Assembly (NCBI GenBank): GCA_963841435.1
Contig: CAWJCS010000002.1
Location: 1,024,001 to 1,088,000, forward strand
Source: an uncultured delta proteobacterium
Lineage (GTDB): Bacteria; Myxococcota_A; Polyangia; Polyangiales; Polyangiaceae
Length of the DNA: 64,000 nucleotides
Direction of reading: 5' to 3'
Position 1 is the stretch's first letter, and each line of letters opens with the position of its first letter. Below the pieces are notes generated by a model. The model searched no databases, was not told the origin of the DNA, and was given only the letters and a program-made list of their open reading frames with translations. Below are positions 1 to 64,000 of the stretch, piece by piece. Made by a program: the position numbers and the translations under genes.

Positions 1-141
1 GCCGCCGACTCGCTGCGTCCGACTTCGAGCACCGTCGCCCCCGACGCCTACGCCACCAACGTGCGTGAGGCTTTCCCGCTCGGGCAATTCCTCGTCGGTC
101 GCGATCGCGTCACGGTCTCGATCCGCGAAATCATGCGTTAG
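1..141 (+). CDS. 3' end of an upstream gene (partial); possibly a SpoIVB/S55 peptidase-like protein
   Basis: Frame 1 is open from base 1 to TAG at 139-141 (...VREAFPLGQFLVGRDRVTVSIREIMR*), 7 nt before the next ATG. The S55 guess rests only on recalled gene neighbourhood. Confidence 0.5.
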   Translation, partial: AADSLRPTSSTVAPDAYATNVREAFPLGQFLVGRDRVTVSIREIMR

Positions 142-148
142 GCACTTC

Positions 149-2182
149 ATGCAGGCATCGTTTCGATTTTCCCTGGTCGTTTTGAGCGCGCTCGTTTGGT
201 CCGCCACCGCGGGCGCCGTGGGTACCCGTCGGTTCGTGCTCGAGAAGGAAGCCGACTTCAAGGGCGGCGACCTCAAGGGCGTCGCCGTCGACTCGCGCGG
301 CGCCGTGCGCGCCGGGCTCAATCTCGGCTCGGTCCCCGTGACGGAGGCGTCGTCGATCTGGGCGGCGCTGCCGCAGAAGGACGGCTCGGTGCTCCTCGGC
401 ACCGGCAACGAGGGTAAGCTCGTCGAGGTGCGTGGCGGGGTGACGCGCGTGCTCGCGGAGACGGGCGCTCTGGCCGTCACGTCGCTCACCAGCGCTTGGG
501 GCGGCAGCGTCGTGCTCGGCACGTTGCCCGACGGCAAGGTCATGAAGTGGGACCGTGGCAAGCTCAGCGAGCTGGTGAAGCTCAAAGGGGCCGACCACGT
601 GTTCGGCGTCGCCTTCGACCCGAGGACGAACGCGGTGTTCGCCGCCACGGGCCCTGAGGGCAAGCTGTTTCGCATCACGGCCACGGGGCAGGCGCAGGTC
701 TACTTCGACGCGGAGGAGCAGCACCTCGTGAGCGTCGCCGTGGGGCCCGACGGAACCGTCTACGCGGGGTCGAGCGACAAGGCGAAGCTCTACAAGCTCA
801 CCGGTCCCGGGCGCGCGAGCGTGCTCTACGATTTTTCGCGCACGGAGCTGCGCGCCATCGCGGTCGACGCGAAGGGCACCGTGTACGCCATCGCCAACGA
901 GCTCAAGAACGGCTTCACCGTCCCCGCGCGGCCGCCCAAGGACCAGGAGTCGGCCCCCGCGGGCCCCACGCAGACCACCGCGAAAGGCAAGGGCAAGGGC
1001 ACGCTCTATCGCTTCCTGCCGGACGGTCGCCCCGAGCGTCTCTACGACCTCGACGACGAGCACTTCACGAGCCTCGCGCTCGGCGACGACGGTCGGCCGT
1101 ACGTCGGCACGGGCGCCGAGGGGCGCGTCTACTCCGTCGACGAGTCGCGGCGCGTCACGCTCGTGGCTGACGTCGACGAGCGCCAGGTGGGCGCGCTCGT
1201 GCTCGCGGGAGCGACACGTCTCGTCGCGGGCAGCGACCCCGCCGTGCTCCACCCGGTGCGCGGCGTGGGCGGCGCCGACGCCGTGTGGACGAGCAAGGTG
1301 CTCGACGCGGGGCTGCGCGCACGCTTCGGCCGGCTCGACATCGAGGCGTCGGGTTCGCTCGAGCTATCCACGCGCAGCGGCAACACCAAGGAGCCCGACG
1401 ACACCTGGAGCGCCTGGACGCGCGATCAGGCGACGCCCTTCGTCGTGTCGAGCCCGCCCGCGCGCTTTCTGCAGGTCCGCGCGCGCTTTGCCAAGGATCC
1501 GAATGCCGAGCTTTCGGTGCTCGAGGTGGCCTTCGTCACCGACAACCTGCGCGCAACCGTCGCCGAGGTGAACGCGCGCCCGCGGCGCGACACGGGCGAC
1601 GAGCTTCGCACCTCGGGTGGCCCCGTGACGAAGAAGGCCGAAACCAAGCTCAGCATCTCCTGGAAGACGGACAATCCCGACAAGGACGAGCTGCGTTACC
1701 GGCTCAAGTACCGGCTGCTCGGCACGGCCACCTGGTACGACCTCACCAAAAAGGACGAGGTGCTCACCAAGGAGACCTACGACTGGGACACCTCGAGCCT
1801 CCCGGAGGGCCGCTACCGCGTGCGCGTGGTGGCGACGGACGAGCTCGCGAACCCGCCCGATCTCGTGACGCGCGACGATGCCGAAAGCGGCATCGTGCTC
1901 GTCAACAACACGCCGCCGCGTATCGAGGGGCTGCGCGCCGCGAACCGCCGCGTGCAGGGCATCGCCGTCGACGGCGTCGGGCCGATTCAACGTATCGAGG
2001 TCGCTCAGGCGGGCACCGACGACTGGGTGCCGTTCTTTCCGAGCGACGGCATTTTCGACGAAGCGCGCGAGGAGTTCGACATCGACGTAGGCTCGATCGC
2101 GCCGCCCGGTCCGTCGCTGCTCGCGATCCGCGTGTTCGACGACGCGAACAACGTCGTCATCCAGAACGTGGCGTTGAGGTAG
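149..2182 (+). CDS. Secreted beta-propeller (WD40/NHL-like) protein with C-terminal FN3/Ig-like domain
   Basis: Signal peptide after ATG149. Repeated blades such as VLLGTGNEGKLVEV, VFAATGPEGKLFRI, VYAGSSDKAKLYKL and YVGTGAEGRVYSV. FN3-like segment WDTSSLPEGRYRVRVVATD. Confidence 0.8.
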   Translation: MQASFRFSLVVLSALVWSATAGAVGTRRFVLEKEADFKGGDLKGVAVDSRGAVRAGLNLGSVPVTEASSIWAALPQKDGSVLLGTGNEGKLVEVRGGVTRVLAETGALAVTSLTSAWGGSVVLGTLPDGKVMKWDRGKLSELVKLKGADHVFGVAFDPRTNAVFAATGPEGKLFRITATGQAQVYFDAEEQHLVSVAVGPDGTVYAGSSDKAKLYKLTGPGRASVLYDFSRTELRAIAVDAKGTVYAIANELKNGFTVPARPPKDQESAPAGPTQTTAKGKGKGTLYRFLPDGRPERLYDLDDEHFTSLALGDDGRPYVGTGAEGRVYSVDESRRVTLVADVDERQVGALVLAGATRLVAGSDPAVLHPVRGVGGADAVWTSKVLDAGLRARFGRLDIEASGSLELSTRSGNTKEPDDTWSAWTRDQATPFVVSSPPARFLQVRARFAKDPNAELSVLEVAFVTDNLRATVAEVNARPRRDTGDELRTSGGPVTKKAETKLSISWKTDNPDKDELRYRLKYRLLGTATWYDLTKKDEVLTKETYDWDTSSLPEGRYRVRVVATDELANPPDLVTRDDAESGIVLVNNTPPRIEGLRAANRRVQGIAVDGVGPIQRIEVAQAGTDDWVPFFPSDGIFDEAREEFDIDVGSIAPPGPSLLAIRVFDDANNVVIQNVALR

Positions 2183-2189
2183 GCGGCAG

Positions 2190-3374
2190 ATGCGTAGGAC
2201 CTCGCGGCCGCTCGGGTGGGTCCTCCTCGGCCTCGCCCTCTGCGCCGTCTTCGAGGCCTGCTCCAACTCGACCTCCACGCGCAACGACGGACCCTCGAAC
2301 GGGTTCGGCGGCACGAGCGGCAGCGGCATGATGGACGCGACGACCGTCGACACGCCCGCCGAGGGCGGCGCCGGCGGGCTCGCATCCGACTACGACCCGG
2401 CCTGCGGCGTTACGGCGCCGAGCGCCTGCGTGCCCGACGACCCGCGCGCCTGCGAGAGCTTCCACCCAGGCGCGGGCAGCGGCGGCGGTGCTGGCCGCGG
2501 CGGCGCCTCCGGCTCCGCTGGCTCCGCGGGCACCGGCACGGGCGGCGCGAGCGCGGCTGGTTTCGCGGGCGAATTCGCCGGCGGCGAAGCGGGTGAGGCC
2601 GGCGCGGGAGGCGAGGGCGGACAGTCGAACGGGGGCGAGGGGCCGACGGCCGAGGGCGGCCAGTCGTCGAGCGGAACGGGGGGCACGGCGGGTCTCAGCA
2701 GCTCGGGCGGCTCGAGTGGCTCGAGTGGCTCGAGCGGCTCCGGTGGGACATCGGGCACCGCGGCCCCACCCGACGCGGGGCCGACCGTGTATTCGTGTCA
2801 GGTCAACGTGAGCGGGAACGAGCCGCGCTCCGTGTGCGCCCTGGCCGGGATCGGCGACGCCGACGCGCCGTGCCTCGACGGGACCGACTGCAAGCCGGGT
2901 CTCGCGTGCGTCGGCAAGGTGGCGGGTCGCTGCCGGCCCGCGTGCTGCGACCACGACCGCTGTGGCAGCGTCTCGGGGACGCACTGCTCGCTCGAGCCGC
3001 TCGCGCGGTCGAACGCCCCGTCGGGCGACGAGCCTGTGCTCGTGCCGGTCTGTGTCGTCGCCATCGAATGTAGCCTCGCGGAGGACTACCCCTGTACGGG
3101 CAGCGTGTGCACCTGCCCCGAGAGCACCGCGTGCATGGTCGTCGGCACGGACGGCAACACGAGCTGCGTGCCGCCGGGCATCGGCGCCGAAGGTGAGGCG
3201 TGTCCCTGCGCCTGGGGCCACGTCTGCTCCCAGGTGACGGGCCGGTGCGTCAAGCTCTGCCAGACGGCCGCGCCCGCCGACGACTGCGGCAGCGGACGCT
3301 GCGAGGCGTCGCCGGCCCTGCCGCTCGGCTGGGGGCTCTGCGTGGGTCGCGGCGCGGCGGACGCGGGACAATAG
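2190..3374 (+). CDS. Gly/Ser-rich, Cys-rich lipoprotein
   Basis: Signal peptide ending ...FEA-C, a long GGxxG/GSS low-complexity linker, and a Cys-rich C-terminal half typical of Polyangiales lipoproteins. Confidence 0.75.
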   Translation: MRRTSRPLGWVLLGLALCAVFEACSNSTSTRNDGPSNGFGGTSGSGMMDATTVDTPAEGGAGGLASDYDPACGVTAPSACVPDDPRACESFHPGAGSGGGAGRGGASGSAGSAGTGTGGASAAGFAGEFAGGEAGEAGAGGEGGQSNGGEGPTAEGGQSSSGTGGTAGLSSSGGSSGSSGSSGSGGTSGTAAPPDAGPTVYSCQVNVSGNEPRSVCALAGIGDADAPCLDGTDCKPGLACVGKVAGRCRPACCDHDRCGSVSGTHCSLEPLARSNAPSGDEPVLVPVCVVAIECSLAEDYPCTGSVCTCPESTACMVVGTDGNTSCVPPGIGAEGEACPCAWGHVCSQVTGRCVKLCQTAAPADDCGSGRCEASPALPLGWGLCVGRGAADAGQ

Positions 3375-3380
3375 CTCGGC

Positions 3381-3797
3381 ATGCGCGTGCACCAGGCCAC
3401 CCTCGACGTCCCCACGAGCGGGCGCAGCTTTTCGAACGTCACCCGGGCCATCGAGGGGATCGTGCGCGAGAGCGGCATCACCACGGGCCTTGCCACCGTG
3501 TTCCTGCAGCACACCTCCGCGAGCCTTTTGATCCAGGAAAACGCCGACCCCGCCGTGCTGCGCGATCTTGCGCGGTTCCTCGCCGACCTCGCGCCCGAAT
3601 CGCGCGCGTGGGAGCACGACGACGAAGGCGCGGACGACATGCCCGCCCACGTGAAGACGGCGCTCACGAGGAGCTCGGAGTCGATCCCGATCGTCGGGGG
3701 CCGTCTCGCGCTCGGCACCTGGCAGGCCGTGTACGTCGTCGAGCACCGGGCTCGCGCCCACGTCCGAACGCTCGTCGTTCACCTCGCGGGACAGTGA
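3381..3797 (+). CDS. yjbQ: YjbQ/UPF0047 family (secondary thiamine-phosphate synthase-like)
   Basis: Motifs HTSASLLIQENADP, HDDEGADDMPAHVK and LALGTWQ. Confidence 0.9.
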   Translation: MRVHQATLDVPTSGRSFSNVTRAIEGIVRESGITTGLATVFLQHTSASLLIQENADPAVLRDLARFLADLAPESRAWEHDDEGADDMPAHVKTALTRSSESIPIVGGRLALGTWQAVYVVEHRARAHVRTLVVHLAGQ

Positions 3798-4375
3798 TGC
3801 TCGAGCTGCGCGTGCCCACGCCCGAGGCCTGGCTGCCCACCGTGCTCGCGGACTTCGACGCTTTTCTCGTCGATCATGCAGCCTGCGAAAAGAAGGCATT
3901 TTCCACCGGCGTTTCGCTGATCTCGTCGTACCCGCGCGAGACGCGTCTCGTCGAGGCCATGCTCGAGTTCGCGCGCGAGGAGCTCGAGCATTTCCAGCGC
4001 TTGCATCGCGTGCTCGTCGCGCGTGGTCTCACGCTCGGTCCGGACGAGCCCGACGCGTACGCTCGCGCGCTCGGCAGCCGGATCCGCCCGCATGGCCCGA
4101 GCAAGCTCTGCGATCGCCTGCTCGTCGCGGGCATCATCGAAGCACGGAGCTGCGAGCGGTTGCGCCTGCTGGCCGACGCGCTCACGCCGAAGGAGCCGGA
4201 GCTCGCCGAGACCTACGCGGATCTCGGTCGTGCCGAGGCTCGCCACCACGGGCTCTTCTTCCGGCTCTGTCGCGAGCACGTTGGGCATGCCGTCGCGATC
4301 TCACGTGCCGGCGAGCTGCTCGATTTCGAAGCCGCGCTGATGGCCGAGCTGCCCATCAGCGCGCGCGTGCACTGA
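3797..4375 (+). CDS. miaE: tRNA-(ms2io6A37) hydroxylase, ferritin-like
   Basis: Di-iron motifs DHAACEKKA, AREELEHF, IEARSCER and EARHH. The start overlaps the yjbQ stop (TGATG). Confidence 0.9.
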   Translation: MLELRVPTPEAWLPTVLADFDAFLVDHAACEKKAFSTGVSLISSYPRETRLVEAMLEFAREELEHFQRLHRVLVARGLTLGPDEPDAYARALGSRIRPHGPSKLCDRLLVAGIIEARSCERLRLLADALTPKEPELAETYADLGRAEARHHGLFFRLCREHVGHAVAISRAGELLDFEAALMAELPISARVH

Positions 4376-4384
4376 GGCGGCGGC

Positions 4385-4790
4385 GTGCGCTTCGACGAGC
4401 TCGCCCGCGTCGTCCTTCTCGCGCCGTGCCGGCACCCGGTGCGGCTCGTCGCGATCGACGGCGCGGGCGCCGCCGGAAAAAGCACGTTTTGCTCCGCCCT
4501 CGCGCACTGCCTCGCTGACGCCTCCGTCGTTCCGATGGACGACTTCGCCGCCTGGGACGACCTCGAAGTCTCCTGGCCTCGCTTCGAACGCGAGGTGCTC
4601 GCTCCGGCTTTCCAGCGCCGTGCCATTCGCTACCAGCGGCGTGATTGGGAGCGCGATTTCCGCGGGCGTGGCCTCGGAGACGTGCGAGAGCTCCCGTTCT
4701 CCGAAGTCCTGATCCTCGAAGGTATTGGCGCCGCGCGGCGGGCCGTCGCGGATCGGCTCACCTACGCGATCTTCGTTACGCGCCGGCCCC
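4385..4790 (+). pseudogene. Uridine-kinase-like P-loop protein, apparently C-terminally truncated
   Basis: VAIDGAGAAGKST Walker A, MDDF and LILEGIGA are present. Family-like sequence ends near LTYAIFV, and the frame then runs antisense through another gene. The end coordinate is approximate. Confidence 0.55.
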
Positions 4791-4831
4791 ACGGCGTCTG
4801 GACTGACGGGTCGCGCGCCCTCACCGGGGCG

Positions 4832-5188
4832 TCACGAAAGACCTTCGTCGACCAGCAGCCGCGCCCACGGCTCCGACCAGATCGACGCCGGCGCGCTCGC
4901 GACGAGCAGCCGCTCGAGCGATCGCCCCGGATCCTCGCGCGCATCGCGGTGCCCGCCGAGCTCGCGCACGATCGAGCCGCGAAAGGCGACGTAGGTCGCG
5001 CCCTGCCCGTCGCGCGCGAACGCGCCGCGGTAGCCGGGCCCCGGCGTCACGCCGTGCTCGGTGAGCGCCGGGGAGGTCGCGAAGCCCTGATCGAGGCGCG
5101 CGCCGAGCTCCGGCGGTGCGCGCCAGGTTGGATTGGGGCGGCCCGAAAGCACGAGCAAGCCGACCTCCCAGTCTCCCGGCGACGTCAT
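4832..5188 (-). CDS. Hypothetical protein (118 aa, SGRPNPxW...GYRG motifs)
   Basis: ATG at 5188 overlaps the stop of an upstream micro-ORF. Composition is protein-like. Confidence 0.65.
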   Translation of the reverse strand: MTSPGDWEVGLLVLSGRPNPTWRAPPELGARLDQGFATSPALTEHGVTPGPGYRGAFARDGQGATYVAFRGSIVRELGGHRDAREDPGRSLERLLVASAPASIWSEPWARLLVDEGLS

Positions 5189-5256
5189 CGGATCTCGAGG
5201 TGGCCGTGCACGACCACACTGAAAGAAGTGAGCTCCACGCTGAGCTTGATGGACAT
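5185..5256 (-). CDS. Micro-ORF, 23 aa (MSIKLSVELTSFSVVVHGHLEIR)
   Basis: Perfect AAGGAGG Shine-Dalgarno (complement of 5262-5268) 5 nt before the ATG. Its stop overlaps the next start (ATGA). Confidence 0.5.
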   Translation of the reverse strand: MSIKLSVELTSFSVVVHGHLEIR

Positions 5257-5486
5257 CGACGCCTCCTTCTCGAGCGAGCGCGCCCGACCCCCGGCCGGTC
5301 GCCCTCGCGGGCGCGCGCTCGTCCGTCGAGGTCAGCACGATCTGGCGCGCCCGGAAATGGCGGAGCTCGTCCGGCTTCGGGCCGGGCCTTCCGTGCCTCG
5401 GCCCCCCGTCCGAGGCTCCTTTGCCGCGCCCGCCGACGACCGGCCAAGGTCGCGATCCGGGCCGCCGTCTGATAAGAGTGCGCTCG

Positions 5487-7049
5487 ATGAGAGTGCGCTC
5501 GGCGAGCTTTCGGCGCCGCTGGCTCGTGCCGATGGTGCTCCTCACCGCGGTCGCCTTGGCCGTGTTCTGGACGCTGTACGCGCTCGATCTCGTGCAGTCG
5601 GTCGGCAGCGCGCACGACGGTCTGAGCGTCTACCTCGCCTTCGACCCGAGCAGCATCACCGACGCCGTGAGCGCCCTGGCCGGCATGAACGCCGCGGTGT
5701 TCGGTATCGTCGTCACGGTCGTCAGCATCATCGTGCAGTTGTCCGCCGATCGATACACCGGTGTAGCGCGCATGTTCTTGCGCGACCGGGTCAATCTCGG
5801 CGTCATGGCGTACTACGTCGTCGCCTGCGTCGCGGGTGTGTGGCTCAGCGTGTCGCTCAAGCACGACTACGTTCCGAGGCTCACGCTGTTCGGCACGATC
5901 TGGATCACGACGGGCAGCCTGGTTTTGATGGGCCCGTACTTCAGCTACGTGTTCTGGTTCCTCGAGCCGATGAACATCATCGCGCGCATCCGCAGCGAGG
6001 CGGTGAACGTGGCGCGCATCGGCTCGCGTCGAGAGCGCCCGGGGGCCTGCGCCGAGGCGCAAGTGGCCACCCTTTCGGCCATGGAAGAGCTCACCGACAT
6101 CACGAGCAACTCCATCTCCGGCAAGGACAAGATCATCGCGAGCGGCGCCGTCGATGCGCTCAAGGATTTCGCCGTGGAGTACGTGCGCGGGAAGAACCGG
6201 GCGAGCGACGCGTGGTTCCGCATCGGCACCGAGCTCCGTGAAAACCCGGATTTCGTCGCGATGGATCCCGAGTCACTCTCGGATCTCGAGCGCCGGCGCA
6301 CCTGGGTGGAATGGCAGGTCCTGCGCCAGTACCTCGGCATCTACAACGAAGCGCTCACCAACATGCGCGACATCAACTATCTCGTCGCGATCGATACGCG
6401 CTACATCGGCGAGGCGGCGAACGAACTCGAGGACCAAGAGCTCGTCGAGCTCACGTTCCGTTTCATGAATTCGTACCTGCGCGCGACGCTCAACGCGCGC
6501 GACGTGCGCACCGCCTACAACGTCTTGAACCAGTACCGCTTGCTCGTCGAGGCCATGCTGCGGCACGGCGACTCGGATACTGCGCTCGAGGGTGTCAAGC
6601 ACATGGCGTACTACGGCCACGTGAGCTTCGACATGAAGCTCACGTTCGTCACCGAGACCGTGGCCTACGACGTGTCCTCGCTCTGCCAGTATGCGAACGA
6701 GCTCGGTTCTGCGCAGGAAGATGCGATGCTATCGCAGTTCTTGCAGCTCGATCGACCGCTCCGCGTTAGCGCGCAGGAGAGCGCGCTGCTCGGCGTGCGA
6801 AAGGCCCAGGTCAAGCTTGCCGCGTACTACCTCATGCGCGGCCTCGAAGACAAAGCCAGGCTGATCTCGCGTGACATGGAGCACGAGCCGCCGGAGCGCC
6901 TCGCCTCGATCCGCCGCGCGCTCGAGAGCGTCACCAGCAAGGATTTCTGGGAAATCATCGACCGCGGGCGCAACTTCGAATACATGCCGCCGGCACAGCG
7001 CGCCTGCCTCGAGACGTTCTTCTCCTGGCTCGACGTGGCGCCGAGCTAG
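5487..7049 (+). CDS. DUF2254-like membrane protein
   Basis: About four N-terminal TM helices with IIVQLSADRYT, followed by a helical cytoplasmic domain (EELTDI...A.DAL). Confidence 0.7.
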   Translation: MRVRSASFRRRWLVPMVLLTAVALAVFWTLYALDLVQSVGSAHDGLSVYLAFDPSSITDAVSALAGMNAAVFGIVVTVVSIIVQLSADRYTGVARMFLRDRVNLGVMAYYVVACVAGVWLSVSLKHDYVPRLTLFGTIWITTGSLVLMGPYFSYVFWFLEPMNIIARIRSEAVNVARIGSRRERPGACAEAQVATLSAMEELTDITSNSISGKDKIIASGAVDALKDFAVEYVRGKNRASDAWFRIGTELRENPDFVAMDPESLSDLERRRTWVEWQVLRQYLGIYNEALTNMRDINYLVAIDTRYIGEAANELEDQELVELTFRFMNSYLRATLNARDVRTAYNVLNQYRLLVEAMLRHGDSDTALEGVKHMAYYGHVSFDMKLTFVTETVAYDVSSLCQYANELGSAQEDAMLSQFLQLDRPLRVSAQESALLGVRKAQVKLAAYYLMRGLEDKARLISRDMEHEPPERLASIRRALESVTSKDFWEIIDRGRNFEYMPPAQRACLETFFSWLDVAPS

Positions 7050-7074
7050 GCTCAGCCCCGGCCCCCGCGAGGTG

Positions 7075-7383
7075 TCAGCGCCCGGGGCGAAGCGAGTCGT
7101 AGCGCACCCCGAGCGCGCCGAGGACGCCGTCGAGCAGCGCTTCGTCGCGCCGCACGATCGCGAGGTGGAGCAGGCGGGTGCGGTCGTCGGTGGCGGGTAG
7201 CGTCCCGAGCAGGGCCCGGCCCGTCGCGATCTTCGCCTCGAGGCGCTCGCGCGTGGCGCCGGCCGACAGCGACGGGGTCGCCTGCGGCTTCGAGGCGGGA
7301 GGGGCCGACGCTGAACGCTCCCGAACGGCAGACTCGTCGCTGCTGCTCGGTAGAGGGGGGCGGCTCTTTGCGGGGACGCTCAT
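7075..7383 (-). CDS. Small hypothetical protein (102 aa)
   Basis: Disordered N-terminus and helical C-terminus (RLLHLAIVRRDEALLDGVL). Preceded by a sigma54-type promoter. Confidence 0.65.
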   Translation of the reverse strand: MSVPAKSRPPLPSSSDESAVRERSASAPPASKPQATPSLSAGATRERLEAKIATGRALLGTLPATDDRTRLLHLAIVRRDEALLDGVLGALGVRYDSLRPGR

Positions 7384-7425
7384 GATTGCCTTCTGCGGAA
7401 CGCTCTAACTGCTTCAACGCTTACG

Positions 7426-7442
7426 TTGCAGTTTTCGTTCCG
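7426..7442 (-). promoter_or_regulatory. Putative sigma54 -24/-12 promoter for the 7075-7383 gene
   Basis: Minus strand reads CGGAACGAAAACTGCAA, giving exact GG-N10-GC spacing in an AT-rich intergenic patch. Confidence 0.5.
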
Positions 7443-7612
7443 ATCTATTCAAACCCGGAGGTCGCGAAGGGCTTTGGTCGGTAAGTTGCCGAAATGACCA
7501 GGTGAATTACCGGCCTGCGGGCCGGATGCCCCTCGGGCTCGCCCTTCCATTCCGCCTCGGACGGAGTGCGCGGTGTGCACCCCGTGACGCAAAAGTCACG
7601 CTCCGGCGCCAC

Positions 7613-7641
7613 TTGCCAACGATTGCTCCGGTTTCTATGGT
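7613..7641 (+). promoter_or_regulatory. Sigma70-type promoter for a leaderless fatty acid hydroxylase mRNA
   Basis: TTGCCA (7613-7618), a 17-nt spacer, then TATGGT (7636-7641), 6 nt before GTG7648. No Shine-Dalgarno. Confidence 0.6.
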
Positions 7642-7647
7642 CCGGGC

Positions 7648-8265
7648 GTGCGAGCTTGGCTTTTCATTTCTGAAAGCGCGGATTCGCCGCGGATGTTCCG
7701 CAGCGACTTCCTCGACCTATTCTCGCGCACCCATCCAGTCATCGTTCCGGTCCTCTTCGTTCCGGGCGCCGCTGTGGGCGTCTACGAGAGCATGACGGTG
7801 GGCGGTCGCGGAATCCTCACGACGCTGTTGCTCGTCATGGGCGGCTTCGTGGCGTGGACGCTCGCCGAGTATTGGCTCCACCGCCTGTTCTTCCACTGGA
7901 AGGCGCCCGGCCGCTGGGGTGAACGATTGCACTTTCTCGTGCATGGCGTTCATCACACCTGGCCGCGCGACAAATACCGTCTCGTGATGCCGCCAGCGGT
8001 GAGCATCAGCCTCTACTTCATCTTCCTCACGGTCTTCTTGCTGACGCTCGGCCCGCGCTGGGGCTGGGGCTTCCACGCGGGTTTCGTGGTCGGGTACATG
8101 TTCTACGACCTTACCCACTACTACCTACATCACTACAGTCCGCGGACGGAGTACGGCGTGCGACTCAAGAAGAATCACATGCTGCACCATTTCAAGGACC
8201 CGACGCGCCGCTTCGGCGTGTCGAACATGCTGTGGGATCGCGTGTTCGGAACGGGCCCCCGCTGA
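7648..8265 (+). CDS. Fatty acid 2-hydroxylase / sterol desaturase family (FA2H/Scs7-like)
   Basis: His boxes EYWLHRLFFH, HFLVHGVHH, YDLTHYYLHH and HMLHHF, plus RLVMPP and FGVS..WDRVFGT. Confidence 0.9.
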   Translation: MRAWLFISESADSPRMFRSDFLDLFSRTHPVIVPVLFVPGAAVGVYESMTVGGRGILTTLLLVMGGFVAWTLAEYWLHRLFFHWKAPGRWGERLHFLVHGVHHTWPRDKYRLVMPPAVSISLYFIFLTVFLLTLGPRWGWGFHAGFVVGYMFYDLTHYYLHHYSPRTEYGVRLKKNHMLHHFKDPTRRFGVSNMLWDRVFGTGPR

Positions 8266-9458
8266 ACAAGAGCTGGACGATCGAGAAGCTCGTCCCCGGC
8301 GGATCCGGGTTCTGCCGACTGCCCGACGGCCGCTCCGCCTTCGTTGACGGTGCCTTTCCCGGCGACCGTGTGCGCGTGCAGGCCGTTGCCGAGAAGCGCG
8401 GCTACGTGCGCGCCACTCGCTTCGAGCTCGAGGAGGCCGGGCCGGAACGCGTCGAGCCGGCTTGCAGCGTCGCCGACGCGTGCGGCGGCTGCGACTGGAT
8501 GCGGCTCTCGCTCTCCGCGCAGCGCGCGAGCAAGGTAAGGCTCGTCGTCGAGGCCCTCGAGCGCACCGGAGGCATCCGTTTGCCGGCGCCCCCCGAGCTC
8601 GTGACCGCCGGGCCTGCGCTTGCCTATCGGTCGCGTGTCCGCTTGCACATCGACGATCAGGGGCGCGTGGGGTTCTACGGGCGGCAGTCGCACCGCGTCG
8701 TGCCCGTGCGAAAGTGCCCCGTCGCCGCCCCGGAGCTCGACCGCGTGATCCCGGTTTTGGCGGAGCTCGACGCGCCTCGCACCCGTCTGCTCGCGCGCTT
8801 CGAATCGGTCGAGCTTCGCTCGGGCGCCGACGAGGTCGAAATTGCGCTCACACCCCGCGCGGACACCGACGCTCGCGCTCCGGCGCTCGCACCGCTTTAC
8901 CAAGCGCTCGCGTCTCACGGGCAGGTTCGAGACGCGCGGGGGGCTTTCTCCCAAGTGAACCGGGAGGTCAACGCGGTGCTCGTCGCCCGCGTCGTTGCCG
9001 AGGCGGCCGAGCGCGCGGCCGAGACCTTTCTCGACCTCTACGCGGGGGCCGGCAATTTCGGCTTGCCGCTCGCACGCGCGGGGCGTGCGGGCGTCGCCGT
9101 CGAGCTGTCGCGAAAGGCGGCGCGCGCCGCAGAGGCCGTGGCACGTGCCGAAGGGTTGCCCCTCGAGGTTCGGGTGTCCGACGTGCCGAGCGCGCTCCGC
9201 GCGCTCTCCACCGAGCAGCGGGGCTTCGATTTCGTCGTCCTCGATCCACCGAGGGCCGGCGCCAAGGACGCGCTCGCGCCGCTCTCCGCGCTGCGGCCGA
9301 GCGCGGTTGCCTACGTCTCGTGCGACCCCGTGACGCTGGCGCGTGACCTCGCAACCCTCGTCGGCGATGGGCTGCGTCTCGAACGCGTCACGTGCTTCGA
9401 TATGTTCCCGCAGACCCACCACGTGGAGACGCTCGCGGTGCTCGGTCGCGCCCTCTAG
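8232..9458 (+). CDS. rlmD: 23S rRNA m5U methyltransferase, RlmD/TrmA family (start uncertain, about 8260)
   Basis: TRAM-like N-terminus, C..CGGC cluster, FSQVN, LDLYAGAG, LDPPRAG, YVSCDP.TLARD and DMFPQT.HVE. Confidence 0.85.
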   Translation: MGSRVRNGPPLNKSWTIEKLVPGGSGFCRLPDGRSAFVDGAFPGDRVRVQAVAEKRGYVRATRFELEEAGPERVEPACSVADACGGCDWMRLSLSAQRASKVRLVVEALERTGGIRLPAPPELVTAGPALAYRSRVRLHIDDQGRVGFYGRQSHRVVPVRKCPVAAPELDRVIPVLAELDAPRTRLLARFESVELRSGADEVEIALTPRADTDARAPALAPLYQALASHGQVRDARGAFSQVNREVNAVLVARVVAEAAERAAETFLDLYAGAGNFGLPLARAGRAGVAVELSRKAARAAEAVARAEGLPLEVRVSDVPSALRALSTEQRGFDFVVLDPPRAGAKDALAPLSALRPSAVAYVSCDPVTLARDLATLVGDGLRLERVTCFDMFPQTHHVETLAVLGRAL

Positions 9459-9585
9459 GAAGCATTCAGCGCACCAGAGGGGCAATGGCGCGCTGCGCCA
9501 TCGGCGCGCTCCCGACGGGACGGTCCTCGCTTTGTTGGCCCTTGCAGGCCCGGCCGGGAACACTGGGTAAAAGGAGCAAAAGCCC

Positions 9586-10272
9586 ATGCAACTGGTCGTC
9601 AACGGCAGAGCGAGCGCGGTGCCCCTGTGGGTCGTGTCCAACGGGGAGGTCACCATCGGGCCGGTGCGCACGGAGCTACTCCTGCGCGGCATCCGGCATG
9701 GCCGTGTCCCGGCGGACTGTCAGGTGCGAGCCGCCGGATCGGACCAGTGGCGCCCGCTGAGCCAGCTGCGCGAGGTCGCCGCGCTCAACGGTTTGCCTGG
9801 CTCCATCCAGGCCTTCCAACTTGCCGCCGCCGAGATCGCAGAGGCGCCCGACGAGCAGGAGGTGCTGATGAGCCTGCTCCACGGCGCCGCGACCGCGACG
9901 TGCGCCGCGCGTGGTCTCATTCACCGTGTGCGCGCTCCCATCGGTCTGCCCGTGACCTCGTACGCGCTAGGCGGGCTCGACGAAGAGCTCGGCACCGTAA
10001 TCCCCTCGCATGATCCGTCGTACTCGCTGGCGCGTGCCGGTCAGACGCTCATCGGCTCGCCCGACGGCGGCCCTGCCGAGCGCGTCGTCGGTGGGCGCCT
10101 GGGGTGCGGTGCGCTCAAGGGGATCCTCATGGTCCCGGTGAGCTACGGCACCGAGGTCGCCGCCCTGCTCGAGCTCGGCCGCGAGGGCCGCCCCTTCAGG
10201 CTCGACGACGTCGATCAACTGTCGCGCCTGTGCACGCTCGCCATCGCGCGCCTGGAAGACCTCGTCGGCTGA
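9586..10272 (+). CDS. GYF_2 domain plus GAF-like domain protein
   Basis: W.V..G...GP.....L..G...G.V..D..V......W..L is a GYF_2 pattern. The C-terminal ILMVPV....VAALLELGR...PF...D is a GAF-like pattern. AAGGAG Shine-Dalgarno upstream. Confidence 0.7.
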   Translation: MQLVVNGRASAVPLWVVSNGEVTIGPVRTELLLRGIRHGRVPADCQVRAAGSDQWRPLSQLREVAALNGLPGSIQAFQLAAAEIAEAPDEQEVLMSLLHGAATATCAARGLIHRVRAPIGLPVTSYALGGLDEELGTVIPSHDPSYSLARAGQTLIGSPDGGPAERVVGGRLGCGALKGILMVPVSYGTEVAALLELGREGRPFRLDDVDQLSRLCTLAIARLEDLVG

Positions 10273-10460
10273 GTGGCCCGCTCGGGGGGCGCCGCCCCCG
10301 CCGGCGCCTCGACCACCAGTGACCCTGCGCCCTTGCCCGGGCCGGTCCGCGGACCTGTCGTCGCACCGTCACGTTTCGTCCACGTCGGATGTTTTTCAAA
10401 AGTGAAACCAAATGGCACCCAGACCACGGGTAAGTTGCTGAAATGTCGCCCTCTGAGGAC

Positions 10461-10476
10461 TGGCACGCGGTGTGCT
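10461..10476 (+). promoter_or_regulatory. Sigma54 -24/-12 promoter
   Basis: TGGCACGCGGTGTGCT: GG at 10462-10463, N10, GC at 10474-10475. Close to the TGGCACG-N4-TTGCW consensus. Confidence 0.75.
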
Positions 10477-10486
10477 GTATAGCTGC

Positions 10487-10590
10487 CTGAAGGCGGCGCC
10501 CTTGGTGCCCCCCCCTCCGCCTCGGTCGCCGCCTCCTTAATCCACTCAACGGCTCGGAGCCACCCCGCTCCGGGCTGTTGCACTTTTGTG
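10487..10590 (+). ncRNA. Candidate sigma54-dependent small RNA with Pxr-like architecture
   Basis: Begins about 12 nt after the -12 box. Hairpin GAAGGCGGCG (10489-10498) pairs with CGCCGCCTCC (10527-10536) around a C8TC loop. A second 14-bp hairpin with a T-run follows. No credible plus-strand CDS. Confidence 0.6.
10547..10588 (+). terminator. Intrinsic terminator-like hairpin
   Basis: CAACGGCTCGGAGC (10547-10560), loop CACCCC, GCTCCGGGCTGTTG (10567-10580), then CACTTTT. Confidence 0.6.
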
Positions 10591-10613
10591 GATCCGAGAA
10601 CGCCGGGCGCCGT

Positions 10614-12572
10614 TCACTCGGGCTCGTCGTCGTGCATCCAGCGCGTCAGCATGGGTGCGAGGACGAAGCAGAACGCCGCCGCAACCGCGGAAGCGATGGC
10701 GATCTTGCCGAAGACTCCACCGTAAATGCCGACGGTGGCGATTGGCAGGACGAGTCCCGCGCCGCCTTCCTCGACCCCGGTGAACTGGGAAATGATGGCG
10801 GCGAGATATTGCGAGAATGCCGTGGCCAGAAACCACGTGCCCATCACGGTGCTGACGAGCAGCCGGGGTGAGAGGCGCGTCACCATGGCAAGCCCCACGG
10901 GCGAAAGGCAAAGCTCACCCGTCGTGTGCAAGAGGTAGCCGAGCACGAGCCACCAGACGCCGACCATGCCCCGGGCGTCCGCAGTCTTCGCGCCGTACCA
11001 GAGCGCGGCGAAGCCGAGCGACAGCTGGAACAAGCCGAGGGAAAACTTCACGGGCGCGCTCGGGTCGCGCCCGCGACGGCCGAGGTTCGTCCAGAGGGCG
11101 CTCAAAACGAGACCGAAGCACAAAATGAAAACGGGATTGGTGGCCTGAAACAGGCTTGCGGGGGTCTCGTCGGCTCGGCTCGCGATCCCCATGCCGACGT
11201 TGTCCGCCGCGACGTGCCACGGAACCGTCGCTTCCGGTGCCTCGTGCGTCGCGCGGAAACGGTCGAGATCCTCGAGCGAGAAGAGCCGCTTGCCGTCGTG
11301 GTAGCCGACCTGCTCCTGGGTGGGCGTGAGCTCGATGACCTTTCCCACGTCGGCGTGGTCGAGGCGGCGTGTCTCACCGACGCGATCGACGTTGCGATCG
11401 GTAAAGTTGTTGATCGAGCTGCCGGCCTGCTCGAAAAACGACCAGAACAGGAGCGAAAAGAAAGTCAGCACGAACACCACGCCGAGCCGCTGGCGTTCGA
11501 CCTTCGATAGACCGGTCATGCGTTTGAGCAAGTAGCCGACGGCGAACAGCCCCGTGAGCGTGAGCACGAGACCGGCTGGCTTGCTGACCTCGGCGGCAAC
11601 CGTCGAAAGCAGCGGATTTTTCAGACTCTCGCGCACGCCGTCGGACAGGAGCACGAGCGGCTCGCCGTCGGCACGCAGCGGCGAGAAGCCGGAGACGAGC
11701 AGCGCGAGCAGCGGCACGGCCAGGAGCGTGGCGACGTAGACGACGCGCTCGGCCGAGAGAGGGCCGACGAGCGGCGTCGTGAGCCGCGTCGAGTCCGGTG
11801 GCGCCCCCGCGCTTTTCGGTACGCCGCCCCGAGCGAGCGCGATGGTGGCGATCACGGCGGCGATGACGAGCGCGACGGCGGCGAGCACGTTCACGGCGAC
11901 GGCCCAGCCGTTGTTCGGACGGAGCACGAGCAGCGCACCGGAAGTGGCGAGTGCGCCGCCGAGAATCATGGTCTGGGCGACGCGCGGGGGCGCGACGAAG
12001 ACGCTGAGCCCGACGAGCATGCCGATCGTCGCCAGGCCGAAACCGTAGTGCCATCCGTACGTCTCGCCGATGTAGCCGCAGAGCAGCGGCGAGAGCGTCG
12101 CGCCGAGGTTGATGCCCATGTAAAAGAGCGTGAAACCGCCGTCGCGCCGCGGGCTCCCAGCCTCGTACAAGGAGCCGACGATCGTGGAGATGTTGGGCTT
12201 GAAGAAGCCGTTGCCGGCGATGAGCAGCGCGAGCGCACCGAAGAAGGCCACGTCCTTTTCGACGGTCATCAAGAGATGTCCCGCCGCCATGAGTGCGCCG
12301 CCCAGCACCACGGCGCGCCGCGCGCCGAGCAGCCGGTCGGCGAGCATGCCGCCGAAGAACGGCGTCATGTACACGAGCGCCGTGTAGGAGCCGTACACGC
12401 CGTACGCGCGGTGGTCGTCGTAGTGTAAGAACCCCTTCAGCATGTAAAAGAGGAGCAGCGCCCGCATCCCGTAGTACGAGAAGCGCTCCCACATCTCGGC
12501 GAAGAAGAGCGTGAACAGTGCGGCGGGGTGACCGAAGAGCGTCGCCGTCTTGTCGTCTTCGGCCGCCTGCAT
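10614..12572 (-). CDS. POT/PTR family proton-dependent oligopeptide transporter
   Basis: FGHP.ALFTLFFAEMWERFSYYGMR, GNGFFKPNIST, FYMGINLG and GELCLSPVGL. Confidence 0.95.
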   Translation of the reverse strand: MQAAEDDKTATLFGHPAALFTLFFAEMWERFSYYGMRALLLFYMLKGFLHYDDHRAYGVYGSYTALVYMTPFFGGMLADRLLGARRAVVLGGALMAAGHLLMTVEKDVAFFGALALLIAGNGFFKPNISTIVGSLYEAGSPRRDGGFTLFYMGINLGATLSPLLCGYIGETYGWHYGFGLATIGMLVGLSVFVAPPRVAQTMILGGALATSGALLVLRPNNGWAVAVNVLAAVALVIAAVIATIALARGGVPKSAGAPPDSTRLTTPLVGPLSAERVVYVATLLAVPLLALLVSGFSPLRADGEPLVLLSDGVRESLKNPLLSTVAAEVSKPAGLVLTLTGLFAVGYLLKRMTGLSKVERQRLGVVFVLTFFSLLFWSFFEQAGSSINNFTDRNVDRVGETRRLDHADVGKVIELTPTQEQVGYHDGKRLFSLEDLDRFRATHEAPEATVPWHVAADNVGMGIASRADETPASLFQATNPVFILCFGLVLSALWTNLGRRGRDPSAPVKFSLGLFQLSLGFAALWYGAKTADARGMVGVWWLVLGYLLHTTGELCLSPVGLAMVTRLSPRLLVSTVMGTWFLATAFSQYLAAIISQFTGVEEGGAGLVLPIATVGIYGGVFGKIAIASAVAAAFCFVLAPMLTRWMHDDEPE

Positions 12573-12624
12573 CGAGGGGCCGAGCCTATCATCAAGCTCA
12601 CGGGGCGGGACCCCGATGCGCGTG

Positions 12625-13584
12625 TCAGACGAGGAAGCCGGTCGTTGCCTCGAGCCGGACCGCGGCGTGCGGCAGCCGATCCAGCCGGAAGCTCGCCACG
12701 AGATCGCGCGCGGAGACGGGCTCTTTGGTCTCGATGCCCACGCTCCTGGCTGCCCAGGCGACGATGCGGCGCGCGTCGACGCCGCGGCCCCTGAGCTCTC
12801 GCAGCGCGAGGTCGTGCTCGTGCTTGGCGAGGCGGCGGCCCGTCGCGTCGAGGACGAGTGGGACGTGGACCCAGCTCGGGTGGGGGAGCGAAAGGGCATT
12901 TTGCACGTGCCACTGACGCACCGCGCTCGGCAAGAGGTCTCGCCCGCGCACCACCTCGCTCACGCCTTCCGCAGCGTCGTCGACGGCGACCGCGAGCTGA
13001 TACGCCGGCGCGCCGCCGCGCCTCTGGACGAGAAAATCGCCGACCTCGCTCGCCACGTCGGTCGTGAACGGGCCGTACGAACCGTCCTCGATGGTGACGG
13101 GCCCGGGCGGAACGCGCAGGCGCACGGCGACCGGCCTGCCCGCCTGACGCTCCGCTTCCTCGATGCTCGCGAAGCGATCGCGACACGTTCCCGGGTAGCG
13201 CGGCTCGACCTCGCCTTCGTGAGGCGCTTGCGCGAGGGTCCTGAGGTCCGCTCGCGTGCAGATGCAAGGGTAGGCCATGCCGCTTTCGAGCAGCTTTTGC
13301 ACGGCATCGTCGAAGCGCTCGAGGTGCGCCGACTGCACGCTGGGCTCGCCGTCCCAATCGAGCCCGAGCCACGCGAGGTCCTCGCGCAGAGCGTCGGCGA
13401 GCTCCGGGCGGCTGCGGTCGGCGTCGAGATCCTCGATGCGCAACAGGACTCGGCCCCCCCTCGAACGCGCGTGCCACCAGGCGACGAGGAAGGTGCGAGC
13501 GTGGCCGAGGTGCAGGTAGCCGGTCGGGCTCGGCGCGAGCCGGCCGAGCAGCGCCGGTGCGTCCGCCTCGGCCTTTCGCGTCAT
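12625..13584 (-). CDS. gluQ: Glutamyl-Q tRNA(Asp) synthetase
   Basis: GRLAPSPTGYLHLG, LRIEDLD, YPC.CTR, YQLAVAVDD, VVRGRDL and RLAK. No anticodon-binding domain. Confidence 0.9.
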   Translation of the reverse strand: MTRKAEADAPALLGRLAPSPTGYLHLGHARTFLVAWWHARSRGGRVLLRIEDLDADRSRPELADALREDLAWLGLDWDGEPSVQSAHLERFDDAVQKLLESGMAYPCICTRADLRTLAQAPHEGEVEPRYPGTCRDRFASIEEAERQAGRPVAVRLRVPPGPVTIEDGSYGPFTTDVASEVGDFLVQRRGGAPAYQLAVAVDDAAEGVSEVVRGRDLLPSAVRQWHVQNALSLPHPSWVHVPLVLDATGRRLAKHEHDLALRELRGRGVDARRIVAWAARSVGIETKEPVSARDLVASFRLDRLPHAAVRLEATTGFLV

Positions 13585-14147
13585 TCGCTCGGACAGCCGC
13601 ACACGGTGACGCGACGGCCAGCCTGGGCGACGATGCCGCGCGCGCGCGTGCAGCGGGCGTCGTCGTCGCCGGCGATGCGGCAGATCGAGCCCGCGGCGCG
13701 GCCGAGCGAGGCGAACGCCCGGCAGGCCGTCTGGCAGCTCGACTCCCGCGACTTCTTGTCGGCCTTGCTCTCCGGCGCTTCGTCCGCCTCGCGCTCCGAA
13801 GCGCGCGGGCGGGCGCGGGCGGGCGCCGCCGCGGGTGGTGCCGCAGCGCCGGTCGCCGACGAGGCCTTCGAGGGCGGTGGTCCGAGCGCGAGCTCGAGCT
13901 CGGCTCGGGCCCGTTCGAGCTCGGCCTGGGCCTCCGACAGGTCGTCGACGCCAGCGCGCCCCTCCTCGAGCGCGTCGGTGGGGACGCTCTCTTCGCCCGC
14001 AGGCGGGGGTGCGGGTGCCGCGGCGGGCTCCTGGGCCGGTGCGACGGAACCGGGCTCGGCCGGGGCGGCCGGGGCGGGCGCCTGCTGGGCGCTGCAGCCG
14101 GAAACCAGGCCGAGGCTCAGCGTGAGGAGCAGCCGTCGCAGGGGCAC
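13581..14147 (-). CDS. Lipoprotein with Cys-rich C-terminus (start uncertain)
   Basis: Lipobox LVSGC and CQTACRA...IC.....RC motif. The stop overlaps the gluQ start. Confidence 0.65.
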   Translation of the reverse strand: MPLRRLLLTLSLGLVSGCSAQQAPAPAAPAEPGSVAPAQEPAAAPAPPPAGEESVPTDALEEGRAGVDDLSEAQAELERARAELELALGPPPSKASSATGAAAPPAAAPARARPRASEREADEAPESKADKKSRESSCQTACRAFASLGRAAGSICRIAGDDDARCTRARGIVAQAGRRVTVCGCPSE

Positions 14148-14178
14148 CCAGGTTAGACGCACGACGGCTCGGTTCGGC

Positions 14179-15405
14179 TCAACGGCACTTGAGGCTCCGG
14201 GCCCAGGTGCGCCCGTCGGCGACGTACGCAATGAGCCCACCATTCGGCAGAGGCGCGAGGGAGACGCTCGCGAAGCCTGCGGCGTTGGCGACCGTCACGG
14301 TGCGGCCGCTCTGGGGCTCGGCGAGGACCAGCTCCTGGGGGGAATGGGGCGCGCTCGCCGAAGGTCGCACGAACGCGAGATGAAGCCTCTCGCACAGCGT
14401 GCTCGCGGCGGCCGGCGCGAGATCGATGCCGTTCGGGTAGTCGAAGAACGAGGCCTCGGTGTCCATGCGCGGTCTCGCGCCGAGCGCGAGCGTCGCGAGG
14501 CCGAAGTGCGTCGCGTCGCGCTCGAGCGGCACGGCCGCCCAGGCGTCGTCGCCCGCGGCGCCCGCGACCACCTCGGTGAAGGAATGGGCGGGTCCCCCGA
14601 CCCAAGCCACGACGTCCTCACCGAGCTTCGGCGAGCCGCCCTCCGTCGAAAGCGTGCGCGCGTGGAGCGGCGTCATCCCGCTCCGGCCATCGATCGAAAC
14701 GGCGAGGGCGGTGTGCTCGGAGGTCTTCGTCAGCGAGACGCTGCTCGCCCCCGCGCCCTCGGGCGTGATCTCGAAGCTCGCCCCGCGTGACGTCCAGAGC
14801 CTCGCGCGCGACGTGCCCTCGTCGTCCGGTCTGCCGAGATAGGCGACCACGGCGACGCCGTCGAGCTCGACGGCCGAGGTTCGACACGAAACACGCGCGT
14901 CGTCGGCGATCACCTCGAGCGTGCCGCCCGAAAGGGAGCGGCGCACGAGCCGCCCGTGCGACACCCAGTACGCCTGCCCGAGCGCGATGCTCGGTCCTCG
15001 CCCGACCGGCGCGAGCTCCTCGGGCCCGGCCTCGACGCTCGGGAAATGGAGCGCGGGTGGGCGGCCGCTCGTCGTCGGCGCCGCGACGAGCACGCGGTCG
15101 TCGCGCGTGACGAGCACCACGCCGGCGGGGGATGCGGTCGCGGGGCCCGCGGGGCCCACGTCGTCGAGCTCGCCGAGCGCGATTTTTGGCAGCCCACCGT
15201 CCCCGCTGAGCTCGACCTTGACGCTCGTCGGCGCGGGCTTCGGCGCCGTGACGCTGGGCGCGGGCTTCGGCGCGCCGCTCGATGGCGTCGCCCGGGCGCT
15301 TTCGCGCGGCGCCGCGCCGGCGGCCGAGGCAGCCGCGGGCGGCGCGTCCTTGCGGCTGCACGCGACGAGCGCGAAAAAAAGCGCCAGAACCGCCGGTCGG
15401 AGCAT
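14179..15405 (-). CDS. Lipoprotein, probable beta-propeller
   Basis: AAAGGAG Shine-Dalgarno, lipobox LVAC, Pro-rich linker and a beta-rich body. Confidence 0.7.
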   Translation of the reverse strand: MLRPAVLALFFALVACSRKDAPPAAASAAGAAPRESARATPSSGAPKPAPSVTAPKPAPTSVKVELSGDGGLPKIALGELDDVGPAGPATASPAGVVLVTRDDRVLVAAPTTSGRPPALHFPSVEAGPEELAPVGRGPSIALGQAYWVSHGRLVRRSLSGGTLEVIADDARVSCRTSAVELDGVAVVAYLGRPDDEGTSRARLWTSRGASFEITPEGAGASSVSLTKTSEHTALAVSIDGRSGMTPLHARTLSTEGGSPKLGEDVVAWVGGPAHSFTEVVAGAAGDDAWAAVPLERDATHFGLATLALGARPRMDTEASFFDYPNGIDLAPAAASTLCERLHLAFVRPSASAPHSPQELVLAEPQSGRTVTVANAAGFASVSLAPLPNGGLIAYVADGRTWARSLKCR

Positions 15406-15487
15406 GCTCCTTTCGGGTTACTCGCGGCTCGACCGAAAACCAAGAGAAGGCTTCAGCCGATGGCACGAACGCGCTAGGGACGGTGCC

Positions 15488-16114
15488 ATGCGGTCGGGTT
15501 TCGGTCCCGTGGTCCTCCTCGTCGGGCTCGCGCTCGCGGCGTGCAAGAGCGCCACGAGGGAGCCACGCAGCCCCGAGCCAATCGGCGCGAGCACGGGACC
15601 CGAGCCCGCGCTCGACGAGACTCAGGAGTCACCCGACGAGGCCCCCGGGCCGTCGTTGCCTCCGACGCCACCCGAGCCCGGCACGAGCGCTTCCGCTCGC
15701 CCGGCACCCGCCGGCAGCGCGGCCGTGCGCCCGCCCGCCCCCACCGTCCCCGAGCGCCACGGGCCGCCGCTGCCCGAGCTTCGCGTCAAGAGCTTCGGCC
15801 TCCACATCGGCGGCACCGCGCGCGACGCGGCGGAGCGTGACAAGATCTTGGCCACGCTCGAGCAAAAATCGTGGCGCTATCTCGAGTGCTACCAGCTCGT
15901 CGAGCAACCCGGCACGGAGGGAACCTTCGGCGCGGACCTCAAGGTGAGCGGTCGTGGCGGCAGGCCGAGCGTCGGCCACGTGCGCACCAGGCTCAAGGGA
16001 GATCGCTTCCGGAGCTGTCTCGAGGAAGCGTTCGGTAGCGTGACGTTCGACGAGACGCCGTCGGGGCGCGCCATCGTCGTGAGTTACTCGGTGAAGTTTT
16101 CGTTCGCCTGGTAA
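15488..16114 (+). CDS. Lipoprotein with AgmX/PglI (TonB-C-like) C-terminal domain
   Basis: Lipobox LAAC, Pro-rich linker and the pattern CY......EG......G.......FRSCL......F......VSY.V.F. Confidence 0.65.
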   Translation: MRSGFGPVVLLVGLALAACKSATREPRSPEPIGASTGPEPALDETQESPDEAPGPSLPPTPPEPGTSASARPAPAGSAAVRPPAPTVPERHGPPLPELRVKSFGLHIGGTARDAAERDKILATLEQKSWRYLECYQLVEQPGTEGTFGADLKVSGRGGRPSVGHVRTRLKGDRFRSCLEEAFGSVTFDETPSGRAIVVSYSVKFSFAW

Positions 16115-16173
16115 GGTCGTGGCGTTGCGCGGCGCGGCGATGGCGCGGCGCCGGGGGCGGTGGGCGGCTTGCC

Positions 16174-17901
16174 TCACTTGCTTTTCGTCGTCGCGGAGGT
16201 CTTCGGTGCCGCCGTGGTCTTCGGTGCCGCGGAGGTCTTCGGTGCCGCGGAGGTCTTCGGTGCCGCCGTGGTCTTCGGTGCCGCCGTGGTCTTCGGTGCC
16301 GCGGAGGTCTTCGGTGCCGCGGGGGTCTTCGGTGCCGCGGAGGTCTTCGGTGCCGCGGAGGTCTTCGGTGCCGCCGCGCCCTTCGTGGCGGTGGTCGGTG
16401 CTCCGTCGGGGGAGGGGACCTGCGCGCTCTTCGATGCGCTGGAGCTCGGGGCGAGCGGCGCCGACAAGGACGTGCCGCCCGGCAGGGTCGGCAGCGCCGA
16501 CGGCAGCCCACGGAGCGCAGGCAGGCCGGACGGGAGAGGAGGTAGGGCCAGCGCGGGAAGACCGGAGGCTCCCGGTAGCGCCGCGTTGCCGAGCTTCTCG
16601 AGCTCGTCGGGCAGGCTAGAGAGCTCGCTCGGCAAGAGCGTTTCGCCGAGTCGCTTGAGGTCGTCGAGCGTGAGCGGTTTGAGCCCACAGCCGACGCCGA
16701 TGCTGCGACCCACCTTCGCGCCCGGCAGATCGCTGGTCGTCGCGTTAACGGTGACGCGCACCGACACGGAGCCGCCCACGACCTGACGCGCCACCTTGCC
16801 GCCTTTTTGACCCACGGGGCGGCCGAGCAGGCGCCCGAGGCGCGACTCGGTGGCGGCCTGGGCGAGGGCGTCGCAAGGAAGGCTGCCCGTGAGGTCGAGC
16901 AGCACGCGCGCGTCGGCCGCGTCGCGCGTCAAGGTGCCGCCGCCGGTGAGCGAGAACTTGCCGGCGGTGACGCGCGTCTCGTGGAGCGTGATGGTGTTGC
17001 CGTCGGGGGCGAACGTGAGCGCGGTGTCGAGCGTCGTCACGTCGCCGAAGACGAAGCCGTCGATCTCCACCGGGTGCGGCGGCACATAGCCGACGAGCTC
17101 GAGATGCGCTTGCCCTCGCTCCGGCAACGCCGCCTCGCGCGAAGCAAACTCGACGACGATCGTGCCGCGGCCGCTCACGCCCTTCACGGGCAGCGGGATC
17201 GCGAAGGGCCCCGCGAGCCGTTCGAGCGGAACCGTGAGAAGCTCGAGCGTGACCTTGGGGCGCGGGACCGCGAGGTTGACCGTGACGCGCAAGGGAGCGC
17301 GCGCGAGCTCCGGATCACCGAGGCCGAGCGCGACGCTGGTCGCCGTGGCCGCCCAAGCAGCTCCGACGCGGCCGACCTCCGCCCCCGCCACGCGTGCATG
17401 CTCGGCGACGAGCGTCGTGCCCGCCGGCGAGAGCGTGACGGTCGCGTCGGCGAGCTCGAGCCAGGGAGGTTGCCCCGGGTCCGGCCGCCACGCGACGGAG
17501 ACGCGCGTCGCGCTCACGGGGAGCTGATAGGCGCTCGGGAACCGCTTCGACCAGGCGCCGATCTCGAGGTAGAGCTTCGGGAGGGAGCCGTCCGCTTCCA
17601 CGGCGAGGCCGTCGAAGTCGAGGCGCTCGAGCTCCCAGTCGGTGAGCTTCACGGCGAGCGATTCGATGCGCAGCGTGAGCCCGCTCACGCCGACGAGCCG
17701 CGCCTTGGAGTTGGCGAGCGACGCCTTCTGCCAGCCCCAACCGAGCGACCCGATCTCGAGCTCGACGCCCTGCTCGCGCGCGCGCCGGACGACCTCACGC
17801 GCGACGTAGCGGGGCACGAGCGCGAAGGCGACCGCCACGGCGAGCACGAGCACGACGAGCAGCGCCGCGCCGATCACGAGGAGCGCGCGCGTTGACTTCA
17901 C
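16174..17901 (-). CDS. Membrane-anchored AsmA-like protein with C-terminal (AAPKT[S/T/P])x10 tail
   Basis: N-terminal TM anchor, long beta-rich body, low-complexity basic tail. Confidence 0.65.
   Translation of the reverse strand: MKSTRALLVIGAALLVVLVLAVAVAFALVPRYVAREVVRRAREQGVELEIGSLGWGWQKASLANSKARLVGVSGLTLRIESLAVKLTDWELERLDFDGLAVEADGSLPKLYLEIGAWSKRFPSAYQLPVSATRVSVAWRPDPGQPPWLELADATVTLSPAGTTLVAEHARVAGAEVGRVGAAWAATATSVALGLGDPELARAPLRVTVNLAVPRPKVTLELLTVPLERLAGPFAIPLPVKGVSGRGTIVVEFASREAALPERGQAHLELVGYVPPHPVEIDGFVFGDVTTLDTALTFAPDGNTITLHETRVTAGKFSLTGGGTLTRDAADARVLLDLTGSLPCDALAQAATESRLGRLLGRPVGQKGGKVARQVVGGSVSVRVTVNATTSDLPGAKVGRSIGVGCGLKPLTLDDLKRLGETLLPSELSSLPDELEKLGNAALPGASGLPALALPPLPSGLPALRGLPSALPTLPGGTSLSAPLAPSSSASKSAQVPSPDGAPTTATKGAAAPKTSAAPKTSAAPKTPAAPKTSAAPKTTAAPKTTAAPKTSAAPKTSAAPKTTAAPKTSATTKSK
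16193..16372. repeat. Coding tandem repeat, 10 x 18 bp (GC[GGA/CGT/GGG]GGTCTTCGGTGCC)
   Basis: Ten contiguous 18-bp units counted directly. They vary only in one triplet. Confidence 0.95.
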
Positions 17902-18036
17902 GCGTGAAGCCTCGCGGAAGGACGCCCGCCGCCGGGCTTTCGGGCGGGCTCATGGTCGAGCGCGCGAGCGGGGAGCACGTCGGGTTTCCGGTGCATGTGG
18001 GCTCGGCTACGCTACGCTGCTCCTGTCGCGGTCGCC

Positions 18037-18504
<468 letters not shown>

Positions 18505-18539
18505 ACGGGCACGACGCCCGCCTCCTCGTCGGCTCCTGT

Positions 18540-19022
18540 TCAGAAGTTTGCGCGCACTCCGAAAAGTGGCCGACTTCCCAGCGTATCGAGCGCGACTGCC
18601 GGTGTCAGCGTGACCTGGTTGTGCCAGAGCTCTGCCGTGACGCCGCCGCCGATCGCCAGGAGGCCACTGACCCCGAAGAGCGCGATGCCGATCGCCTGAG
18701 TGCTGCGCGCGTCGGCGACGCGCTCGTGATAGGCGGCGCAGTCCGCGGACGCGAGATCGCTGCAGAAGCCCGGCGGTCGCGCGAGCTTGAAGTCCTCGGC
18801 CTCCGCCCGCTGCGACTTCGCCTGGAACAGGCTGGCGACCCCGACTCCGAGGCTCGCGAGCGAGAGCGTGTAGAAGCCGCCGACGACGAAGAGCTTCGGC
18901 GTGGAGGGCTCACCCGGGGAAGTGCCGTAAAAGAATCGATCCGCGAACGACGACTCGGCGCGCGCGGTCGCCGAGAGCGACAGCGCGAGAAGCAACGTCA
19001 GGGCCGTCAGCGAGCGGTGCAT
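18540..19022 (-). CDS. Secreted/membrane hypothetical protein resembling the C-terminal module of TPR-PEGA proteins
   Basis: Signal peptide, two hydrophobic helices flanking a Cys pair, terminal beta-strand ending in F. Confidence 0.65.
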   Translation of the reverse strand: MHRSLTALTLLLALSLSATARAESSFADRFFYGTSPGEPSTPKLFVVGGFYTLSLASLGVGVASLFQAKSQRAEAEDFKLARPPGFCSDLASADCAAYHERVADARSTQAIGIALFGVSGLLAIGGGVTAELWHNQVTLTPAVALDTLGSRPLFGVRANF

Positions 19023-19043
19023 CGCGATGCCTCGTAGCATGGA

Positions 19044-19862
19044 TCAGAGGAAGAAATCTGGCGCGAGCTCGCCGCCCAGCGTCACGGAGTAGCCATCGAG
19101 GTCGGTGACGCCTGCTTCACGGAGCGCGTCCTCGTCGATGAAGAAGCGGCCCGTCGTCGTGCGGCTCGGCCGCGTCAGGATGGCGTAAGCAGCGTCGGCG
19201 ACGATCTCGGGGCGGCGCGAACGGGCCACGAGCGCCGCGCCACCGAGCAGGTTCTCGATGGCCGCCGTGGCGATGGCCGTGCGCGGCCAGAGTCCGTTGA
19301 CGGCGATGCCCTGCGTGCCGAGCTCCGCGGCAAGCCCCAGCACGCAGAGGCTCATGCCCACCTTCGACAGCGTGTAGGCGAGGTGCGGCGCGTACCAGCG
19401 CGGGTCGAGCGTCGGCGGCGGGCACAGCACGAGAATGTGGGGGTTCACGGCGCGCGCGAGGTGCGGGATGCAAGCGCGCGAGCAGAGGAAGGTGCCGCGC
19501 GTGTTGACGGAGTGCATCAGGTCGAAGCGCTTCATCTCCGTGGCGAGGGTGCCGGTGAGCTGGATGGCGCTCGCGTTGTTCACCAGGATGTCGATACCGC
19601 CGAAGCGCGACACCGCGGCCTCGACGGCGGCAGCGACTTGCTCCTCGGAGCGCACGTCGGCCACGCAGGCGAGCGCCTGGCCGCCGGCCGCCTCGATCTC
19701 CCGGGCCGCGTCGTGCACGGTGCCGGCGAGCTTGGGGTGGGGCGTGTCGGTCTTGCCGAGCACCACGACGTTGGCGCCGTCGCGCGCCGCACAGAGGGCG
19801 ATCGCCTTGCCGATACCCCGCGTCGCGCCCGTGACGAGTAGCGTCTTGCCAGCCAGGCTCAT
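19044..19862 (-). CDS. SDR oxidoreductase (HSDL2-like)
   Basis: TGATRGIG, HPKLAGT, LVNNASAI, Y..SK and VNGLWPRTAIAT. Confidence 0.9.
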   Translation of the reverse strand: MSLAGKTLLVTGATRGIGKAIALCAARDGANVVVLGKTDTPHPKLAGTVHDAAREIEAAGGQALACVADVRSEEQVAAAVEAAVSRFGGIDILVNNASAIQLTGTLATEMKRFDLMHSVNTRGTFLCSRACIPHLARAVNPHILVLCPPPTLDPRWYAPHLAYTLSKVGMSLCVLGLAAELGTQGIAVNGLWPRTAIATAAIENLLGGAALVARSRRPEIVADAAYAILTRPSRTTTGRFFIDEDALREAGVTDLDGYSVTLGGELAPDFFL

Positions 19863-19882
19863 GCCGGGGCGATAATAGGACC

Positions 19883-20377
19883 GTGACCCGCCCGCGTGAA
19901 GTCAGCGTCTGCTTCGTTTGTCTGGGAAACATCTGTCGGTCGCCGACCGCGGAGGGGGTGATGCGGCACCTTTTGCGGCAGGCAGGGCTCGACGAGGCGG
20001 TCCACGTCGAGAGCGCCGGCACGGCGGGCTACCACGCGGGTGAGCCGCCCGACCGGCGCGCTCGAGCCGCCGGCGCCCGTCGCGGCATCGTCATCGACGG
20101 CGCCGCGCGGCGCTTCGAGCCTGCCGACTGGGAGCGTTTCGACTACGTGCTCGCGCTGGACCGCGCGAACTACGAGGATCTCGCTGCGACGGCTCCGCGG
20201 GGCGCCACGACCGAAAAGCTCTTCCTGCTGCGGTCGTTCGACCCGCAGTCGCCCTCGGGAGCAAACGTTCCGGACCCCTACTACGGGGGCGACGAAGGCT
20301 TCGACGAGGTCATCGATCTCTGCCTCGCGGCGTGCACCGGGCTCCTCGAGCGCATTCGACGCGAGCGCGAGCCGTGA
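19883..20377 (+). CDS. Low-molecular-weight protein tyrosine phosphatase
   Basis: VCLGNICRSPTAE and VPDPYYG. Confidence 0.95.
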   Translation: MTRPREVSVCFVCLGNICRSPTAEGVMRHLLRQAGLDEAVHVESAGTAGYHAGEPPDRRARAAGARRGIVIDGAARRFEPADWERFDYVLALDRANYEDLAATAPRGATTEKLFLLRSFDPQSPSGANVPDPYYGGDEGFDEVIDLCLAACTGLLERIRREREP

Positions 20378-21246
20378 CGGAGCTCGGCGCGCCCCTCGCC
20401 GCCGCGCTCGCGGCCGTGCTCGGTGCGCCCGTCCGTTCGGCCGAGCGCCTGGGCGGCGGGGACATCAACGACGCTTTCGGGGTACGGCTCGCCGATGGCC
20501 GCGCCATTTTCGTGAAGACGAACGCGCGGAGCCCCACGGGAATGTTCGCCGCCGAGGCGCGGGGCCTCGCGTTCCTCGCCGAGGCGGGGGCCCTGCGGGT
20601 GCCCGCGGTGCTCGCCGTGGGCGGTGCCGGAGGGCCGGATTTTTTGGCGCTCGAGCTCATCACTCCCGCGAGCCGGCGCCAGAGCTTCGACGAGGAGCTC
20701 GGCCGGGGCCTCGCGGCCCTGCACCGGACGCACGCTTCGTCGTTCGGCCTCGACCACGACAACTTCATCGGTAGCCTGCCGCAATCGAACCGTGCACATG
20801 CGCGCTGGGGCGACTTTTATCGTGACGAGCGACTCGAGCCACAGCTCGCTCGGGCCGTGGCGTCGGGGCGCGCCACGAGCGCGCTCAGACGTGGCTTCGA
20901 GCGGCTCTTCGCGAGGCTCGACGAGCTCGTGGGTCCCCCCGAGCCGCCGGCGCGCCTGCACGGCGATCTCTGGTCGGGTAATCTCCACGTTGACGACGAG
21001 GGCGCGCCGTGCCTGATCGATCCAGCGGTCTACGGCGGGCATCGCGAGGTGGATCTGGCGATGATGCGCCTGTTCGGCGGCTTCTCGGAGCGGGTCCACG
21101 CCGCCTACGCCGAGGCGTTTCCGCTCGCGCCCGGCTCGGACGAGCGCGTCGCGCTCTACCAGCTCTACCCGCTCATGGTGCACGTCAATCTGTTCGGCGG
21201 TGGCTATGCAGCCTCCGTCGAGGGCGTGCTGACGCGTTACGTTTGA
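20374..21246 (+). CDS. Fructosamine/ribulosamine 3-kinase family
   Basis: GGGDIN, LHGDLWSGN and IDPAVYGGHREVDLAM. GTGA overlap with the phosphatase stop. Confidence 0.95.
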   Translation: MTELGAPLAAALAAVLGAPVRSAERLGGGDINDAFGVRLADGRAIFVKTNARSPTGMFAAEARGLAFLAEAGALRVPAVLAVGGAGGPDFLALELITPASRRQSFDEELGRGLAALHRTHASSFGLDHDNFIGSLPQSNRAHARWGDFYRDERLEPQLARAVASGRATSALRRGFERLFARLDELVGPPEPPARLHGDLWSGNLHVDDEGAPCLIDPAVYGGHREVDLAMMRLFGGFSERVHAAYAEAFPLAPGSDERVALYQLYPLMVHVNLFGGGYAASVEGVLTRYV

Positions 21247-21258
21247 GCTCGAGCGCCG

Positions 21259-21720
21259 TCAGTCGCGGCAGGCTTTGGCGGCTGCTTCGTACTTGGCGTT
21301 GGCCGTCTTCAGCGCCGCCGAGAGGATCTTGTAGTTGTCCTTGCCGAAGTAACCGTTGAACGCCTGGTCGGCCGCGTCGCGCGCGGGATCCGACGTTTTC
21401 CACGTGATCTTTTCGTAGGCGAACGAGGTGAACACCATCTCGGCTTGCTTCTCGATCTGGGAGAACGTTTTAACGTGCTCCGCCTTTTTCGCGTCGGATA
21501 GATCCTCGTACTCGAGCGACCCGTTGAGGCGGGCCGCACCGGCCTGGGACATGACGGTCTTCCAGGCGTCGGAGGCGGCGAGGCGCGCGCGCGTGCACTC
21601 TTCGCCCTTCGCGCAGCCGAGCGTACCCACGAGCGCGAGCAGCGGGACGAGCAAGTGAGCGCGCGAACGTTGCCGCGAGGGGCCCTCGGCCGATTGGACC
21701 ACGGCTGTGTGTTTTTTCAC
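21259..21720 (-). CDS. Lipoprotein, hypothetical
   Basis: AAGGAGG Shine-Dalgarno before GTG21720, lipobox TLGC, helical body. Confidence 0.7.
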   Translation of the reverse strand: MKKHTAVVQSAEGPSRQRSRAHLLVPLLALVGTLGCAKGEECTRARLAASDAWKTVMSQAGAARLNGSLEYEDLSDAKKAEHVKTFSQIEKQAEMVFTSFAYEKITWKTSDPARDAADQAFNGYFGKDNYKILSAALKTANAKYEAAAKACRD

Positions 21721-21928
21721 GGGACCTCCTTCCCGCCCGGATTTCGGGGCGGCAGGCGGGATTGATTGTACCACCCGCGCGGCGCCTCGGCGCGCCCGAC
21801 AAGTCCGTATTTTTGGCGCCTCGGGGCGGCCGGTGCTCGGGCGGCGGCCGGGTCGCGGTCCGGTGGAGACGATTGCAGGGGCGCGCCAAATCGACGACGC
21901 TACCCCAACCCGCGGTCGCCTCTCCTCC

Positions 21929-23623
21929 ATGCCCCCTCCCCCAAGAAATCCGCCCCCGCTCGGTCCGGGCACGGTGGTCAACGATCGCTACGAGATCCGC
22001 CAGAGTCTCGGCAAGGGAGGCATGGGTGAGGTGTTCCTGGCGTACGACCGAACCACGCAGCAGCCCGTCGCGCTCAAGGTCGTGCGTGAGGAATCGCGCA
22101 TGCCCGGCGACGACGAGGCGCTCCGTCAGGAGCTCTTGCTAGCCCGCTCGGTGAGCCACCCGAACGTCTGTCGCGTGCACGACCTCAGCCAGAGCCCCTG
22201 GGGACCCATCCTCGTGATGGAGCACATCGCGGGCCAGACGTTGCACACGCACATCCGGCGTCGCAAGGCGCAAGGGGGCTATACCGCCGACGAGTTCCGC
22301 AAGATTGCGAGCGAGTCGGCGGCGGGGCTCGCCGCGATCCACGCTCAGGGTCTCGTCCACGGTGACCTCAAGCCGGGCAACGTGATGGTGACGAGCGATC
22401 GAGCCATCATCCTGGACTTCGGCTTCGCTCAGGAGCGCGCGCGCTTGAGCGCTCGCAGGCCTGGCGCGCCGCCCGACGGCGGGACGCCCAATTACATGGC
22501 TCCGGAGCGGCTCCGCTCGGGCGGGGCGAGCCCCGAGGACGACATGTACGCGCTCGGGCTCACGCTCTGGGAAATGTGGACGTGCCGGGTCCCCGAGCCT
22601 GGCTACCGGCCGCGGGCGAAGCCCATGCGCTCGCAGATCATGTTCGACGTGCCGTCGTCGCTCTCGGTGGACGAGATCAAGCAGATTTTTCGCTGCCTCA
22701 CGGATGATCCGATCTTGCGCCCGTCGGCACGGCACCTCAGGTTCTTCAACCCCACCTCGCTCACGACCAGCCAGGTGCAGATCCCCCGCGAGCGCATCGG
22801 CCCCGGTCCCCCGCCTGGGCGTGGCGCGAGCGAGCTGTTCGTGCCCGGAGCGCAGTCGCTGCTCGTCACCTATTCGGCCAACGCGCCCGACGCGGCCGGC
22901 ACGATGTTCTCGCTCGGCAAGGCGGTGATCACGATCGGCCGCCGCGCGGGCCAGGACATCGTCATGCCCGAGCCGACCGTCTCCGGCTCGCACGCCGCGC
23001 TGCGCTGGCAAGCCGGATCCTGGTCGATCGAGGACACGGGCAGCACCAACGGCACGTTTGCCGACTACGGCTTCGACCGCAAGCAGACCATCACGCTGCT
23101 CCACGGCTCGGAGGTCCAGCTCGGCGAGTCGCGCGTGAAGCTCGTGAGCTTCGCCGAGGGGTCGCCCCAGCACGAGCGCGCGAAGGCGTACCTCTCGCGC
23201 CGCGACGGCCTCACGGGGCTGCTCTCGCGCGATCAGCTCGTCCGCTCGCTCGAGGACGATCGCGCGTTTGCCGAGTGGTCGGCGGCGCCGCTCTCGATCG
23301 CGCGCTACCAGGTGCGCGGCCCCAATCGCCACGTCAGCGATCGACCGGCAATCCTCGAGATGCTGGCGCTTCGGCGCGCGGCGCAGCGCGTCGTGGAGCT
23401 AACGGAGATGCTCCTGCTCAGCCTGGTGCCGGTCACGGGCGGGCGCACCGGGCCGCTCAAGTTCGCGATCGCGATGACGGGTCCGAGCCTCGACGAGGCG
23501 CGCAACGTCGTCGAGCAGGTCGTGTCGCAGGTCCAGGGTCTGATGCCAGAAACGCTCGATTTGGCTGCGACCATCGTGAGAGCCGAACCGGGCCAGAACG
23601 TCGCGACCCTGCTCGACGACTAG
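21929..23623 (+). CDS. Ser/Thr protein kinase - FHA - degenerate GGDEF-like fusion
   Basis: Kinase motifs GKGGMG, VALK, HGDLKPGN, DFG and YMAPE. FHA motifs IGR..., VSGSHA and D.GSTNGT. C-terminal DGLTGL and GRTGPLKF. Confidence 0.85.
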   Translation: MPPPPRNPPPLGPGTVVNDRYEIRQSLGKGGMGEVFLAYDRTTQQPVALKVVREESRMPGDDEALRQELLLARSVSHPNVCRVHDLSQSPWGPILVMEHIAGQTLHTHIRRRKAQGGYTADEFRKIASESAAGLAAIHAQGLVHGDLKPGNVMVTSDRAIILDFGFAQERARLSARRPGAPPDGGTPNYMAPERLRSGGASPEDDMYALGLTLWEMWTCRVPEPGYRPRAKPMRSQIMFDVPSSLSVDEIKQIFRCLTDDPILRPSARHLRFFNPTSLTTSQVQIPRERIGPGPPPGRGASELFVPGAQSLLVTYSANAPDAAGTMFSLGKAVITIGRRAGQDIVMPEPTVSGSHAALRWQAGSWSIEDTGSTNGTFADYGFDRKQTITLLHGSEVQLGESRVKLVSFAEGSPQHERAKAYLSRRDGLTGLLSRDQLVRSLEDDRAFAEWSAAPLSIARYQVRGPNRHVSDRPAILEMLALRRAAQRVVELTEMLLLSLVPVTGGRTGPLKFAIAMTGPSLDEARNVVEQVVSQVQGLMPETLDLAATIVRAEPGQNVATLLDD

Positions 23624-23680
23624 TCCTCCCCGTCGTTCTAGGCCTTGCTCGGCGACTGGTCGTCGCGCATGGTTGCCGTC

Positions 23681-24370
23681 ATGGCGCGCCCTCCGCGCTC
23701 GTCCATCCCATCGCTTTCCGGCGAGCCGCGTCTCAGGCGGCTCGGCCAGGGTTCGAGTGCCAGCCTCGATCGGCCGCTCAGGGCGCAGCTCGTCGTGGCG
23801 GGTGTCGCCGGTGTGATTCTCATGGCGGTGCCGCTCTATCTGATGCGCCGTCCGTCGGTCGCGCCCGCCGCCGGTGCCGAGCCGAGCGTGCCACCGAGCG
23901 CCCAGAAACCGGCGGTGGCACCGGTCGCGATCGACGCGGGGCCGGCGCCGCAAAAGGCGGTCGAGCGCGTGAAGCTCGCGCCGGCGCAGCGCGTGAAGTG
24001 CGGCTCCTCGCCCGCGAACTCGCGGCTCGCCGGCGGCATGTGCGACGCGCTGCCTGCCGTGGAGAAGGCGCTCGCGACGGCAGTTCAGGCCGCGGTCAAC
24101 TGCGCGCCCAAGCAGAAGGACGAGGGCACCATCAACTACGTCCTCTCCCTCGACTTCACGAAGAAGCAGTACCACGTGTTTCCCGGCGCGAGCGGCAGCT
24201 GGCGCGGGCCGCAGGCGCGGCGCAGCGCGGATTGCGTGAACCGCGTGTTTTCCGCGCCGGACTGGGCGGCGCTGCCGCACCAGTACCGCTACTATTGGCT
24301 GGCCGTGCTCGCGACCTATCCGTCGCCGTCGGCGCTCGCCTTGCCCTCGGGCACGCCGACGTTCGAGTGA
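23681..24370 (+). CDS. Single-TM hypothetical protein
   Basis: TM helix, Pro/Ala linker, Cys-containing C-terminal domain. Confidence 0.65.
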   Translation: MARPPRSSIPSLSGEPRLRRLGQGSSASLDRPLRAQLVVAGVAGVILMAVPLYLMRRPSVAPAAGAEPSVPPSAQKPAVAPVAIDAGPAPQKAVERVKLAPAQRVKCGSSPANSRLAGGMCDALPAVEKALATAVQAAVNCAPKQKDEGTINYVLSLDFTKKQYHVFPGASGSWRGPQARRSADCVNRVFSAPDWAALPHQYRYYWLAVLATYPSPSALALPSGTPTFE

Positions 24371-24975
24371 GGCGCGGGGCGCTCGTCGGGCAACTCTCCG
24401 GGCAGCACGAGCTCGCCTTCGAGCGCGACGCCCGCGACGGCGGCGCCGAGCACCGCGCGCCGTTCGGCCGCGGGTGTCCGCCGGCGTAGCTCGGCGAGGC
24501 GCTCGGAGAACCCCGCGAGATCGGCGCGGGCGAAGGCGGACTCGAAGAGCTCCCGCAAGCGGCGAGCGAGCGCCGGCGCTTCTCCCTGGCTGCCGAAGGC
24601 GGCGAACACCTTGCCAGCGCGTGCGATGGCAAGATGCGAAAAGCTGCCGACGCGCGGATCGTCCACGGCGCAGAAGAAGACGCGCTCGGCCTCGCAGGCC
24701 AGAGCGAGGCGATCGGCGAGCGCCTCGTCGCGCGTCGCCTGAACGACGAGCCAGTTGCCCGCGACGTCCTCGGCACGGGCCTCGCGAGCGGAGAGCTCGA
24801 TGACCCCGCGTTCCGAAAGCTCGCGCAGGCTTTCGTCGGGGCTCGGCGCGACGACGTGCACGCGGGCGCCGGCAGCGGCGAGCGCCTGGGCGCGCGCGGC
24901 CGCTTCCCCACCGCCTGCGACCAGAACGCGCCGCCCTGCGAGGCGGAGCGCGATGGGGAAGGCGGCGCTCGTCAC
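24316..24975 (-). CDS. Precorrin-2 dehydrogenase/sirohydrochlorin ferrochelatase (CysG N-terminal/SirC-like)
   Basis: FPIALRLAGRRVLVAGGG.AA, FCAVDDP and G.APALARRLRE. The 3' end overlaps the convergent gene by about 55 nt. Confidence 0.85.
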   Translation of the reverse strand: MTSAAFPIALRLAGRRVLVAGGGEAAARAQALAAAGARVHVVAPSPDESLRELSERGVIELSAREARAEDVAGNWLVVQATRDEALADRLALACEAERVFFCAVDDPRVGSFSHLAIARAGKVFAAFGSQGEAPALARRLRELFESAFARADLAGFSERLAELRRRTPAAERRAVLGAAVAGVALEGELVLPGELPDERPAPHSNVGVPEGKASADGDG

Positions 24976-25027
24976 CCGCTTTTCGTAGCACGAAGGCGCT
25001 CGCGACGGCGGCAGGGGCGCCGGCACC

Positions 25028-25726
25028 TCAGCGCGCGCGCGCTTCCTCCTGCCGGCTGCTGAACGGCGCCGGCACCTGCGGTCGCGTTTGGAAGCGCACG
25101 TCGCGCTCGGCGTCGCCGATGCGCTGCAAAAAGAGCCCGGCAAAAGTGCTGAACAGCGCATCCCCGGGCGCCACGGTGCCCGTGCTGCTCGGACGCATCA
25201 CCCAGCGCTTGAGCTTCTGGAGCACCTCGGGGCTCACGGGGTTGATCTGGATGCTGCCCTTTACCGTGAGCGCTGCTCCGCGCGGCACCTGCGTTGCGTC
25301 GCCCGCGAGCAGCCGATGGGCCTCCGCGCAGCGCCGCAGCACGCCCTCGAGCGTCGTGGTCCAGCGCACCTGGCTCGAGCCGGGGCGCACGATCTCGACG
25401 TGGTACGCCTCCTCCCAGACGTGCCAGGTGACGCGGCAGGTCTGGGTGGTGCTCGAGAGCGGCTCGCTCGCTCCAGCGCGCTGCACCGTCGCCGCCAGCA
25501 CGATCGTCGTGGGCAACCCGCGGCTCAGCTTGGTCTTGATGCTGCTGTCGAGCACGTCGCGAAAGCCCAAATCGAGATAGAGGAGGTTGTGATCGGTGTC
25601 CCACTCGAGCTTCGCGTCGCGCTGCACGATGGGCGGCGCCTCCTGCGCCGAAGCAGCGCTCGACACCAAAAAGGGTGCCGCGACGGCGAGCGCGAACCAC
25701 AGCCAGGCGGCAAGCCGCCTATTCAC
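25028..25726 (-). CDS. DUF4390-like exported protein
   Basis: Signal peptide, L.RGLPTTI and RVTWHVWEEAYHV pattern. Confidence 0.6.
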   Translation of the reverse strand: MNRRLAAWLWFALAVAAPFLVSSAASAQEAPPIVQRDAKLEWDTDHNLLYLDLGFRDVLDSSIKTKLSRGLPTTIVLAATVQRAGASEPLSSTTQTCRVTWHVWEEAYHVEIVRPGSSQVRWTTTLEGVLRRCAEAHRLLAGDATQVPRGAALTVKGSIQINPVSPEVLQKLKRWVMRPSSTGTVAPGDALFSTFAGLFLQRIGDAERDVRFQTRPQVPAPFSSRQEEARAR

Positions 25727-27324
25727 CGGCCGGCCCCTCGCCGCGCACCGGGACGAAGCTCAGCACGTTGGCAAAGGCAAACGTGAAGCCTCCCGCGCTC
25801 GTATCCGCGCGAAAGCCGAGGTTCGCCGTGAGATCGACCGGGATGCGCGCGGCGCCGGAATAGCCCGTCGGCGGTCTGGAGACGGTGCGGTCGTCCGCGA
25901 GCCCGTAGATGCCGAAGGCGCCGAAGAAGTCGATGCCGTAGATCGAGCGGCGCCCGCGGTAGAGCGGAACGCGATATTCGCCCTCGAGCTTGAGCGCGTA
26001 CGTGCCGTAGCGCTCCTCGACGATCTCGGTGCCCAGGAAGTTCGGCGGCGGCCGCCGGTCGAAGTTCATGCCGAGCAGGCGGTCGGGCAGGAAATCCGTC
26101 AGATCACCGACGTAGAACTGCTCGAAGAACGGCGCGTTGCCCGCGATGGCGCCGCCGTACGCCTCGAGCTCGACGACGTGACGTCCCCACGGCAGGGGCC
26201 ACCAGTGCGACGCCCTGAGCTCGATCTTCTGGAAGTCGTAGTCGAGCGCCGTGGGCAATACGGAGAACTCGCCGTCGAGCACGATGAGCCAGCCACGCGT
26301 CGGCAGAAACGGGTGGTCGCGTGTGTCGTGCTGCAAGCTGCCGCGCACGGTGGCGAGGAAGCTCTGCCCGCGGATGATGTCGAAGTTGATCGGTTCGCGA
26401 TCGAAGCCGCGCAGGTGCGACGCCTCGAGCGGGTAGCGTGCATCGATGGTCTCGAGGCGCAGGTGCAGCCAGCCCTGCGTCGAGACCGAGAGGTCGCGCC
26501 CGAGGCCGAGCGAGCCGCCGAAGCGTTTGTAGGCGACGACGGCGTAATCCGAGAGCGGCAGCGTGCTGCCCGGATCGGCGGGCCTTACCACGGAGTTGCC
26601 GAAATAATCGTGGGCGTCGTTGTAGAGCAGCGTGCCGGCGACCATCCACGACGTGCCGAAGAACGTCGGGTCGAGGAAGCGCGCCCGGAGCGCGAGCTGG
26701 TTCTGCGCTCCGGCAACCGCGCCGCCGAGCGTGATGCCCGTGCCTGCGAGGTTCGTCTCCGCGGCGCTGATGCCGGCGTAGGCCGTGAGGGGCCGGGCCT
26801 TGCCGTTCACGTCGGCGTCGGCGGTCAGTCCCATCGCCACCTCGTTGAGCACGATGGTGTTGCGCTCGACGACCTCGACGACGAGCACGACGCGCCCGCG
26901 CGAGGACCCCTTCTCGAGCGAGAGCTCGAACGTCGCGGAAGAACCCCGTGCCGAGCAGGCGGTAGCGGGCCAGCACGAAGGCCGAATCGTTGACGTCGAT
27001 CAGGTCGCCGCGCCGGAACGGGACGTAGCGAAGCACGACGCGAGCGGCCGTGCGCGTGTTGCCGCGCACGACGACGTCCTCGAGTGTGTAGCGGACGGGC
27101 GCGAAGTCGTCCCTCGCGCTCTCCCCGGGCGGAGGCGTCGCCGCACGGGGCCGCGGGGGTGTCGGCACGCCTTTTGGCGTGGCGGGCCCGGGCTCGCCCG
27201 TGCCCCACGTGTCGAGCGGCGCTGTCGCCTGCGGGGTCTCGGCGAGCGCCGTGCTCGAGAGCAGGAAGAAGAGCAGATGGAGCGGCCGTGCTCGCACGCT
27301 CGACGGCCGGTGCCCCACTCCCAT
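25719..27324 (-). pseudogene. BamA/TamA (Omp85) family protein, single POTRA plus barrel, with a 1-nt insertion frameshift near 26929 (possibly a sequencing error)
   Basis: One frame carries the POTRA (VRGNTRT..RVVLRY...RLLGTGFFRDV). Another frame continues ELSLEKGSSRGRVVLVVEVVER through HDTRDHPFLPTRG and PFFEQFYVG. Confidence 0.8.
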
Positions 27325-27327
27325 TCG

Positions 27328-28881
27328 CTACCCGTGCACCCTGAGGCCGGGTGGGACGCGCTCGAAGGCGTCCGCGAGCGTGACGAGGCGCTCCGCGAGA
27401 GGCCCGGTGAATGCGCCGCGTGGAGCTCGGAAGCGCCAGTTGCCGGTCGCCGTCCCCGGCACGTTCATACGCGCTTCGCTGCCGAGACCGAGGACGTCCT
27501 GCAGAGGGACGATCGTCGTGTTGGCCGGCGAGGCGAGCAGTGTGCGGAACAAATCCCAGTGCGGGGAGTCGCCGCTGCCGCCGGCGTAAATCAGGGCGCG
27601 GTCACGTTCGGCGCGTAGCACCTGAGCTCGCAAGGGATCGGGCTCACGCTCCGCGGACGACAGCCAGCCGACGAGTGTGTCGTTGTCGTGCGTACCGGTG
27701 TAGGCCACCACGCGTCGAGGATAGCGGTGCGGCTGGTAGTCGCGGAAGTTCTCGGCGAAGGCGAAGGCAAGAATCCGCATTCCGGGCAGATCGAACTGCT
27801 CCCTGAGGCGCACCACGCCCTCGGTGACCACGCCGAGGTCCTCCGCCACGAACGGCAGGCGACCGAGACGCTGCAAAAGCAGCTGGAACAACTCGTGGCC
27901 AGGCCCCTCGACGAAGCAGCCCTCCTTGGCCGATTGCGCATCTTCCGGCACTTCCCAGTAGCGGTGAAAGCCGATGAAATGGTCGAGCCTGACGGCATCG
28001 AAGCGCTCGAGCGTCCGGGCGAGTCGAGCGACCCACCACGCGTACCCCGACTCGCGCATCACGGGCCAGTCGTAGACCGGGTTGCCCCAGAGCTGACCGT
28101 CGGCACTGAAGTAGTCGGGGGGCACGCCGGCGAGGGCGGCGCGCTCGCCGTCCTCGCGCAGCCGGAACAGCTTCTGGTGGGTCCACACGTCGACGGAGTC
28201 GTGGGCGACGAACATCGGCACGTCGCCGAGCAGTCGCACGCCGAGCGCCGCGGCATGCCCGCGCAGGTCGGTCCACTGGCGAGCGAACTCGCGCTGGACG
28301 AAGATCTCGAACGCGATTTCGTCCGTCAGCTCCTGCTTGGCGCGCTCGAGCGCCAAGGGCTTGCGATGCACGAGCGCCGAGTCCCAGCGTGTCCACGGTA
28401 CGAGGCCGTGCGCTCGGCGCAGCGCCTGGTAGAGCGCGTAATCCGGCAGCCAATCCGCCTGTTCCTGGCGGAACTCGTCGAGCGCTCTCGCGGCGTCCGG
28501 CCTCGTGCGGTAGCGCGCGAACGCCTGGCGCAATCGTCGCGCGCGAAAGCGGCCGCTTGCGTTCGGCAACATGGTGCGCGCCGCGCGGAGCCTGCCCGGT
28601 ACGACGAGGTCCTCGGGGTCGAGCAGCCCATCCCGTGCGAGCGTCTCCAGGCTCACGAGCCAGGGGCTGCCGGCGAAGGCGGACGCGCTGTCGTAGGGCG
28701 AGTCGCCGCCACCCGGCGGGGAGACCGGCAGCATTTGCCACCAGCGCTGCCCGGCACGCGCCAAGAATTCCAGAAAACGGTGTGCCGCCGGGCCGAGGTC
28801 TCCGCTCCCGAAGGGGCCGGGCAGGGACGTGACGTGGAGGAGCAGCCCGGTCGAGCGCTCCGCGAAGGCGTCGAGCTCCAT
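27328..28881 (-). CDS. malQ: 4-alpha-glucanotransferase (GH77)
   Basis: GLLLHVTSLP, GVPPDYFSADGQLWGNP, RLDHFIGF, AEDLG, YTGTHDNDT and RMNVPG...GNW. Confidence 0.95.
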   Translation of the reverse strand: MELDAFAERSTGLLLHVTSLPGPFGSGDLGPAAHRFLEFLARAGQRWWQMLPVSPPGGGDSPYDSASAFAGSPWLVSLETLARDGLLDPEDLVVPGRLRAARTMLPNASGRFRARRLRQAFARYRTRPDAARALDEFRQEQADWLPDYALYQALRRAHGLVPWTRWDSALVHRKPLALERAKQELTDEIAFEIFVQREFARQWTDLRGHAAALGVRLLGDVPMFVAHDSVDVWTHQKLFRLREDGERAALAGVPPDYFSADGQLWGNPVYDWPVMRESGYAWWVARLARTLERFDAVRLDHFIGFHRYWEVPEDAQSAKEGCFVEGPGHELFQLLLQRLGRLPFVAEDLGVVTEGVVRLREQFDLPGMRILAFAFAENFRDYQPHRYPRRVVAYTGTHDNDTLVGWLSSAEREPDPLRAQVLRAERDRALIYAGGSGDSPHWDLFRTLLASPANTTIVPLQDVLGLGSEARMNVPGTATGNWRFRAPRGAFTGPLAERLVTLADAFERVPPGLRVHG

Positions 28882-29813
28882 CAGGGCTCTCCTTGAACCT
28901 TCTTTTCTCGCAGGAGCGAGAGCGTGATCGCGGCGGCGAGGACGCCGCCGATCACCGCCAAAGAAAGCGTCAACGTGAGCGTCACCCAGGGTGAGGCCAC
29001 CATCTTGGCACCGATGAAGATCAAGATCAGGGCGAGACCCGTTCCGAGGTAGTGGAATCGGCTCATCATCCCCGACAGCACGAAGTAGAGGGCTCTGAGA
29101 CCCAGAATGGCCATGACGTTCGATGTGTAGATCACGAACACGTCGTTCGAAATCGCGAGCACGGCCGGAACCGAGTCTACCGCGAACAAGAGATCCGTGA
29201 ATTCGACCACGATCAGGACCAGAAACAGCGGTGTCGCGTAACGGACACCGTCCTTTTTCACGAAGAAGCTGTTGCCGTGCATCTCCTTCGTGGTGCGGAG
29301 GTAGCGGCGCGAGAGTCGGAGCGCGAGGTTGCCTTCGGGGTCAACCTCCTCTTCCTTGCGGAAGAGCAGGCGTGCGCCCGTGAACAAGAGGAACGCGCCG
29401 AACACGAAACCCATCCAGTGGAAGCGGTTCAAAAGGGCCGCGCCGAGCACGATGAAGAGGCCCCGCATCACGATCGCCCCCAGGATGCCCCAAACGAGCA
29501 CGCGCTGTTGCTGCACCTCCGTGACGCGGAAATAGGTGAACAGCACGAGGAACACGAACAGGTTGTCGACGGAGAGCGACTCCTCGACGACGTAGGCGAG
29601 CAGGTAGGTGACCGCCGCGTCGAGGCTCTCGCGGGCGTAGACGTAGACGCTGAAGGAAAGCCCCACGAACACGAAGAAGACGCTGCGAATCGACGCCTCG
29701 CGGAAGGACACGTGCGCCTTGGGCCGTCCGAAGACCAGCCGATCGAAGGTCAGGGAGAGCAGCACGATGGCGCCGAACACGGCCCAGTCGATGGGGCTCA
29801 CCTTGCCTGTCAT
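28881..29813 (-). CDS. terC: TerC/Alx family membrane protein
   Basis: EESLSVDNLFVF, QQRVL.WGILGA..MR, TDLLFAVDSVPA and AILGLRALYF. Confidence 0.9.
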   Translation of the reverse strand: MTGKVSPIDWAVFGAIVLLSLTFDRLVFGRPKAHVSFREASIRSVFFVFVGLSFSVYVYARESLDAAVTYLLAYVVEESLSVDNLFVFLVLFTYFRVTEVQQQRVLVWGILGAIVMRGLFIVLGAALLNRFHWMGFVFGAFLLFTGARLLFRKEEEVDPEGNLALRLSRRYLRTTKEMHGNSFFVKKDGVRYATPLFLVLIVVEFTDLLFAVDSVPAVLAISNDVFVIYTSNVMAILGLRALYFVLSGMMSRFHYLGTGLALILIFIGAKMVASPWVTLTLTLSLAVIGGVLAAAITLSLLREKKVQGEP

Positions 29814-29862
29814 CGCACGCCTCGTATCATGGCGTGTTGGCGCGTGCTATACGGCGAGAACC

Positions 29863-30477
29863 GTGAAGCGGGTCATCGTATTCATCGTCCTAACCTGTGC
29901 GGCATGCAAGAAGACGCCGGAGCCTGCCGGGTCCGGCTCACCGCTCTTGCCTTCGCCCGCGCCCGTCTCGAGCGCTGCGACACCTGCGCCGACACCAACC
30001 GCGACCAAGGCCTTGCCCGAGGTCGAAATCACCTGGGTCGATCCTCCGACCTGGAAGCGCGCGAAGAACGCGAGCCCGATGCGCAAGGCCACCTACCTCG
30101 TGCCGCGCGTCGCCGGCGACAGCGAGGACGCCGAGCTCGGCGTGTTCTACTTCGGCCCGGGACAAGGCGGCGGCATCGACGCGAACGTCGAGCGCTGGGT
30201 CAAGCAGTTTACCGACGTGCCGCCCGATCGCGTCAAACGCGAGGATCGCAAGGCGAACGATCTGCTCGCGCACCTGGTCGAGATCGACTCGGGCACCTTC
30301 AATGCGAACGTGATGGCGCAGGGTCCCAAGAAGCTCAAGAAGGACCATGCGCTGCTCGGGGCCATCGTGGAGGCGCCGAGCGGCGCCTACTTCTTCAAGC
30401 TCACGGGCCCGAAGGCGACGGTGAAGGCGGCAAAGAAGCCTTTCCTCGCGCTGCTCGACAGCGTGAAGGCAAGCTAG
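29863..30477 (+). CDS. Lipoprotein, hypothetical
   Basis: Lipobox CAAC, PMRKATY, GGGIDANVERW..QF and FFKLTGP motifs. Confidence 0.75.
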   Translation: MKRVIVFIVLTCAACKKTPEPAGSGSPLLPSPAPVSSAATPAPTPTATKALPEVEITWVDPPTWKRAKNASPMRKATYLVPRVAGDSEDAELGVFYFGPGQGGGIDANVERWVKQFTDVPPDRVKREDRKANDLLAHLVEIDSGTFNANVMAQGPKKLKKDHALLGAIVEAPSGAYFFKLTGPKATVKAAKKPFLALLDSVKAS

Positions 30478-30507
30478 CGTCCAGGTAGGGCCAGCAGGCT
30501 CGGCCCG

Positions 30508-33500
30508 CTAGAGCGGAACGAGCACCGAGCGGACGCCGATCGTGGCGATGGCGACGCCGACGCGCGGCCCGTCGAGCGTGAACGGCAGCCGCCGCGTCGT
30601 GCCGGCGACCGTGATCGTGAGCTCACCGCTCGCTCGTCCACCCGCGCCGCCCCGCACGACCTCGACCACGTACTGTCCTGGCTTTCCGCCCGAAAGCGCG
30701 AGGCCCTCGCTCGACATGCTCGTCACGTCCCGGGCGCTGATGAGCCCCCGCGTCGGCGCGCCCAACCACGAAACGCGCCGGCCGTCGGGATCGATGAGTG
30801 CGAGGTCGACGTCGGCGCCGCCGCTCCAACTCGCCTCGACGCGCAGATCGCCCTTGAGGGCGCGTTCGTCGGGCGCCGGTTGCTCGAGCAGCTTGCTCGC
30901 GGCGTCCGCCGTCTTCGCGTCGGCGTTGCCCATGAGCTCGCCGGCGGCGGCGCCGTCGCCCGTTTCGCGTGCGCAGCGTACGGCCTCGGCGAGCAACCGG
31001 GCGTCGCTCGGGCGCAGCTCGGCGATGGCGATGCTGTGGCGGCAGCCGAGCGCCGGGCGTCCGCGCCAGCGCTCGAGCCGCGCAAGCCGCTTCTGCGCGG
31101 CGACGTCGTCAGGTCGCACGTCGATGACGCTGCCGAGCACCCGGAGAGCGCGCGCGCGGTCGCCACCCGCGGCGAGCGCATCGGCGCGGGCCGTGATCGC
31201 TTCGGGGTCGAGCGGCTCCTTTTCCGACCAGCGCTCGGCGAGCGACAGCGCCCGCTCGGCGCCACCGCCCTGGAGCGTCAGAATGAACAGCCGCTTGAGC
31301 GCCTCGCGCCGGTTCGGGTCGCGGTCGAGCGCTTGCTCGGCTTCTGCGATGGCGCTCGGGCTGGCCGCCTTGGGTGTGCTCGCGTTCGCGTCGACGGTGC
31401 CGAAGCGACGCCAGACCTTGCGCATCGGCACGAGGCGGCGCCGTGGCGGCGGTGGATCGTCGGGCACGAGCAGCGCGTCGCGATCGACGGGCCTTGCTTC
31501 CTTCTTGTCAGCGGCCTTCTCCGCGGCCGGTGCGGGTGCGGGTCCCGCCGTGGCAGCCGCCCTCGGGGCCGACGCGGGCGCGGACCGGAGGGGCTCCGCG
31601 GCGCGGCCGCTGCTCGCCTTGCTCGCGGCACCGCTCGGACCGAAGCTGCCGACACCGCTGGCGCCGAGCGAGGCGAGCCCAGACGAAGCCTCGGAGGCGT
31701 CGTCGTCGGCGCCCACGTCCAAAAGCCCGTCGGCGCTCCCTTCCTCGGCTTCTTCCTCGCCCGTGAACCTGGCTGCGGGTCCTGCGTTATCGAGCCCGAA
31801 GGCGCGGAACATCGCCTCGCTCTCGAGCACGAGCAACGACGTGTAGCGGCTTGCCACGGCGAAGCGGCTCGATAGCGCGACCGCTTCCTTCTTCGCGGCG
31901 TCGCTGCCGTCGCGCTCGAGGTCGGCGATGCGCGCGGCGGCGTAGAGCCGCGGCACGAAGGCGTTGCCGCGCGCGTCACTCGCGGAAAGCTCGAGCGGAT
32001 AGCGCTGCTCGAAAGGCTGCCCGGCCACCTTGCCGCGCAAGACGACGTCGCCTCGGAGCTCGAGATTGTTCATGCGTGCGACGACGAAGGCCTCGCCGCC
32101 CGCGGGAATCGCCCCGGGGAGCGCGGGTGCCACGCGGCCGAGCCCCTCGGGCAGCGTGATGCTCACGTCGGTGAGGGCGTTGCCGTAGAGCTGACCGAGC
32201 ACGGCGTAGGCGGCTTGCGCGAGGCTCTGGCCGGGCGCGTACGGCAGCATCACGCCCCCGCCCCCGCGTGACAGCGCCTCGAGGATCGCGCGGTCGGACT
32301 CGGCGCCGATCGCCACCGCCGTCACGGTCGCGTCCCCCGAACCGACGCGGCGCCTGACGGCGCGCTCGACGCTGCCGGGGCGCACCTCGCCCACGGTCGG
32401 CGCGCCGTCCCCGAGGTACACGACGCGCCGCTCGCCGCCCGCGCGACCGCCGAGCGCGCGCAGCCCTTCGCGGATCGATTCGACCAGGTCCGAGCCGTCT
32501 TCGGGAGTGGTGGCGCCCAGGAACTTGCGCACGGCGCTCGCCGCGTCGGCACCCGGTGCGAGCGGCGCGCCCGGCAACGTGCGGCATTCGGTCCCGCACG
32601 CGAGCACCGTGATGCGGTCGTCCGGATCGAGCTCGCGCGCGACCCGCACCGCCAGATCCGTGGCGCGCCGGAAGCCCTCGCCCAGCATCGAGCGACTGCT
32701 GTCCACGACGAGCGCCACTTCTCGCGTTCCGCCGCGTTCGGCGTGCGGCAGCTTGGGCCGGAGCGCCAGGGCGACGTACGGCGAACAATCCGTCACGTCC
32801 GCGGGCGCCGTCGCCGCGCCCGAACCGCCAGTGCGTTTCGCGGGGGCCGGGCTCGAGTCGAGATAGCTCCAGGCGGTGAGCTCGCTCTGCCGGTTGGGAA
32901 GCGCGTACTCGAGCGTGAGGTCCCCGCTCGGCGCGAAGCGCTCGGCCGAAAACGCGAGCTTGCTCGTGCCGTCGGCGGCGCTCGGGTCGAGCGTGTAGCC
33001 GCTCGGGCGCACGCCGAAGGCGGCGTCGTTGCCGCGCACCTCGACGTTCACGTCGAAGCGATCGATGCGTGTCGACTCGCTCGGATCGTAGGGTAGGGGA
33101 TAGGTGTAGCGGCGCGTTCCACCCACGGGTTTGACCACCTCGGTGTACGCGAGGATCACGCGTCGCTTGCCGTGTTTCGGGATCGGGAAGATGCGAAGCT
33201 CGAAGCGGCCACCACGCTGCCACTCGAGCAGTGCCGGATCGCGCCAGGGCCCGGGAACCCACACGATCTCCTCGACGGGCCGCCGCTGCTTCGGCGCTGC
33301 GTTCACGATCGCCCCTCGCCAGATCGCCGCGGCGCGGTCGCGGTCCACGAATGCGCCCTCCTCCCATTTGCCGTCAACCTCGAGCGCCAGTCGCTCGATC
33401 TGCGCGTCGGGAGGGATGGGGAAGCGGTAGATGCCCTCGAGCACCTCGTCGGTCTGGTTCGCAAATTCCTCCTCGACCTCCGTGCGCGCCATGACGCCCG

Positions 33501-34716
33501 CGATGCGCACACGCACGCTGTGCGAGGCGAGCGTCACCGCACCGGCGCGTTCGCCGTCCTGGCCGGGCTTCTTCGCGCGCAGCTCGCCGAGGCCCCGCTC
33601 TGGCACGTCGCGCTCCGCTTCGCCGAAGGTCTCGTCACGCCAGGCGAGGGTCTCACCGAGCGTTCCCGTGTAGGCGACGCTCGGCGGTTTGCCCTCCTCG
33701 AGCCGCCCCGTTTCGCCCTCGACGACCGTCACGCCGTCGTGCTCGGCGTTCGCGAGCGTCACGCTACCGCGCAGGACCTCGACGCTCGCGCGCGGACCCG
33801 AGGCGCGCAGCGAGAACTTCGTACCGTGCACGGTCACGCTGCCCTTGGGGAGCTCGAAGCGTGCCTCGTCGGCCTGGTGCGCGACGTCCGCCACGAGCGC
33901 GCCGCGAACCAGCGACGCATGTCGCACGCCCGTCGTCAGCAGCGCGAGCTCGGTATCGCGATCGAGCGACACGACGCTGCCGTCGTCGAGCACGAGCTCG
34001 GCCCGCGTGCGCCCGTCCGTGCGAACACGCGCCGAGGCGGGCAGCGCCGCGCCTTTCACGAGCGATCGGCAGCTCTTGCCGGCCTCGTCGCAGCTCTCGA
34101 GGCCGCGACCGCCCGCGGCGGCGACGACGTTCGCGACCTTGCCCGCCCAGCTGGAGCTCTTCGGCGCACTCGTCGGCGGCTGGGTGGCGTTGCGTGCCAG
34201 CATGGCGAGACCGGCTGCAAGCGCGACCACGGCGCCGCGAGCGAGCCAGGCTCGCCGCGGGTCGCCCTTCTTCGCCTCCTCGGGGGCCCGCGCCCCGGGC
34301 TCCCGTCGCGGCTCGGGCTCTCGCTGCCGCTCCGGGTCGGGCTGCGGCTCCGTCGCGGCTTCGGGCTCCCCCGCGGGCTCTTTTGCCAAAGCGGCGGGCG
34401 GGGCTGCCGTCGGCGTCGGCACGGCATCCGCCGCCCGCTTCGACTGCACGAAAGCTGGCTTTCCCTCCACGGCTGCGTCGGCGGCCCGCGGACTCGAGAG
34501 AGCGCGCTCGACGCGCTCGCTCAGATCGGGCGGCACGACGTAGTCGAGCGCGGCGTCGCGCGCGATGCGCCTCGACCGCTCGGCGTCGTGCCTCGCGTCG
34601 CGACAGGCGTCACAACTCGCAACGTGCTCGAGCAGCCGCTCTTCGGCCGTCCCGTCGAGGATCTCGGCCAGGCGCTCCGCGACCTCGTTGCACTCCTTCG
34701 ATTTCGTCTCTTGCAT
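30508..34716 (-). CDS. Anti-sigma-like giant: zf-HC2 - TM - FecR - VIT - vWA - TPR - YfaP-like domain
   Basis: HVASCDAC zinc motif. FecR-like pattern (VRTDGRTRAEL.L.DGS...LD.DTEL, VHGTKF). VIT pattern (ARTEVEEEF.N....LEGIYRFPIP). MIDAS DSSRS and YLGDG. C-terminal DLRVEASW..ADVDL..IDPDG. Confidence 0.8.
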   Translation of the reverse strand: MQETKSKECNEVAERLAEILDGTAEERLLEHVASCDACRDARHDAERSRRIARDAALDYVVPPDLSERVERALSSPRAADAAVEGKPAFVQSKRAADAVPTPTAAPPAALAKEPAGEPEAATEPQPDPERQREPEPRREPGARAPEEAKKGDPRRAWLARGAVVALAAGLAMLARNATQPPTSAPKSSSWAGKVANVVAAAGGRGLESCDEAGKSCRSLVKGAALPASARVRTDGRTRAELVLDDGSVVSLDRDTELALLTTGVRHASLVRGALVADVAHQADEARFELPKGSVTVHGTKFSLRASGPRASVEVLRGSVTLANAEHDGVTVVEGETGRLEEGKPPSVAYTGTLGETLAWRDETFGEAERDVPERGLGELRAKKPGQDGERAGAVTLASHSVRVRIAGVMARTEVEEEFANQTDEVLEGIYRFPIPPDAQIERLALEVDGKWEEGAFVDRDRAAAIWRGAIVNAAPKQRRPVEEIVWVPGPWRDPALLEWQRGGRFELRIFPIPKHGKRRVILAYTEVVKPVGGTRRYTYPLPYDPSESTRIDRFDVNVEVRGNDAAFGVRPSGYTLDPSAADGTSKLAFSAERFAPSGDLTLEYALPNRQSELTAWSYLDSSPAPAKRTGGSGAATAPADVTDCSPYVALALRPKLPHAERGGTREVALVVDSSRSMLGEGFRRATDLAVRVARELDPDDRITVLACGTECRTLPGAPLAPGADAASAVRKFLGATTPEDGSDLVESIREGLRALGGRAGGERRVVYLGDGAPTVGEVRPGSVERAVRRRVGSGDATVTAVAIGAESDRAILEALSRGGGGVMLPYAPGQSLAQAAYAVLGQLYGNALTDVSITLPEGLGRVAPALPGAIPAGGEAFVVARMNNLELRGDVVLRGKVAGQPFEQRYPLELSASDARGNAFVPRLYAAARIADLERDGSDAAKKEAVALSSRFAVASRYTSLLVLESEAMFRAFGLDNAGPAARFTGEEEAEEGSADGLLDVGADDDASEASSGLASLGASGVGSFGPSGAASKASSGRAAEPLRSAPASAPRAAATAGPAPAPAAEKAADKKEARPVDRDALLVPDDPPPPRRRLVPMRKVWRRFGTVDANASTPKAASPSAIAEAEQALDRDPNRREALKRLFILTLQGGGAERALSLAERWSEKEPLDPEAITARADALAAGGDRARALRVLGSVIDVRPDDVAAQKRLARLERWRGRPALGCRHSIAIAELRPSDARLLAEAVRCARETGDGAAAGELMGNADAKTADAASKLLEQPAPDERALKGDLRVEASWSGGADVDLALIDPDGRRVSWLGAPTRGLISARDVTSMSSEGLALSGGKPGQYVVEVVRGGAGGRASGELTITVAGTTRRLPFTLDGPRVGVAIATIGVRSVLVPL

Positions 34717-34722
34717 GGCCGC

Positions 34723-35325
34723 TCACTCCTCGGAAAGCTCGCGCAAGCGTGCGAGCGCTCGCGAGACGCGCTTGCGCGCGGTGGCTTCGTCGATACCGCA
34801 CGCCTCGCCCACCTCGCGGAAGCTCAACTCGCCGACGTAGCGCAGGACCAGCGCCTCACGCTCGCTCGGTCGCACCTCGGCGAGCAGGGCTCGCGCCATC
34901 TCTGCGCGGCGCCGTGCCTCGAGGAGCTCGACGGCGTCCGGCGGTGGCTCCAGGAGCTCGGCGACGGGTCTCTGAGCGCTCTGACGCTCGAGTGCCCGGG
35001 CGCAGCGGCGGCGCGCGATGCCGAAAAGCCAGGCTCTGAGCGAACCCTCGCCGCGGAAGTCCGCGAGGCCGCGGTGGGCGGCGAGCAGCGTGTCCTGCAC
35101 GGCGTCGTCCGCCGCGGCCTGGGACCCGAGCAGCGCCATGCACAAACGTCCGACCGAGGCCACGTGCTGCCGCGCGCAGAGCGAAAGCGCTCCGTTGTGA
35201 TCGCCGGAGCGAAGCGCCGCGAGCACGTCCTCGTCCGTGCCGCTTTCTGCCGTGGTCGCACGGGCGTCCGCGGCGGCCGCGGAAAAGGCGTGGGCGAATG
35301 CATCCACCTTGGACTCAGAGCTCAT
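34723..35325 (-). CDS. ECF RNA polymerase sigma factor
   Basis: ADDAVQDT, FRGEGSLRAWLFGIARR and REALVLRY..ELSFREVG......T.R.RVSRA. GGAGG Shine-Dalgarno. Confidence 0.9.
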   Translation of the reverse strand: MSSESKVDAFAHAFSAAAADARATTAESGTDEDVLAALRSGDHNGALSLCARQHVASVGRLCMALLGSQAAADDAVQDTLLAAHRGLADFRGEGSLRAWLFGIARRRCARALERQSAQRPVAELLEPPPDAVELLEARRRAEMARALLAEVRPSEREALVLRYVGELSFREVGEACGIDEATARKRVSRALARLRELSEE

Positions 35326-35672
35326 GTGCCTCCTCGCAGGATATTCGTGACCGATGCTCGCACTTTTCTCGCCTCGAGTCGGGCGATCTCGGAAGAACGG
35401 ATCGCGATCGGTGCGCAGCGCAAAGACGCCGGCGAACCCGGCGCCGGTTGGCTGCGACGGGCTATGGCCGCCCGATGCTCCGGCCTCGCCGGCACTCCTC
35501 CGCGGCGAGTCGCTGCTCGCGCCGGTCGAGATCTTGCCCTCCAAGACTGCCTGAGTCGAGTCTCGCGCACACCGGTAAAACGCGCGACGCGCCGCGTGCT
35601 TACGGTCGCACCCTCTCGCACCCTAGAATACCCTGACGCCCTGGGAGACCTTCAGGGTAACCTGGCCGTAAA

Positions 35673-36686
35673 ATGACGGTTTCGATCCCTCCGAGCGCGA
35701 GGCCGACCTCGAGCCCGTGCACGGTCACGGTCGCAGCCCTCGATTTCACGAACAAGACCGAAAAGACCTGTTCGTTCGCCGAGGTGAGCGCCGAGTTGGA
35801 GGCGGGCCGCTTCGTGTGGCTCGACATCGACGCCTCGGATCCCGTCGAGGCGCGCCGACTGCTCGCCGAGCTGAAGGTCATCGGTGAGGAAACCGTCAAC
35901 GACGCCCTCGGCCACGAGCCGTCGACGCAGATCGCTCGCTACGAGGACTACGTGCACGTCGTCGTGTCGGGCTGCCGGCAGCGCGGGACCAAGTTCGATC
36001 TCGAGCGTGTCGACGTCATCATCGCGGCGCAGTTCTTGGTGACGATTCATCGCGGCCCCGTGATGTTCCTCGCGTCCGTACGACGCGACTACCGTTCCGA
36101 TTTCGTGCGCTTTGCGCGCAGCCCGAGCTTTCTCGTGTACGAAGTCTGGGACCACCTGATCGACAACTACCTCTTGATTCAGAAGGTGATGGAGGAGCGC
36201 GTCGAGCAGCTCCAGAACGAGCTCAGCTCGGGGCACGTCGACGACGGCGTGTTCCAGCGCGTCTCCGAGCTCGGCGCCGATCTCCTGCATTTTCGCAAGG
36301 TGCTCTTGCCGGCCCGCGCCGTGCTCACCGACCTTTCGACGCGGCGCAGCCTGTTCATCAGTGAAGCGACTCAGCCCTTCCTGCACAACATGGTCGGGAC
36401 CCTCGAGCACGTCCTTCAGGATCTGCTCGTCGATCGCGATATCCTGTCGGAGTCGCTGAATCTCTACATGTCCGTCGTCAGCCATCGCACCAACGAAGTG
36501 ATGCGGCGCTTGACGGTCGTGAGCGTCGTCTTCTTGCCGCTCACGTTCTTGTGCGGCGTGTACGGCATGAATTTCGAGTTCTTGCCGGAACTCCACTGGC
36601 GCTACGGCTACGCGGCGTTCTGGAGCCTGGTCGCGGGGATCGTCGTCGTCCTGCTCTGGCTCTCACGGCGCGCCCAGCTTTTGTGA
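35673..36686 (+). CDS. corA: CorA family Mg2+/Co2+ transporter
   Basis: NEVMRRLT, FLPLTF..GVYGMNF and PELHW.YGY. Confidence 0.9.
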   Translation: MTVSIPPSARPTSSPCTVTVAALDFTNKTEKTCSFAEVSAELEAGRFVWLDIDASDPVEARRLLAELKVIGEETVNDALGHEPSTQIARYEDYVHVVVSGCRQRGTKFDLERVDVIIAAQFLVTIHRGPVMFLASVRRDYRSDFVRFARSPSFLVYEVWDHLIDNYLLIQKVMEERVEQLQNELSSGHVDDGVFQRVSELGADLLHFRKVLLPARAVLTDLSTRRSLFISEATQPFLHNMVGTLEHVLQDLLVDRDILSESLNLYMSVVSHRTNEVMRRLTVVSVVFLPLTFLCGVYGMNFEFLPELHWRYGYAAFWSLVAGIVVVLLWLSRRAQLL

Positions 36687-36690
36687 AGGG

Positions 36691-37581
36691 CTAGTCGAGC
36701 TTGAGCTCGAAGCCTTCGCGTGCTCCGAACAGCAGGCAGGCGCCGCCGGCGCCCTCGATCCGGCGCCGCGTCGCGGCGATCTTCTCGTTGACGAGCTCGT
36801 CGGATTGCATGGGGTCGTGGTGAAAAATGGCGCACTGCTTGACGCCCGCTTGCAGGGCGAGATCGGCGACGGTGGTCGCGCGCGCGTGGCCCCAGCCCCG
36901 CCGCTTGGGATACTCCGCGTCCGTGTATTGGCCGTCTGCAATCAACAGGTCCGCGCCCGCCACGAAGTCGACCACGGCCGCCGGCAGGCGCCGCGGCGCA
37001 TCCGGGTCGGTCTCCGCCTGCTCGGGCGATTCGAGCAACAGATCGAGCTCGCTGTCCGTTGCGTACACCACCTTCTTGCCACCGAGCTCGAACGCATAGG
37101 CGAAGCTCCGGCCGGGATGGCGCTGCTCGAGGCAGCGTACCGTGACGTCGTCGATGGCGAGCACGCCTTCGGTGAAGTGCCGCCCGTGGATACGGGCGCC
37201 GAGATCGGTGAAACCGACGGGGAAGTATTCCGATCGCATCTGGCCGTGGAGCAGCCGCTGCACGCGATCGTCGCCGGGGGCCACTTCGTAGACGAAAAGG
37301 TCGTTTTCTGGGGCGTAGGCGGGAACGAAGAACGGAAAGCCCTGGATGTGGTCCCAGTGCATGTGGCTGAAGAACAGGTGGGCTTCGAGCGGTCCCTGCT
37401 TCCGCCGCTCGAGATCCAGACCGAGCTCCCTCAGGCCCGTGCCGCCGTCGCACACGAACAAGCGATCCCCGAAGCGGATTTCGACGCAGGAAGTATTGCC
37501 GCCGTATCGTCGCGTTCGGTGCCCTGGTGTCGGTATCGAGCCGCGCGTACCCCAGAACCGGACGAACGGTCCCTGGCTCAA
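36691..37581 (-). CDS. MBL-fold metallo-hydrolase (RNase Z/phosphodiesterase-like)
   Basis: FWGTRGSIPTPG, YGGNTSC, DGGTG, HMHWDHIQGFPFF, GWGH and FHHDP. Confidence 0.9.
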   Translation of the reverse strand: MSQGPFVRFWGTRGSIPTPGHRTRRYGGNTSCVEIRFGDRLFVCDGGTGLRELGLDLERRKQGPLEAHLFFSHMHWDHIQGFPFFVPAYAPENDLFVYEVAPGDDRVQRLLHGQMRSEYFPVGFTDLGARIHGRHFTEGVLAIDDVTVRCLEQRHPGRSFAYAFELGGKKVVYATDSELDLLLESPEQAETDPDAPRRLPAAVVDFVAGADLLIADGQYTDAEYPKRRGWGHARATTVADLALQAGVKQCAIFHHDPMQSDELVNEKIAATRRRIEGAGGACLLFGAREGFELKLD

Positions 37582-37961
37582 CCGACGGCCTCGCGAAAGA
37601 CCAGCACGACGTCGCCCATCTGGAGCGTGTCGCCGTCGTGGAGCAGCGCGGAGTGCACCTTGACGCCGTTGACGTAAACGCCGTTCTGGCTGTCGAGATC
37701 GACGAGCGTGACCTCGGGGCCGCTCCGCCGCAGCGCGACGTGCCGGCGCGACAAGAGCGAGCTCTCGATGAGGATCGCAGCCTGGTTGCTGCGTCCGATC
37801 ACCGTTTCATGCGGCAAGAGGGAGAGCCTGCGCGGTGCGCCCGGTCCACGGAGCTGCTCGAGCACGGGCTCCTTGCGCAGGTGCCCGAGCGCACCAATCA
37901 CGGCAACGTTGCCTATCACGGTCGAGTCGATGTCCGGGTCCGTGTCGTTCTCGCTCGACAC
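37578..37961 (-). CDS. Stand-alone FHA domain protein
   Basis: IGRS, SRRH and DLDSQNGVYVNG. The stop overlaps the MBL hydrolase start. Confidence 0.9.
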   Translation of the reverse strand: MSSENDTDPDIDSTVIGNVAVIGALGHLRKEPVLEQLRGPGAPRRLSLLPHETVIGRSNQAAILIESSLLSRRHVALRRSGPEVTLVDLDSQNGVYVNGVKVHSALLHDGDTLQMGDVVLVFREAVG

Positions 37962-38044
37962 CCCCGCATTTTATCCGAAAAACGACCGGGCTGCGGGGCT
38001 CGTCGTGCCGGCCCGGCGCCCGGCGGGCTATACACCGGGTCCTC

Positions 38045-38422
38045 ATGCAACGACTGCTTCTGATTGCGCTCGCCGGCGCCGTGGGCACCCTCTGCCGCTA
38101 CGGTGTCACGGTCGCCGCCGAGCGTCTCGCTGGTTCGCGGTTTCCATTCGGCACGCTGAGCGTGAACTTGCTCGGTTCCCTGATGTTCGGCGTCGTCTTC
38201 ACGCTCTTTCGAGAACGGGCTCGGATCGAGCCGGGCACCGCGGCCATCATTTTGGTGGGCTTCATGGGCGCCTTCACCACCTTTTCGAGCTACGTGGCGG
38301 ACAGCGAGCGCTTGATGGCGGCCCATCGGATCGGGGCGCTGGCGCTGAATCTGGTGGTCCAGAACGCTGGGGGGATCGCCTGCTTCCTGCTTGGCGCGGG
38401 CCTCGCCCGCTTCGCGAGCTGA
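38045..38422 (+). CDS. fluC: Fluoride channel FluC/CrcB
   Basis: GA.G...RY, FPFGTL.VN..GS and GFMGAFTTFSS. Confidence 0.9.
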   Translation: MQRLLLIALAGAVGTLCRYGVTVAAERLAGSRFPFGTLSVNLLGSLMFGVVFTLFRERARIEPGTAAIILVGFMGAFTTFSSYVADSERLMAAHRIGALALNLVVQNAGGIACFLLGAGLARFAS

Positions 38423-38583
38423 GCCCCGGCAGGCGGGTGCGCGAGGCCGGGGAACGGGGGGCGATCCGAAGCGGAAAGGCCAGGGGGAAGGAGAGCGTCG
38501 CCCGGGCAAAGGGCGAAAACTCCCGAGGGGTGACGCCCCGGCTTGCTAGGGCGCCACCGCCCCGCGTATCCTCCCGCCTCCCA

Positions 38584-39168
38584 TTGAAGCAGACCGTTCC
38601 CGCCCACTGCATCTCCCGGTACCTGGTGCGTGTCCGCTTCGGTGAGACGGACCTGATGGGCATCGTCCATCACGGGACCTACATCAGCTACTTCGAGGTC
38701 GGGCGGGTCGAGTACATGCGCCGGCGCGGGCTCGACTACCACTCGTGGACCGAGCTCGGTATCCACCTTCCCGTGGTCGAGGCCTACGTTCGTTACCGGC
38801 GCACGGCACGTTTCGACGAGCTCCTGTGCATCGAGACGCGCCTCACGGAGCTCGCGCGTGTGAAGGTTCGCTTCGACTATCGCCTGCTTCGTGAGCCGGA
38901 GGGCGAAGCGGAAGGCAAGGTCGATCCGGACGACAAGGTCGTCGCGGAGGGCCACACGTTGCTCGCGTGCGTCGATCAGAACCACGTGCCTCGTCGCATT
39001 CCTGCCGAGGCCGAAGCAGTGCTTTTGGGTCCTGATCTCGATTTGCACCCGCCCATCGGCGGCGATCGGCGACCCCGCCCGGCCGCGAACGGACAGGGTC
39101 GTTCCGAGGAAGTGAACGCGCTCAAGGCATCCTCGGAGCGCTTGGTCGGGCTCGGCAACAAGTCGTGA
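38584..39168 (+). CDS. Acyl-CoA thioesterase (YbgC/4HBT family); start uncertain
   Basis: VRFGETDLMGIVHHGTY..YFE.GR.E. Confidence 0.85.
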   Translation: MKQTVPAHCISRYLVRVRFGETDLMGIVHHGTYISYFEVGRVEYMRRRGLDYHSWTELGIHLPVVEAYVRYRRTARFDELLCIETRLTELARVKVRFDYRLLREPEGEAEGKVDPDDKVVAEGHTLLACVDQNHVPRRIPAEAEAVLLGPDLDLHPPIGGDRRPRPAANGQGRSEEVNALKASSERLVGLGNKS

Positions 39169-39224
39169 GCACCGGGAGCGACCTCGGGGGTGCGTGAGCA
39201 CTTCCTCGTGTTAGGCTGAACCTC

Positions 39225-40406
39225 ATGTCGGAGCGCAAGTCCGACCCCGCCAGCGTCAGCACGTCCATCGTGGACTCGGGCTGGGAACCGGAGCCGCAAG
39301 TCGAGCGCGAGCTACCGCGCTACGACGACTCCCCGCGCGACGGGCTCGTCACGCGCGTCGACGATCAGATTCAGGCGCGGATTGCCGCGATGAATGCCCC
39401 CGAGGAGCCTCGCCCCGTGACCGACGTCACCGTGCCGAACGCGATGCGCCCCTCGGCTCTGATGGCGCCCGTCGAAGAGCGTACCCAGGTCGACCGCTCC
39501 ATGCCCTTCTCGTCGGCCCCACCCCCCTACACCACGCTCGCCGAGCCCGCGCCGTCGCTGGGCGCTGCGCTGGCCGCTCGCGTGCGGTTTCTCGGCGCAC
39601 CAGCGCCTCTCTGGGCAGCGCTCACGCCCGTTTTGTTCGTGACGGCGGTCCTTGCCGCGCTCGCGGGGGGGGTCGTTGGCAGAGTCACGTCGAGCACGCC
39701 GGCGTCGGCAACGAGCGCCCTTTCGCCGACGGCGGCGCCCGGCGAAGACCAGGCGCCGGTTCCCTCGCACTCTGCGGCCGAATCGGCGCCGGCGGCGCCG
39801 AGCGAAGCCGAGCTCGCCGCGCTCGAGAAGAAGGACCCGCGCGAGCTTGGCGCGGCGGAGGCGTTCGCCATCGCCGACGGCAAGGTCGCCCGCGGGCTCG
39901 CCGCCGTCCGCACGCTCGCCGAGCGTCTCCAGGCGGACCCGGGGCTCGGCAAGGACCCGGCCGTGCTCGAGGAGCTGATGCGTTTCACCCAGACCCCGGA
40001 AACCGCACGCGACGCCCTCGCGGCGATGGCGGCGCTGCCGGGCCCGCTGAGCGCCGACCTGCTCTACGAAGTGTGGACCGGTACTGCCGAGCGCAGCGAA
40101 ACGACGGAGCTTGCTCAGACTCTCCTGCTGGGCAAAGACGTCCGCCCCAAGGCCTCGCCCGCGCTCGCCGTGGCCCTCGACCTGCGCGAGGCCGAGAGCT
40201 GCGAGGACAACGCGAAGATCCTGCCTCGGGCCACCGAGCTCGGCGACAAACGCTCGTTCGGTCCCATCGCGCGGCTCTTCAAGCGCACTGGATGCGGCGC
40301 GGGTAAGCGTCTGGACTGCTATCCGTGTCTCCGCGAGGGCGACCAGCTCAAGAACGCGCTCATCGCGGTAAAGAAGCGACGCGAGCCCGACCTCGGGCAT
40401 CACTGA
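39225..40406 (+). CDS. Single-TM hypothetical protein with helical, Cys-containing extracytoplasmic domain
   Basis: Disordered N-terminus, TM helix, C-terminal GCG.....DCYPCLR. Confidence 0.7.
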   Translation: MSERKSDPASVSTSIVDSGWEPEPQVERELPRYDDSPRDGLVTRVDDQIQARIAAMNAPEEPRPVTDVTVPNAMRPSALMAPVEERTQVDRSMPFSSAPPPYTTLAEPAPSLGAALAARVRFLGAPAPLWAALTPVLFVTAVLAALAGGVVGRVTSSTPASATSALSPTAAPGEDQAPVPSHSAAESAPAAPSEAELAALEKKDPRELGAAEAFAIADGKVARGLAAVRTLAERLQADPGLGKDPAVLEELMRFTQTPETARDALAAMAALPGPLSADLLYEVWTGTAERSETTELAQTLLLGKDVRPKASPALAVALDLREAESCEDNAKILPRATELGDKRSFGPIARLFKRTGCGAGKRLDCYPCLREGDQLKNALIAVKKRREPDLGHH

Positions 40407-40433
40407 AGACGCGCTCGCGCCGAGGGGCTTGAA

Positions 40434-40934
40434 TCATCCCGCAGGGATCGCAGCGCCTTCTTCGGCGTGCACGCGCGGCGCCGAGGCCGCCAGCATCTCG
40501 GCGCGCTGCTTGAGCGCCTGATTCATGTACACGAACCCACGGGCGACCTGCGCCAGGTGCCGCGCAGAGAAGCGCAGCAAGAGCCCGCTGAAGTCCTCAC
40601 CCTGGACGAAGCGCGTGCGTCCCCCCGAAGCCTCCCGGCACTGAAAGAAGTGCTCGCCGTCGAGCAGCCCCTTGAGCCACGAGCGCTCGACCCAACGCAA
40701 CTCCGTCGGCGCATCGCACGCGACGAGCTCGGGCCTGAGCTCGAGGTCCGCGCCCTCGGGCGGCGACAGCGCGACGTTTAGCCTCTGACCCACGACGAGC
40801 TCCCCGCCGACCGCGGTGATGAACGGGTTCCACTCGTGATAGCGCGCAAAGTCGGTGAGCACGCGCCACACGAGCGCTGGGGACGCCTCGATCTCCACTT
40901 CCGTGCGAAGCTGCATCGCTACGTAGGCTGACAC
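40434..40934 (-). CDS. SRPBCC (START/polyketide cyclase-like) domain protein
   Basis: IEASP..VW.VLTDF..Y.EWNPFI, DGEH.F and MNQALK.RAE. Confidence 0.85.
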   Translation of the reverse strand: MSAYVAMQLRTEVEIEASPALVWRVLTDFARYHEWNPFITAVGGELVVGQRLNVALSPPEGADLELRPELVACDAPTELRWVERSWLKGLLDGEHFFQCREASGGRTRFVQGEDFSGLLLRFSARHLAQVARGFVYMNQALKQRAEMLAASAPRVHAEEGAAIPAG

Positions 40935-41111
40935 CGCGGGGCGGCGGACGTTTCAGGCTCCCGACATTTCCGCCCCCGTGCCGCAGAAGCCGCTGTTGCC
41001 GGGGCAGAAATTATGGGAAACATGACAGAAATGGTTCGGAAATGATTCGTGGCACTACGCTACAGCCTCGGCGAGGGGAGCCGAACCAAATAGACAAGTA
41101 ATTTCAAGGAA

Positions 41112-42626
41112 ATGAAGATGAAAAAGTCTGTGGTTTTGGTCCTGGCAGGGCTCGTCTTCATCTTCTCCGGCGCCGCGAGCGCGGAGGATGCCGCGCCGCC
41201 GGCGAACGTCGCGCCCGCTGCCACCGAGCCGTCTCCGGCCGCGGCCCCCCCGGCTGCGGAGCCCGCGACCGTCGCGAAGGCACCGGCCGACGCGGCGCTC
41301 GAGCAGCGCGTTGCCGATCTCGAGGCGTACGTGAACAACGCGGGGCGCGTCGATGCCGCCGCGAGCAAGGTGCCCGGTCCGGGCCCCGGTCACAACGGCT
41401 GGATGATGGTGTGTGCGGCGCTCGTCCTGTTCATGACGCTGCCGGGCCTGGCGCTCTTCTACGGCGGCATGGTCCGACAGAAGAACGTGCTCAGCGTGAT
41501 GGCGCAATGCATGGGTCTCGCCGGCATCGTGACGCTGCTCTGGTGGGCGTTCGGCTACAGCATGGCGTTTTCTTCGGGTAGCCCCGTCATGGGAAGCCTC
41601 GAGCACGCGTTCCTTGCGGGTGTCGACGGGAGCCCGAACGCCGACTACTCCCCGTGGGTCTCCGAGAGCGTCTTCTCGATGTACCAGCTCATGTTCGCGA
41701 TCATCACGCCGGCGCTGGTCGTCGGGGCCATCGCGGAACGCGTGAAGTACTCGTCGATCATGCTGTTTCTGACGCTCTGGATGGTCGTCGTGTACTTCCC
41801 GCTCGCGCACATGGTCTGGGGCGTCGATGGCCTCATGAACGGCGTGTGGAATGCGAATGCCGCCGTCAAGGCGGTCGACTTCGCAGGAGGCACCGTCGTG
41901 CACATGTCGTCCGGCTGGTCGGCGATCGTGCTCGCGCTGATCGTCGGCAAACGCAAGGGCTTTGGCACCGAGAACTTCGCGCCCCACAGCCTCGTTTTGA
42001 CCACCATCGGCACCGGCATGCTGTGGGTGGGGTGGTACGGCTTCAATGCCGGCAGCGCCGTCGCCGCCGACGCCATCGCCGCGGCGGCCTTCACGAGCAC
42101 GACGCTGGCAGCCGCCATCGGCGGCCTCAGCTGGGCGGTCGCGGAATGGGTCACGCGCGGCAAGCCGACGGTGCTCGGCTTCTGCTCGGGCATCGTGGGC
42201 GGCCTGGTCGTCATCACACCCGCCGCGGGCTTCGTGTCGCCGACTTCGGCCATCATCATCGGCGTCGTCGCGGGGTTCGTGCCGTTCTTGGCCTGCACCA
42301 AGCTGAAGACGGCGCTCGGTTACGACGACGCACTCGACACCTTCGGCGTGCACGCCGTCGGCGGGACGCTCGGAGCGTTCTTGACGGGCATCTTCGCAAG
42401 CGCCGAGGTCAACCCGAACCTCGACATCAACCTGAAGGGCATCGTGGGGAGCAGCCTCTGGCTCGAGCAGCTGAAGGCGATGGGGCTCACCCTCGTCATC
42501 AGCGTCGTCGGCACGGTTGTGCTCGGTTACCTCGTCAAGGCCGTGCTCGGCCTGCGGCCGAGCGACGAGGACGAGGAGGTCGGCCTAGACCTCACCGATC
42601 ACGGCGAGCGCGCCTACCACACCTGA
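41112..42626 (+). CDS. amtB: Ammonium transporter
   Basis: LVLFMT.PGLALFYGG, QLMFAIITPAL, DFAGGTVVH, LWVGWYGFNAGS and DDALD.FGVH. Confidence 0.97.
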   Translation: MKMKKSVVLVLAGLVFIFSGAASAEDAAPPANVAPAATEPSPAAAPPAAEPATVAKAPADAALEQRVADLEAYVNNAGRVDAAASKVPGPGPGHNGWMMVCAALVLFMTLPGLALFYGGMVRQKNVLSVMAQCMGLAGIVTLLWWAFGYSMAFSSGSPVMGSLEHAFLAGVDGSPNADYSPWVSESVFSMYQLMFAIITPALVVGAIAERVKYSSIMLFLTLWMVVVYFPLAHMVWGVDGLMNGVWNANAAVKAVDFAGGTVVHMSSGWSAIVLALIVGKRKGFGTENFAPHSLVLTTIGTGMLWVGWYGFNAGSAVAADAIAAAAFTSTTLAAAIGGLSWAVAEWVTRGKPTVLGFCSGIVGGLVVITPAAGFVSPTSAIIIGVVAGFVPFLACTKLKTALGYDDALDTFGVHAVGGTLGAFLTGIFASAEVNPNLDINLKGIVGSSLWLEQLKAMGLTLVISVVGTVVLGYLVKAVLGLRPSDEDEEVGLDLTDHGERAYHT

Positions 42627-42627
42627 C

Positions 42628-42652
42628 GCCGCTCGGCCCCGCGCCGAGCGGC
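42628..42652 (+). terminator. GC-rich hairpin immediately after amtB (no U-tract)
   Basis: GCCGCTCGGC, 5-nt loop, GCCGAGCGGC: a perfect 10-bp stem. Confidence 0.45.
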
Positions 42653-42750
42653 TCGGCCCGTGCGCATGGGTCCGGGGGGGGGGAGCCTCGGGAAACCGGG
42701 CCGGCGGCGCCCGGTTCCATCCGCAGGGAGGGCGCGCTAAGAGTGCGCCC

Positions 42751-43509
42751 ATGCGCTCTCGGTCGCTCGACCCACGCCTAGCTCGTTCCCTCGTGGGCAT
42801 CCTCTCGGGGCTGTCGCTCACCGTCGCGGGATGCGCCCAGAAGGACGCGACCAAGTGCGCCGACGCCCAAAAGGTGATGCGCCAGGCGATGGACACGGGC
42901 GACTTCGCGCTCGCCAGGCAGTGGCGCGAGTACGGCTACAAGCAATGCGACGATGCTGCGGCGCTCGCGAGCCTCGATCAGGAGCTCGTCAATCGCGAGG
43001 CAACCGTCAAGGCCGAAGCCGAGCGCGCCGCGAAGCGGAAGGCGGAGACGGCCCAGCTCGTCAAGCTGTTCGTCGATTTCGTGGCCGCGAACCGCGCCGC
43101 GCCCGAGGCCGCCTCGGCGATGCCCACTTGTGAGGAGCCGGCCGCCACCACGGGCTCGGCACCGAAGCCCGGCAAGGAGAGCAAGGAGCGCTTCTGCACG
43201 GCGACGCGCGCCGCCGGCAACTACACGCTCTCGGTCCGCTTCTGGGACGCGGATCATGCCGCGTTTCGCTTCAGCACGACGCCCGAGGATCCCGTGGATT
43301 GCGCCGCACTCGGCGGCAGCGTGGAAAAGACCTGGGGAGTGCCCGCCGTGGGCGGCAAGACGGCGGTGCGTACGCGCTGCGCGCTTTCCGGTGCGCTCGC
43401 CGGGCTCAACGCCGTCGTCACCGGCGCCGCGAGGGCGGACGCCATGATCTTCAGCCCCACGTACGTCGAGAAGGATCCGAGCGCGCGCCCGATGCTGGAA
43501 GGGCCGTGA
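42751..43509 (+). CDS. Lipoprotein, hypothetical
   Basis: Lipobox VAGC and several paired cysteines. Confidence 0.75.
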   Translation: MRSRSLDPRLARSLVGILSGLSLTVAGCAQKDATKCADAQKVMRQAMDTGDFALARQWREYGYKQCDDAAALASLDQELVNREATVKAEAERAAKRKAETAQLVKLFVDFVAANRAAPEAASAMPTCEEPAATTGSAPKPGKESKERFCTATRAAGNYTLSVRFWDADHAAFRFSTTPEDPVDCAALGGSVEKTWGVPAVGGKTAVRTRCALSGALAGLNAVVTGAARADAMIFSPTYVEKDPSARPMLEGP

Positions 43510-45473
43510 CCCAAAGCGAGGACGCCCGCACCGCGGGCCCCGACGGCCTCGACGACGGCCCGTCATCGCGGGCCATCCAGCAACGTCTCAACGATCAGCG
43601 CCAGCTCCTGGCGCGGCTGATGCACCTCGATGCGCTCACGCGTGGGGACATCCACGCGGCCCTTGCGCAAGTGAGCGAGCTTGCCGCCGAGCTTTTGCGT
43701 GTGGATCGCGCGAGCGTCTGGCGCTTCGACAAGCAGCGACTCAGCATCGAATGCCTGAACCTCTACGAGGCCGGCTCGCGGAGCCACTCCAAGGGCACGG
43801 TGATCACCGAAGAACAGGCGCCCCAATACTTCGCGGCGCTCACCCGTGAGCGCTGTATCGCCGCCTCCGACGCCAGGAGCGATCCGCGAACCAGCGAGTT
43901 TGCCGACTGGTACCTCGCCCCGCTGGGCATCGGCGCGATGCTGGACGCCCCCGTTTTCGTGCGTGGCGAGATGGTGGGCGTCGTCTGTCACGAGCACGTG
44001 GGCCCTCCACGCGAGTGGGAGTTCTGGGAGGAGCTCCTCGCGGGGACGGTGGCCGACTTCATCGCGCTCGTGACCGAGGCGTCCGATCGGTTGCGCGCCG
44101 AGCACCAGCTCGGTCTCTACCGCACGCACCTCGAGGAGCTGCGCCGCCTTCGCGCGGGCGAGGTCGCGCGGATTCGCTCGGGCCTGGCGCCGCACGTCGA
44201 GGCGCCGCCGGGTTTCGAGCCGACCGTCGCGTCGCCCGAGCTACTCGACGCATCCCCGGTCCCGCTCATCGCCATCGAGATCGGGAGCGGCATCGTCCGT
44301 TACGCGAACCCGCGCGCCGTGCACCTCTTCGAAGGCGAGCGCAGCGAGCTCGTGGGGCGGGACTCGGCACAGTTCTATGCCGACACCGTCGAGCGGGAGG
44401 CGATCGGGCGAGAGCTCGAGCAGACGGGACGCGTCGAAAACGTCGTCGTGCGGCTGAAGACGCTTTCGAGCTGGCCTTTCTGGGCGCTGCTTTCGGCGCA
44501 ACGGGTCTCGTTCGAGGGCGCGGAGGCGGCTCTCATCGCACTTTCCGACATCACGGCGCAAAAGATCGCCGAGGGCGCCGTGAGGCGCAGCGAGCAGAAC
44601 GTGCGCACGCTGTTCGCTGCGGCGCCCGTGGCGATGGCGCTCGTGCGCATCGAGGATTCGACGGTGCTCTTCGGCAACCGGCGCTGCGCCGACCTGTTCG
44701 GCTTCGACATCGACGAGCTGGTCGGTCAGAAGAGCCCCAACTATTACGTCGATCTAGAGGAGCGCGAGCGCATTCTCGGGCGAGTGCTGGGCGAGGGGCA
44801 CGTTGACAGCGAGGAGGTGCGGTTCCGGCGCCGCTCCGGAGAGGAGTTCTGGGCGCTGCTTTCGGCACGAGTGCTCGAATTCGAGGGCGCGCCCGCCTTG
44901 CTCGCCGGCATCATCGACATCACGGAGCAGAAGCGGCTCGAAGAACGCTTGCGCGACCTCGCGATGCACGACGAGCTCACGGGGCTCTACAATCGACGCC
45001 ACTTTCTCGAGCTCGCCGAAGCCGAGATCGCGCGCGTGCGGCGCACGGGCACGCCGCTCAGCCTCTCGATGCTGGATATCGACCACTTCAAGCGCGTCAA
45101 CGATTTCTTCGGTCACGCGGTCGGCGATCTGGCGCTCAAGCAGCTCGCGACCGTCATGCGCGAGACGCTCAGAGCCTCCGACGTGCCGGCGCGGATTGGC
45201 GGCGAGGAGTTCGTGATCTTGCTCACCGACACCTCGCTCGAGGGTGCGCGGCGGATGACCGAGCGCTTGCGCGAGCGCGTGGGGCGCGCCGAGGTTCCCG
45301 CGGGGCACGACCGCGCCGCGCGCTTCACGATCAGCGCGGGGGTTGCGGAGCTATCGCCCGGGGAGCCGTTCGAGGCGTTGCTCGCGAGGGCAGACCAGGC
45401 CCTCTATAGCGCCAAGAGCGCGGGCCGGAATCGGACGGTTTCGTCGCTGCCGCCCGCTCCGTCCTCGGGGTGA
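43506..45473 (+). CDS. Diguanylate cyclase GAF-PAS-PAS-GGDEF
   Basis: GAF pattern (MLDAPV..RGEMVGVVCHEH), two PAS/PAC units (DIT..K), DELTGLYNRR, DIDHFK.VND, RxxD I-site (RASD) and GGEEF. Confidence 0.95.
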   Translation: MTQSEDARTAGPDGLDDGPSSRAIQQRLNDQRQLLARLMHLDALTRGDIHAALAQVSELAAELLRVDRASVWRFDKQRLSIECLNLYEAGSRSHSKGTVITEEQAPQYFAALTRERCIAASDARSDPRTSEFADWYLAPLGIGAMLDAPVFVRGEMVGVVCHEHVGPPREWEFWEELLAGTVADFIALVTEASDRLRAEHQLGLYRTHLEELRRLRAGEVARIRSGLAPHVEAPPGFEPTVASPELLDASPVPLIAIEIGSGIVRYANPRAVHLFEGERSELVGRDSAQFYADTVEREAIGRELEQTGRVENVVVRLKTLSSWPFWALLSAQRVSFEGAEAALIALSDITAQKIAEGAVRRSEQNVRTLFAAAPVAMALVRIEDSTVLFGNRRCADLFGFDIDELVGQKSPNYYVDLEERERILGRVLGEGHVDSEEVRFRRRSGEEFWALLSARVLEFEGAPALLAGIIDITEQKRLEERLRDLAMHDELTGLYNRRHFLELAEAEIARVRRTGTPLSLSMLDIDHFKRVNDFFGHAVGDLALKQLATVMRETLRASDVPARIGGEEFVILLTDTSLEGARRMTERLRERVGRAEVPAGHDRAARFTISAGVAELSPGEPFEALLARADQALYSAKSAGRNRTVSSLPPAPSSG

Positions 45474-45495
45474 GCGCGCCGAGCCCGGGCCGGGC

Positions 45496-47082
45496 TCACG
45501 AGTAGTCGCGGACCTTGAGGAAGCGCAGGGCCGGAAAGTCCTTGGCCGTCGTCTCGAGATGCCAGGCATTGCGCGCCAGAAAGACGGGATCCCCGTGATG
45601 GTCGTCGGCCACCGCCGCCTCGTTGTCCGACAAGAAGCGAGCGAGCAGGGGCTGGTCGTCGGCCTCGACCCAGCGCGCCGTGTAGAGACCGGCGCTCTCG
45701 AACACGACGGGCAGGTCGTACTCGTTCTTGATGCGGTCGGCGAGCACGTCGAACTGCAGCGCGCCGACGACGCCGACGATGTAGCTGCCGCCTGACCGCG
45801 TCCGAAAGACGCGTGCGGCGCCCTCCTCTGCGAGCTGTTCGAGCGCGCGCCCGAGATGCTTGGAGCGTAGCGGATCCGTCGAGCGGACGCGCTGGAGCAG
45901 CTCCGGGGCAAAGCTCGGCACTCCGGTGAAGGCGAGCGTTTCGCCCTCGGTGAGTGTGTCGCCGATGCCGAGCTTGCCGTGGTTCGGAATGCCGAGCACG
46001 TCACCTGCAACCGCGGTCTCGGCGAGCTCGCGCTCTTGCGCGAGGAACTGCACGGGGTTGTGCACCGTGAGGCGCTCGCCCGATTTCGGGTGCAGAAGCT
46101 TCATGCCACGACGGAAATGGCCCGAACACAGCCTCAGGAACGCGACGCGATCGCGGTGGCGCGGATCCATGTTCGCCTGCACCTTGAACACGAAGCCCGT
46201 GACTGCGTGCTCGTCGGGCTTCACCTCGCGCTCGCGGGCGCGCCGCGGGCGAGGTGACGGCGCGAGCTCGACGATGCCGTCGATGAGCTGGCGCACGCCG
46301 AAGCTCGCGATTGCGCTGCCGAAGAACACGGGCGTCAGGTGGCCCGCGAGATAGGCCTCGTGATCGAAGGCGGGGCAGAGTCCGCGAGCCATCGCGACTT
46401 CTTCGCGCATCGTCGCGAGCTTGTCGGCGGGCAGCAGCGTCTCGAGCTTGGGGTCGTCGATGCCCTGGCACGGCTCGGATTCGGCTCCGAGGCGTTCGCG
46501 GTTGCGCTCGATGAGCGCCAGCCGGTCGTGCAGAAGGTCGTAGCAGCCCAGAAATCCGCGCCCCATGCCGATCGGCCAGCTGGCGGGCGTGACCTCGAGC
46601 GCGAGATCCCGCTCGATCTCCTGCATGAGATCGAATGGTTCGCGTCCCTCGCGATCGAGCTTGTTGACGAAGGTGATGATGGGCACGTTCCTGAGCCGGC
46701 AAACTTCGAACAGCTTGCGCGTCTGCTGCTCGATGCCCTTGGCGGCGTCGAGCACCATCACCGCCGAATCGACGGCGCTCAGCGTGCGGTACGTGTCCTC
46801 GCTGAAGTCCTGGTGGCCCGGCGTATCGAGCAGGTTCAAGACGCGCCCGGCGTACTCGAAGGTCATCGCCGACGCCGTGACGGAAATGCCGCGCTCGCGT
46901 TCCACCTTCATCCAGTCCGAGCGCGCGCGCCGCTGGTCGCCGCGAGCCTTGACGGCGCCGGCGAGCTGGATGGCGCCGCCGAAGAGCAGGAGCTTCTCCG
47001 TGAGCGTGGTCTTGCCCGCGTCGGGGTGAGAGATGATGGCAAAGGTGCGCCGCCGCGCGACCTCGTCGGCGAGAGAAGTCAT
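45496..47082 (-). CDS. prfC: Peptide chain release factor 3
   Basis: RRTFAIISHPDAGKTTLTEKLLL, DTPGHQDFSEDTYR and FKVQANMDP.HRDR. Confidence 0.97.
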   Translation of the reverse strand: MTSLADEVARRRTFAIISHPDAGKTTLTEKLLLFGGAIQLAGAVKARGDQRRARSDWMKVERERGISVTASAMTFEYAGRVLNLLDTPGHQDFSEDTYRTLSAVDSAVMVLDAAKGIEQQTRKLFEVCRLRNVPIITFVNKLDREGREPFDLMQEIERDLALEVTPASWPIGMGRGFLGCYDLLHDRLALIERNRERLGAESEPCQGIDDPKLETLLPADKLATMREEVAMARGLCPAFDHEAYLAGHLTPVFFGSAIASFGVRQLIDGIVELAPSPRPRRAREREVKPDEHAVTGFVFKVQANMDPRHRDRVAFLRLCSGHFRRGMKLLHPKSGERLTVHNPVQFLAQERELAETAVAGDVLGIPNHGKLGIGDTLTEGETLAFTGVPSFAPELLQRVRSTDPLRSKHLGRALEQLAEEGAARVFRTRSGGSYIVGVVGALQFDVLADRIKNEYDLPVVFESAGLYTARWVEADDQPLLARFLSDNEAAVADDHHGDPVFLARNAWHLETTAKDFPALRFLKVRDYS

Positions 47083-47104
47083 CGGATCAACGAATCCGCA
47101 GCGA

Positions 47105-47341
47105 TCAGGCCCTTTGCCCGATCATGGACGCGTGCGTGTGCATCTGGACGCTGCCGTTCACCACGCCCGTCCCCATGCCGCGGCGGCGTGGAAACTCGAC
47201 CTCGACGCGGAGGTGCCGTCCGTCCTCGTGACGTTCGCGTGTGTCGTCGTCGCCCGCGCGGAGGGCGAACCAGCTGGTCGCTCGGATCGCGATCGAAGGC
47301 TCGACGAAATTCGTGCGGTCGCTGCGTTGCGAGTCGGACAT
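47105..47341 (-). CDS. Possible small hypothetical protein (78 aa)
   Basis: ATG-initiated ORF filling the gap upstream of prfC on the same strand. No recognisable motif. Confidence 0.3.
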   Translation of the reverse strand: MSDSQRSDRTNFVEPSIAIRATSWFALRAGDDDTRERHEDGRHLRVEVEFPRRRGMGTGVVNGSVQMHTHASMIGQRA

Positions 47342-47625
47342 GGGACGAGCTCGGGCGAGGGTGCGTCGAGGTGCGGCAACCTACCACGTCGCAAAAGAGG
47401 GCGCACAATCGGCGCATGCTCGGTCTCCGCCGAGAATTCCCGCGCCTTCTCCGAGCTTTAGTCGCCGTATCCTCTGACGACGTCTTTGCACGATCGCGCG
47501 CCGTCACCCCGCTCGCCCGAAATCCTACACCGTAGGTGCCGGTGGGCGCGCAGAGGGCACGACGAGGCGGCTCGACGAATTGTGTTGGACACCGTTCGTG
47601 GTCACGGTTTATTGAAGACGAGCCC

Positions 47626-48579
47626 ATGCGCCTACTGCCCGCGTTCGTCCTCGGATACCTGACCGTCCTCGGCGGCGGTCCCTCCGAGCCGGCGCCGCCC
47701 AAGCTCGCGCAGGGGATGACGCAGCCGGCCATCGCGGAGATCGATCGGGCACTCGGCTTCGGCCTCGCGCCGCAGGCGCCGCCGTTCGACGCCGAGCTCG
47801 ACGCTCCGCGCCGCTTCGTCACGTCGAACGGCCGCGTCGTGTCGCTGCCGAATGGTTGCCGCAGCGTCTCGCGCCCCTTCGACTTGCTCATCCACTTCCA
47901 CGGCGCCCCTCCGGTGCTCGAAGCTGCCTTCGAGCGCTCCGGCATCGACGGCGCGCTCGCCATCCTCAATCTGGGTATCGGGTCGGGCCGCTACGACGCC
48001 GCGTTCCAGTGGGGGGGGTCGTTCGACGCCTTGCTCGCGCGCATCGGCGTCGTCATTCACGACATGTGTCCGACGGCCACGACGCCGCGCCGCATCGGGC
48101 TCAGCGCTTGGAGCGCGGGCTACGGCGCGGTCTTCCGCATCCTCGATCATTCGAGCGACGCCGCTCGCATCGATGCCGTGCTGCTCGCCGACGGCCTGCA
48201 CGCCAGCTTCGAAATGGACGGGCAGCGAGAAAGACGTGTGAGCGTCGATCAGCTGGCGCCCTTCATGACGCTGTCGGACGAGGCCGTCGCGGGGCACAAG
48301 CTGTTCGCGATCACGCACTCTTCGATCGAGACGCCCTACGCCAGCACCACCGAGACCGCGGATTTCCTGCTCGCCCAGCTCGGCCTCGAGCGCCAGGCGG
48401 CCACGCTGCCCGGGCCGCGCCCCGGCATGGTCATGAAGTCTCGCGCCGACTCGGGCAGCTTCCACGTGCTCGGCTTCGCCGGCGACAACGAGAGGGCGCA
48501 TGGCGATCATCTGCACGCCTTCGGCGACATGCTCCTGCCGTACCTGAAGGAGCGCTGGAGCCTACCGCCCGAACGCTGA
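47626..48579 (+). CDS. Exported alpha/beta-hydrolase-like hypothetical protein
   Basis: LLIHFHG, nucleophile-elbow-like AWSAGYG, DAVLLADGLH and a C-terminal His. Confidence 0.7.
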   Translation: MRLLPAFVLGYLTVLGGGPSEPAPPKLAQGMTQPAIAEIDRALGFGLAPQAPPFDAELDAPRRFVTSNGRVVSLPNGCRSVSRPFDLLIHFHGAPPVLEAAFERSGIDGALAILNLGIGSGRYDAAFQWGGSFDALLARIGVVIHDMCPTATTPRRIGLSAWSAGYGAVFRILDHSSDAARIDAVLLADGLHASFEMDGQRERRVSVDQLAPFMTLSDEAVAGHKLFAITHSSIETPYASTTETADFLLAQLGLERQAATLPGPRPGMVMKSRADSGSFHVLGFAGDNERAHGDHLHAFGDMLLPYLKERWSLPPER

Positions 48580-48603
48580 GGTCGCGGGTCGGCGCCGGAG
48601 GCG

Positions 48604-49746
48604 CTACCTGAGCCACCACCAGGCGACGACGAGGAGGAATAGGCCTGCGCCGGCGATCGCGAGCGCGAGGCGCGGGAGGGGCGTTGACGTGAGTGGGGCG
48701 GGGGGCTCCACGACGGACACGGGTGGTGTCGAGGTCCGGGGAGCGGCCGGGTCGGACGACAGCTTCGGCATCTCGAGCGTGCTCGCGTAAGCCGGGCCGG
48801 CGAGCGGCAGCGAAACGGGCGGCATGCGCTGCTCCGGGTCCGCGGCGCGCAAGGTGGCGGACATCTCGGGAGGCACCGGCCGCGCCGGCACCTCGAGCGT
48901 CGCTCCGCCCCAGAGGGTCTCGACGAAGCTTTGCACGAGCTCGTGCGTGCTCGCGAAGCGGGCCTCGGGATCGACAGCCAGGGCTCGCGAAAACCAGGGG
49001 TCGAGCGCTGGCTCGAGCGTGCCACCGAGCACGCGCGCTCGCTCGGAAGCGACGCGCGACGGCTTCGCGCCGTCGCCGCCGGCGCCCGCGACACCGCGCA
49101 AGACCGAGTGCCAGGGAGCGCCGACGATCGCGAAGAAGGTGAGCAGCGCGAGCGAGTAGCGATCGCTCGAAGGCGTCGGAAAGCCAGCCGCTGCTTCGGG
49201 CGCGCTGAATCCGAGCACGGCCGAGGGCCCGGCATGCGCGGCGTCGCGCAGGCGCCCCAGGCAAAAATCGGTGACTCTCGCCCACTGCGGATTATCGAAC
49301 GAAATGAAGAGATTGTGGGGGGTGAGGTTGCCGTGAACGATGCCCGCGGCGTGGGCGGCGTCGAGCCCGTGGGCCAGCGTTTCGAGCGCCTGGGCGAACA
49401 CGTGGGGCGGCAGTGGTCCCCGTTCAGAAACGTACCGAGCGAGCGTCGGGAAGACGAGGCGCTCGCTCGCGACGTAAGGGCGCCCGAGCGCAGGGTCAAT
49501 CCCCGCGTCGTACGCGCGGGCGATGCCCTCGCCTGGCAAGGCCGAGACCGCGGTCGTCAGCGCGACGTGCTCCGACCAGGCGGGCTCCTCACCGAACGAC
49601 CGGTCGAAGACCTTCAGCGCCGCGAAGCGGCTCTGGCTGGCTTCCTCGGCCTCGTACACGCAGGCGCTCGGTGTCTTGCCGAGGACCCCTCCGAGGATCC
49701 AGCGCGAGGCGACGAGCGTGCCGGGGGGGATCTCCGAAGGGGGCAC
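48604..49746 (-). CDS. Ser/Thr kinase-like protein, probable pseudokinase, with C-terminal TM
   Basis: ALK and APE retained. Catalytic loop is HGNLTPHN (Asp to Asn), DFG is DFC, and the Gly loop is degenerate. Confidence 0.8.
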   Translation of the reverse strand: MPPSEIPPGTLVASRWILGGVLGKTPSACVYEAEEASQSRFAALKVFDRSFGEEPAWSEHVALTTAVSALPGEGIARAYDAGIDPALGRPYVASERLVFPTLARYVSERGPLPPHVFAQALETLAHGLDAAHAAGIVHGNLTPHNLFISFDNPQWARVTDFCLGRLRDAAHAGPSAVLGFSAPEAAAGFPTPSSDRYSLALLTFFAIVGAPWHSVLRGVAGAGGDGAKPSRVASERARVLGGTLEPALDPWFSRALAVDPEARFASTHELVQSFVETLWGGATLEVPARPVPPEMSATLRAADPEQRMPPVSLPLAGPAYASTLEMPKLSSDPAAPRTSTPPVSVVEPPAPLTSTPLPRLALAIAGAGLFLLVVAWWWLR

Positions 49747-49974
49747 GTACGAGAGAATACCCGGGGCGGCGAGCGCATTCACACAACTTCGCGATCGAGC
49801 CTGTCGACGGGGCGAAGCTCGGGAAACCGACCCGCCCAGAGCGCCACGACGAGCCGATCGCGACACCCGGCATCTGGCTGCCGATGAGGCCGGAGAACCT
49901 CCCCGCCCGCTAGAATCGGAAGTCGGAGTAGCGCAGCGCCGCCGCGCGCCTCGAAAGCGAGCTCGGCGTGCCGG

Positions 49975-50994
49975 TCACGGGCGCGGCGGCGCGCCTTCGG
50001 AATCGCTTTTGGGCAACGCGCCGCGCGGCGCGGGCTCTTCTGCTTGCTCGCTCGCGCCGCTCGGCTCTTCCGGCTCGGCGGGCGCTGCGGCCGGGCCCTT
50101 TGCACCCGACGTCTCCGCCTCCTCCTCGGCTGCGTCGTCAACGTCGGTCGGCGTGGCCACCATCTGGCCGCGTTGTGTGCGTCGCGGCGCCTCGCCGGGG
50201 CCCGCGTAGTTGACCCAGTAGGTCGTCGCGGGCCGCACGTCGAGGTGGAGGAAGCTGGAGTTCGGGTAGTAGCCGACGCCCACGTGTTGCAGGGTGCGCA
50301 GGTAGTCGCGCACGACGGCGTTCGGTACGCCGATGACGCTGAAATCGATCGCCTGGCTCGTTTTGTGACGGGAATCGCGGAAATACGAGGTCGTGCGGTA
50401 CCCGCTCACGATCATGAGCTTGCGACCCCCGAAGGTGTCGCTCACGCTGACGAGCAGCCGGAGCAATCGGTCCGGCACCCCCGGATGATCCCCCGTCGCG
50501 CTGAGCAGCTCGGCGATGCGCTGCTTCGCACTGGTTCGCAGCCGACCCCTCGAGTCGATGACCAGGCCACGCCACTTCTTGTTGTGCGAGCTGATGTCGA
50601 GATAGCCCTTGCGCCTCGGCCGGCGCGAAAAATCACGCCAGCTCGGGCTCACTGCCCGGCCCTTGCTGGTCGCCGCGCGGTACGACGTGAGCGCGGTCGT
50701 GGCGGCGCGGGTCGGTCGCGAGCGGAGCACCACGGTGCGCGCCTGGCTTCCGTCCTTGTCGGTGCGCGCGGGGACGACGAGGCGCTGTCCGGGGTGAATG
50801 GGGTCACGCCGGCTGATGTCGTTCGCGTAGCAGAGCGCCTCGATCGTGACGTTGTAGCGCTTGGCGATCGAGCCGAGACGCTGACCGTTCGCCACGACGT
50901 GCGTCCGCAGGCCGCCCTCGGCCGACGCCAACGCCGGGGTGGCCGCCGCGAACAGGATGGCGAGCAGCGCGGGTAGGAGGACGCGGCGCAGCAT
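49975..50994 (-). CDS. LysM + DUF882/YcbK (peptidase M15, MepK-like) protein
   Basis: Signal peptide, LysM (L.SIAKRYNV...L..AN.I...IHPGQRL), SGYR, SRH...AIDF and GVGYYPNS.F.H.DVR. Confidence 0.85.
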   Translation of the reverse strand: MLRRVLLPALLAILFAAATPALASAEGGLRTHVVANGQRLGSIAKRYNVTIEALCYANDISRRDPIHPGQRLVVPARTDKDGSQARTVVLRSRPTRAATTALTSYRAATSKGRAVSPSWRDFSRRPRRKGYLDISSHNKKWRGLVIDSRGRLRTSAKQRIAELLSATGDHPGVPDRLLRLLVSVSDTFGGRKLMIVSGYRTTSYFRDSRHKTSQAIDFSVIGVPNAVVRDYLRTLQHVGVGYYPNSSFLHLDVRPATTYWVNYAGPGEAPRRTQRGQMVATPTDVDDAAEEEAETSGAKGPAAAPAEPEEPSGASEQAEEPAPRGALPKSDSEGAPPRP

Positions 50995-51110
50995 GAGACC
51001 GGCCCCTCCCGGTGCCATAGTTCCCGCCGTCAGGCCACTTTCCTTTGCCAGGCCGGCTGTCCGGTCGCCAAAAAGGCGGCCATTTGCAGGGCGCATGTTA
51101 GCTCGCTGGC

Positions 51111-52016
51111 ATGCCCGCGCGCGCGACGCTGCTCGTCGTTCTGGCCCTCTCGCTCATGGCCTCGGCCCCCGCGGCAGCGGGCGACACCGCGCCACCGCCG
51201 AGCTCGCCACCCGAGCGCCTGCGCGCCTTGCTCGAGAGCAAAGTGCGACCCGGATCGCCGGAGCCCTCGGGCAGTCCCCGCTACCTGGCTCTTCGGGACG
51301 CGGGCACGCGGGGCACGCGGCTCTTCGTCGGCTGGATCTTGCCGGATTTGCCGCGCGCCGAGCGCGATGCCGTGCCAGAGCTCGTCGGCCGGGTCGAGTC
51401 CGCGCTCAGCGATCTGAGAGCGCATACCGCCTGGATCTCGGACGCCCGGGTGTTTCTTGGCGGTGACGTTGAGACGCCGCTCCTTGGTGTGGAGATTGGC
51501 GCGAAACGCGCCGGCGCAGCCCGCGAGCTCGAGACCGCGCTCCTCGGCTCGCTCGCGGCGCTCGCGGGCGCGGAGCCCGGGTTACCCGCGGACCCCGCGG
51601 CTGCGTCTCCCACCGGCGCCACCCGCTCCCTCGCTCGCAGGCTCGCGCCACTCGCCCGCGGGGTCGTCGAGCTTTGCGGGCCGGGTGCCCCGTCGCCCGT
51701 TCGCCCCAAAAAGCCCGCTCGGCACGTGATCGAGTCGGGCGACACCCTGTCGGAGATCGCGCTCGAGAACGGCCTCGACCTCGACGAGCTTCTGCGGCTC
51801 AACGGGCTCGATCCCGATCGCCCGATCCACCCAGGTGAGGAGCTCGAGCTGACTTCTCGGGCGCCCCCGCGTCCGAAGCTCTACGTGGCAAGGTCCGGTG
51901 ACACGTTGGCGAAGGTCGCCAAGCACTTCGGTGTCACACAAAAGGCCCTGGTTGACGTGAATCGCCTGCGTGTCCGGACCTTGAGCCCGGGGCAGAAGCT
52001 CGTCCTGCCACGCTGA
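51111..52016 (+). CDS. Exported protein with two C-terminal LysM domains
   Basis: GDTLSEIA...L..LNGL...IHPGEEL and GDTLAKVAKHFGV...VN.L....L.PGQKL. Confidence 0.8.
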   Translation: MPARATLLVVLALSLMASAPAAAGDTAPPPSSPPERLRALLESKVRPGSPEPSGSPRYLALRDAGTRGTRLFVGWILPDLPRAERDAVPELVGRVESALSDLRAHTAWISDARVFLGGDVETPLLGVEIGAKRAGAARELETALLGSLAALAGAEPGLPADPAAASPTGATRSLARRLAPLARGVVELCGPGAPSPVRPKKPARHVIESGDTLSEIALENGLDLDELLRLNGLDPDRPIHPGEELELTSRAPPRPKLYVARSGDTLAKVAKHFGVTQKALVDVNRLRVRTLSPGQKLVLPR

Positions 52017-52209
52017 AAATCCGGGCCGGGTCACGGGGCCTCAGCCGGGCTTCACCGTGCGTTCTTTTTTCGGCAACTCGCCCCGGCGACGCGCCGACCA
52101 CCTTGACGCACGATGACGAATGGGCTGATTCATAGTCGCGCCGACTGCGCATCGAGCGTGTGCCCGAGCGGGCTCACGCGGTCGGCGGCCGACGGAGCCG
52201 CGTGGCCTC

Positions 52210-52890
52210 ATGCCGAACGAGTCGTACAAGCCGAAGCCTCCCACTTTGCGTACCGGCGTTGCACCCGGGGCCACCGCGCGGAACCCCGGCGACACCGTTC
52301 CGGACCTCGCGTACCGCCCCCGGGCCGGGGCGCGCCACGACACGGTCCCGGAGCAAGCCGGCGTCTACGTGCCGCCGCAGCCTCTCGCGCCGACCGCCGA
52401 TCACCGCACCATGGAAATCTCGCCGGTGCGCCTGGCTCAGGAGATCGATCCGCGCCGCGCGATGACTCAGCTGCGCCTGTCGGCACCGCCCCCGCGTCGC
52501 TCGCGCAACGCGCTTTTCCTGCCCCTGTTGGTCGCCGGCGCCCTGCTGGTCGCCTTCGTCGCGCACCGTGTCTCGATGGCGACGTCCGAAAGCGAGGCGC
52601 CCGTGGCAATCCCGGAGGTGCCGGCGCCGAGCCCCGTCGCAACGATACCGGCCACCCCGCTTTCGAAAACCGAGCCCGCAAGCCTGGCGCGCGCTCCGGT
52701 CGAGCCTGTGGCGCCGCCCGCGCCGGCCACGACGCCCGCGCCGCCGGCGACGCCCGCAGAGCGCACCTCGCTCGCTACGCCTGCCGCGCCCACGGCCCAC
52801 GCGTCCGCGGCGCGCGCGGAGGCTCCGGGCGCGAGCGCCGCCGAAAGCGGCCGGGCTCCCGGGAAAGTGCGGGAGCCGTGGCTCGAGTGA
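52210..52890 (+). CDS. Single-TM Pro/Ala-rich protein
   Basis: TM helix, long Pro/Ala tail ending EPWLE. The stop overlaps the next start (GTGA). Confidence 0.65.
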   Translation: MPNESYKPKPPTLRTGVAPGATARNPGDTVPDLAYRPRAGARHDTVPEQAGVYVPPQPLAPTADHRTMEISPVRLAQEIDPRRAMTQLRLSAPPPRRSRNALFLPLLVAGALLVAFVAHRVSMATSESEAPVAIPEVPAPSPVATIPATPLSKTEPASLARAPVEPVAPPAPATTPAPPATPAERTSLATPAAPTAHASAARAEAPGASAAESGRAPGKVREPWLE

Positions 52891-53906
52891 CGGCGGTGCT
52901 CGCGTGCGCGGTCTGCCTCTTCGCGGGGCGGGCTGCGGCCGAGGGGCTCGAGCGCGCCGACGAGCTGTTTCGCGAAGGAAATCGCGCCTTCGCCGTCGGG
53001 GACGCCCGGGCAGCCTACGAGGCCTATCGCGGGGCCTGGTCGCTCCGCAAAAGCTTCGACATCGCCTGCAATCTCGGCCGGACCGAAGCCGAGCTCTCGC
53101 TGTCCCGCGACGCCGCCGAGCACCTCGACTACTGCCTGCGCACGTATCCGGCGAGCTCCCGGGACGATCTGCGCGACGCCAATCGCCGCTTCCGCCAGCT
53201 GTTCGCCGAAGTGCGGGCGCGGGTCGCGGCGCTCCACATCGTGGTCCGCAAGCCCGGTGCCGAGATCACCGTTGACGGCGCAAGCTACGGAACGGCGCCG
53301 CTCGCAAGCGACGTGTTCGTCGATCCGGGCGAGCATCGAGTGCGCGCGCGGCTCGTAGCGTTCGAGCCCGAGGAGCGCGTCGTCAACGTCGCCGCTGGCG
53401 AGGCCATCGGCGTGAGCTTCGACCTCGACACGCCGGCACGTCCCGAGGCCCCCGTGGCTCCCGCGGTCGAAACCGCGCCATCTCCTGCCCAAACGCCGCC
53501 CCAGCGCGACCGCGAGAGCGCCGACCTTCGCACGACCGTGGCCATTTCAGGCGGCGTGCTCACGCTCGTGGGCGTCGGGCTCGGCACGGGGTTTCTGCTC
53601 GATGCCCGGGCGTCGAGCGACCGCGTCGACCGCATCGCGCGTGCCGTGCGCGATGCGGGGGGCTCCGCGTGCGGCTCGGGCTCCGAGCCCCAGGATTGCG
53701 AGAGTCTGCGGGCCGAAGTGGACCACGAGAACGACGCGCGCGCTCGCGCGGGAGTCTTCTTCACGGCGGGTGCTGCCGTGGGGCTCGCGACCGTCGCCGC
53801 GTGGCTGCTCCTGCCGAACGACGCGGCGCCGGCCGGCGCGCGGCTCTCGGTCTCGCCGACGCTGGGGCGTTCGATCGCCGGCCTGACTCTGGCGGGGAGA
53901 TACTAG
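52887..53906 (+). CDS. TPR-PEGA domain protein
   Basis: TPR-like ADELFREG..AF...A...Y..AW. PEGA-like PGAEITVDG...G.APL....VDPGEH.V. C-terminal hydrophobic hairpin. Confidence 0.8.
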   Translation: MTAVLACAVCLFAGRAAAEGLERADELFREGNRAFAVGDARAAYEAYRGAWSLRKSFDIACNLGRTEAELSLSRDAAEHLDYCLRTYPASSRDDLRDANRRFRQLFAEVRARVAALHIVVRKPGAEITVDGASYGTAPLASDVFVDPGEHRVRARLVAFEPEERVVNVAAGEAIGVSFDLDTPARPEAPVAPAVETAPSPAQTPPQRDRESADLRTTVAISGGVLTLVGVGLGTGFLLDARASSDRVDRIARAVRDAGGSACGSGSEPQDCESLRAEVDHENDARARAGVFFTAGAAVGLATVAAWLLLPNDAAPAGARLSVSPTLGRSIAGLTLAGRY

Positions 53907-53907
53907 G

Positions 53908-54927
53908 GTGAGGGTGGCGTTCGCCTCCGCCCTGGTCGCTGCGCTCACCGTAGCGGCATCCGCATCGGCGGAGCCGAGCCCCAGCGAGCTCGCGCTCGCT
54001 CGCCAGCTGTTCAGCGCGGCGAGCGCCCTCGAGACCGAAGGCAAGTGGTCCGCGGCGGCGGAGAAGCTGCGCGAGGCGCTTTCGATCAAGGAGACTCCGG
54101 GGCTCCGCTATCATCTGGCTCATTGCGAGGAGCAGGCGGGGGCGCTCGTCGCAGCGTCGCTCGAATACGCGCGGGCTTCCGAGCTGATTGCCCAGGGCGC
54201 GCAGGCGCCGGACGTCGCCCAGCTGCTCGCGCTTGCTGATCAGCGACTGGCGGCGCAGATTCCCCGGCTGAGCCTGCGCGTCCCGGCCGACGTTTCCGGG
54301 GTGAGCGTCGTCATCGACGGGCATGGCATCCCGTCGGCCGTCCTCGGCAACGCCGTCCCGGTCGATCCGGGCCGCCACCAGGTGCTCGCCCGCGCGCCGA
54401 ACCGAAGCGATTTTTCGCGCACTGTCATGCTGGAAGCGGGCGAGTCGCGAACTCTGACTTTGGACTTCGGGCCTACTCCCCCCGCGGCAACGGCGTCCGT
54501 GGCGCCGGGCCACGATGGCTCGCTCGATCGGGGCGCCGAGCGTTCGGGCGTCGATCCCCGCACGGTCGCTCTGATCGGCGAGGGTGTGCTCGCGGCTGGC
54601 GGCCTCGCCACGGGCATCGGGTTCGCGGTGGCACGCGGCAATGCGGCCGACCGCGTCGAACGCGCGCAGCAAGAGGTTGACGCCGGGTCTCCCGCCGGCA
54701 ACGCGGCGTGCAGCGACACGGCGCCCGCGCCGGCCTGCACCGAGCTCAAGCGGGCGCTCGACGACCATCAAAAGACCGGTGCGCTCATGGCCGCCGGCTT
54801 CGTGACGGCAGGTGTGGCCGTGGCCGCCGGTGCGCTCACCGTCACGCTCTGGCCCAGCAAGATCGCACACGTCGCGATCGACTGGCGGCCGGGCGGGGCC
54901 ACGCTGAGCGCCAGCGGCCATTTCTAG
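53908..54927 (+). CDS. TPR-PEGA domain protein
   Basis: ARQLF..A..LE..G.W..A, TPGLRYHLA.CEE..G and V.IDG......PVDPGRH.V. Confidence 0.8.
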   Translation: MRVAFASALVAALTVAASASAEPSPSELALARQLFSAASALETEGKWSAAAEKLREALSIKETPGLRYHLAHCEEQAGALVAASLEYARASELIAQGAQAPDVAQLLALADQRLAAQIPRLSLRVPADVSGVSVVIDGHGIPSAVLGNAVPVDPGRHQVLARAPNRSDFSRTVMLEAGESRTLTLDFGPTPPAATASVAPGHDGSLDRGAERSGVDPRTVALIGEGVLAAGGLATGIGFAVARGNAADRVERAQQEVDAGSPAGNAACSDTAPAPACTELKRALDDHQKTGALMAAGFVTAGVAVAAGALTVTLWPSKIAHVAIDWRPGGATLSASGHF

Positions 54928-54948
54928 CCGCTGCCTTGCCGGCGCGCC

Positions 54949-55332
54949 TCAACGCGGGAAGTACTGGGTCGCGCGCTTGTGGCCGCGCGTGCGCAAGCTC
55001 TTCGTCGAGATCAGCTTCTTTACGGGCAGGTTCAGCTCGCGTGTCGTCACGCCCATGCCCTTGGCAATCTGCTCGATGCGCTCGCCCTTGTGTCCCTTGA
55101 CGTACTCGAGCAAACGTCCCGTCAGCTTCGAGATCTCCTGAGGTGGGCGCTTCGCGCCCTTCGGCAACGCCCGACGCGACGCGGCAACGCTAGCTCGCCC
55201 GCGTCCGGATGGTGCTTCACCGAGCGCGGCGCGCACGCTCTCGAACGCTGATTCGCGAATCAGCACCGAGAGATCGCTTGCGAACGCTTCTACCATCCCC
55301 CGAATCTTGATGTCGATGTCGGCTTTGGCCAT
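54949..55332 (-). CDS. Small basic DNA-binding protein (N-terminal helix, linker, winged-HTH-like C-terminus)
   Basis: LLEYVKGHKGERIEQIAKGMGVTTRELNLPVKKL...LRTRGHKRATQY. Strongly basic. Confidence 0.75.
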   Translation of the reverse strand: MAKADIDIKIRGMVEAFASDLSVLIRESAFESVRAALGEAPSGRGRASVAASRRALPKGAKRPPQEISKLTGRLLEYVKGHKGERIEQIAKGMGVTTRELNLPVKKLISTKSLRTRGHKRATQYFPR

Positions 55333-55341
55333 GCGCGCCTC

Positions 55342-55369
55342 AATATGCGGTTCGACTCGAACCTGTCAA
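55342..55369 (-). promoter_or_regulatory. Sigma70-type promoter with palindromic spacer
   Basis: Minus strand TTGACA, 16 nt, CATATT. The spacer contains the perfect inverted repeat GGTTCGA-N-TCGAACC (55349-55363). Confidence 0.6.
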
Positions 55370-55559
55370 CTCCTAATCGCTCGGATGGAGTCGCACCGGG
55401 CGAGAAGAAGGCGAAGTCAGCGCCATACCCAGCGAAGCTGGTTATGAGATGTGCCCTAGTCGCCTAACCCACCAGAGTATGATGGCAGACTCGCGCGCTT
55501 ACGCCCGGAGCAGAAAGCCGGTTGCTCGTGAAGGGCGCCCGAGCAGTCGAATCGGCTGC

Positions 55560-57404
55560 TCAGGAGGTGCGATCGTCTGAGCTTTCTGTCTTGGCGTCGC
55601 GTGGGGTGGCGGAGCTCGCCAGTGCTGGGGTCGGATCCCACTCGGGTGACAAAAGTGCCACATCACGCGCCATGGCGAGCGCGCTCTCGATGTTATCGGC
55701 CTGCATCACGAGTCGGAATTGGCCTTCGAGCTTGGCTCGCGCGAACACACTGCGTGGCTCGGGCAGCGGGCCGGCGAGGATGACGAAAATGCGCCGCGCT
55801 TCCAGGCGCTCGAGGGCGCTTTCGAGCGCCAGGAATCCGGAAGTGTCGATGACCGGCACTCGCCCGAGGTCGAACACGACGACGCGCACGTCATTGCCGA
55901 GCTCGTCGAGCGCCGCCATGCCTCGCGAAGCCGCGCCGAAAAACAGCGGCCCGGCGATCTCGTAGAGCGCGACGTGGGGCGGCAGCGTGCGCTCGCGCGT
56001 GCTCGACGCGCTCGACGTGAGCACCCGCGCCTGCGTGAGCTCCGCCATTCGCCGCATGAAGAGAAGCGCCGCGAAGACGACGCCCGCCATCACGGCTACC
56101 ACCATGTCGAACACGACGGTCAAGGTGAAACAGCTGGCCAGCACGGCGACGTCGCTCTTCGGAGCGACGCGCAAGATGCGCCTGACGAGGCGGAGCTCGG
56201 CCATGTTCCAGGCGACGACCATCAGGAGCGCGGCCAGTGCCGCCATGGGGATCCGCGAAACGAGCGGGGCTCCCACGAGCACGACCACGAGCACGACGAT
56301 CGCGTGAAACACCGCGGAGAGCGGCGAGCGGGCTCCCGAGCGGATGTTCGCCGCCGTGCGGGCCAGGGCGCCAGTCGCGGCGATGCCGCCGAAACACGGT
56401 GCCACGCAGTTGCCGATGCCGAGCGCCACGAGCTCGGTGTTCGGATCGTGTCGAGTCCCCGTGAGTCCGTCGGCAATCACCGCGGAAAGGAGGGATTCGA
56501 TCGCCCCGAGCAGGGCGATCGTCATGGCGGCCGGCAGCATCTCGCGGAGAAGCGCCAAGCTGAGCGGCGTGTCGCCCCAAGGGGTCCTCGGCAGCGGCGG
56601 CAGCCGGGGGATACCGCGCACCATTTCGTCGCCGACGCGCGTCACGAAACGATCGCCCACCGTCGTGACGTGGAACGAGGGAGCGAGTTGCTCGAGCCAG
56701 GCGCTCAGCAGCGACGCCAACACGATGGCGACGAGCGCGGCGGGCACGCGGCGCGTGAGCTTCGGCAAAAAGACGAGCACTGCCAGCGTTGCCGCGGCGA
56801 CGCAAAGCTCCACGGGGTTCGTGGTCGCGCGGGCCCGCCAGAACGCCGCGAGCTTTTCGGGAAAGGCGTCCGGCAGCTGCGCGACTCGCAGCCCGAGTGC
56901 GTCACGCAGTTGCAGCGCGCCGATGACGGTTGCGATGCCCACCGTGAACCCGACGGTGACCGTGTAAGGGATGAACTCGATGAGTCGCCCGAGCCGCGCG
57001 AGACCCATGCCGATCAGCAGGAGCCCGGCGAGGAAACCCGCGACCAGGAGGCCGTTCAGGCCGTGGTGGTGGGCGATCGGGGCGAGCACGACGACGAACG
57101 CGGCGGTCGGCCCCGTCACCTGGAAGCGCGAGCCGCCGAGCAGCCCCACCACGGCTCCGCCAACGATGGCCGTGTAGATGCCGTGCTGTGGCGGCACTCC
57201 GGTCGCGATGGCGAGCGCCATCGACAGGGGCAGGGCGATGATGGCCACCACCACGCCCGCCATCGCGTCTGCCGCGAGCCCCGAGCGGCCGTAGCCCTCG
57301 GCGAGCACGGCGCGAAGCGCATGTCCGAGGCGGACGCGCGGCTCGATCCAAGCCAAGCCGTGGCCGCCGCGCTGCTCATCGGGACTTGGTATCGGTTGGG
57401 TCAC
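55560..57404 (-). CDS. SulP/SLC26 anion transporter with STAS domain (DauA/YchM-like)
   Basis: IIALPLSMALAIA.GVPPQHG.YTAI, QVTGPTAAF, LGAIESLLSAV, ATGA.ARTA.N and GPLFFGAA. Confidence 0.93.
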   Translation of the reverse strand: MTQPIPSPDEQRGGHGLAWIEPRVRLGHALRAVLAEGYGRSGLAADAMAGVVVAIIALPLSMALAIATGVPPQHGIYTAIVGGAVVGLLGGSRFQVTGPTAAFVVVLAPIAHHHGLNGLLVAGFLAGLLLIGMGLARLGRLIEFIPYTVTVGFTVGIATVIGALQLRDALGLRVAQLPDAFPEKLAAFWRARATTNPVELCVAAATLAVLVFLPKLTRRVPAALVAIVLASLLSAWLEQLAPSFHVTTVGDRFVTRVGDEMVRGIPRLPPLPRTPWGDTPLSLALLREMLPAAMTIALLGAIESLLSAVIADGLTGTRHDPNTELVALGIGNCVAPCFGGIAATGALARTAANIRSGARSPLSAVFHAIVVLVVVLVGAPLVSRIPMAALAALLMVVAWNMAELRLVRRILRVAPKSDVAVLASCFTLTVVFDMVVAVMAGVVFAALLFMRRMAELTQARVLTSSASSTRERTLPPHVALYEIAGPLFFGAASRGMAALDELGNDVRVVVFDLGRVPVIDTSGFLALESALERLEARRIFVILAGPLPEPRSVFARAKLEGQFRLVMQADNIESALAMARDVALLSPEWDPTPALASSATPRDAKTESSDDRTS

Positions 57405-57561
57405 GCTCGACCGGCGGGTAGACCTGACCGCCGCCCACCTTGTAGCATCCCCCGTCGTCCGATGTCCGGGCGCACCTGCCCTTCACGAGGGAGGGTGGGA
57501 GGATGCTACGATGACGGAAGCGATCGCGCGTTCCGTGCCTGCCGACCTCGCCTGAGCCCCG

Positions 57562-59388
57562 ATGACAGAGCCCCGCCCCTTGCTCGGAGGTCGCTACAGC
57601 CTGGAGCGTCCCGTGACTTCGACGCCCGATGGCCAAAGCTGGATGGCCATCGAGGCCGTCTCGGGGCGCCTGGTGGTCGTGGCGGTCGCGGAGCCGGGGC
57701 GCCTGAGCACGCTCGTGCCCGCGCGCGACGTTCGGCACCGGCACCTCGCGACGGTCATCGACATCGTCAAGGAGGTCGGCCCCGAGTCGTTCCCGCCGGA
57801 GGTCAAGCTCCCGGTCGGAGCGGGCGCCGCCGTCGCCGAGCACGTTCCCGGTCGTACCCTGCGCGCGGTGCTCGAGGCGGGCCCGCTGCACCCGGCCAAG
57901 GCCGTCGCCTGGGTGCTTCGCCTCGCCGACGCCGTGCAGGCGTTGCACGCGGCTGGCGCCGTCCACGGCGGCATCTCGCCCCGAAGCATCATCGCCGAGC
58001 CCGAGGGGCGCGCGATCGCGCCGGTCCTGTCGCAGCTCATCGCTCCCCCCATCGGCGCCTTTTGTCCGCCCGAGCGTTTGCGGGGCGGCGCGGAGGGCGG
58101 TTCTGACGATGTCTGGGCGCTGACCTCGACCTTGTATGCCGCGCTCACGGGCAAGCCGCCCTATTTCGCAACCACGCGCGATGGTCTGCTCAGGGCGATG
58201 ACCTCGCGCCCGGAGCCGCTCCTGGCGTCGGGTGTCGATGAACCGGTGCTGCAGGAGATCATCGCGCGCGGGCTCGTTCCGGAACGGCGGCCCCGGGCGT
58301 CCGATCTCGCCGAGCTGCAAGCGCTGCTCGACGCGTGGGAGCGTGATCCGACGAAGCTTCCGCCGCCGCGCTCACCGCCGCGTCCGGCTCCACGGGGTCT
58401 CGGGGAGATCGTCTCCGGCGCGGCCTTCGGGATGACCCGCGACGACGGCATCGTCGCTGACGATAGTGATCTCGACGACGATCAGGGCGGTACCCTGCCG
58501 CCGCCCCCCGTCGAGTCGGCCCGCTACGCCGCGTTCAGCGAGCCTCCAGCCGCCCGCGCTGTGCTGCCGTTCGGCGCCGCACCCGTCGCGCCGGTGGCGT
58601 TCGACGCGCCGGCGCCCCGCGCGCCCGCTCCACGCCGTGTCTCGTTCAATCCGTTCGAACGGAAGCGGACCGTGTGGCCGTGGCTCCTCGTCGCCGCGGG
58701 TACCGGCGGAGCGGGCGTCTACCTCACGCTTTCGCCCGACTCCAAGCCACCCGCATTGGCTTCAGCGTCCGCCGTCGACACGCCCCCGCCCGCGGCGCCG
58801 GCTCCGAAGCCGCCGCCGCAGAAGAACCCGGCACTCGTGCGCAACCAATGCGTGGCCGAGCACTTCCCGCCCGACTCCTTCGACGGGCTGCCGGATTTCG
58901 CGTTCGTCTGCGAGGACGGCGACTTTCCCGCCATCGCGCGCCGGCTGAGCGACATGGTCGTTCTGCGCGACCCTGCGACCCTGCCCGACGCAGGCGGCGC
59001 GACCGACGGCGGCATGTCGCTCGATGTCGTGCGGCTGAGCGGCATGCGCGTCGCCGATGGTGGCGTGGGCTCGGGGCTCGGCTGGTACGAGCTGCCGGCG
59101 ACGGCCATCATCCGGAAGGCATGCTGCTCGGATGCGTCGCCCGTGGTCGCGCCCGAGACGCCGGGCTGGTGTGAGCAGCTCCAGTCGGTCTTGCGCCGCA
59201 TGGCGGACGACAGCGCCAAGTCGATGGATCTCGCTCCGGCCGGGCGCGCCTACTACCGCGCCGTCAATTGCCTGGTCGCCAATCACGTGCGCCACCCCTA
59301 CACGTACTCGGGGGCGCCCGACGCGGCGAGCCGCGCCGCCTTCCAGCAGTTCCTCGGCCGGGCCGCCATCATCAGCGCGCGGCGCTGA
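57562..59388 (+). CDS. Membrane-anchored pseudokinase with Cys-rich extracytoplasmic domain
   Basis: Kinase C-lobe (LH..G.VHGGISP.SI, PPERL, DDVWAL...LY..LTG.PP) without the VAIK Lys, catalytic Asp or DFG. TM helix and Cys-rich tail. Confidence 0.75.
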   Translation: MTEPRPLLGGRYSLERPVTSTPDGQSWMAIEAVSGRLVVVAVAEPGRLSTLVPARDVRHRHLATVIDIVKEVGPESFPPEVKLPVGAGAAVAEHVPGRTLRAVLEAGPLHPAKAVAWVLRLADAVQALHAAGAVHGGISPRSIIAEPEGRAIAPVLSQLIAPPIGAFCPPERLRGGAEGGSDDVWALTSTLYAALTGKPPYFATTRDGLLRAMTSRPEPLLASGVDEPVLQEIIARGLVPERRPRASDLAELQALLDAWERDPTKLPPPRSPPRPAPRGLGEIVSGAAFGMTRDDGIVADDSDLDDDQGGTLPPPPVESARYAAFSEPPAARAVLPFGAAPVAPVAFDAPAPRAPAPRRVSFNPFERKRTVWPWLLVAAGTGGAGVYLTLSPDSKPPALASASAVDTPPPAAPAPKPPPQKNPALVRNQCVAEHFPPDSFDGLPDFAFVCEDGDFPAIARRLSDMVVLRDPATLPDAGGATDGGMSLDVVRLSGMRVADGGVGSGLGWYELPATAIIRKACCSDASPVVAPETPGWCEQLQSVLRRMADDSAKSMDLAPAGRAYYRAVNCLVANHVRHPYTYSGAPDAASRAAFQQFLGRAAIISARR

Positions 59389-59493
59389 GGCGAGCGCGAA
59401 AAAAACGCGCGCGTCCGTTTCCCGCGGTGGGGACGGCGCTTTCCCGTCGCGCTTGGAACGGGCGATCCGGGTGGGTACGCTCGGGGCGGGCGC

Positions 59494-60453
59494 ATGGCTC
59501 GTATCGTGGTTCTGGATGGGCACACGTTGAGCCCCGGCGACTTGCCGTGGGACGAGCTCGCGGCGCTCGGCGAGCTCGTCGTGTTCGAGCGCACCCCCGA
59601 CGAGCTCGTGGCCGAGCGTGCCGCGGACGCCGACGTGCTCGTGACGAACAAGACGGCGCTCGACGGTGCGACGCTCCGCGCGCTGCCTCGCCTCCGCGGG
59701 ATCGCGGTTCTCGCAACGGGCGTCAACGTCGTGGACGTGGCGGCGGCTCGCTCGCTCGGCATCCCCGTGTCGAACGTGCCGAGCTACTCCACGGCGTCGG
59801 TTGCCCAGCACACCATCGCGCTCCTGCTCGAGCTCTGCCAACACGTCGGGCTGCACGCGGAGAGCGTGCGCGCGGGCGACTGGCAGAGAAGCGAGGATTT
59901 TTCGTACTTTCGTGAGCCGCTCGTCGAGCTCGATGGAAAGGTCCTCGGTATCGTCGGGCTCGGCGCCATCGGATCGCGGGTCGCGACGCTCGGCGACGCG
60001 CTCGGCATGCGCGTGCTTTCGACGCCGTCGCGCCGTCGTTCCGCAGCGCACGCTCGGGTACGCACGGCGCCGCTCGACGAGATCTTCGCCGAAAGCGACG
60101 TCCTTACGCTGCATTGTCCCCTGACACCCGACACGGTCGGCCTCGTGTCGGAACAGCGGCTTCGCGCGATGAAGCCGTCCGCCCTGCTCGTCAACACGGC
60201 GCGCGGCAAGCTCGTCGACGAGGCCGCGCTGGCTCGCGCGCTCCGCGAAGGTAGGCTCGCCGGTGCCGCGCTCGACGTGCTCTCGACCGAGCCGCCCCCC
60301 ATCGACCATCCGCTGATCGGCGCGCCGCGCTGCCTCGTCACGCCGCACCAGGCCTGGACGACGCTCGCCGCACGCGAGCGCCTGCTCCGCGCGACGGTCG
60401 AGAACGTGCGTGCTTTGCTCGCCGGGCGCCCCGTGAACGTCGTCGATGGCTGA
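59494..60453 (+). CDS. D-2-hydroxyacid dehydrogenase (glycerate dehydrogenase/HprA-like)
   Basis: LATG.N.VD, GIVGLGAIG, LHCPLT, VNTARG, LDVLS.EPP and TPH.AW. Confidence 0.92.
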   Translation: MARIVVLDGHTLSPGDLPWDELAALGELVVFERTPDELVAERAADADVLVTNKTALDGATLRALPRLRGIAVLATGVNVVDVAAARSLGIPVSNVPSYSTASVAQHTIALLLELCQHVGLHAESVRAGDWQRSEDFSYFREPLVELDGKVLGIVGLGAIGSRVATLGDALGMRVLSTPSRRRSAAHARVRTAPLDEIFAESDVLTLHCPLTPDTVGLVSEQRLRAMKPSALLVNTARGKLVDEAALARALREGRLAGAALDVLSTEPPPIDHPLIGAPRCLVTPHQAWTTLAARERLLRATVENVRALLAGRPVNVVDG

Positions 60454-61963
60454 CGAGGTCGAGGCGCTCAGGCCCCCGCCGCCCGGGCGGGACTACGTGC
60501 TCACGCGCGCCATCATTTTGCGCAGCATCGGCGGTATTTACGTCATCGCCTTCATGATTCTGGTTCGCCAGGTCCTCTTGTTGGTCGGGTCGCACGGGCT
60601 CTTGCCCGTTTCCCCCTTCCTCGAGCGAGTCGAGGAGCACTATGGGTCGCTGCCGGGCGCCGTCTGGCACCTCCCCTCGCTCTTCTGGCTCGGCTCCTCC
60701 GACGGGGCGCTCTTGATTGGCGCCTGGGTCGGCTTGCTGCTCGGGCTCGTCGTCTTGTCCGGTTTCGCCAATGCGCCGATCTTCGTGGCGCTCTGGGCCC
60801 TTTACCTGTCGTTTTGCCACGTGGGGCAGGTCTTTTACGGCTACGGCTGGGACGCCCTGCTCTGCGAGGTCGGTTTTTTGGCCATCTTTCTCGCTCCGCC
60901 GTGGCGACCCGCACTGCCAGGGCGCGACGAGCCGCCGTTTCTCGTCATCGTTCTGCTGCGCTGGCTCACGTTTCGCATCATGTTCGGCGCGGGGCTCATC
61001 AAGCTCAGGGGCGATCCCTGCTGGACAGCCCTTCGCTGCCTCGATTTCCACTACGAGACGCAGCCGAACCCCGGGCCGCTGAGCCCCCTTTTTCACTTCA
61101 TGCCGCGTTGGACGCACACGGCGGGCGTGCTCGCGAACCACCTGGCCGAGCTCGTCGCCCCGCTCGGCGTCTTCGGGCCGCGTCGGGTGCGGCTCGTCGC
61201 GGGCACCATCATCGTGCTCTTCCAGGGGCTCATCATCCTGAGCGGCAACCTATCGTTCCTCAATTGGCTCACGATCGTGGCGGCGCTCGCTTGCTTCGAC
61301 GACGCCGCTTTCCGGTACGTCCTTCGCTTCCTGCGGCTCGGCCCCTTGCCGACGCCTGACCCGCCGAGCCTCGCGCGGCGCCGCACCGTCCTGGTGTTCA
61401 CGGTCGTCATCGGCCTGCTCAGCATTCCACCTCTGGTGAACATGCTGTCCTCCCGGCAGCTGATGAACGCCTCCTTCGAGCCCTTCGGCCTCGTGAACAC
61501 GTACGGCGCTTTCGGCAGCGTTTCGCGCGAGCGCAACGAGGTCGTGCTCGAGGGTACGGCCGACGACCCTGGCGATCCGGCTGCGGTCTACCGGGAGTAC
61601 GAGTTTCCCTGCAAGCCGACCGATCTGCACCGGCCGCCCTGCCTCGCGACGCCGTACCACTACCGACTCGACTGGCAGATGTGGTTCGCAGGGCTCTCGA
61701 ACTTTCGTCGGGAGCCCTGGATCGTTCACCTCGCTTACCTCCTCCTCCAGGGCGAACGCGCGACGAAGTCGGCGTTCGTGCGCGACCCCTTCCCCGATCG
61801 ACCCCCGCGCGCCGTTCGCGCCCGGCTGTACCACTACCGGTTCGCGCCGCCGGGCAGCGACGCCGTCTGGCGCCGAGAGCTCATCGGAGAGTACCTGCCC
61901 CCCCTGTCGCTCGATAACCCCGAGTTCCTGCGGTTCGTCAACGCGTACGGCTGGCTACGCTGA
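60446..61963 (+). CDS. Lipase maturation factor (LMF) family membrane protein
   Basis: GQ.FYGYGW..LL.E.GF, MFGAGLIK.RGD.CW, HYETQP.P, SGNLSFLNWLT and PYHYRLDWQMWF. Confidence 0.92.
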   Translation: MADEVEALRPPPPGRDYVLTRAIILRSIGGIYVIAFMILVRQVLLLVGSHGLLPVSPFLERVEEHYGSLPGAVWHLPSLFWLGSSDGALLIGAWVGLLLGLVVLSGFANAPIFVALWALYLSFCHVGQVFYGYGWDALLCEVGFLAIFLAPPWRPALPGRDEPPFLVIVLLRWLTFRIMFGAGLIKLRGDPCWTALRCLDFHYETQPNPGPLSPLFHFMPRWTHTAGVLANHLAELVAPLGVFGPRRVRLVAGTIIVLFQGLIILSGNLSFLNWLTIVAALACFDDAAFRYVLRFLRLGPLPTPDPPSLARRRTVLVFTVVIGLLSIPPLVNMLSSRQLMNASFEPFGLVNTYGAFGSVSRERNEVVLEGTADDPGDPAAVYREYEFPCKPTDLHRPPCLATPYHYRLDWQMWFAGLSNFRREPWIVHLAYLLLQGERATKSAFVRDPFPDRPPRAVRARLYHYRFAPPGSDAVWRRELIGEYLPPLSLDNPEFLRFVNAYGWLR

Positions 61964-62051
61964 CCCGCCGAAAACCTTCCCCCGCATGGCTCGATTTGCT
62001 CGGATCTCGACGCGGCGGCTCCCGGAGGGCCGCCGCGCTGAAGGACGCCGC

Positions 62052-62177
62052 TCAGGTCGGCGCGCCCTGGGGGCGCCGCCTGCGGAGCTCGCTGGCGAGC
62101 AGCACCGGGGCGAGCAACACGCCGCCCGGCACGACCACCACCGCGGTCCAGAGGAGCAATCGGAACAATCGGAACAT
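62052..62177 (-). CDS. 41-aa membrane microprotein (MFRLFRLLLWTAVVVVPGGVLLAPVLLASELRRRRPQGAPT), not in the ORF track
   Basis: GGAG just upstream of the ATG. Hydrophobic segment broken by PGG, then an Arg cluster. Sigma54 promoter directly upstream. Confidence 0.7.
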   Translation of the reverse strand: MFRLFRLLLWTAVVVVPGGVLLAPVLLASELRRRRPQGAPT

Positions 62178-62194
62178 TTCTCCAGTTCTACGTA

Positions 62195-62210
62195 TGCAGT
62201 GGGCATGCCA
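62195..62210 (-). promoter_or_regulatory. Sigma54 -24/-12 promoter
   Basis: Minus strand TGGCATGCCCACTGCA, with exact GG-N10-GC spacing. Confidence 0.7.
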
Positions 62211-62382
62211 GTTTCACACCACGATTCCGCGCTGTGCTTTGTCGCGCGATCCTCGGACCCTCGTCTGGATGGGACGGACACCTGCCCTGATCGGCGTGTC
62301 ACGCTGTGCACTCCGAGTGCCGAGTGACACATCTCCGACCCGGCACCCCCCTTGGGTCGCGGGCACGCGGTAGGCTACCGGC

Positions 62383-62787
62383 ATGCCCAAGCTCGACGCA
62401 CCGCGCGCCCTCGCGTTGCTCCGCATCGCGGTCGGCCTGCTCGTCTTCTGGCACGGTGTCACCAAGGTCCTCAAAGGGCCGGTCGCTGCGATTGGTCGGC
62501 AGGTCGCAGCGCACGGTTTCCCGGAGAGCTTCGCGTACGTCGTCACGGCGGGTGAGCTCGCCGGGCTCTTCCTGGCGGTGGGGCTGTACAGCCGGCTAGC
62601 CGCGGCCTTCGTGGCCGTGACCATGCTCGGCATCGCGGGCTTCGTGCAGGTCGGGCTGCTCGCCAGCGTCGGCACCGGCAAGGGGGTACCGCTCGAGTAC
62701 CCCCTGCTCCTTGCGGTTTGTTGCCTCGTGCTGGCGATCGGTCCCGGCACTCGCTGGACGCTCGACGCCTTGCGCCGCCGCCGGTGA
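62383..62787 (+). CDS. DoxX family membrane protein
   Basis: LLRIAVG...WHG..K, E..GL.L..GL.SR.AA, G.EY.L and GPG..W.LD. Confidence 0.85.
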   Translation: MPKLDAPRALALLRIAVGLLVFWHGVTKVLKGPVAAIGRQVAAHGFPESFAYVVTAGELAGLFLAVGLYSRLAAAFVAVTMLGIAGFVQVGLLASVGTGKGVPLEYPLLLAVCCLVLAIGPGTRWTLDALRRRR

Positions 62788-62847
62788 CACCCCGCCGTCA
62801 TGGTCCCCCGCCGGCGCGCGCCTGCTCGGCCCCTGCGTCCGGTCGGC

Positions 62848-63927
62848 CTATCCCATCCCGGCGACCGCGAGCGCGATGCCGAGGCCCATGGCGAGCGCGA
62901 GGGCCGCGAGGAGCAACGTCACGCCGACCTGGAGCTTGTTGAGCCCCTTCTTCTCGGGAGCCTCGTACACACCGGGCGCGTCGCCGACCGCGCCGACGCG
63001 GCCGACCTTGAAGAGCTTCAGCGCCTTCTTCGCGGCTTCGCCACTGAGAACATCGGGGGCGGGCGCTGCGAGCAGGTCTCGGCGGGCCTCCGACGGCCCC
63101 TGCATCAGCACCCAGAAGATCGACGGCTCCGGCGTGCGGCGCAGCGCCCGCGCGACACTCTGGTGCGGCACGATCACGCTGGTGCGGCAGTAGCCGCAGG
63201 TATGCACCGTGCCGGTCTCGCGGAGATCGAGGGGAGCGCCACACGATGGACAGCTCAGCGTCACCACGCCGGCCGCGGTGGCGCTCGCCCTGGCCTTCGG
63301 CCGGTCGCTGCGGTGCTCCTCCGAAACCGCGGCAACCAGCGGCGGGTAGAGCGCGACGGCGGCGTCCGAGGTCGTGTGCCGGGCCCTGTCGCCGCAGCGC
63401 GGGCAGAGCGTTTCGACGCTGCCGGGCTCAGGGACGCTCAGCCCGAGCGGCTCACTGCAGCGGCCGCACACGGGGTGACCCGGCGCCGCGTCGATCGCGA
63501 GCGCACCGAACGTCGCGTGCCCGAAGGTGCGCGTGGTGCCTACGGCAAGATGTGGATTCTCGGAGCCGATCCAGACGATGGGGTGGGGGTTTCGGCCCTC
63601 GGGCAAGGGACCGGCGAGGTCGGCGACCGCGTGCGCGAAGCCGAGCCCCAGGGTCCAGGCTTCCACGTCGAAGCGCTGGCGGAGACCGCAGTGGGCGCAT
63701 TCCACCGCGCCGTCGGCGTCGAGCGCGTCGAGAGGCGCAAGGAACCGGCACGAGTTGCAGGTGAAGGCGCAGCGTATGGCGACCCAGGCCGTTTCGGGTG
63801 CGAGCGGGGGTGCGGCGACGCGCGTATCGGCGAGCGGCCGCGAGCACACCTCGCAGGTCGTCCCCCGCGATGGCGCGACCACGCCGCAAGGGCGGCAGAT
63901 CGAAACCGACACGCCGGAGGCCTGCAC
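62848..63927 (-). CDS. Multi zinc-ribbon protein (8 CxxC) with C-terminal TM anchor
   Basis: CRPC, CEVC, CNSC, CAHC, CGRC, CPRC, CPSC and CGYC, then a hydrophobic C-terminal helix. Confidence 0.75.
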   Translation of the reverse strand: MQASGVSVSICRPCGVVAPSRGTTCEVCSRPLADTRVAAPPLAPETAWVAIRCAFTCNSCRFLAPLDALDADGAVECAHCGLRQRFDVEAWTLGLGFAHAVADLAGPLPEGRNPHPIVWIGSENPHLAVGTTRTFGHATFGALAIDAAPGHPVCGRCSEPLGLSVPEPGSVETLCPRCGDRARHTTSDAAVALYPPLVAAVSEEHRSDRPKARASATAAGVVTLSCPSCGAPLDLRETGTVHTCGYCRTSVIVPHQSVARALRRTPEPSIFWVLMQGPSEARRDLLAAPAPDVLSGEAAKKALKLFKVGRVGAVGDAPGVYEAPEKKGLNKLQVGVTLLLAALALAMGLGIALAVAGMG

Positions 63928-64000
63928 CGAGCCAGGATAGTCCGAAGGGTGTTAGAATGGAGAATCGACGATGGATTTCCTGAGCGTCGGTCAGCACGCC

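Follow-up and report, generated by a model that had tools for sequence, protein, structure and literature searches.

A gap of 341 bp between two genes of the window (the whole 64-kb stretch of DNA that was analysed) was found to hold a predicted small RNA gene. Positions 10374-10589 very probably form a self-contained gene whose product is a small non-coding RNA, which would be transcribed independently from a sigma-54-type promoter. The best overall explanation of the locus is probably an autonomous sigma-54 small RNA (sRNA) gene that would act in trans through pairing of its C-rich tracts. No Rfam family was found for the RNA at threshold, and the locus defines an RNA family that is absent from RNA catalogues. 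The features of the locus were as follows:

9586-10272, forward strand: GYF_2/GAF gene, flanking the gap on one side
10374-10387, no strand assigned: possible distal activator site TTTCG-tcca-CGTCG, degenerate here (TTCG-N4-CG(A/C)A in relatives)
10394-10407, no strand assigned: putative proximal upstream activator site (palindrome TTTCA-aaag-TGAAA), with its centre some 86 nt upstream of the predicted start
10431-10444, forward strand: putative IHF-like bending site TAAGTTGCTGAAAT, from motif resemblance and conservation
10461-10476, forward strand: sigma-54 -24/-12 box TGGCACGCGGTGTGCT, with one mismatch to TGGCACG-N4-TTGCW
10486-10589, forward strand: predicted small RNA of about 100-105 nt, its start placed from the -12 element and its end from the T-run
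10491-10534, forward strand: stem-loop 1, from the fold, with the apical 10-nt loop CCCCCCCCUC at 10508-10517
10532-10546, forward strand: end of stem 1 and single-stranded linker, containing CCUCCUU at 10532-10538
10547-10589, forward strand: predicted intrinsic terminator, with a 14-bp stem (10547-10560/10567-10580), the loop CACCCC, then CACUUUUGU
10614-12899, reverse strand: POT-family transporter gene, convergent, flanking the gap on the other side

The palindrome, IHF-like site, sigma-54 box, hairpin and terminator named in a preliminary description of this DNA were all present in the sequence, with coordinates that were exact or at most 2 nt off (the hairpin, placed there at 10489-10536, was found at 10491-10534). 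The fold of 10485-10592 had a free energy of -53.7 kcal/mol (z = -5.8), and none of 200 shuffles was equally stable. The CCCCCCCCUC loop was unpaired in both the minimum-free-energy and the consensus folds and was nearly invariant throughout the genus; CCUCCGCC covers the 3' end of this loop and the first stem bases beyond it in stem-loop 1, and the invariant tract of the RNA was GGUGCCCCCCCCUCCGCC. The CCUCCUU at the end of stem 1 is part of the 3' tail of the same genome's 16S rRNA (...GGAUCACCUCCUUUCU), and most other species of the genus have CCUCCCUAAUCU at this position. The terminator stem was GC-rich, CACTTTTGTG came next after the 14-pair terminator-like hairpin (10547-10580), and a T-run 3' of the hairpin was present on the forward strand only. 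In most relatives the terminator loop was also C-rich (CUCCCCUC). BLAST similarity to relatives spanned only about 10485-10491 to about 10590, with flanks that could not be aligned. No conserved reading frame was present in the RNA, which showed indels of 1, 2 and 9 nt in the C-run and linker between species, and a GUG-initiated proline-rich small peptide across the C-run was ruled out because that run contained 1- and 2-nt indels between species. A candidate second copy at 7386-7700 of the window was rejected: local alignment scored 29 and 24 where shuffles reached up to 28, and beyond a shared 17-mer the similarity was not significant.

The carriers of the RNA are an uncultured group of soil myxobacteria. 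The R1 covariance model scored 109 bits at the window locus and detected the RNA in 45 of the 47 genus genomes, a count that takes in the unpublished genome G306, and in all 16 of the high-quality ones. In an alignment of 43 sequences, which was fitted to the model and is thus biased towards the structure, 98.1% of cells paired and 23 of 28 pairs had changed on both sides; 0 of 500 shuffles were as good, and 32-53% of cells paired in slid controls of the test. The lower stem of stem-loop 1 showed both-side changes at 8 of 8 pairs in a wider alignment, and the terminator stem at 10 of 14 pairs. The compensatory changes and the retention of promoter plus hairpins in relatives, both proposed as checks in the preliminary description, were thus found. 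Its central claim, an unannotated and self-contained sRNA unit that has an enhancer/IHF-like/-24/-12 layout, a terminator of its own and a loop rich in C, was upheld by this conservation and covariation.

A wider model showed relatives of the RNA in 35 of 151 Polyangiaceae genomes (116 negative), distributed over 19 of 89 genera. In other Polyangiaceae genera 24 loci were examined, and every one had a sigma-54 box within 600 nt upstream, where a reversed control gave 2 of 24; sigma-54-type boxes were also found just upstream of 17 of 18 matches in other families of the order and of all four genus paralogues examined. In the paralogues of G008, G313 and G318 a stem resembling that of hairpin 1 comes after a single sigma-54 promoter, and those in G008 and G313 have a further array of 5-7 near-identical hairpins of about 46 nt, each with the loop CCCCCC(C)UC. 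Titles of public records with the core motif of the RNA were mostly Polyangiaceae, Polyangiales, Myxococcales or Sorangium metagenome-assembled genomes, which fits the earlier label of a Polyangiales-like genome. Outside the order, R1 and R2 gave nothing credible in some 126 genomes of the same phylum; of the two R2 matches obtained there, one was a tRNA with a terminator and the other a terminator at the end of a gene. Weak R1 matches in the genome of the window itself (L039 and L040) were also rejected, being without a sigma-54 box, and one of them was a gene-end terminator.

The box TGGCACGCGGTGTGCT was the sole match to TGGCACG-N4-TTGCW (at most one mismatch) in the 64-kb window. By chance 0.44 matches are expected per window, at least one match was present in 37 of 100 shuffles, and the sigma-54 box on its own is not significant. 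Each of the promoter elements could be due to chance alone, and it is their conservation in relatives that makes them more than chance. Among the 22 untruncated genus loci, the TTTCA-N4-TGAAA palindrome was kept in 22, a GG-N10-GC box was present in 22 (GG and TGC retained in all), and the spacing from palindrome to -24 box was 66-67 nt in 20. In 19 of the 22 a TAA-N4-TTGAA-like element separated the palindrome from the box, and the palindrome, IHF-like site and GG-N10-GC box were held at fixed spacing with variable spacers. A further TTCG-N4-CG.. palindrome, 18-19 nt ahead of the start of the main one, was found in 12 of 22 genus loci; the window copy was unmatched by the pattern, so this site is weak here. 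The GG and GC of the box were 10 nt apart (TGGCAC-N5-TTGC type) and kept in relatives, and one rpoN gene was present in the genome, which together mark a sigma-54 unit. A sigma-70-like promoter was sought in 9500-11500 and none was found. The sequence TAAGTTGCTGAAAT is what we take to be the reverse of the IHF consensus WATCAA-N4-TTR, and from this resemblance we infer that IHF could bind at the TAA-N4-TTGAA-like element.

The strict palindrome occurred only 3 times in the 7.78-Mb genome, and just one of the 703 sigma-54-like boxes found genome-wide, that of the window, had this palindrome at most 200 nt upstream. Among the 24 loci of other Polyangiaceae genera, 8 had the same palindrome site, located at -89 to -92. 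The composite promoter (upstream site and box at fixed spacing) was present in 34 of the 47 genus genomes, with 37 matches against 1 for a reversed-pattern control. When 21 newly fetched loci with the composite pattern were searched, the full RNA was found downstream in 17 and a one-hairpin version in 2. An extra composite promoter in G304 (L210) was not followed by a C-loop RNA, and the ORFs next to it were without a Pfam match.

The cassette was found in at least two genomic contexts, namely between the GAF and POT genes in this genome and between Peptidase_M50/CBS and Abhydrolase_11 genes in most relatives. It was inverted here in comparison with the closest relatives (G014, G005 and G013), with the flanking genes unflipped. 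The varied contexts and the inversion therefore indicate an autonomous gene. Since the unit was found in both orientations and also at places with no POT gene nearby, the hairpins must be more than a terminator of the POT gene, a possibility that the preliminary description had raised against its own reading. It is extremely unlikely that the locus is not a gene at all and that a chance sigma-54-like box stands beside hairpins which terminate the convergent flanking genes. The chance frequency of the box and the distance of 24 nt from the POT stop codon to the terminator hairpin are in keeping with such a coincidence, but promoter and RNA were conserved as a unit across differing contexts and orientations, both in other genera and in the 45 of 47 genus genomes, covariation was present in hairpin 1, which is itself no terminator, and the T-run lies 3' of the hairpin on the sRNA strand only. 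A sigma-54-driven, cis-acting leader or attenuator of Abhydrolase_11, of which the window copy would be a displaced remnant without regulation in trans, is likewise improbable. In the commoner context Abhydrolase_11 does follow the terminator at about 0-100 nt on the same strand, in most members of the genus and also in three loci of other genera (L223, L236 and L239). However, at least six genomes, this one together with G014, G005, G007, G013 and G017, have no same-strand gene after the RNA, yet the sequence is equally conserved there (R1 scores of 92-116 bits, against 94-124 bits at other genus loci). Moreover, the Abhydrolase_11 of this genome is found on a separate contig, where another gene precedes it and the RNA is lacking, the 14-bp GC-rich terminator stem with its T-run is strong, and the paralogues stand before unrelated genes.

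For the autonomous gene, the motifs and their conservation suggest a course of events in which an enhancer-binding protein encoded elsewhere would bind the TTTCA-N4-TGAAA palindrome, an IHF-type protein would bend the DNA at the TAA-N4-TTGAA element, and the activator would open the sigma-54 holoenzyme complex at the -24/-12 box. The transcript would run from about 10486 to the intrinsic terminator at about 10589 and would display C-rich, anti-Shine-Dalgarno-like (anti-SD-like) tracts in the CCCCCCCCUCC loop of hairpin 1, in CCUCCUU at the stem-linker junction, and in the terminator loop. Judged from the sequence, these tracts would most likely pair in trans with G-rich ribosome-binding regions of mRNAs, so that translation would be blocked. 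As the mechanism, anti-SD base pairing is slightly more likely than not. Counted in its favour were the nearly invariant loop, the identity of CCUCCUU to part of the 16S 3' tail, and a search for Hfq in the 95%-complete genome that gave no match; anti-SD pairing would need no Hfq. A target search by motif yielded 46 genomic copies of GGAGGGGGG, of which 6 stood close to a possible start codon, and was non-discriminating at 69% GC. RNAduplex values for 14,214 candidate start sites were smoothly distributed, with GC-rich coding sequence dominant, and no target was singled out. One candidate target, a REC-PAS-GAF-GGDEF-EAL gene whose start is immediately preceded by GGAGGGGGG, was rejected, the tract not being kept in the closest matches in relatives, which may be orthologues or paralogues.

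Comparison with known RNAs started from Pxr of Myxococcus xanthus and other Cystobacterineae. In the available text of two reports (PMC5684412, PMC5568312), Pxr is described as an RNA of about 100 nt with a sigma-54 promoter and an upstream enhancer region, stable stem-loops of which the first loop is functionally critical, paralogues with their own sigma-54 promoters, and hosts without Hfq. It usually has three stem-loops, or two in certain paralogues; stem-loops one and two are conserved, the third contains a conserved 8-bp core, and Pxr is reported there as originating within the Cystobacterineae (order Myxococcales in the newer taxonomy). The pxr genes are placed directly downstream of the sigma-54 response-regulator gene pxrR/nla19 and ahead of an NADH dehydrogenase gene in the accessible portion of one of these reports (PMC5568312). 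The RNA of the window resembled Pxr in being myxobacterial, in its sigma-54 promoter and enhancer (by motif and conservation), in its predicted size of about 100 nt, in its stable predicted stem-loops, in its paralogues and the lack of an Hfq match, and in a first loop that is conserved here and functionally critical in Pxr. It differed in having two predicted hairpins instead of the usual three, in its neighbours (GYF_2/GAF and POT transporter genes, with no NtrC-type activator gene before the RNA), and in its carriers, which record titles and the tallies for the order show as Polyangiaceae and other Polyangiales and not Cystobacterineae. The Rfam Pxr model RF01812 gave no match over 10200-10700 at E up to 10 and none in the window at the gathering threshold, and its best score across the whole genome, obtained away from the locus, was 18 bits where the cut-off is 80. 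The same model had no match over 151 genomes of the phylum, where the control genomes were silent too, so that this search is uninformative on absence.

A true, very divergent Pxr homologue is improbable on these results, although the shared phylum, the sigma-54 promoter with upstream enhancer, the similar size, the functional first loop and the paralogue families all accord with the account of Pxr in the parts of the two reports that were available (PMC5684412, PMC5568312); in that case the origin of Pxr would predate the split of Polyangia and Myxococcia. Against it stand the silence of RF01812 at the locus with only 18 bits elsewhere in the genome, the absence of an adjoining pxrR-like gene in the 54 and 48 flanking ORFs, and the lack of a credible R1 or R2 match in the roughly 126 genomes outside the order. 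By the Rfam model, the neighbouring genes and the lineage, the RNA is outside the known Pxr family. The earlier suggestion of a distant homologue or an analogue of Pxr is accordingly narrowed: the homologue part was not supported, with no RF01812 match in the Rfam search that had been proposed and no synteny, and the analogue of Pxr is the reading that stands. A different function for the same RNA was also weighed, in which the C-rich hairpin loops would bind and titrate a poly(C)- or CU-binding protein without any pairing to mRNA. CsrB and RsmZ titrate CsrA in this manner through repeated GGA loops, the 5-7 C-loop hairpins behind one promoter in the G008 and G313 paralogues have the look of sequestering RNAs, and the loop sequence was under stricter conservation than the stems. 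Such protein sequestration is nevertheless unlikely, given that no candidate binding protein was found, the copy in this genome has two hairpins only, and multi-loop C-rich sRNAs elsewhere (RsaE/RoxS, sX13 and 6C) work by base pairing. The match of the tracts to the anti-SD sequence of the genome's own 16S rRNA also points to RNA-RNA pairing.

The only Rfam model with a signal was ar7 (RF02342, alphaproteobacterial), which scored 21.8 bits here and 28.4 bits on a paralogue, against a gathering score of 60. The ar7 alignment spanned the hairpin with the CCCCCUCUCC-type loop plus the terminator; the two RNAs are alike in design (GC stem, C-rich loop and terminator) and differ in phylum, and these scores do not place the RNA in ar7. 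Small RNAs that depend on sigma-54 and an activator include Qrr1-5 (LuxO), GlmY (GlrR with IHF), CrcZ (CbrB with IHF), and NrsZ (NtrC). The predicted RNA gene shares with them an activator site, a bend and a -24/-12 box driving a short terminator-bounded RNA, and an activator that appears to have the RNA as its main or only target. The half-sites of the palindrome resemble the LuxO site TTGCA-N3-TGCAA, with a spacer here of 4 nt and not 3. It showed no sequence relationship to them, no Rfam family having matched, and its activator is not encoded close by. The C-rich-loop anti-Shine-Dalgarno sRNAs RsaE/RoxS, 6C, sX13, and the 'cuckoo' RNAs ar14/NfeR1/CcsR have promoters of other types. In common with these are the C-runs or CCUCC in loops or linkers, the independence from Hfq (predicted here), and the multiplication of hairpin units, while promoter type and lineage are different; their Rfam models had no match at the locus (E up to 10) or at 12 related loci (E up to 0.1).

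No enhancer-binding-protein gene was found in the window, and the nearest Sigma54_activat match on the contig was about 115 kb off. The domain was also absent from 54 flanking ORFs of genus and order loci and from 48 ORFs of other genera, in line with the earlier remark that no activator gene is adjacent. About 40 candidate sigma-54 activator genes were present in the genome. A scan with a relaxed palindrome turned up a single site, 190 nt ahead of a gene for an FHA-type activator; it lay inside the preceding ORF and was taken as chance. The composite promoter occurs about once per genome, and the activator therefore looks dedicated to this RNA, so that a single signal would control a single sRNA, as in LuxO-Qrr or PxrR-Pxr. 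It is an improbable extension that the RNA, its dedicated activator and the paralogues form a Polyangiales-wide signalling layer, in which each paralogue would have its own upstream site, and some a hairpin array, each activator would pass one signal to an anti-SD RNA, and the RNAs would jointly throttle translation of mRNAs with G-rich ribosome-binding sites. If this extension were true, the RNA would be a master switch comparable to Qrr or Pxr and would control a transition of starvation or development in Sorangium-type myxobacteria, and in its boldest form, with ancestry shared with Pxr, sRNA gating of myxobacterial development would date to the base of the phylum.

The family Polyangiaceae is the lineage of Sorangium and many natural-product producers, and a literature search found no small RNA described for it. 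In the available text of a 2021 review of myxobacterial genomics (PMC8538405), Pxr is the sole non-coding RNA that is named and discussed individually. Pxr is not known outside the Myxococcus/Cystobacter lineage. The locus brings no new principle, as sigma-54-driven sRNAs and C-rich anti-SD sRNAs are both already known. The promoter is clean and present about once per genome, which should allow the cognate activator and the signal it answers to be found, and the invariant C-rich seed makes targets testable. The variation in copy number and hairpin number provides a natural series for regulator evolution, and the covariance model is offered to annotation pipelines for a gene that is now missed in at least 19 genera.

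The preliminary description had placed a palindrome, an IHF-like element, a sigma-54 box and two hairpins in the 341-bp gap that separates two convergent genes, and all of these elements were confirmed in the sequence. The features of the locus were as follows:

9586-10272, + strand: GYF_2/GAF-domain gene, left neighbour
10394-10407: palindrome TTTCA-aaag-TGAAA (putative upstream activator site), first element of the gap
10431-10444: IHF-like element TAAGTTGCTGAAAT (putative bend site), after the palindrome
10461-10476: sigma-54 box TGGCACGCGGTGTGCT (-24/-12 element), after the IHF-like element
10491-10534: hairpin 1, apical loop CCCCCCCCUC, followed by a short linker
10547-10580, + strand: 14-bp terminator hairpin, followed by CACTTTTGTG (terminator scan)
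10614-12899, - strand: POT-family transporter gene, right neighbour, convergent

The fold of 10485-10592 had a free energy of -53.7 kcal/mol (z = -5.8), and none of 200 shuffles was equally stable. The box was the sole match to TGGCACG-N4-TTGCW in the 64-kb window with one mismatch allowed; 0.44 such matches are expected by chance per window, so the box by itself is no proof. Scanning 9500-11500 revealed no sigma-70-like promoter.

BLAST with 10380-10600 showed a single copy in the own genome (GCA_963841435.1). Of 24 same-genus genomes, 22 had strong matches, with E values no higher than 4e-16; these were limited to query positions ~106-215, which correspond to the predicted RNA, and the flanks were unaligned. 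An alignment of 23 genus loci, 22 of them uncut by a contig end, showed conserved promoter elements set among variable spacers. The palindrome and a GG-N10-GC box were present in all 22 uncut loci; in 20 of them the box begins 66-67 nt after the start of the palindrome, and in 19 a TAA-N4-TTGAA-like element lies in between. A second, weaker palindrome (TTCG-N4-CG..) was seen in 12/22 loci about two helical turns further upstream. Conservation of the sRNA set in 10-12 nt past the -12 element, and hairpin 1 and its loop were nearly invariant across the genus.

A covariance model of the genus sRNA (R1) scored the window copy at 109 bits and had matches in 45 of 47 genus genomes (including the unpublished G306), among them 16/16 of high quality. 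The runner-up R1 place in the own genome (20.6 bits) was rejected as an sRNA copy: it is coding sequence or a terminator at a gene end, and no sigma-54 box accompanies it. The composite promoter pattern (TTTCA-N4-TGMAA and GGCAY-N6-TGC, separated by 40-70 nt) gave 37 matches in 34/47 genus genomes, almost all 80-82 nt long, against 1 for the reversed pattern. Directly downstream, the full RNA was found in 17 of the 21 newly fetched loci searched and a one-hairpin version in 2; a further locus ran into a contig end, and the last, L210, had other sequence downstream. With promoter and RNA both conserved, the sigma-54-driven small-RNA gene predicted earlier is well supported by comparative evidence.

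The two one-hairpin loci, L187 (G308:C320) and L212 (G019:C58), had the same palindrome, IHF-like site and box, and a single C-loop hairpin followed directly by a T-run (~55 nt). Locus L210 (G304:C35) was a complete palindrome/IHF-like/sigma-54 promoter, the second in its genome, and was not followed by a C-loop RNA; the 190 nt downstream were structured and the neighbouring ORFs had no Pfam match. This promoter may be another target of the sRNA's activator.

RNAalifold on 23 genus sequences returned two hairpins with compensatory change in 5 of 28 pairs. A 43-sequence alignment of genus members, paralogues and members from other families, which is fitted to the model, showed standard pairs in 98.1% of cells and changes on both sides in 23/28 pairs. 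None of 500 column shuffles reached any of the five measures, and pairing fell to 32-53% when the 3' partners were slid by 1-3 columns. No conserved reading frame ran through the sRNA, as species differ by 1 or 2 nt in the C-run and by 9 nt in the linker.

Many genus genomes had 2-4 R1 matches, while the own genome had a single two-hairpin copy only. Each of the four examined paralogues had a sigma-54 box of its own, equally spaced but with different sequence upstream, which suggests other activators for them. Loci L215 (G008:C137) and L216 (G313:C126) had one sigma-54 promoter and a hairpin-1-like stem followed by 5-7 tandem ~46-nt hairpins, each with the loop CCCCCC(C)UC, giving a predicted RNA of roughly 350 nt. 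Locus L217 (G318:C3) also had one promoter and a hairpin-1-like stem, the fetched stretch covering the first units only.

The unit occurred in different genomic contexts. Of the 23 genus loci, 6 (the window's among them) had it flanked by the POT gene on one side and a GYF/GAF or tRNA-methyltransferase gene on the other; in 14, a Peptidase_M50/CBS gene pointed away from it and a same-strand Abhydrolase_11 gene followed it at 0-100 nt (3 loci were not placed). The M50/Abhydrolase_11 context recurred in other genera and is probably the older one. In the own genome, no close M50/CBS homologue was found, and Abhydrolase_11 was on another contig without such an RNA before it. Compared with its closest relatives (G014, G005 and G013; loci L009, L010 and L025), the POT and GAF genes aligned one way and the sRNA cassette (10460-10589) the other way, indicating that the cassette was inverted in place in the own genome. 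That the unit keeps its sequence while moving and flipping argues that it is an autonomous gene, not a by-product of its neighbours' terminators.

Across the order, R1 matched 19 of 151 sampled genomes from several families, and a GG-N10-GC box was upstream of 17 of the 18 non-self matches. In g9, a genus of another Polyangiales family with 3-5-Mb genomes, the unit, lying between His_Phos_1 and SspB genes, consisted of the promoter and three hairpins that all carry a CCCCCC(C) loop (L043-L053). The g9 loci had a different inverted repeat, of GATCATTCnTGATTC type, that precedes the -24 box by only ~20 nt, a shorter distance than a usual enhancer would allow. A broader covariance model (R2) matched 35/151 Polyangiaceae genomes (19/89 genera). 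All 24 examined loci of other genera had a sigma-54-type box within 600 nt upstream (reversed-sequence control, 2/24); it was directly before the R2 match in 13, with extra C-loop hairpins in between in the others. The same palindrome was present at -89 to -92 in 8 of these 24 loci of other Polyangiaceae genera.

In genomes from outside the order, R1 had a single hit, weak and partial. R2 had two weak hits in ~126 such genomes, both rejected: one is a tRNA with a terminator, the other a terminator at a gene end, and no box accompanies either. Within the genomes searched, no member of the family was thus seen beyond Polyangiales. Public records with the sRNA core motif (a degenerate pattern) were mostly titled Polyangiaceae, Polyangiales, Myxococcales or 'Sorangium' MAGs, and the others (Streptomyces and others) were probably chance matches.

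Rfam 15 gave no match at gathering thresholds within the window. With the E limit raised to 10 for 10200-10700, the sole match on the sRNA was the alphaproteobacterial ar7 (21.8 bits, where the gathering score is 60), which was also the sole, weak Rfam match over 12 related loci (28.4 bits). The Pxr model (RF01812) had no match at the sRNA locus at E up to 10, and its best match in the own genome (18 bits) lay elsewhere. According to passages of the published accounts (PMC5684412; PMC5568312; PMC8538405), every pxr gene is flanked by the activator gene nla19/pxrR and an NADH dehydrogenase gene, is driven by a sigma-54 promoter and folds into three, sometimes two, stem-loops, and the genes originated within Cystobacterineae. 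Promoter type and general design are common to Pxr and the sRNA, whereas the sRNA fails the Pxr model, synteny and lineage and so is not a Pxr member. The earlier suggestion of a Pxr homologue is accordingly dropped and analogy alone is kept: the sRNA would work like Pxr from outside the Pxr family. No sigma-54-dependent or C-rich-loop sRNA was described for Sorangium, Polyangiaceae or Polyangiales in the literature searched (articles outside subscription journals, without supplements). The sRNA is a new example of a previously known sort of regulator.

C-rich-loop sRNAs in other bacteria pair with G-rich ribosome-binding sites, and the C-rich tracts of this sRNA could do the same. The own-genome 16S rRNA ended in ...GGAUCACCUCCUUUCU; CCUCC was located at the hairpin 1 loop/stem junction (loop ...CCCCCCCCUC, then CGCC), CCUCCUU at 10532-10538, and the terminator loop was also C-rich. 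Judged from these sequences, the tracts likely mimic the anti-Shine-Dalgarno sequence. No Hfq match was found in the own genome (95% complete), which fits GC-rich seed pairing that needs no chaperone. Two other roles are less likely: the tandem-hairpin paralogues are compatible with a protein sponge, in which the sRNA would sequester a protein, and the adjacency to Abhydrolase_11 with an additional cis role in the M50/Abhydrolase_11 context.

The mRNA target search in the own genome singled out none. Immediately ahead of the predicted TTG start of an 869-aa REC-PAS-GAF-GGDEF-EAL gene (L247, G000:C5:1348353) lay AAGGAGGGGGG, which is perfectly complementary to the sRNA loop over 9 nt; the gene was rejected as a target because the G-tract was not kept in its closest matches in relatives (orthologues or paralogues).

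The own genome contained one rpoN gene, and roughly 40 of its Sigma54_activat matches (52 rows) were strong. None was within the window, the nearest on the contig being ~115 kb away, and no activator gene was among the 54 and 48 ORFs flanking the RNA in relatives (each flank ~1.5 kb). The strict palindrome had 3 occurrences in the own genome, and among 703 sigma-54-like boxes only that of the sRNA had it within 200 nt upstream, so the putative activator looks dedicated to the sRNA. For a group that is little studied and largely uncultured, the locus offers a clean system in which to look for such an activator and the signal behind it.

The 17-mer GGTAAGTTGCYGAAATG, the IHF-like site of the sRNA, had just two occurrences in 7.78 Mb with up to 2 mismatches allowed; the other one was at 7480-7496, in a region 2.9 kb upstream of the sRNA. 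A second strict palindrome copy, TTTCATTTCTGAAA (one of the 3 in the genome), was located at 7662-7675, and a minus-strand sigma-54-like box, cGGAACGaaaaCTGCA, lay near 7437-7452, ahead of a 102-aa ORF at 7075-7383 (-) with no Pfam match. The motif region (7386-7690) was not conserved in G007; it may mark either another target of the sRNA's activator or a rearrangement remnant.
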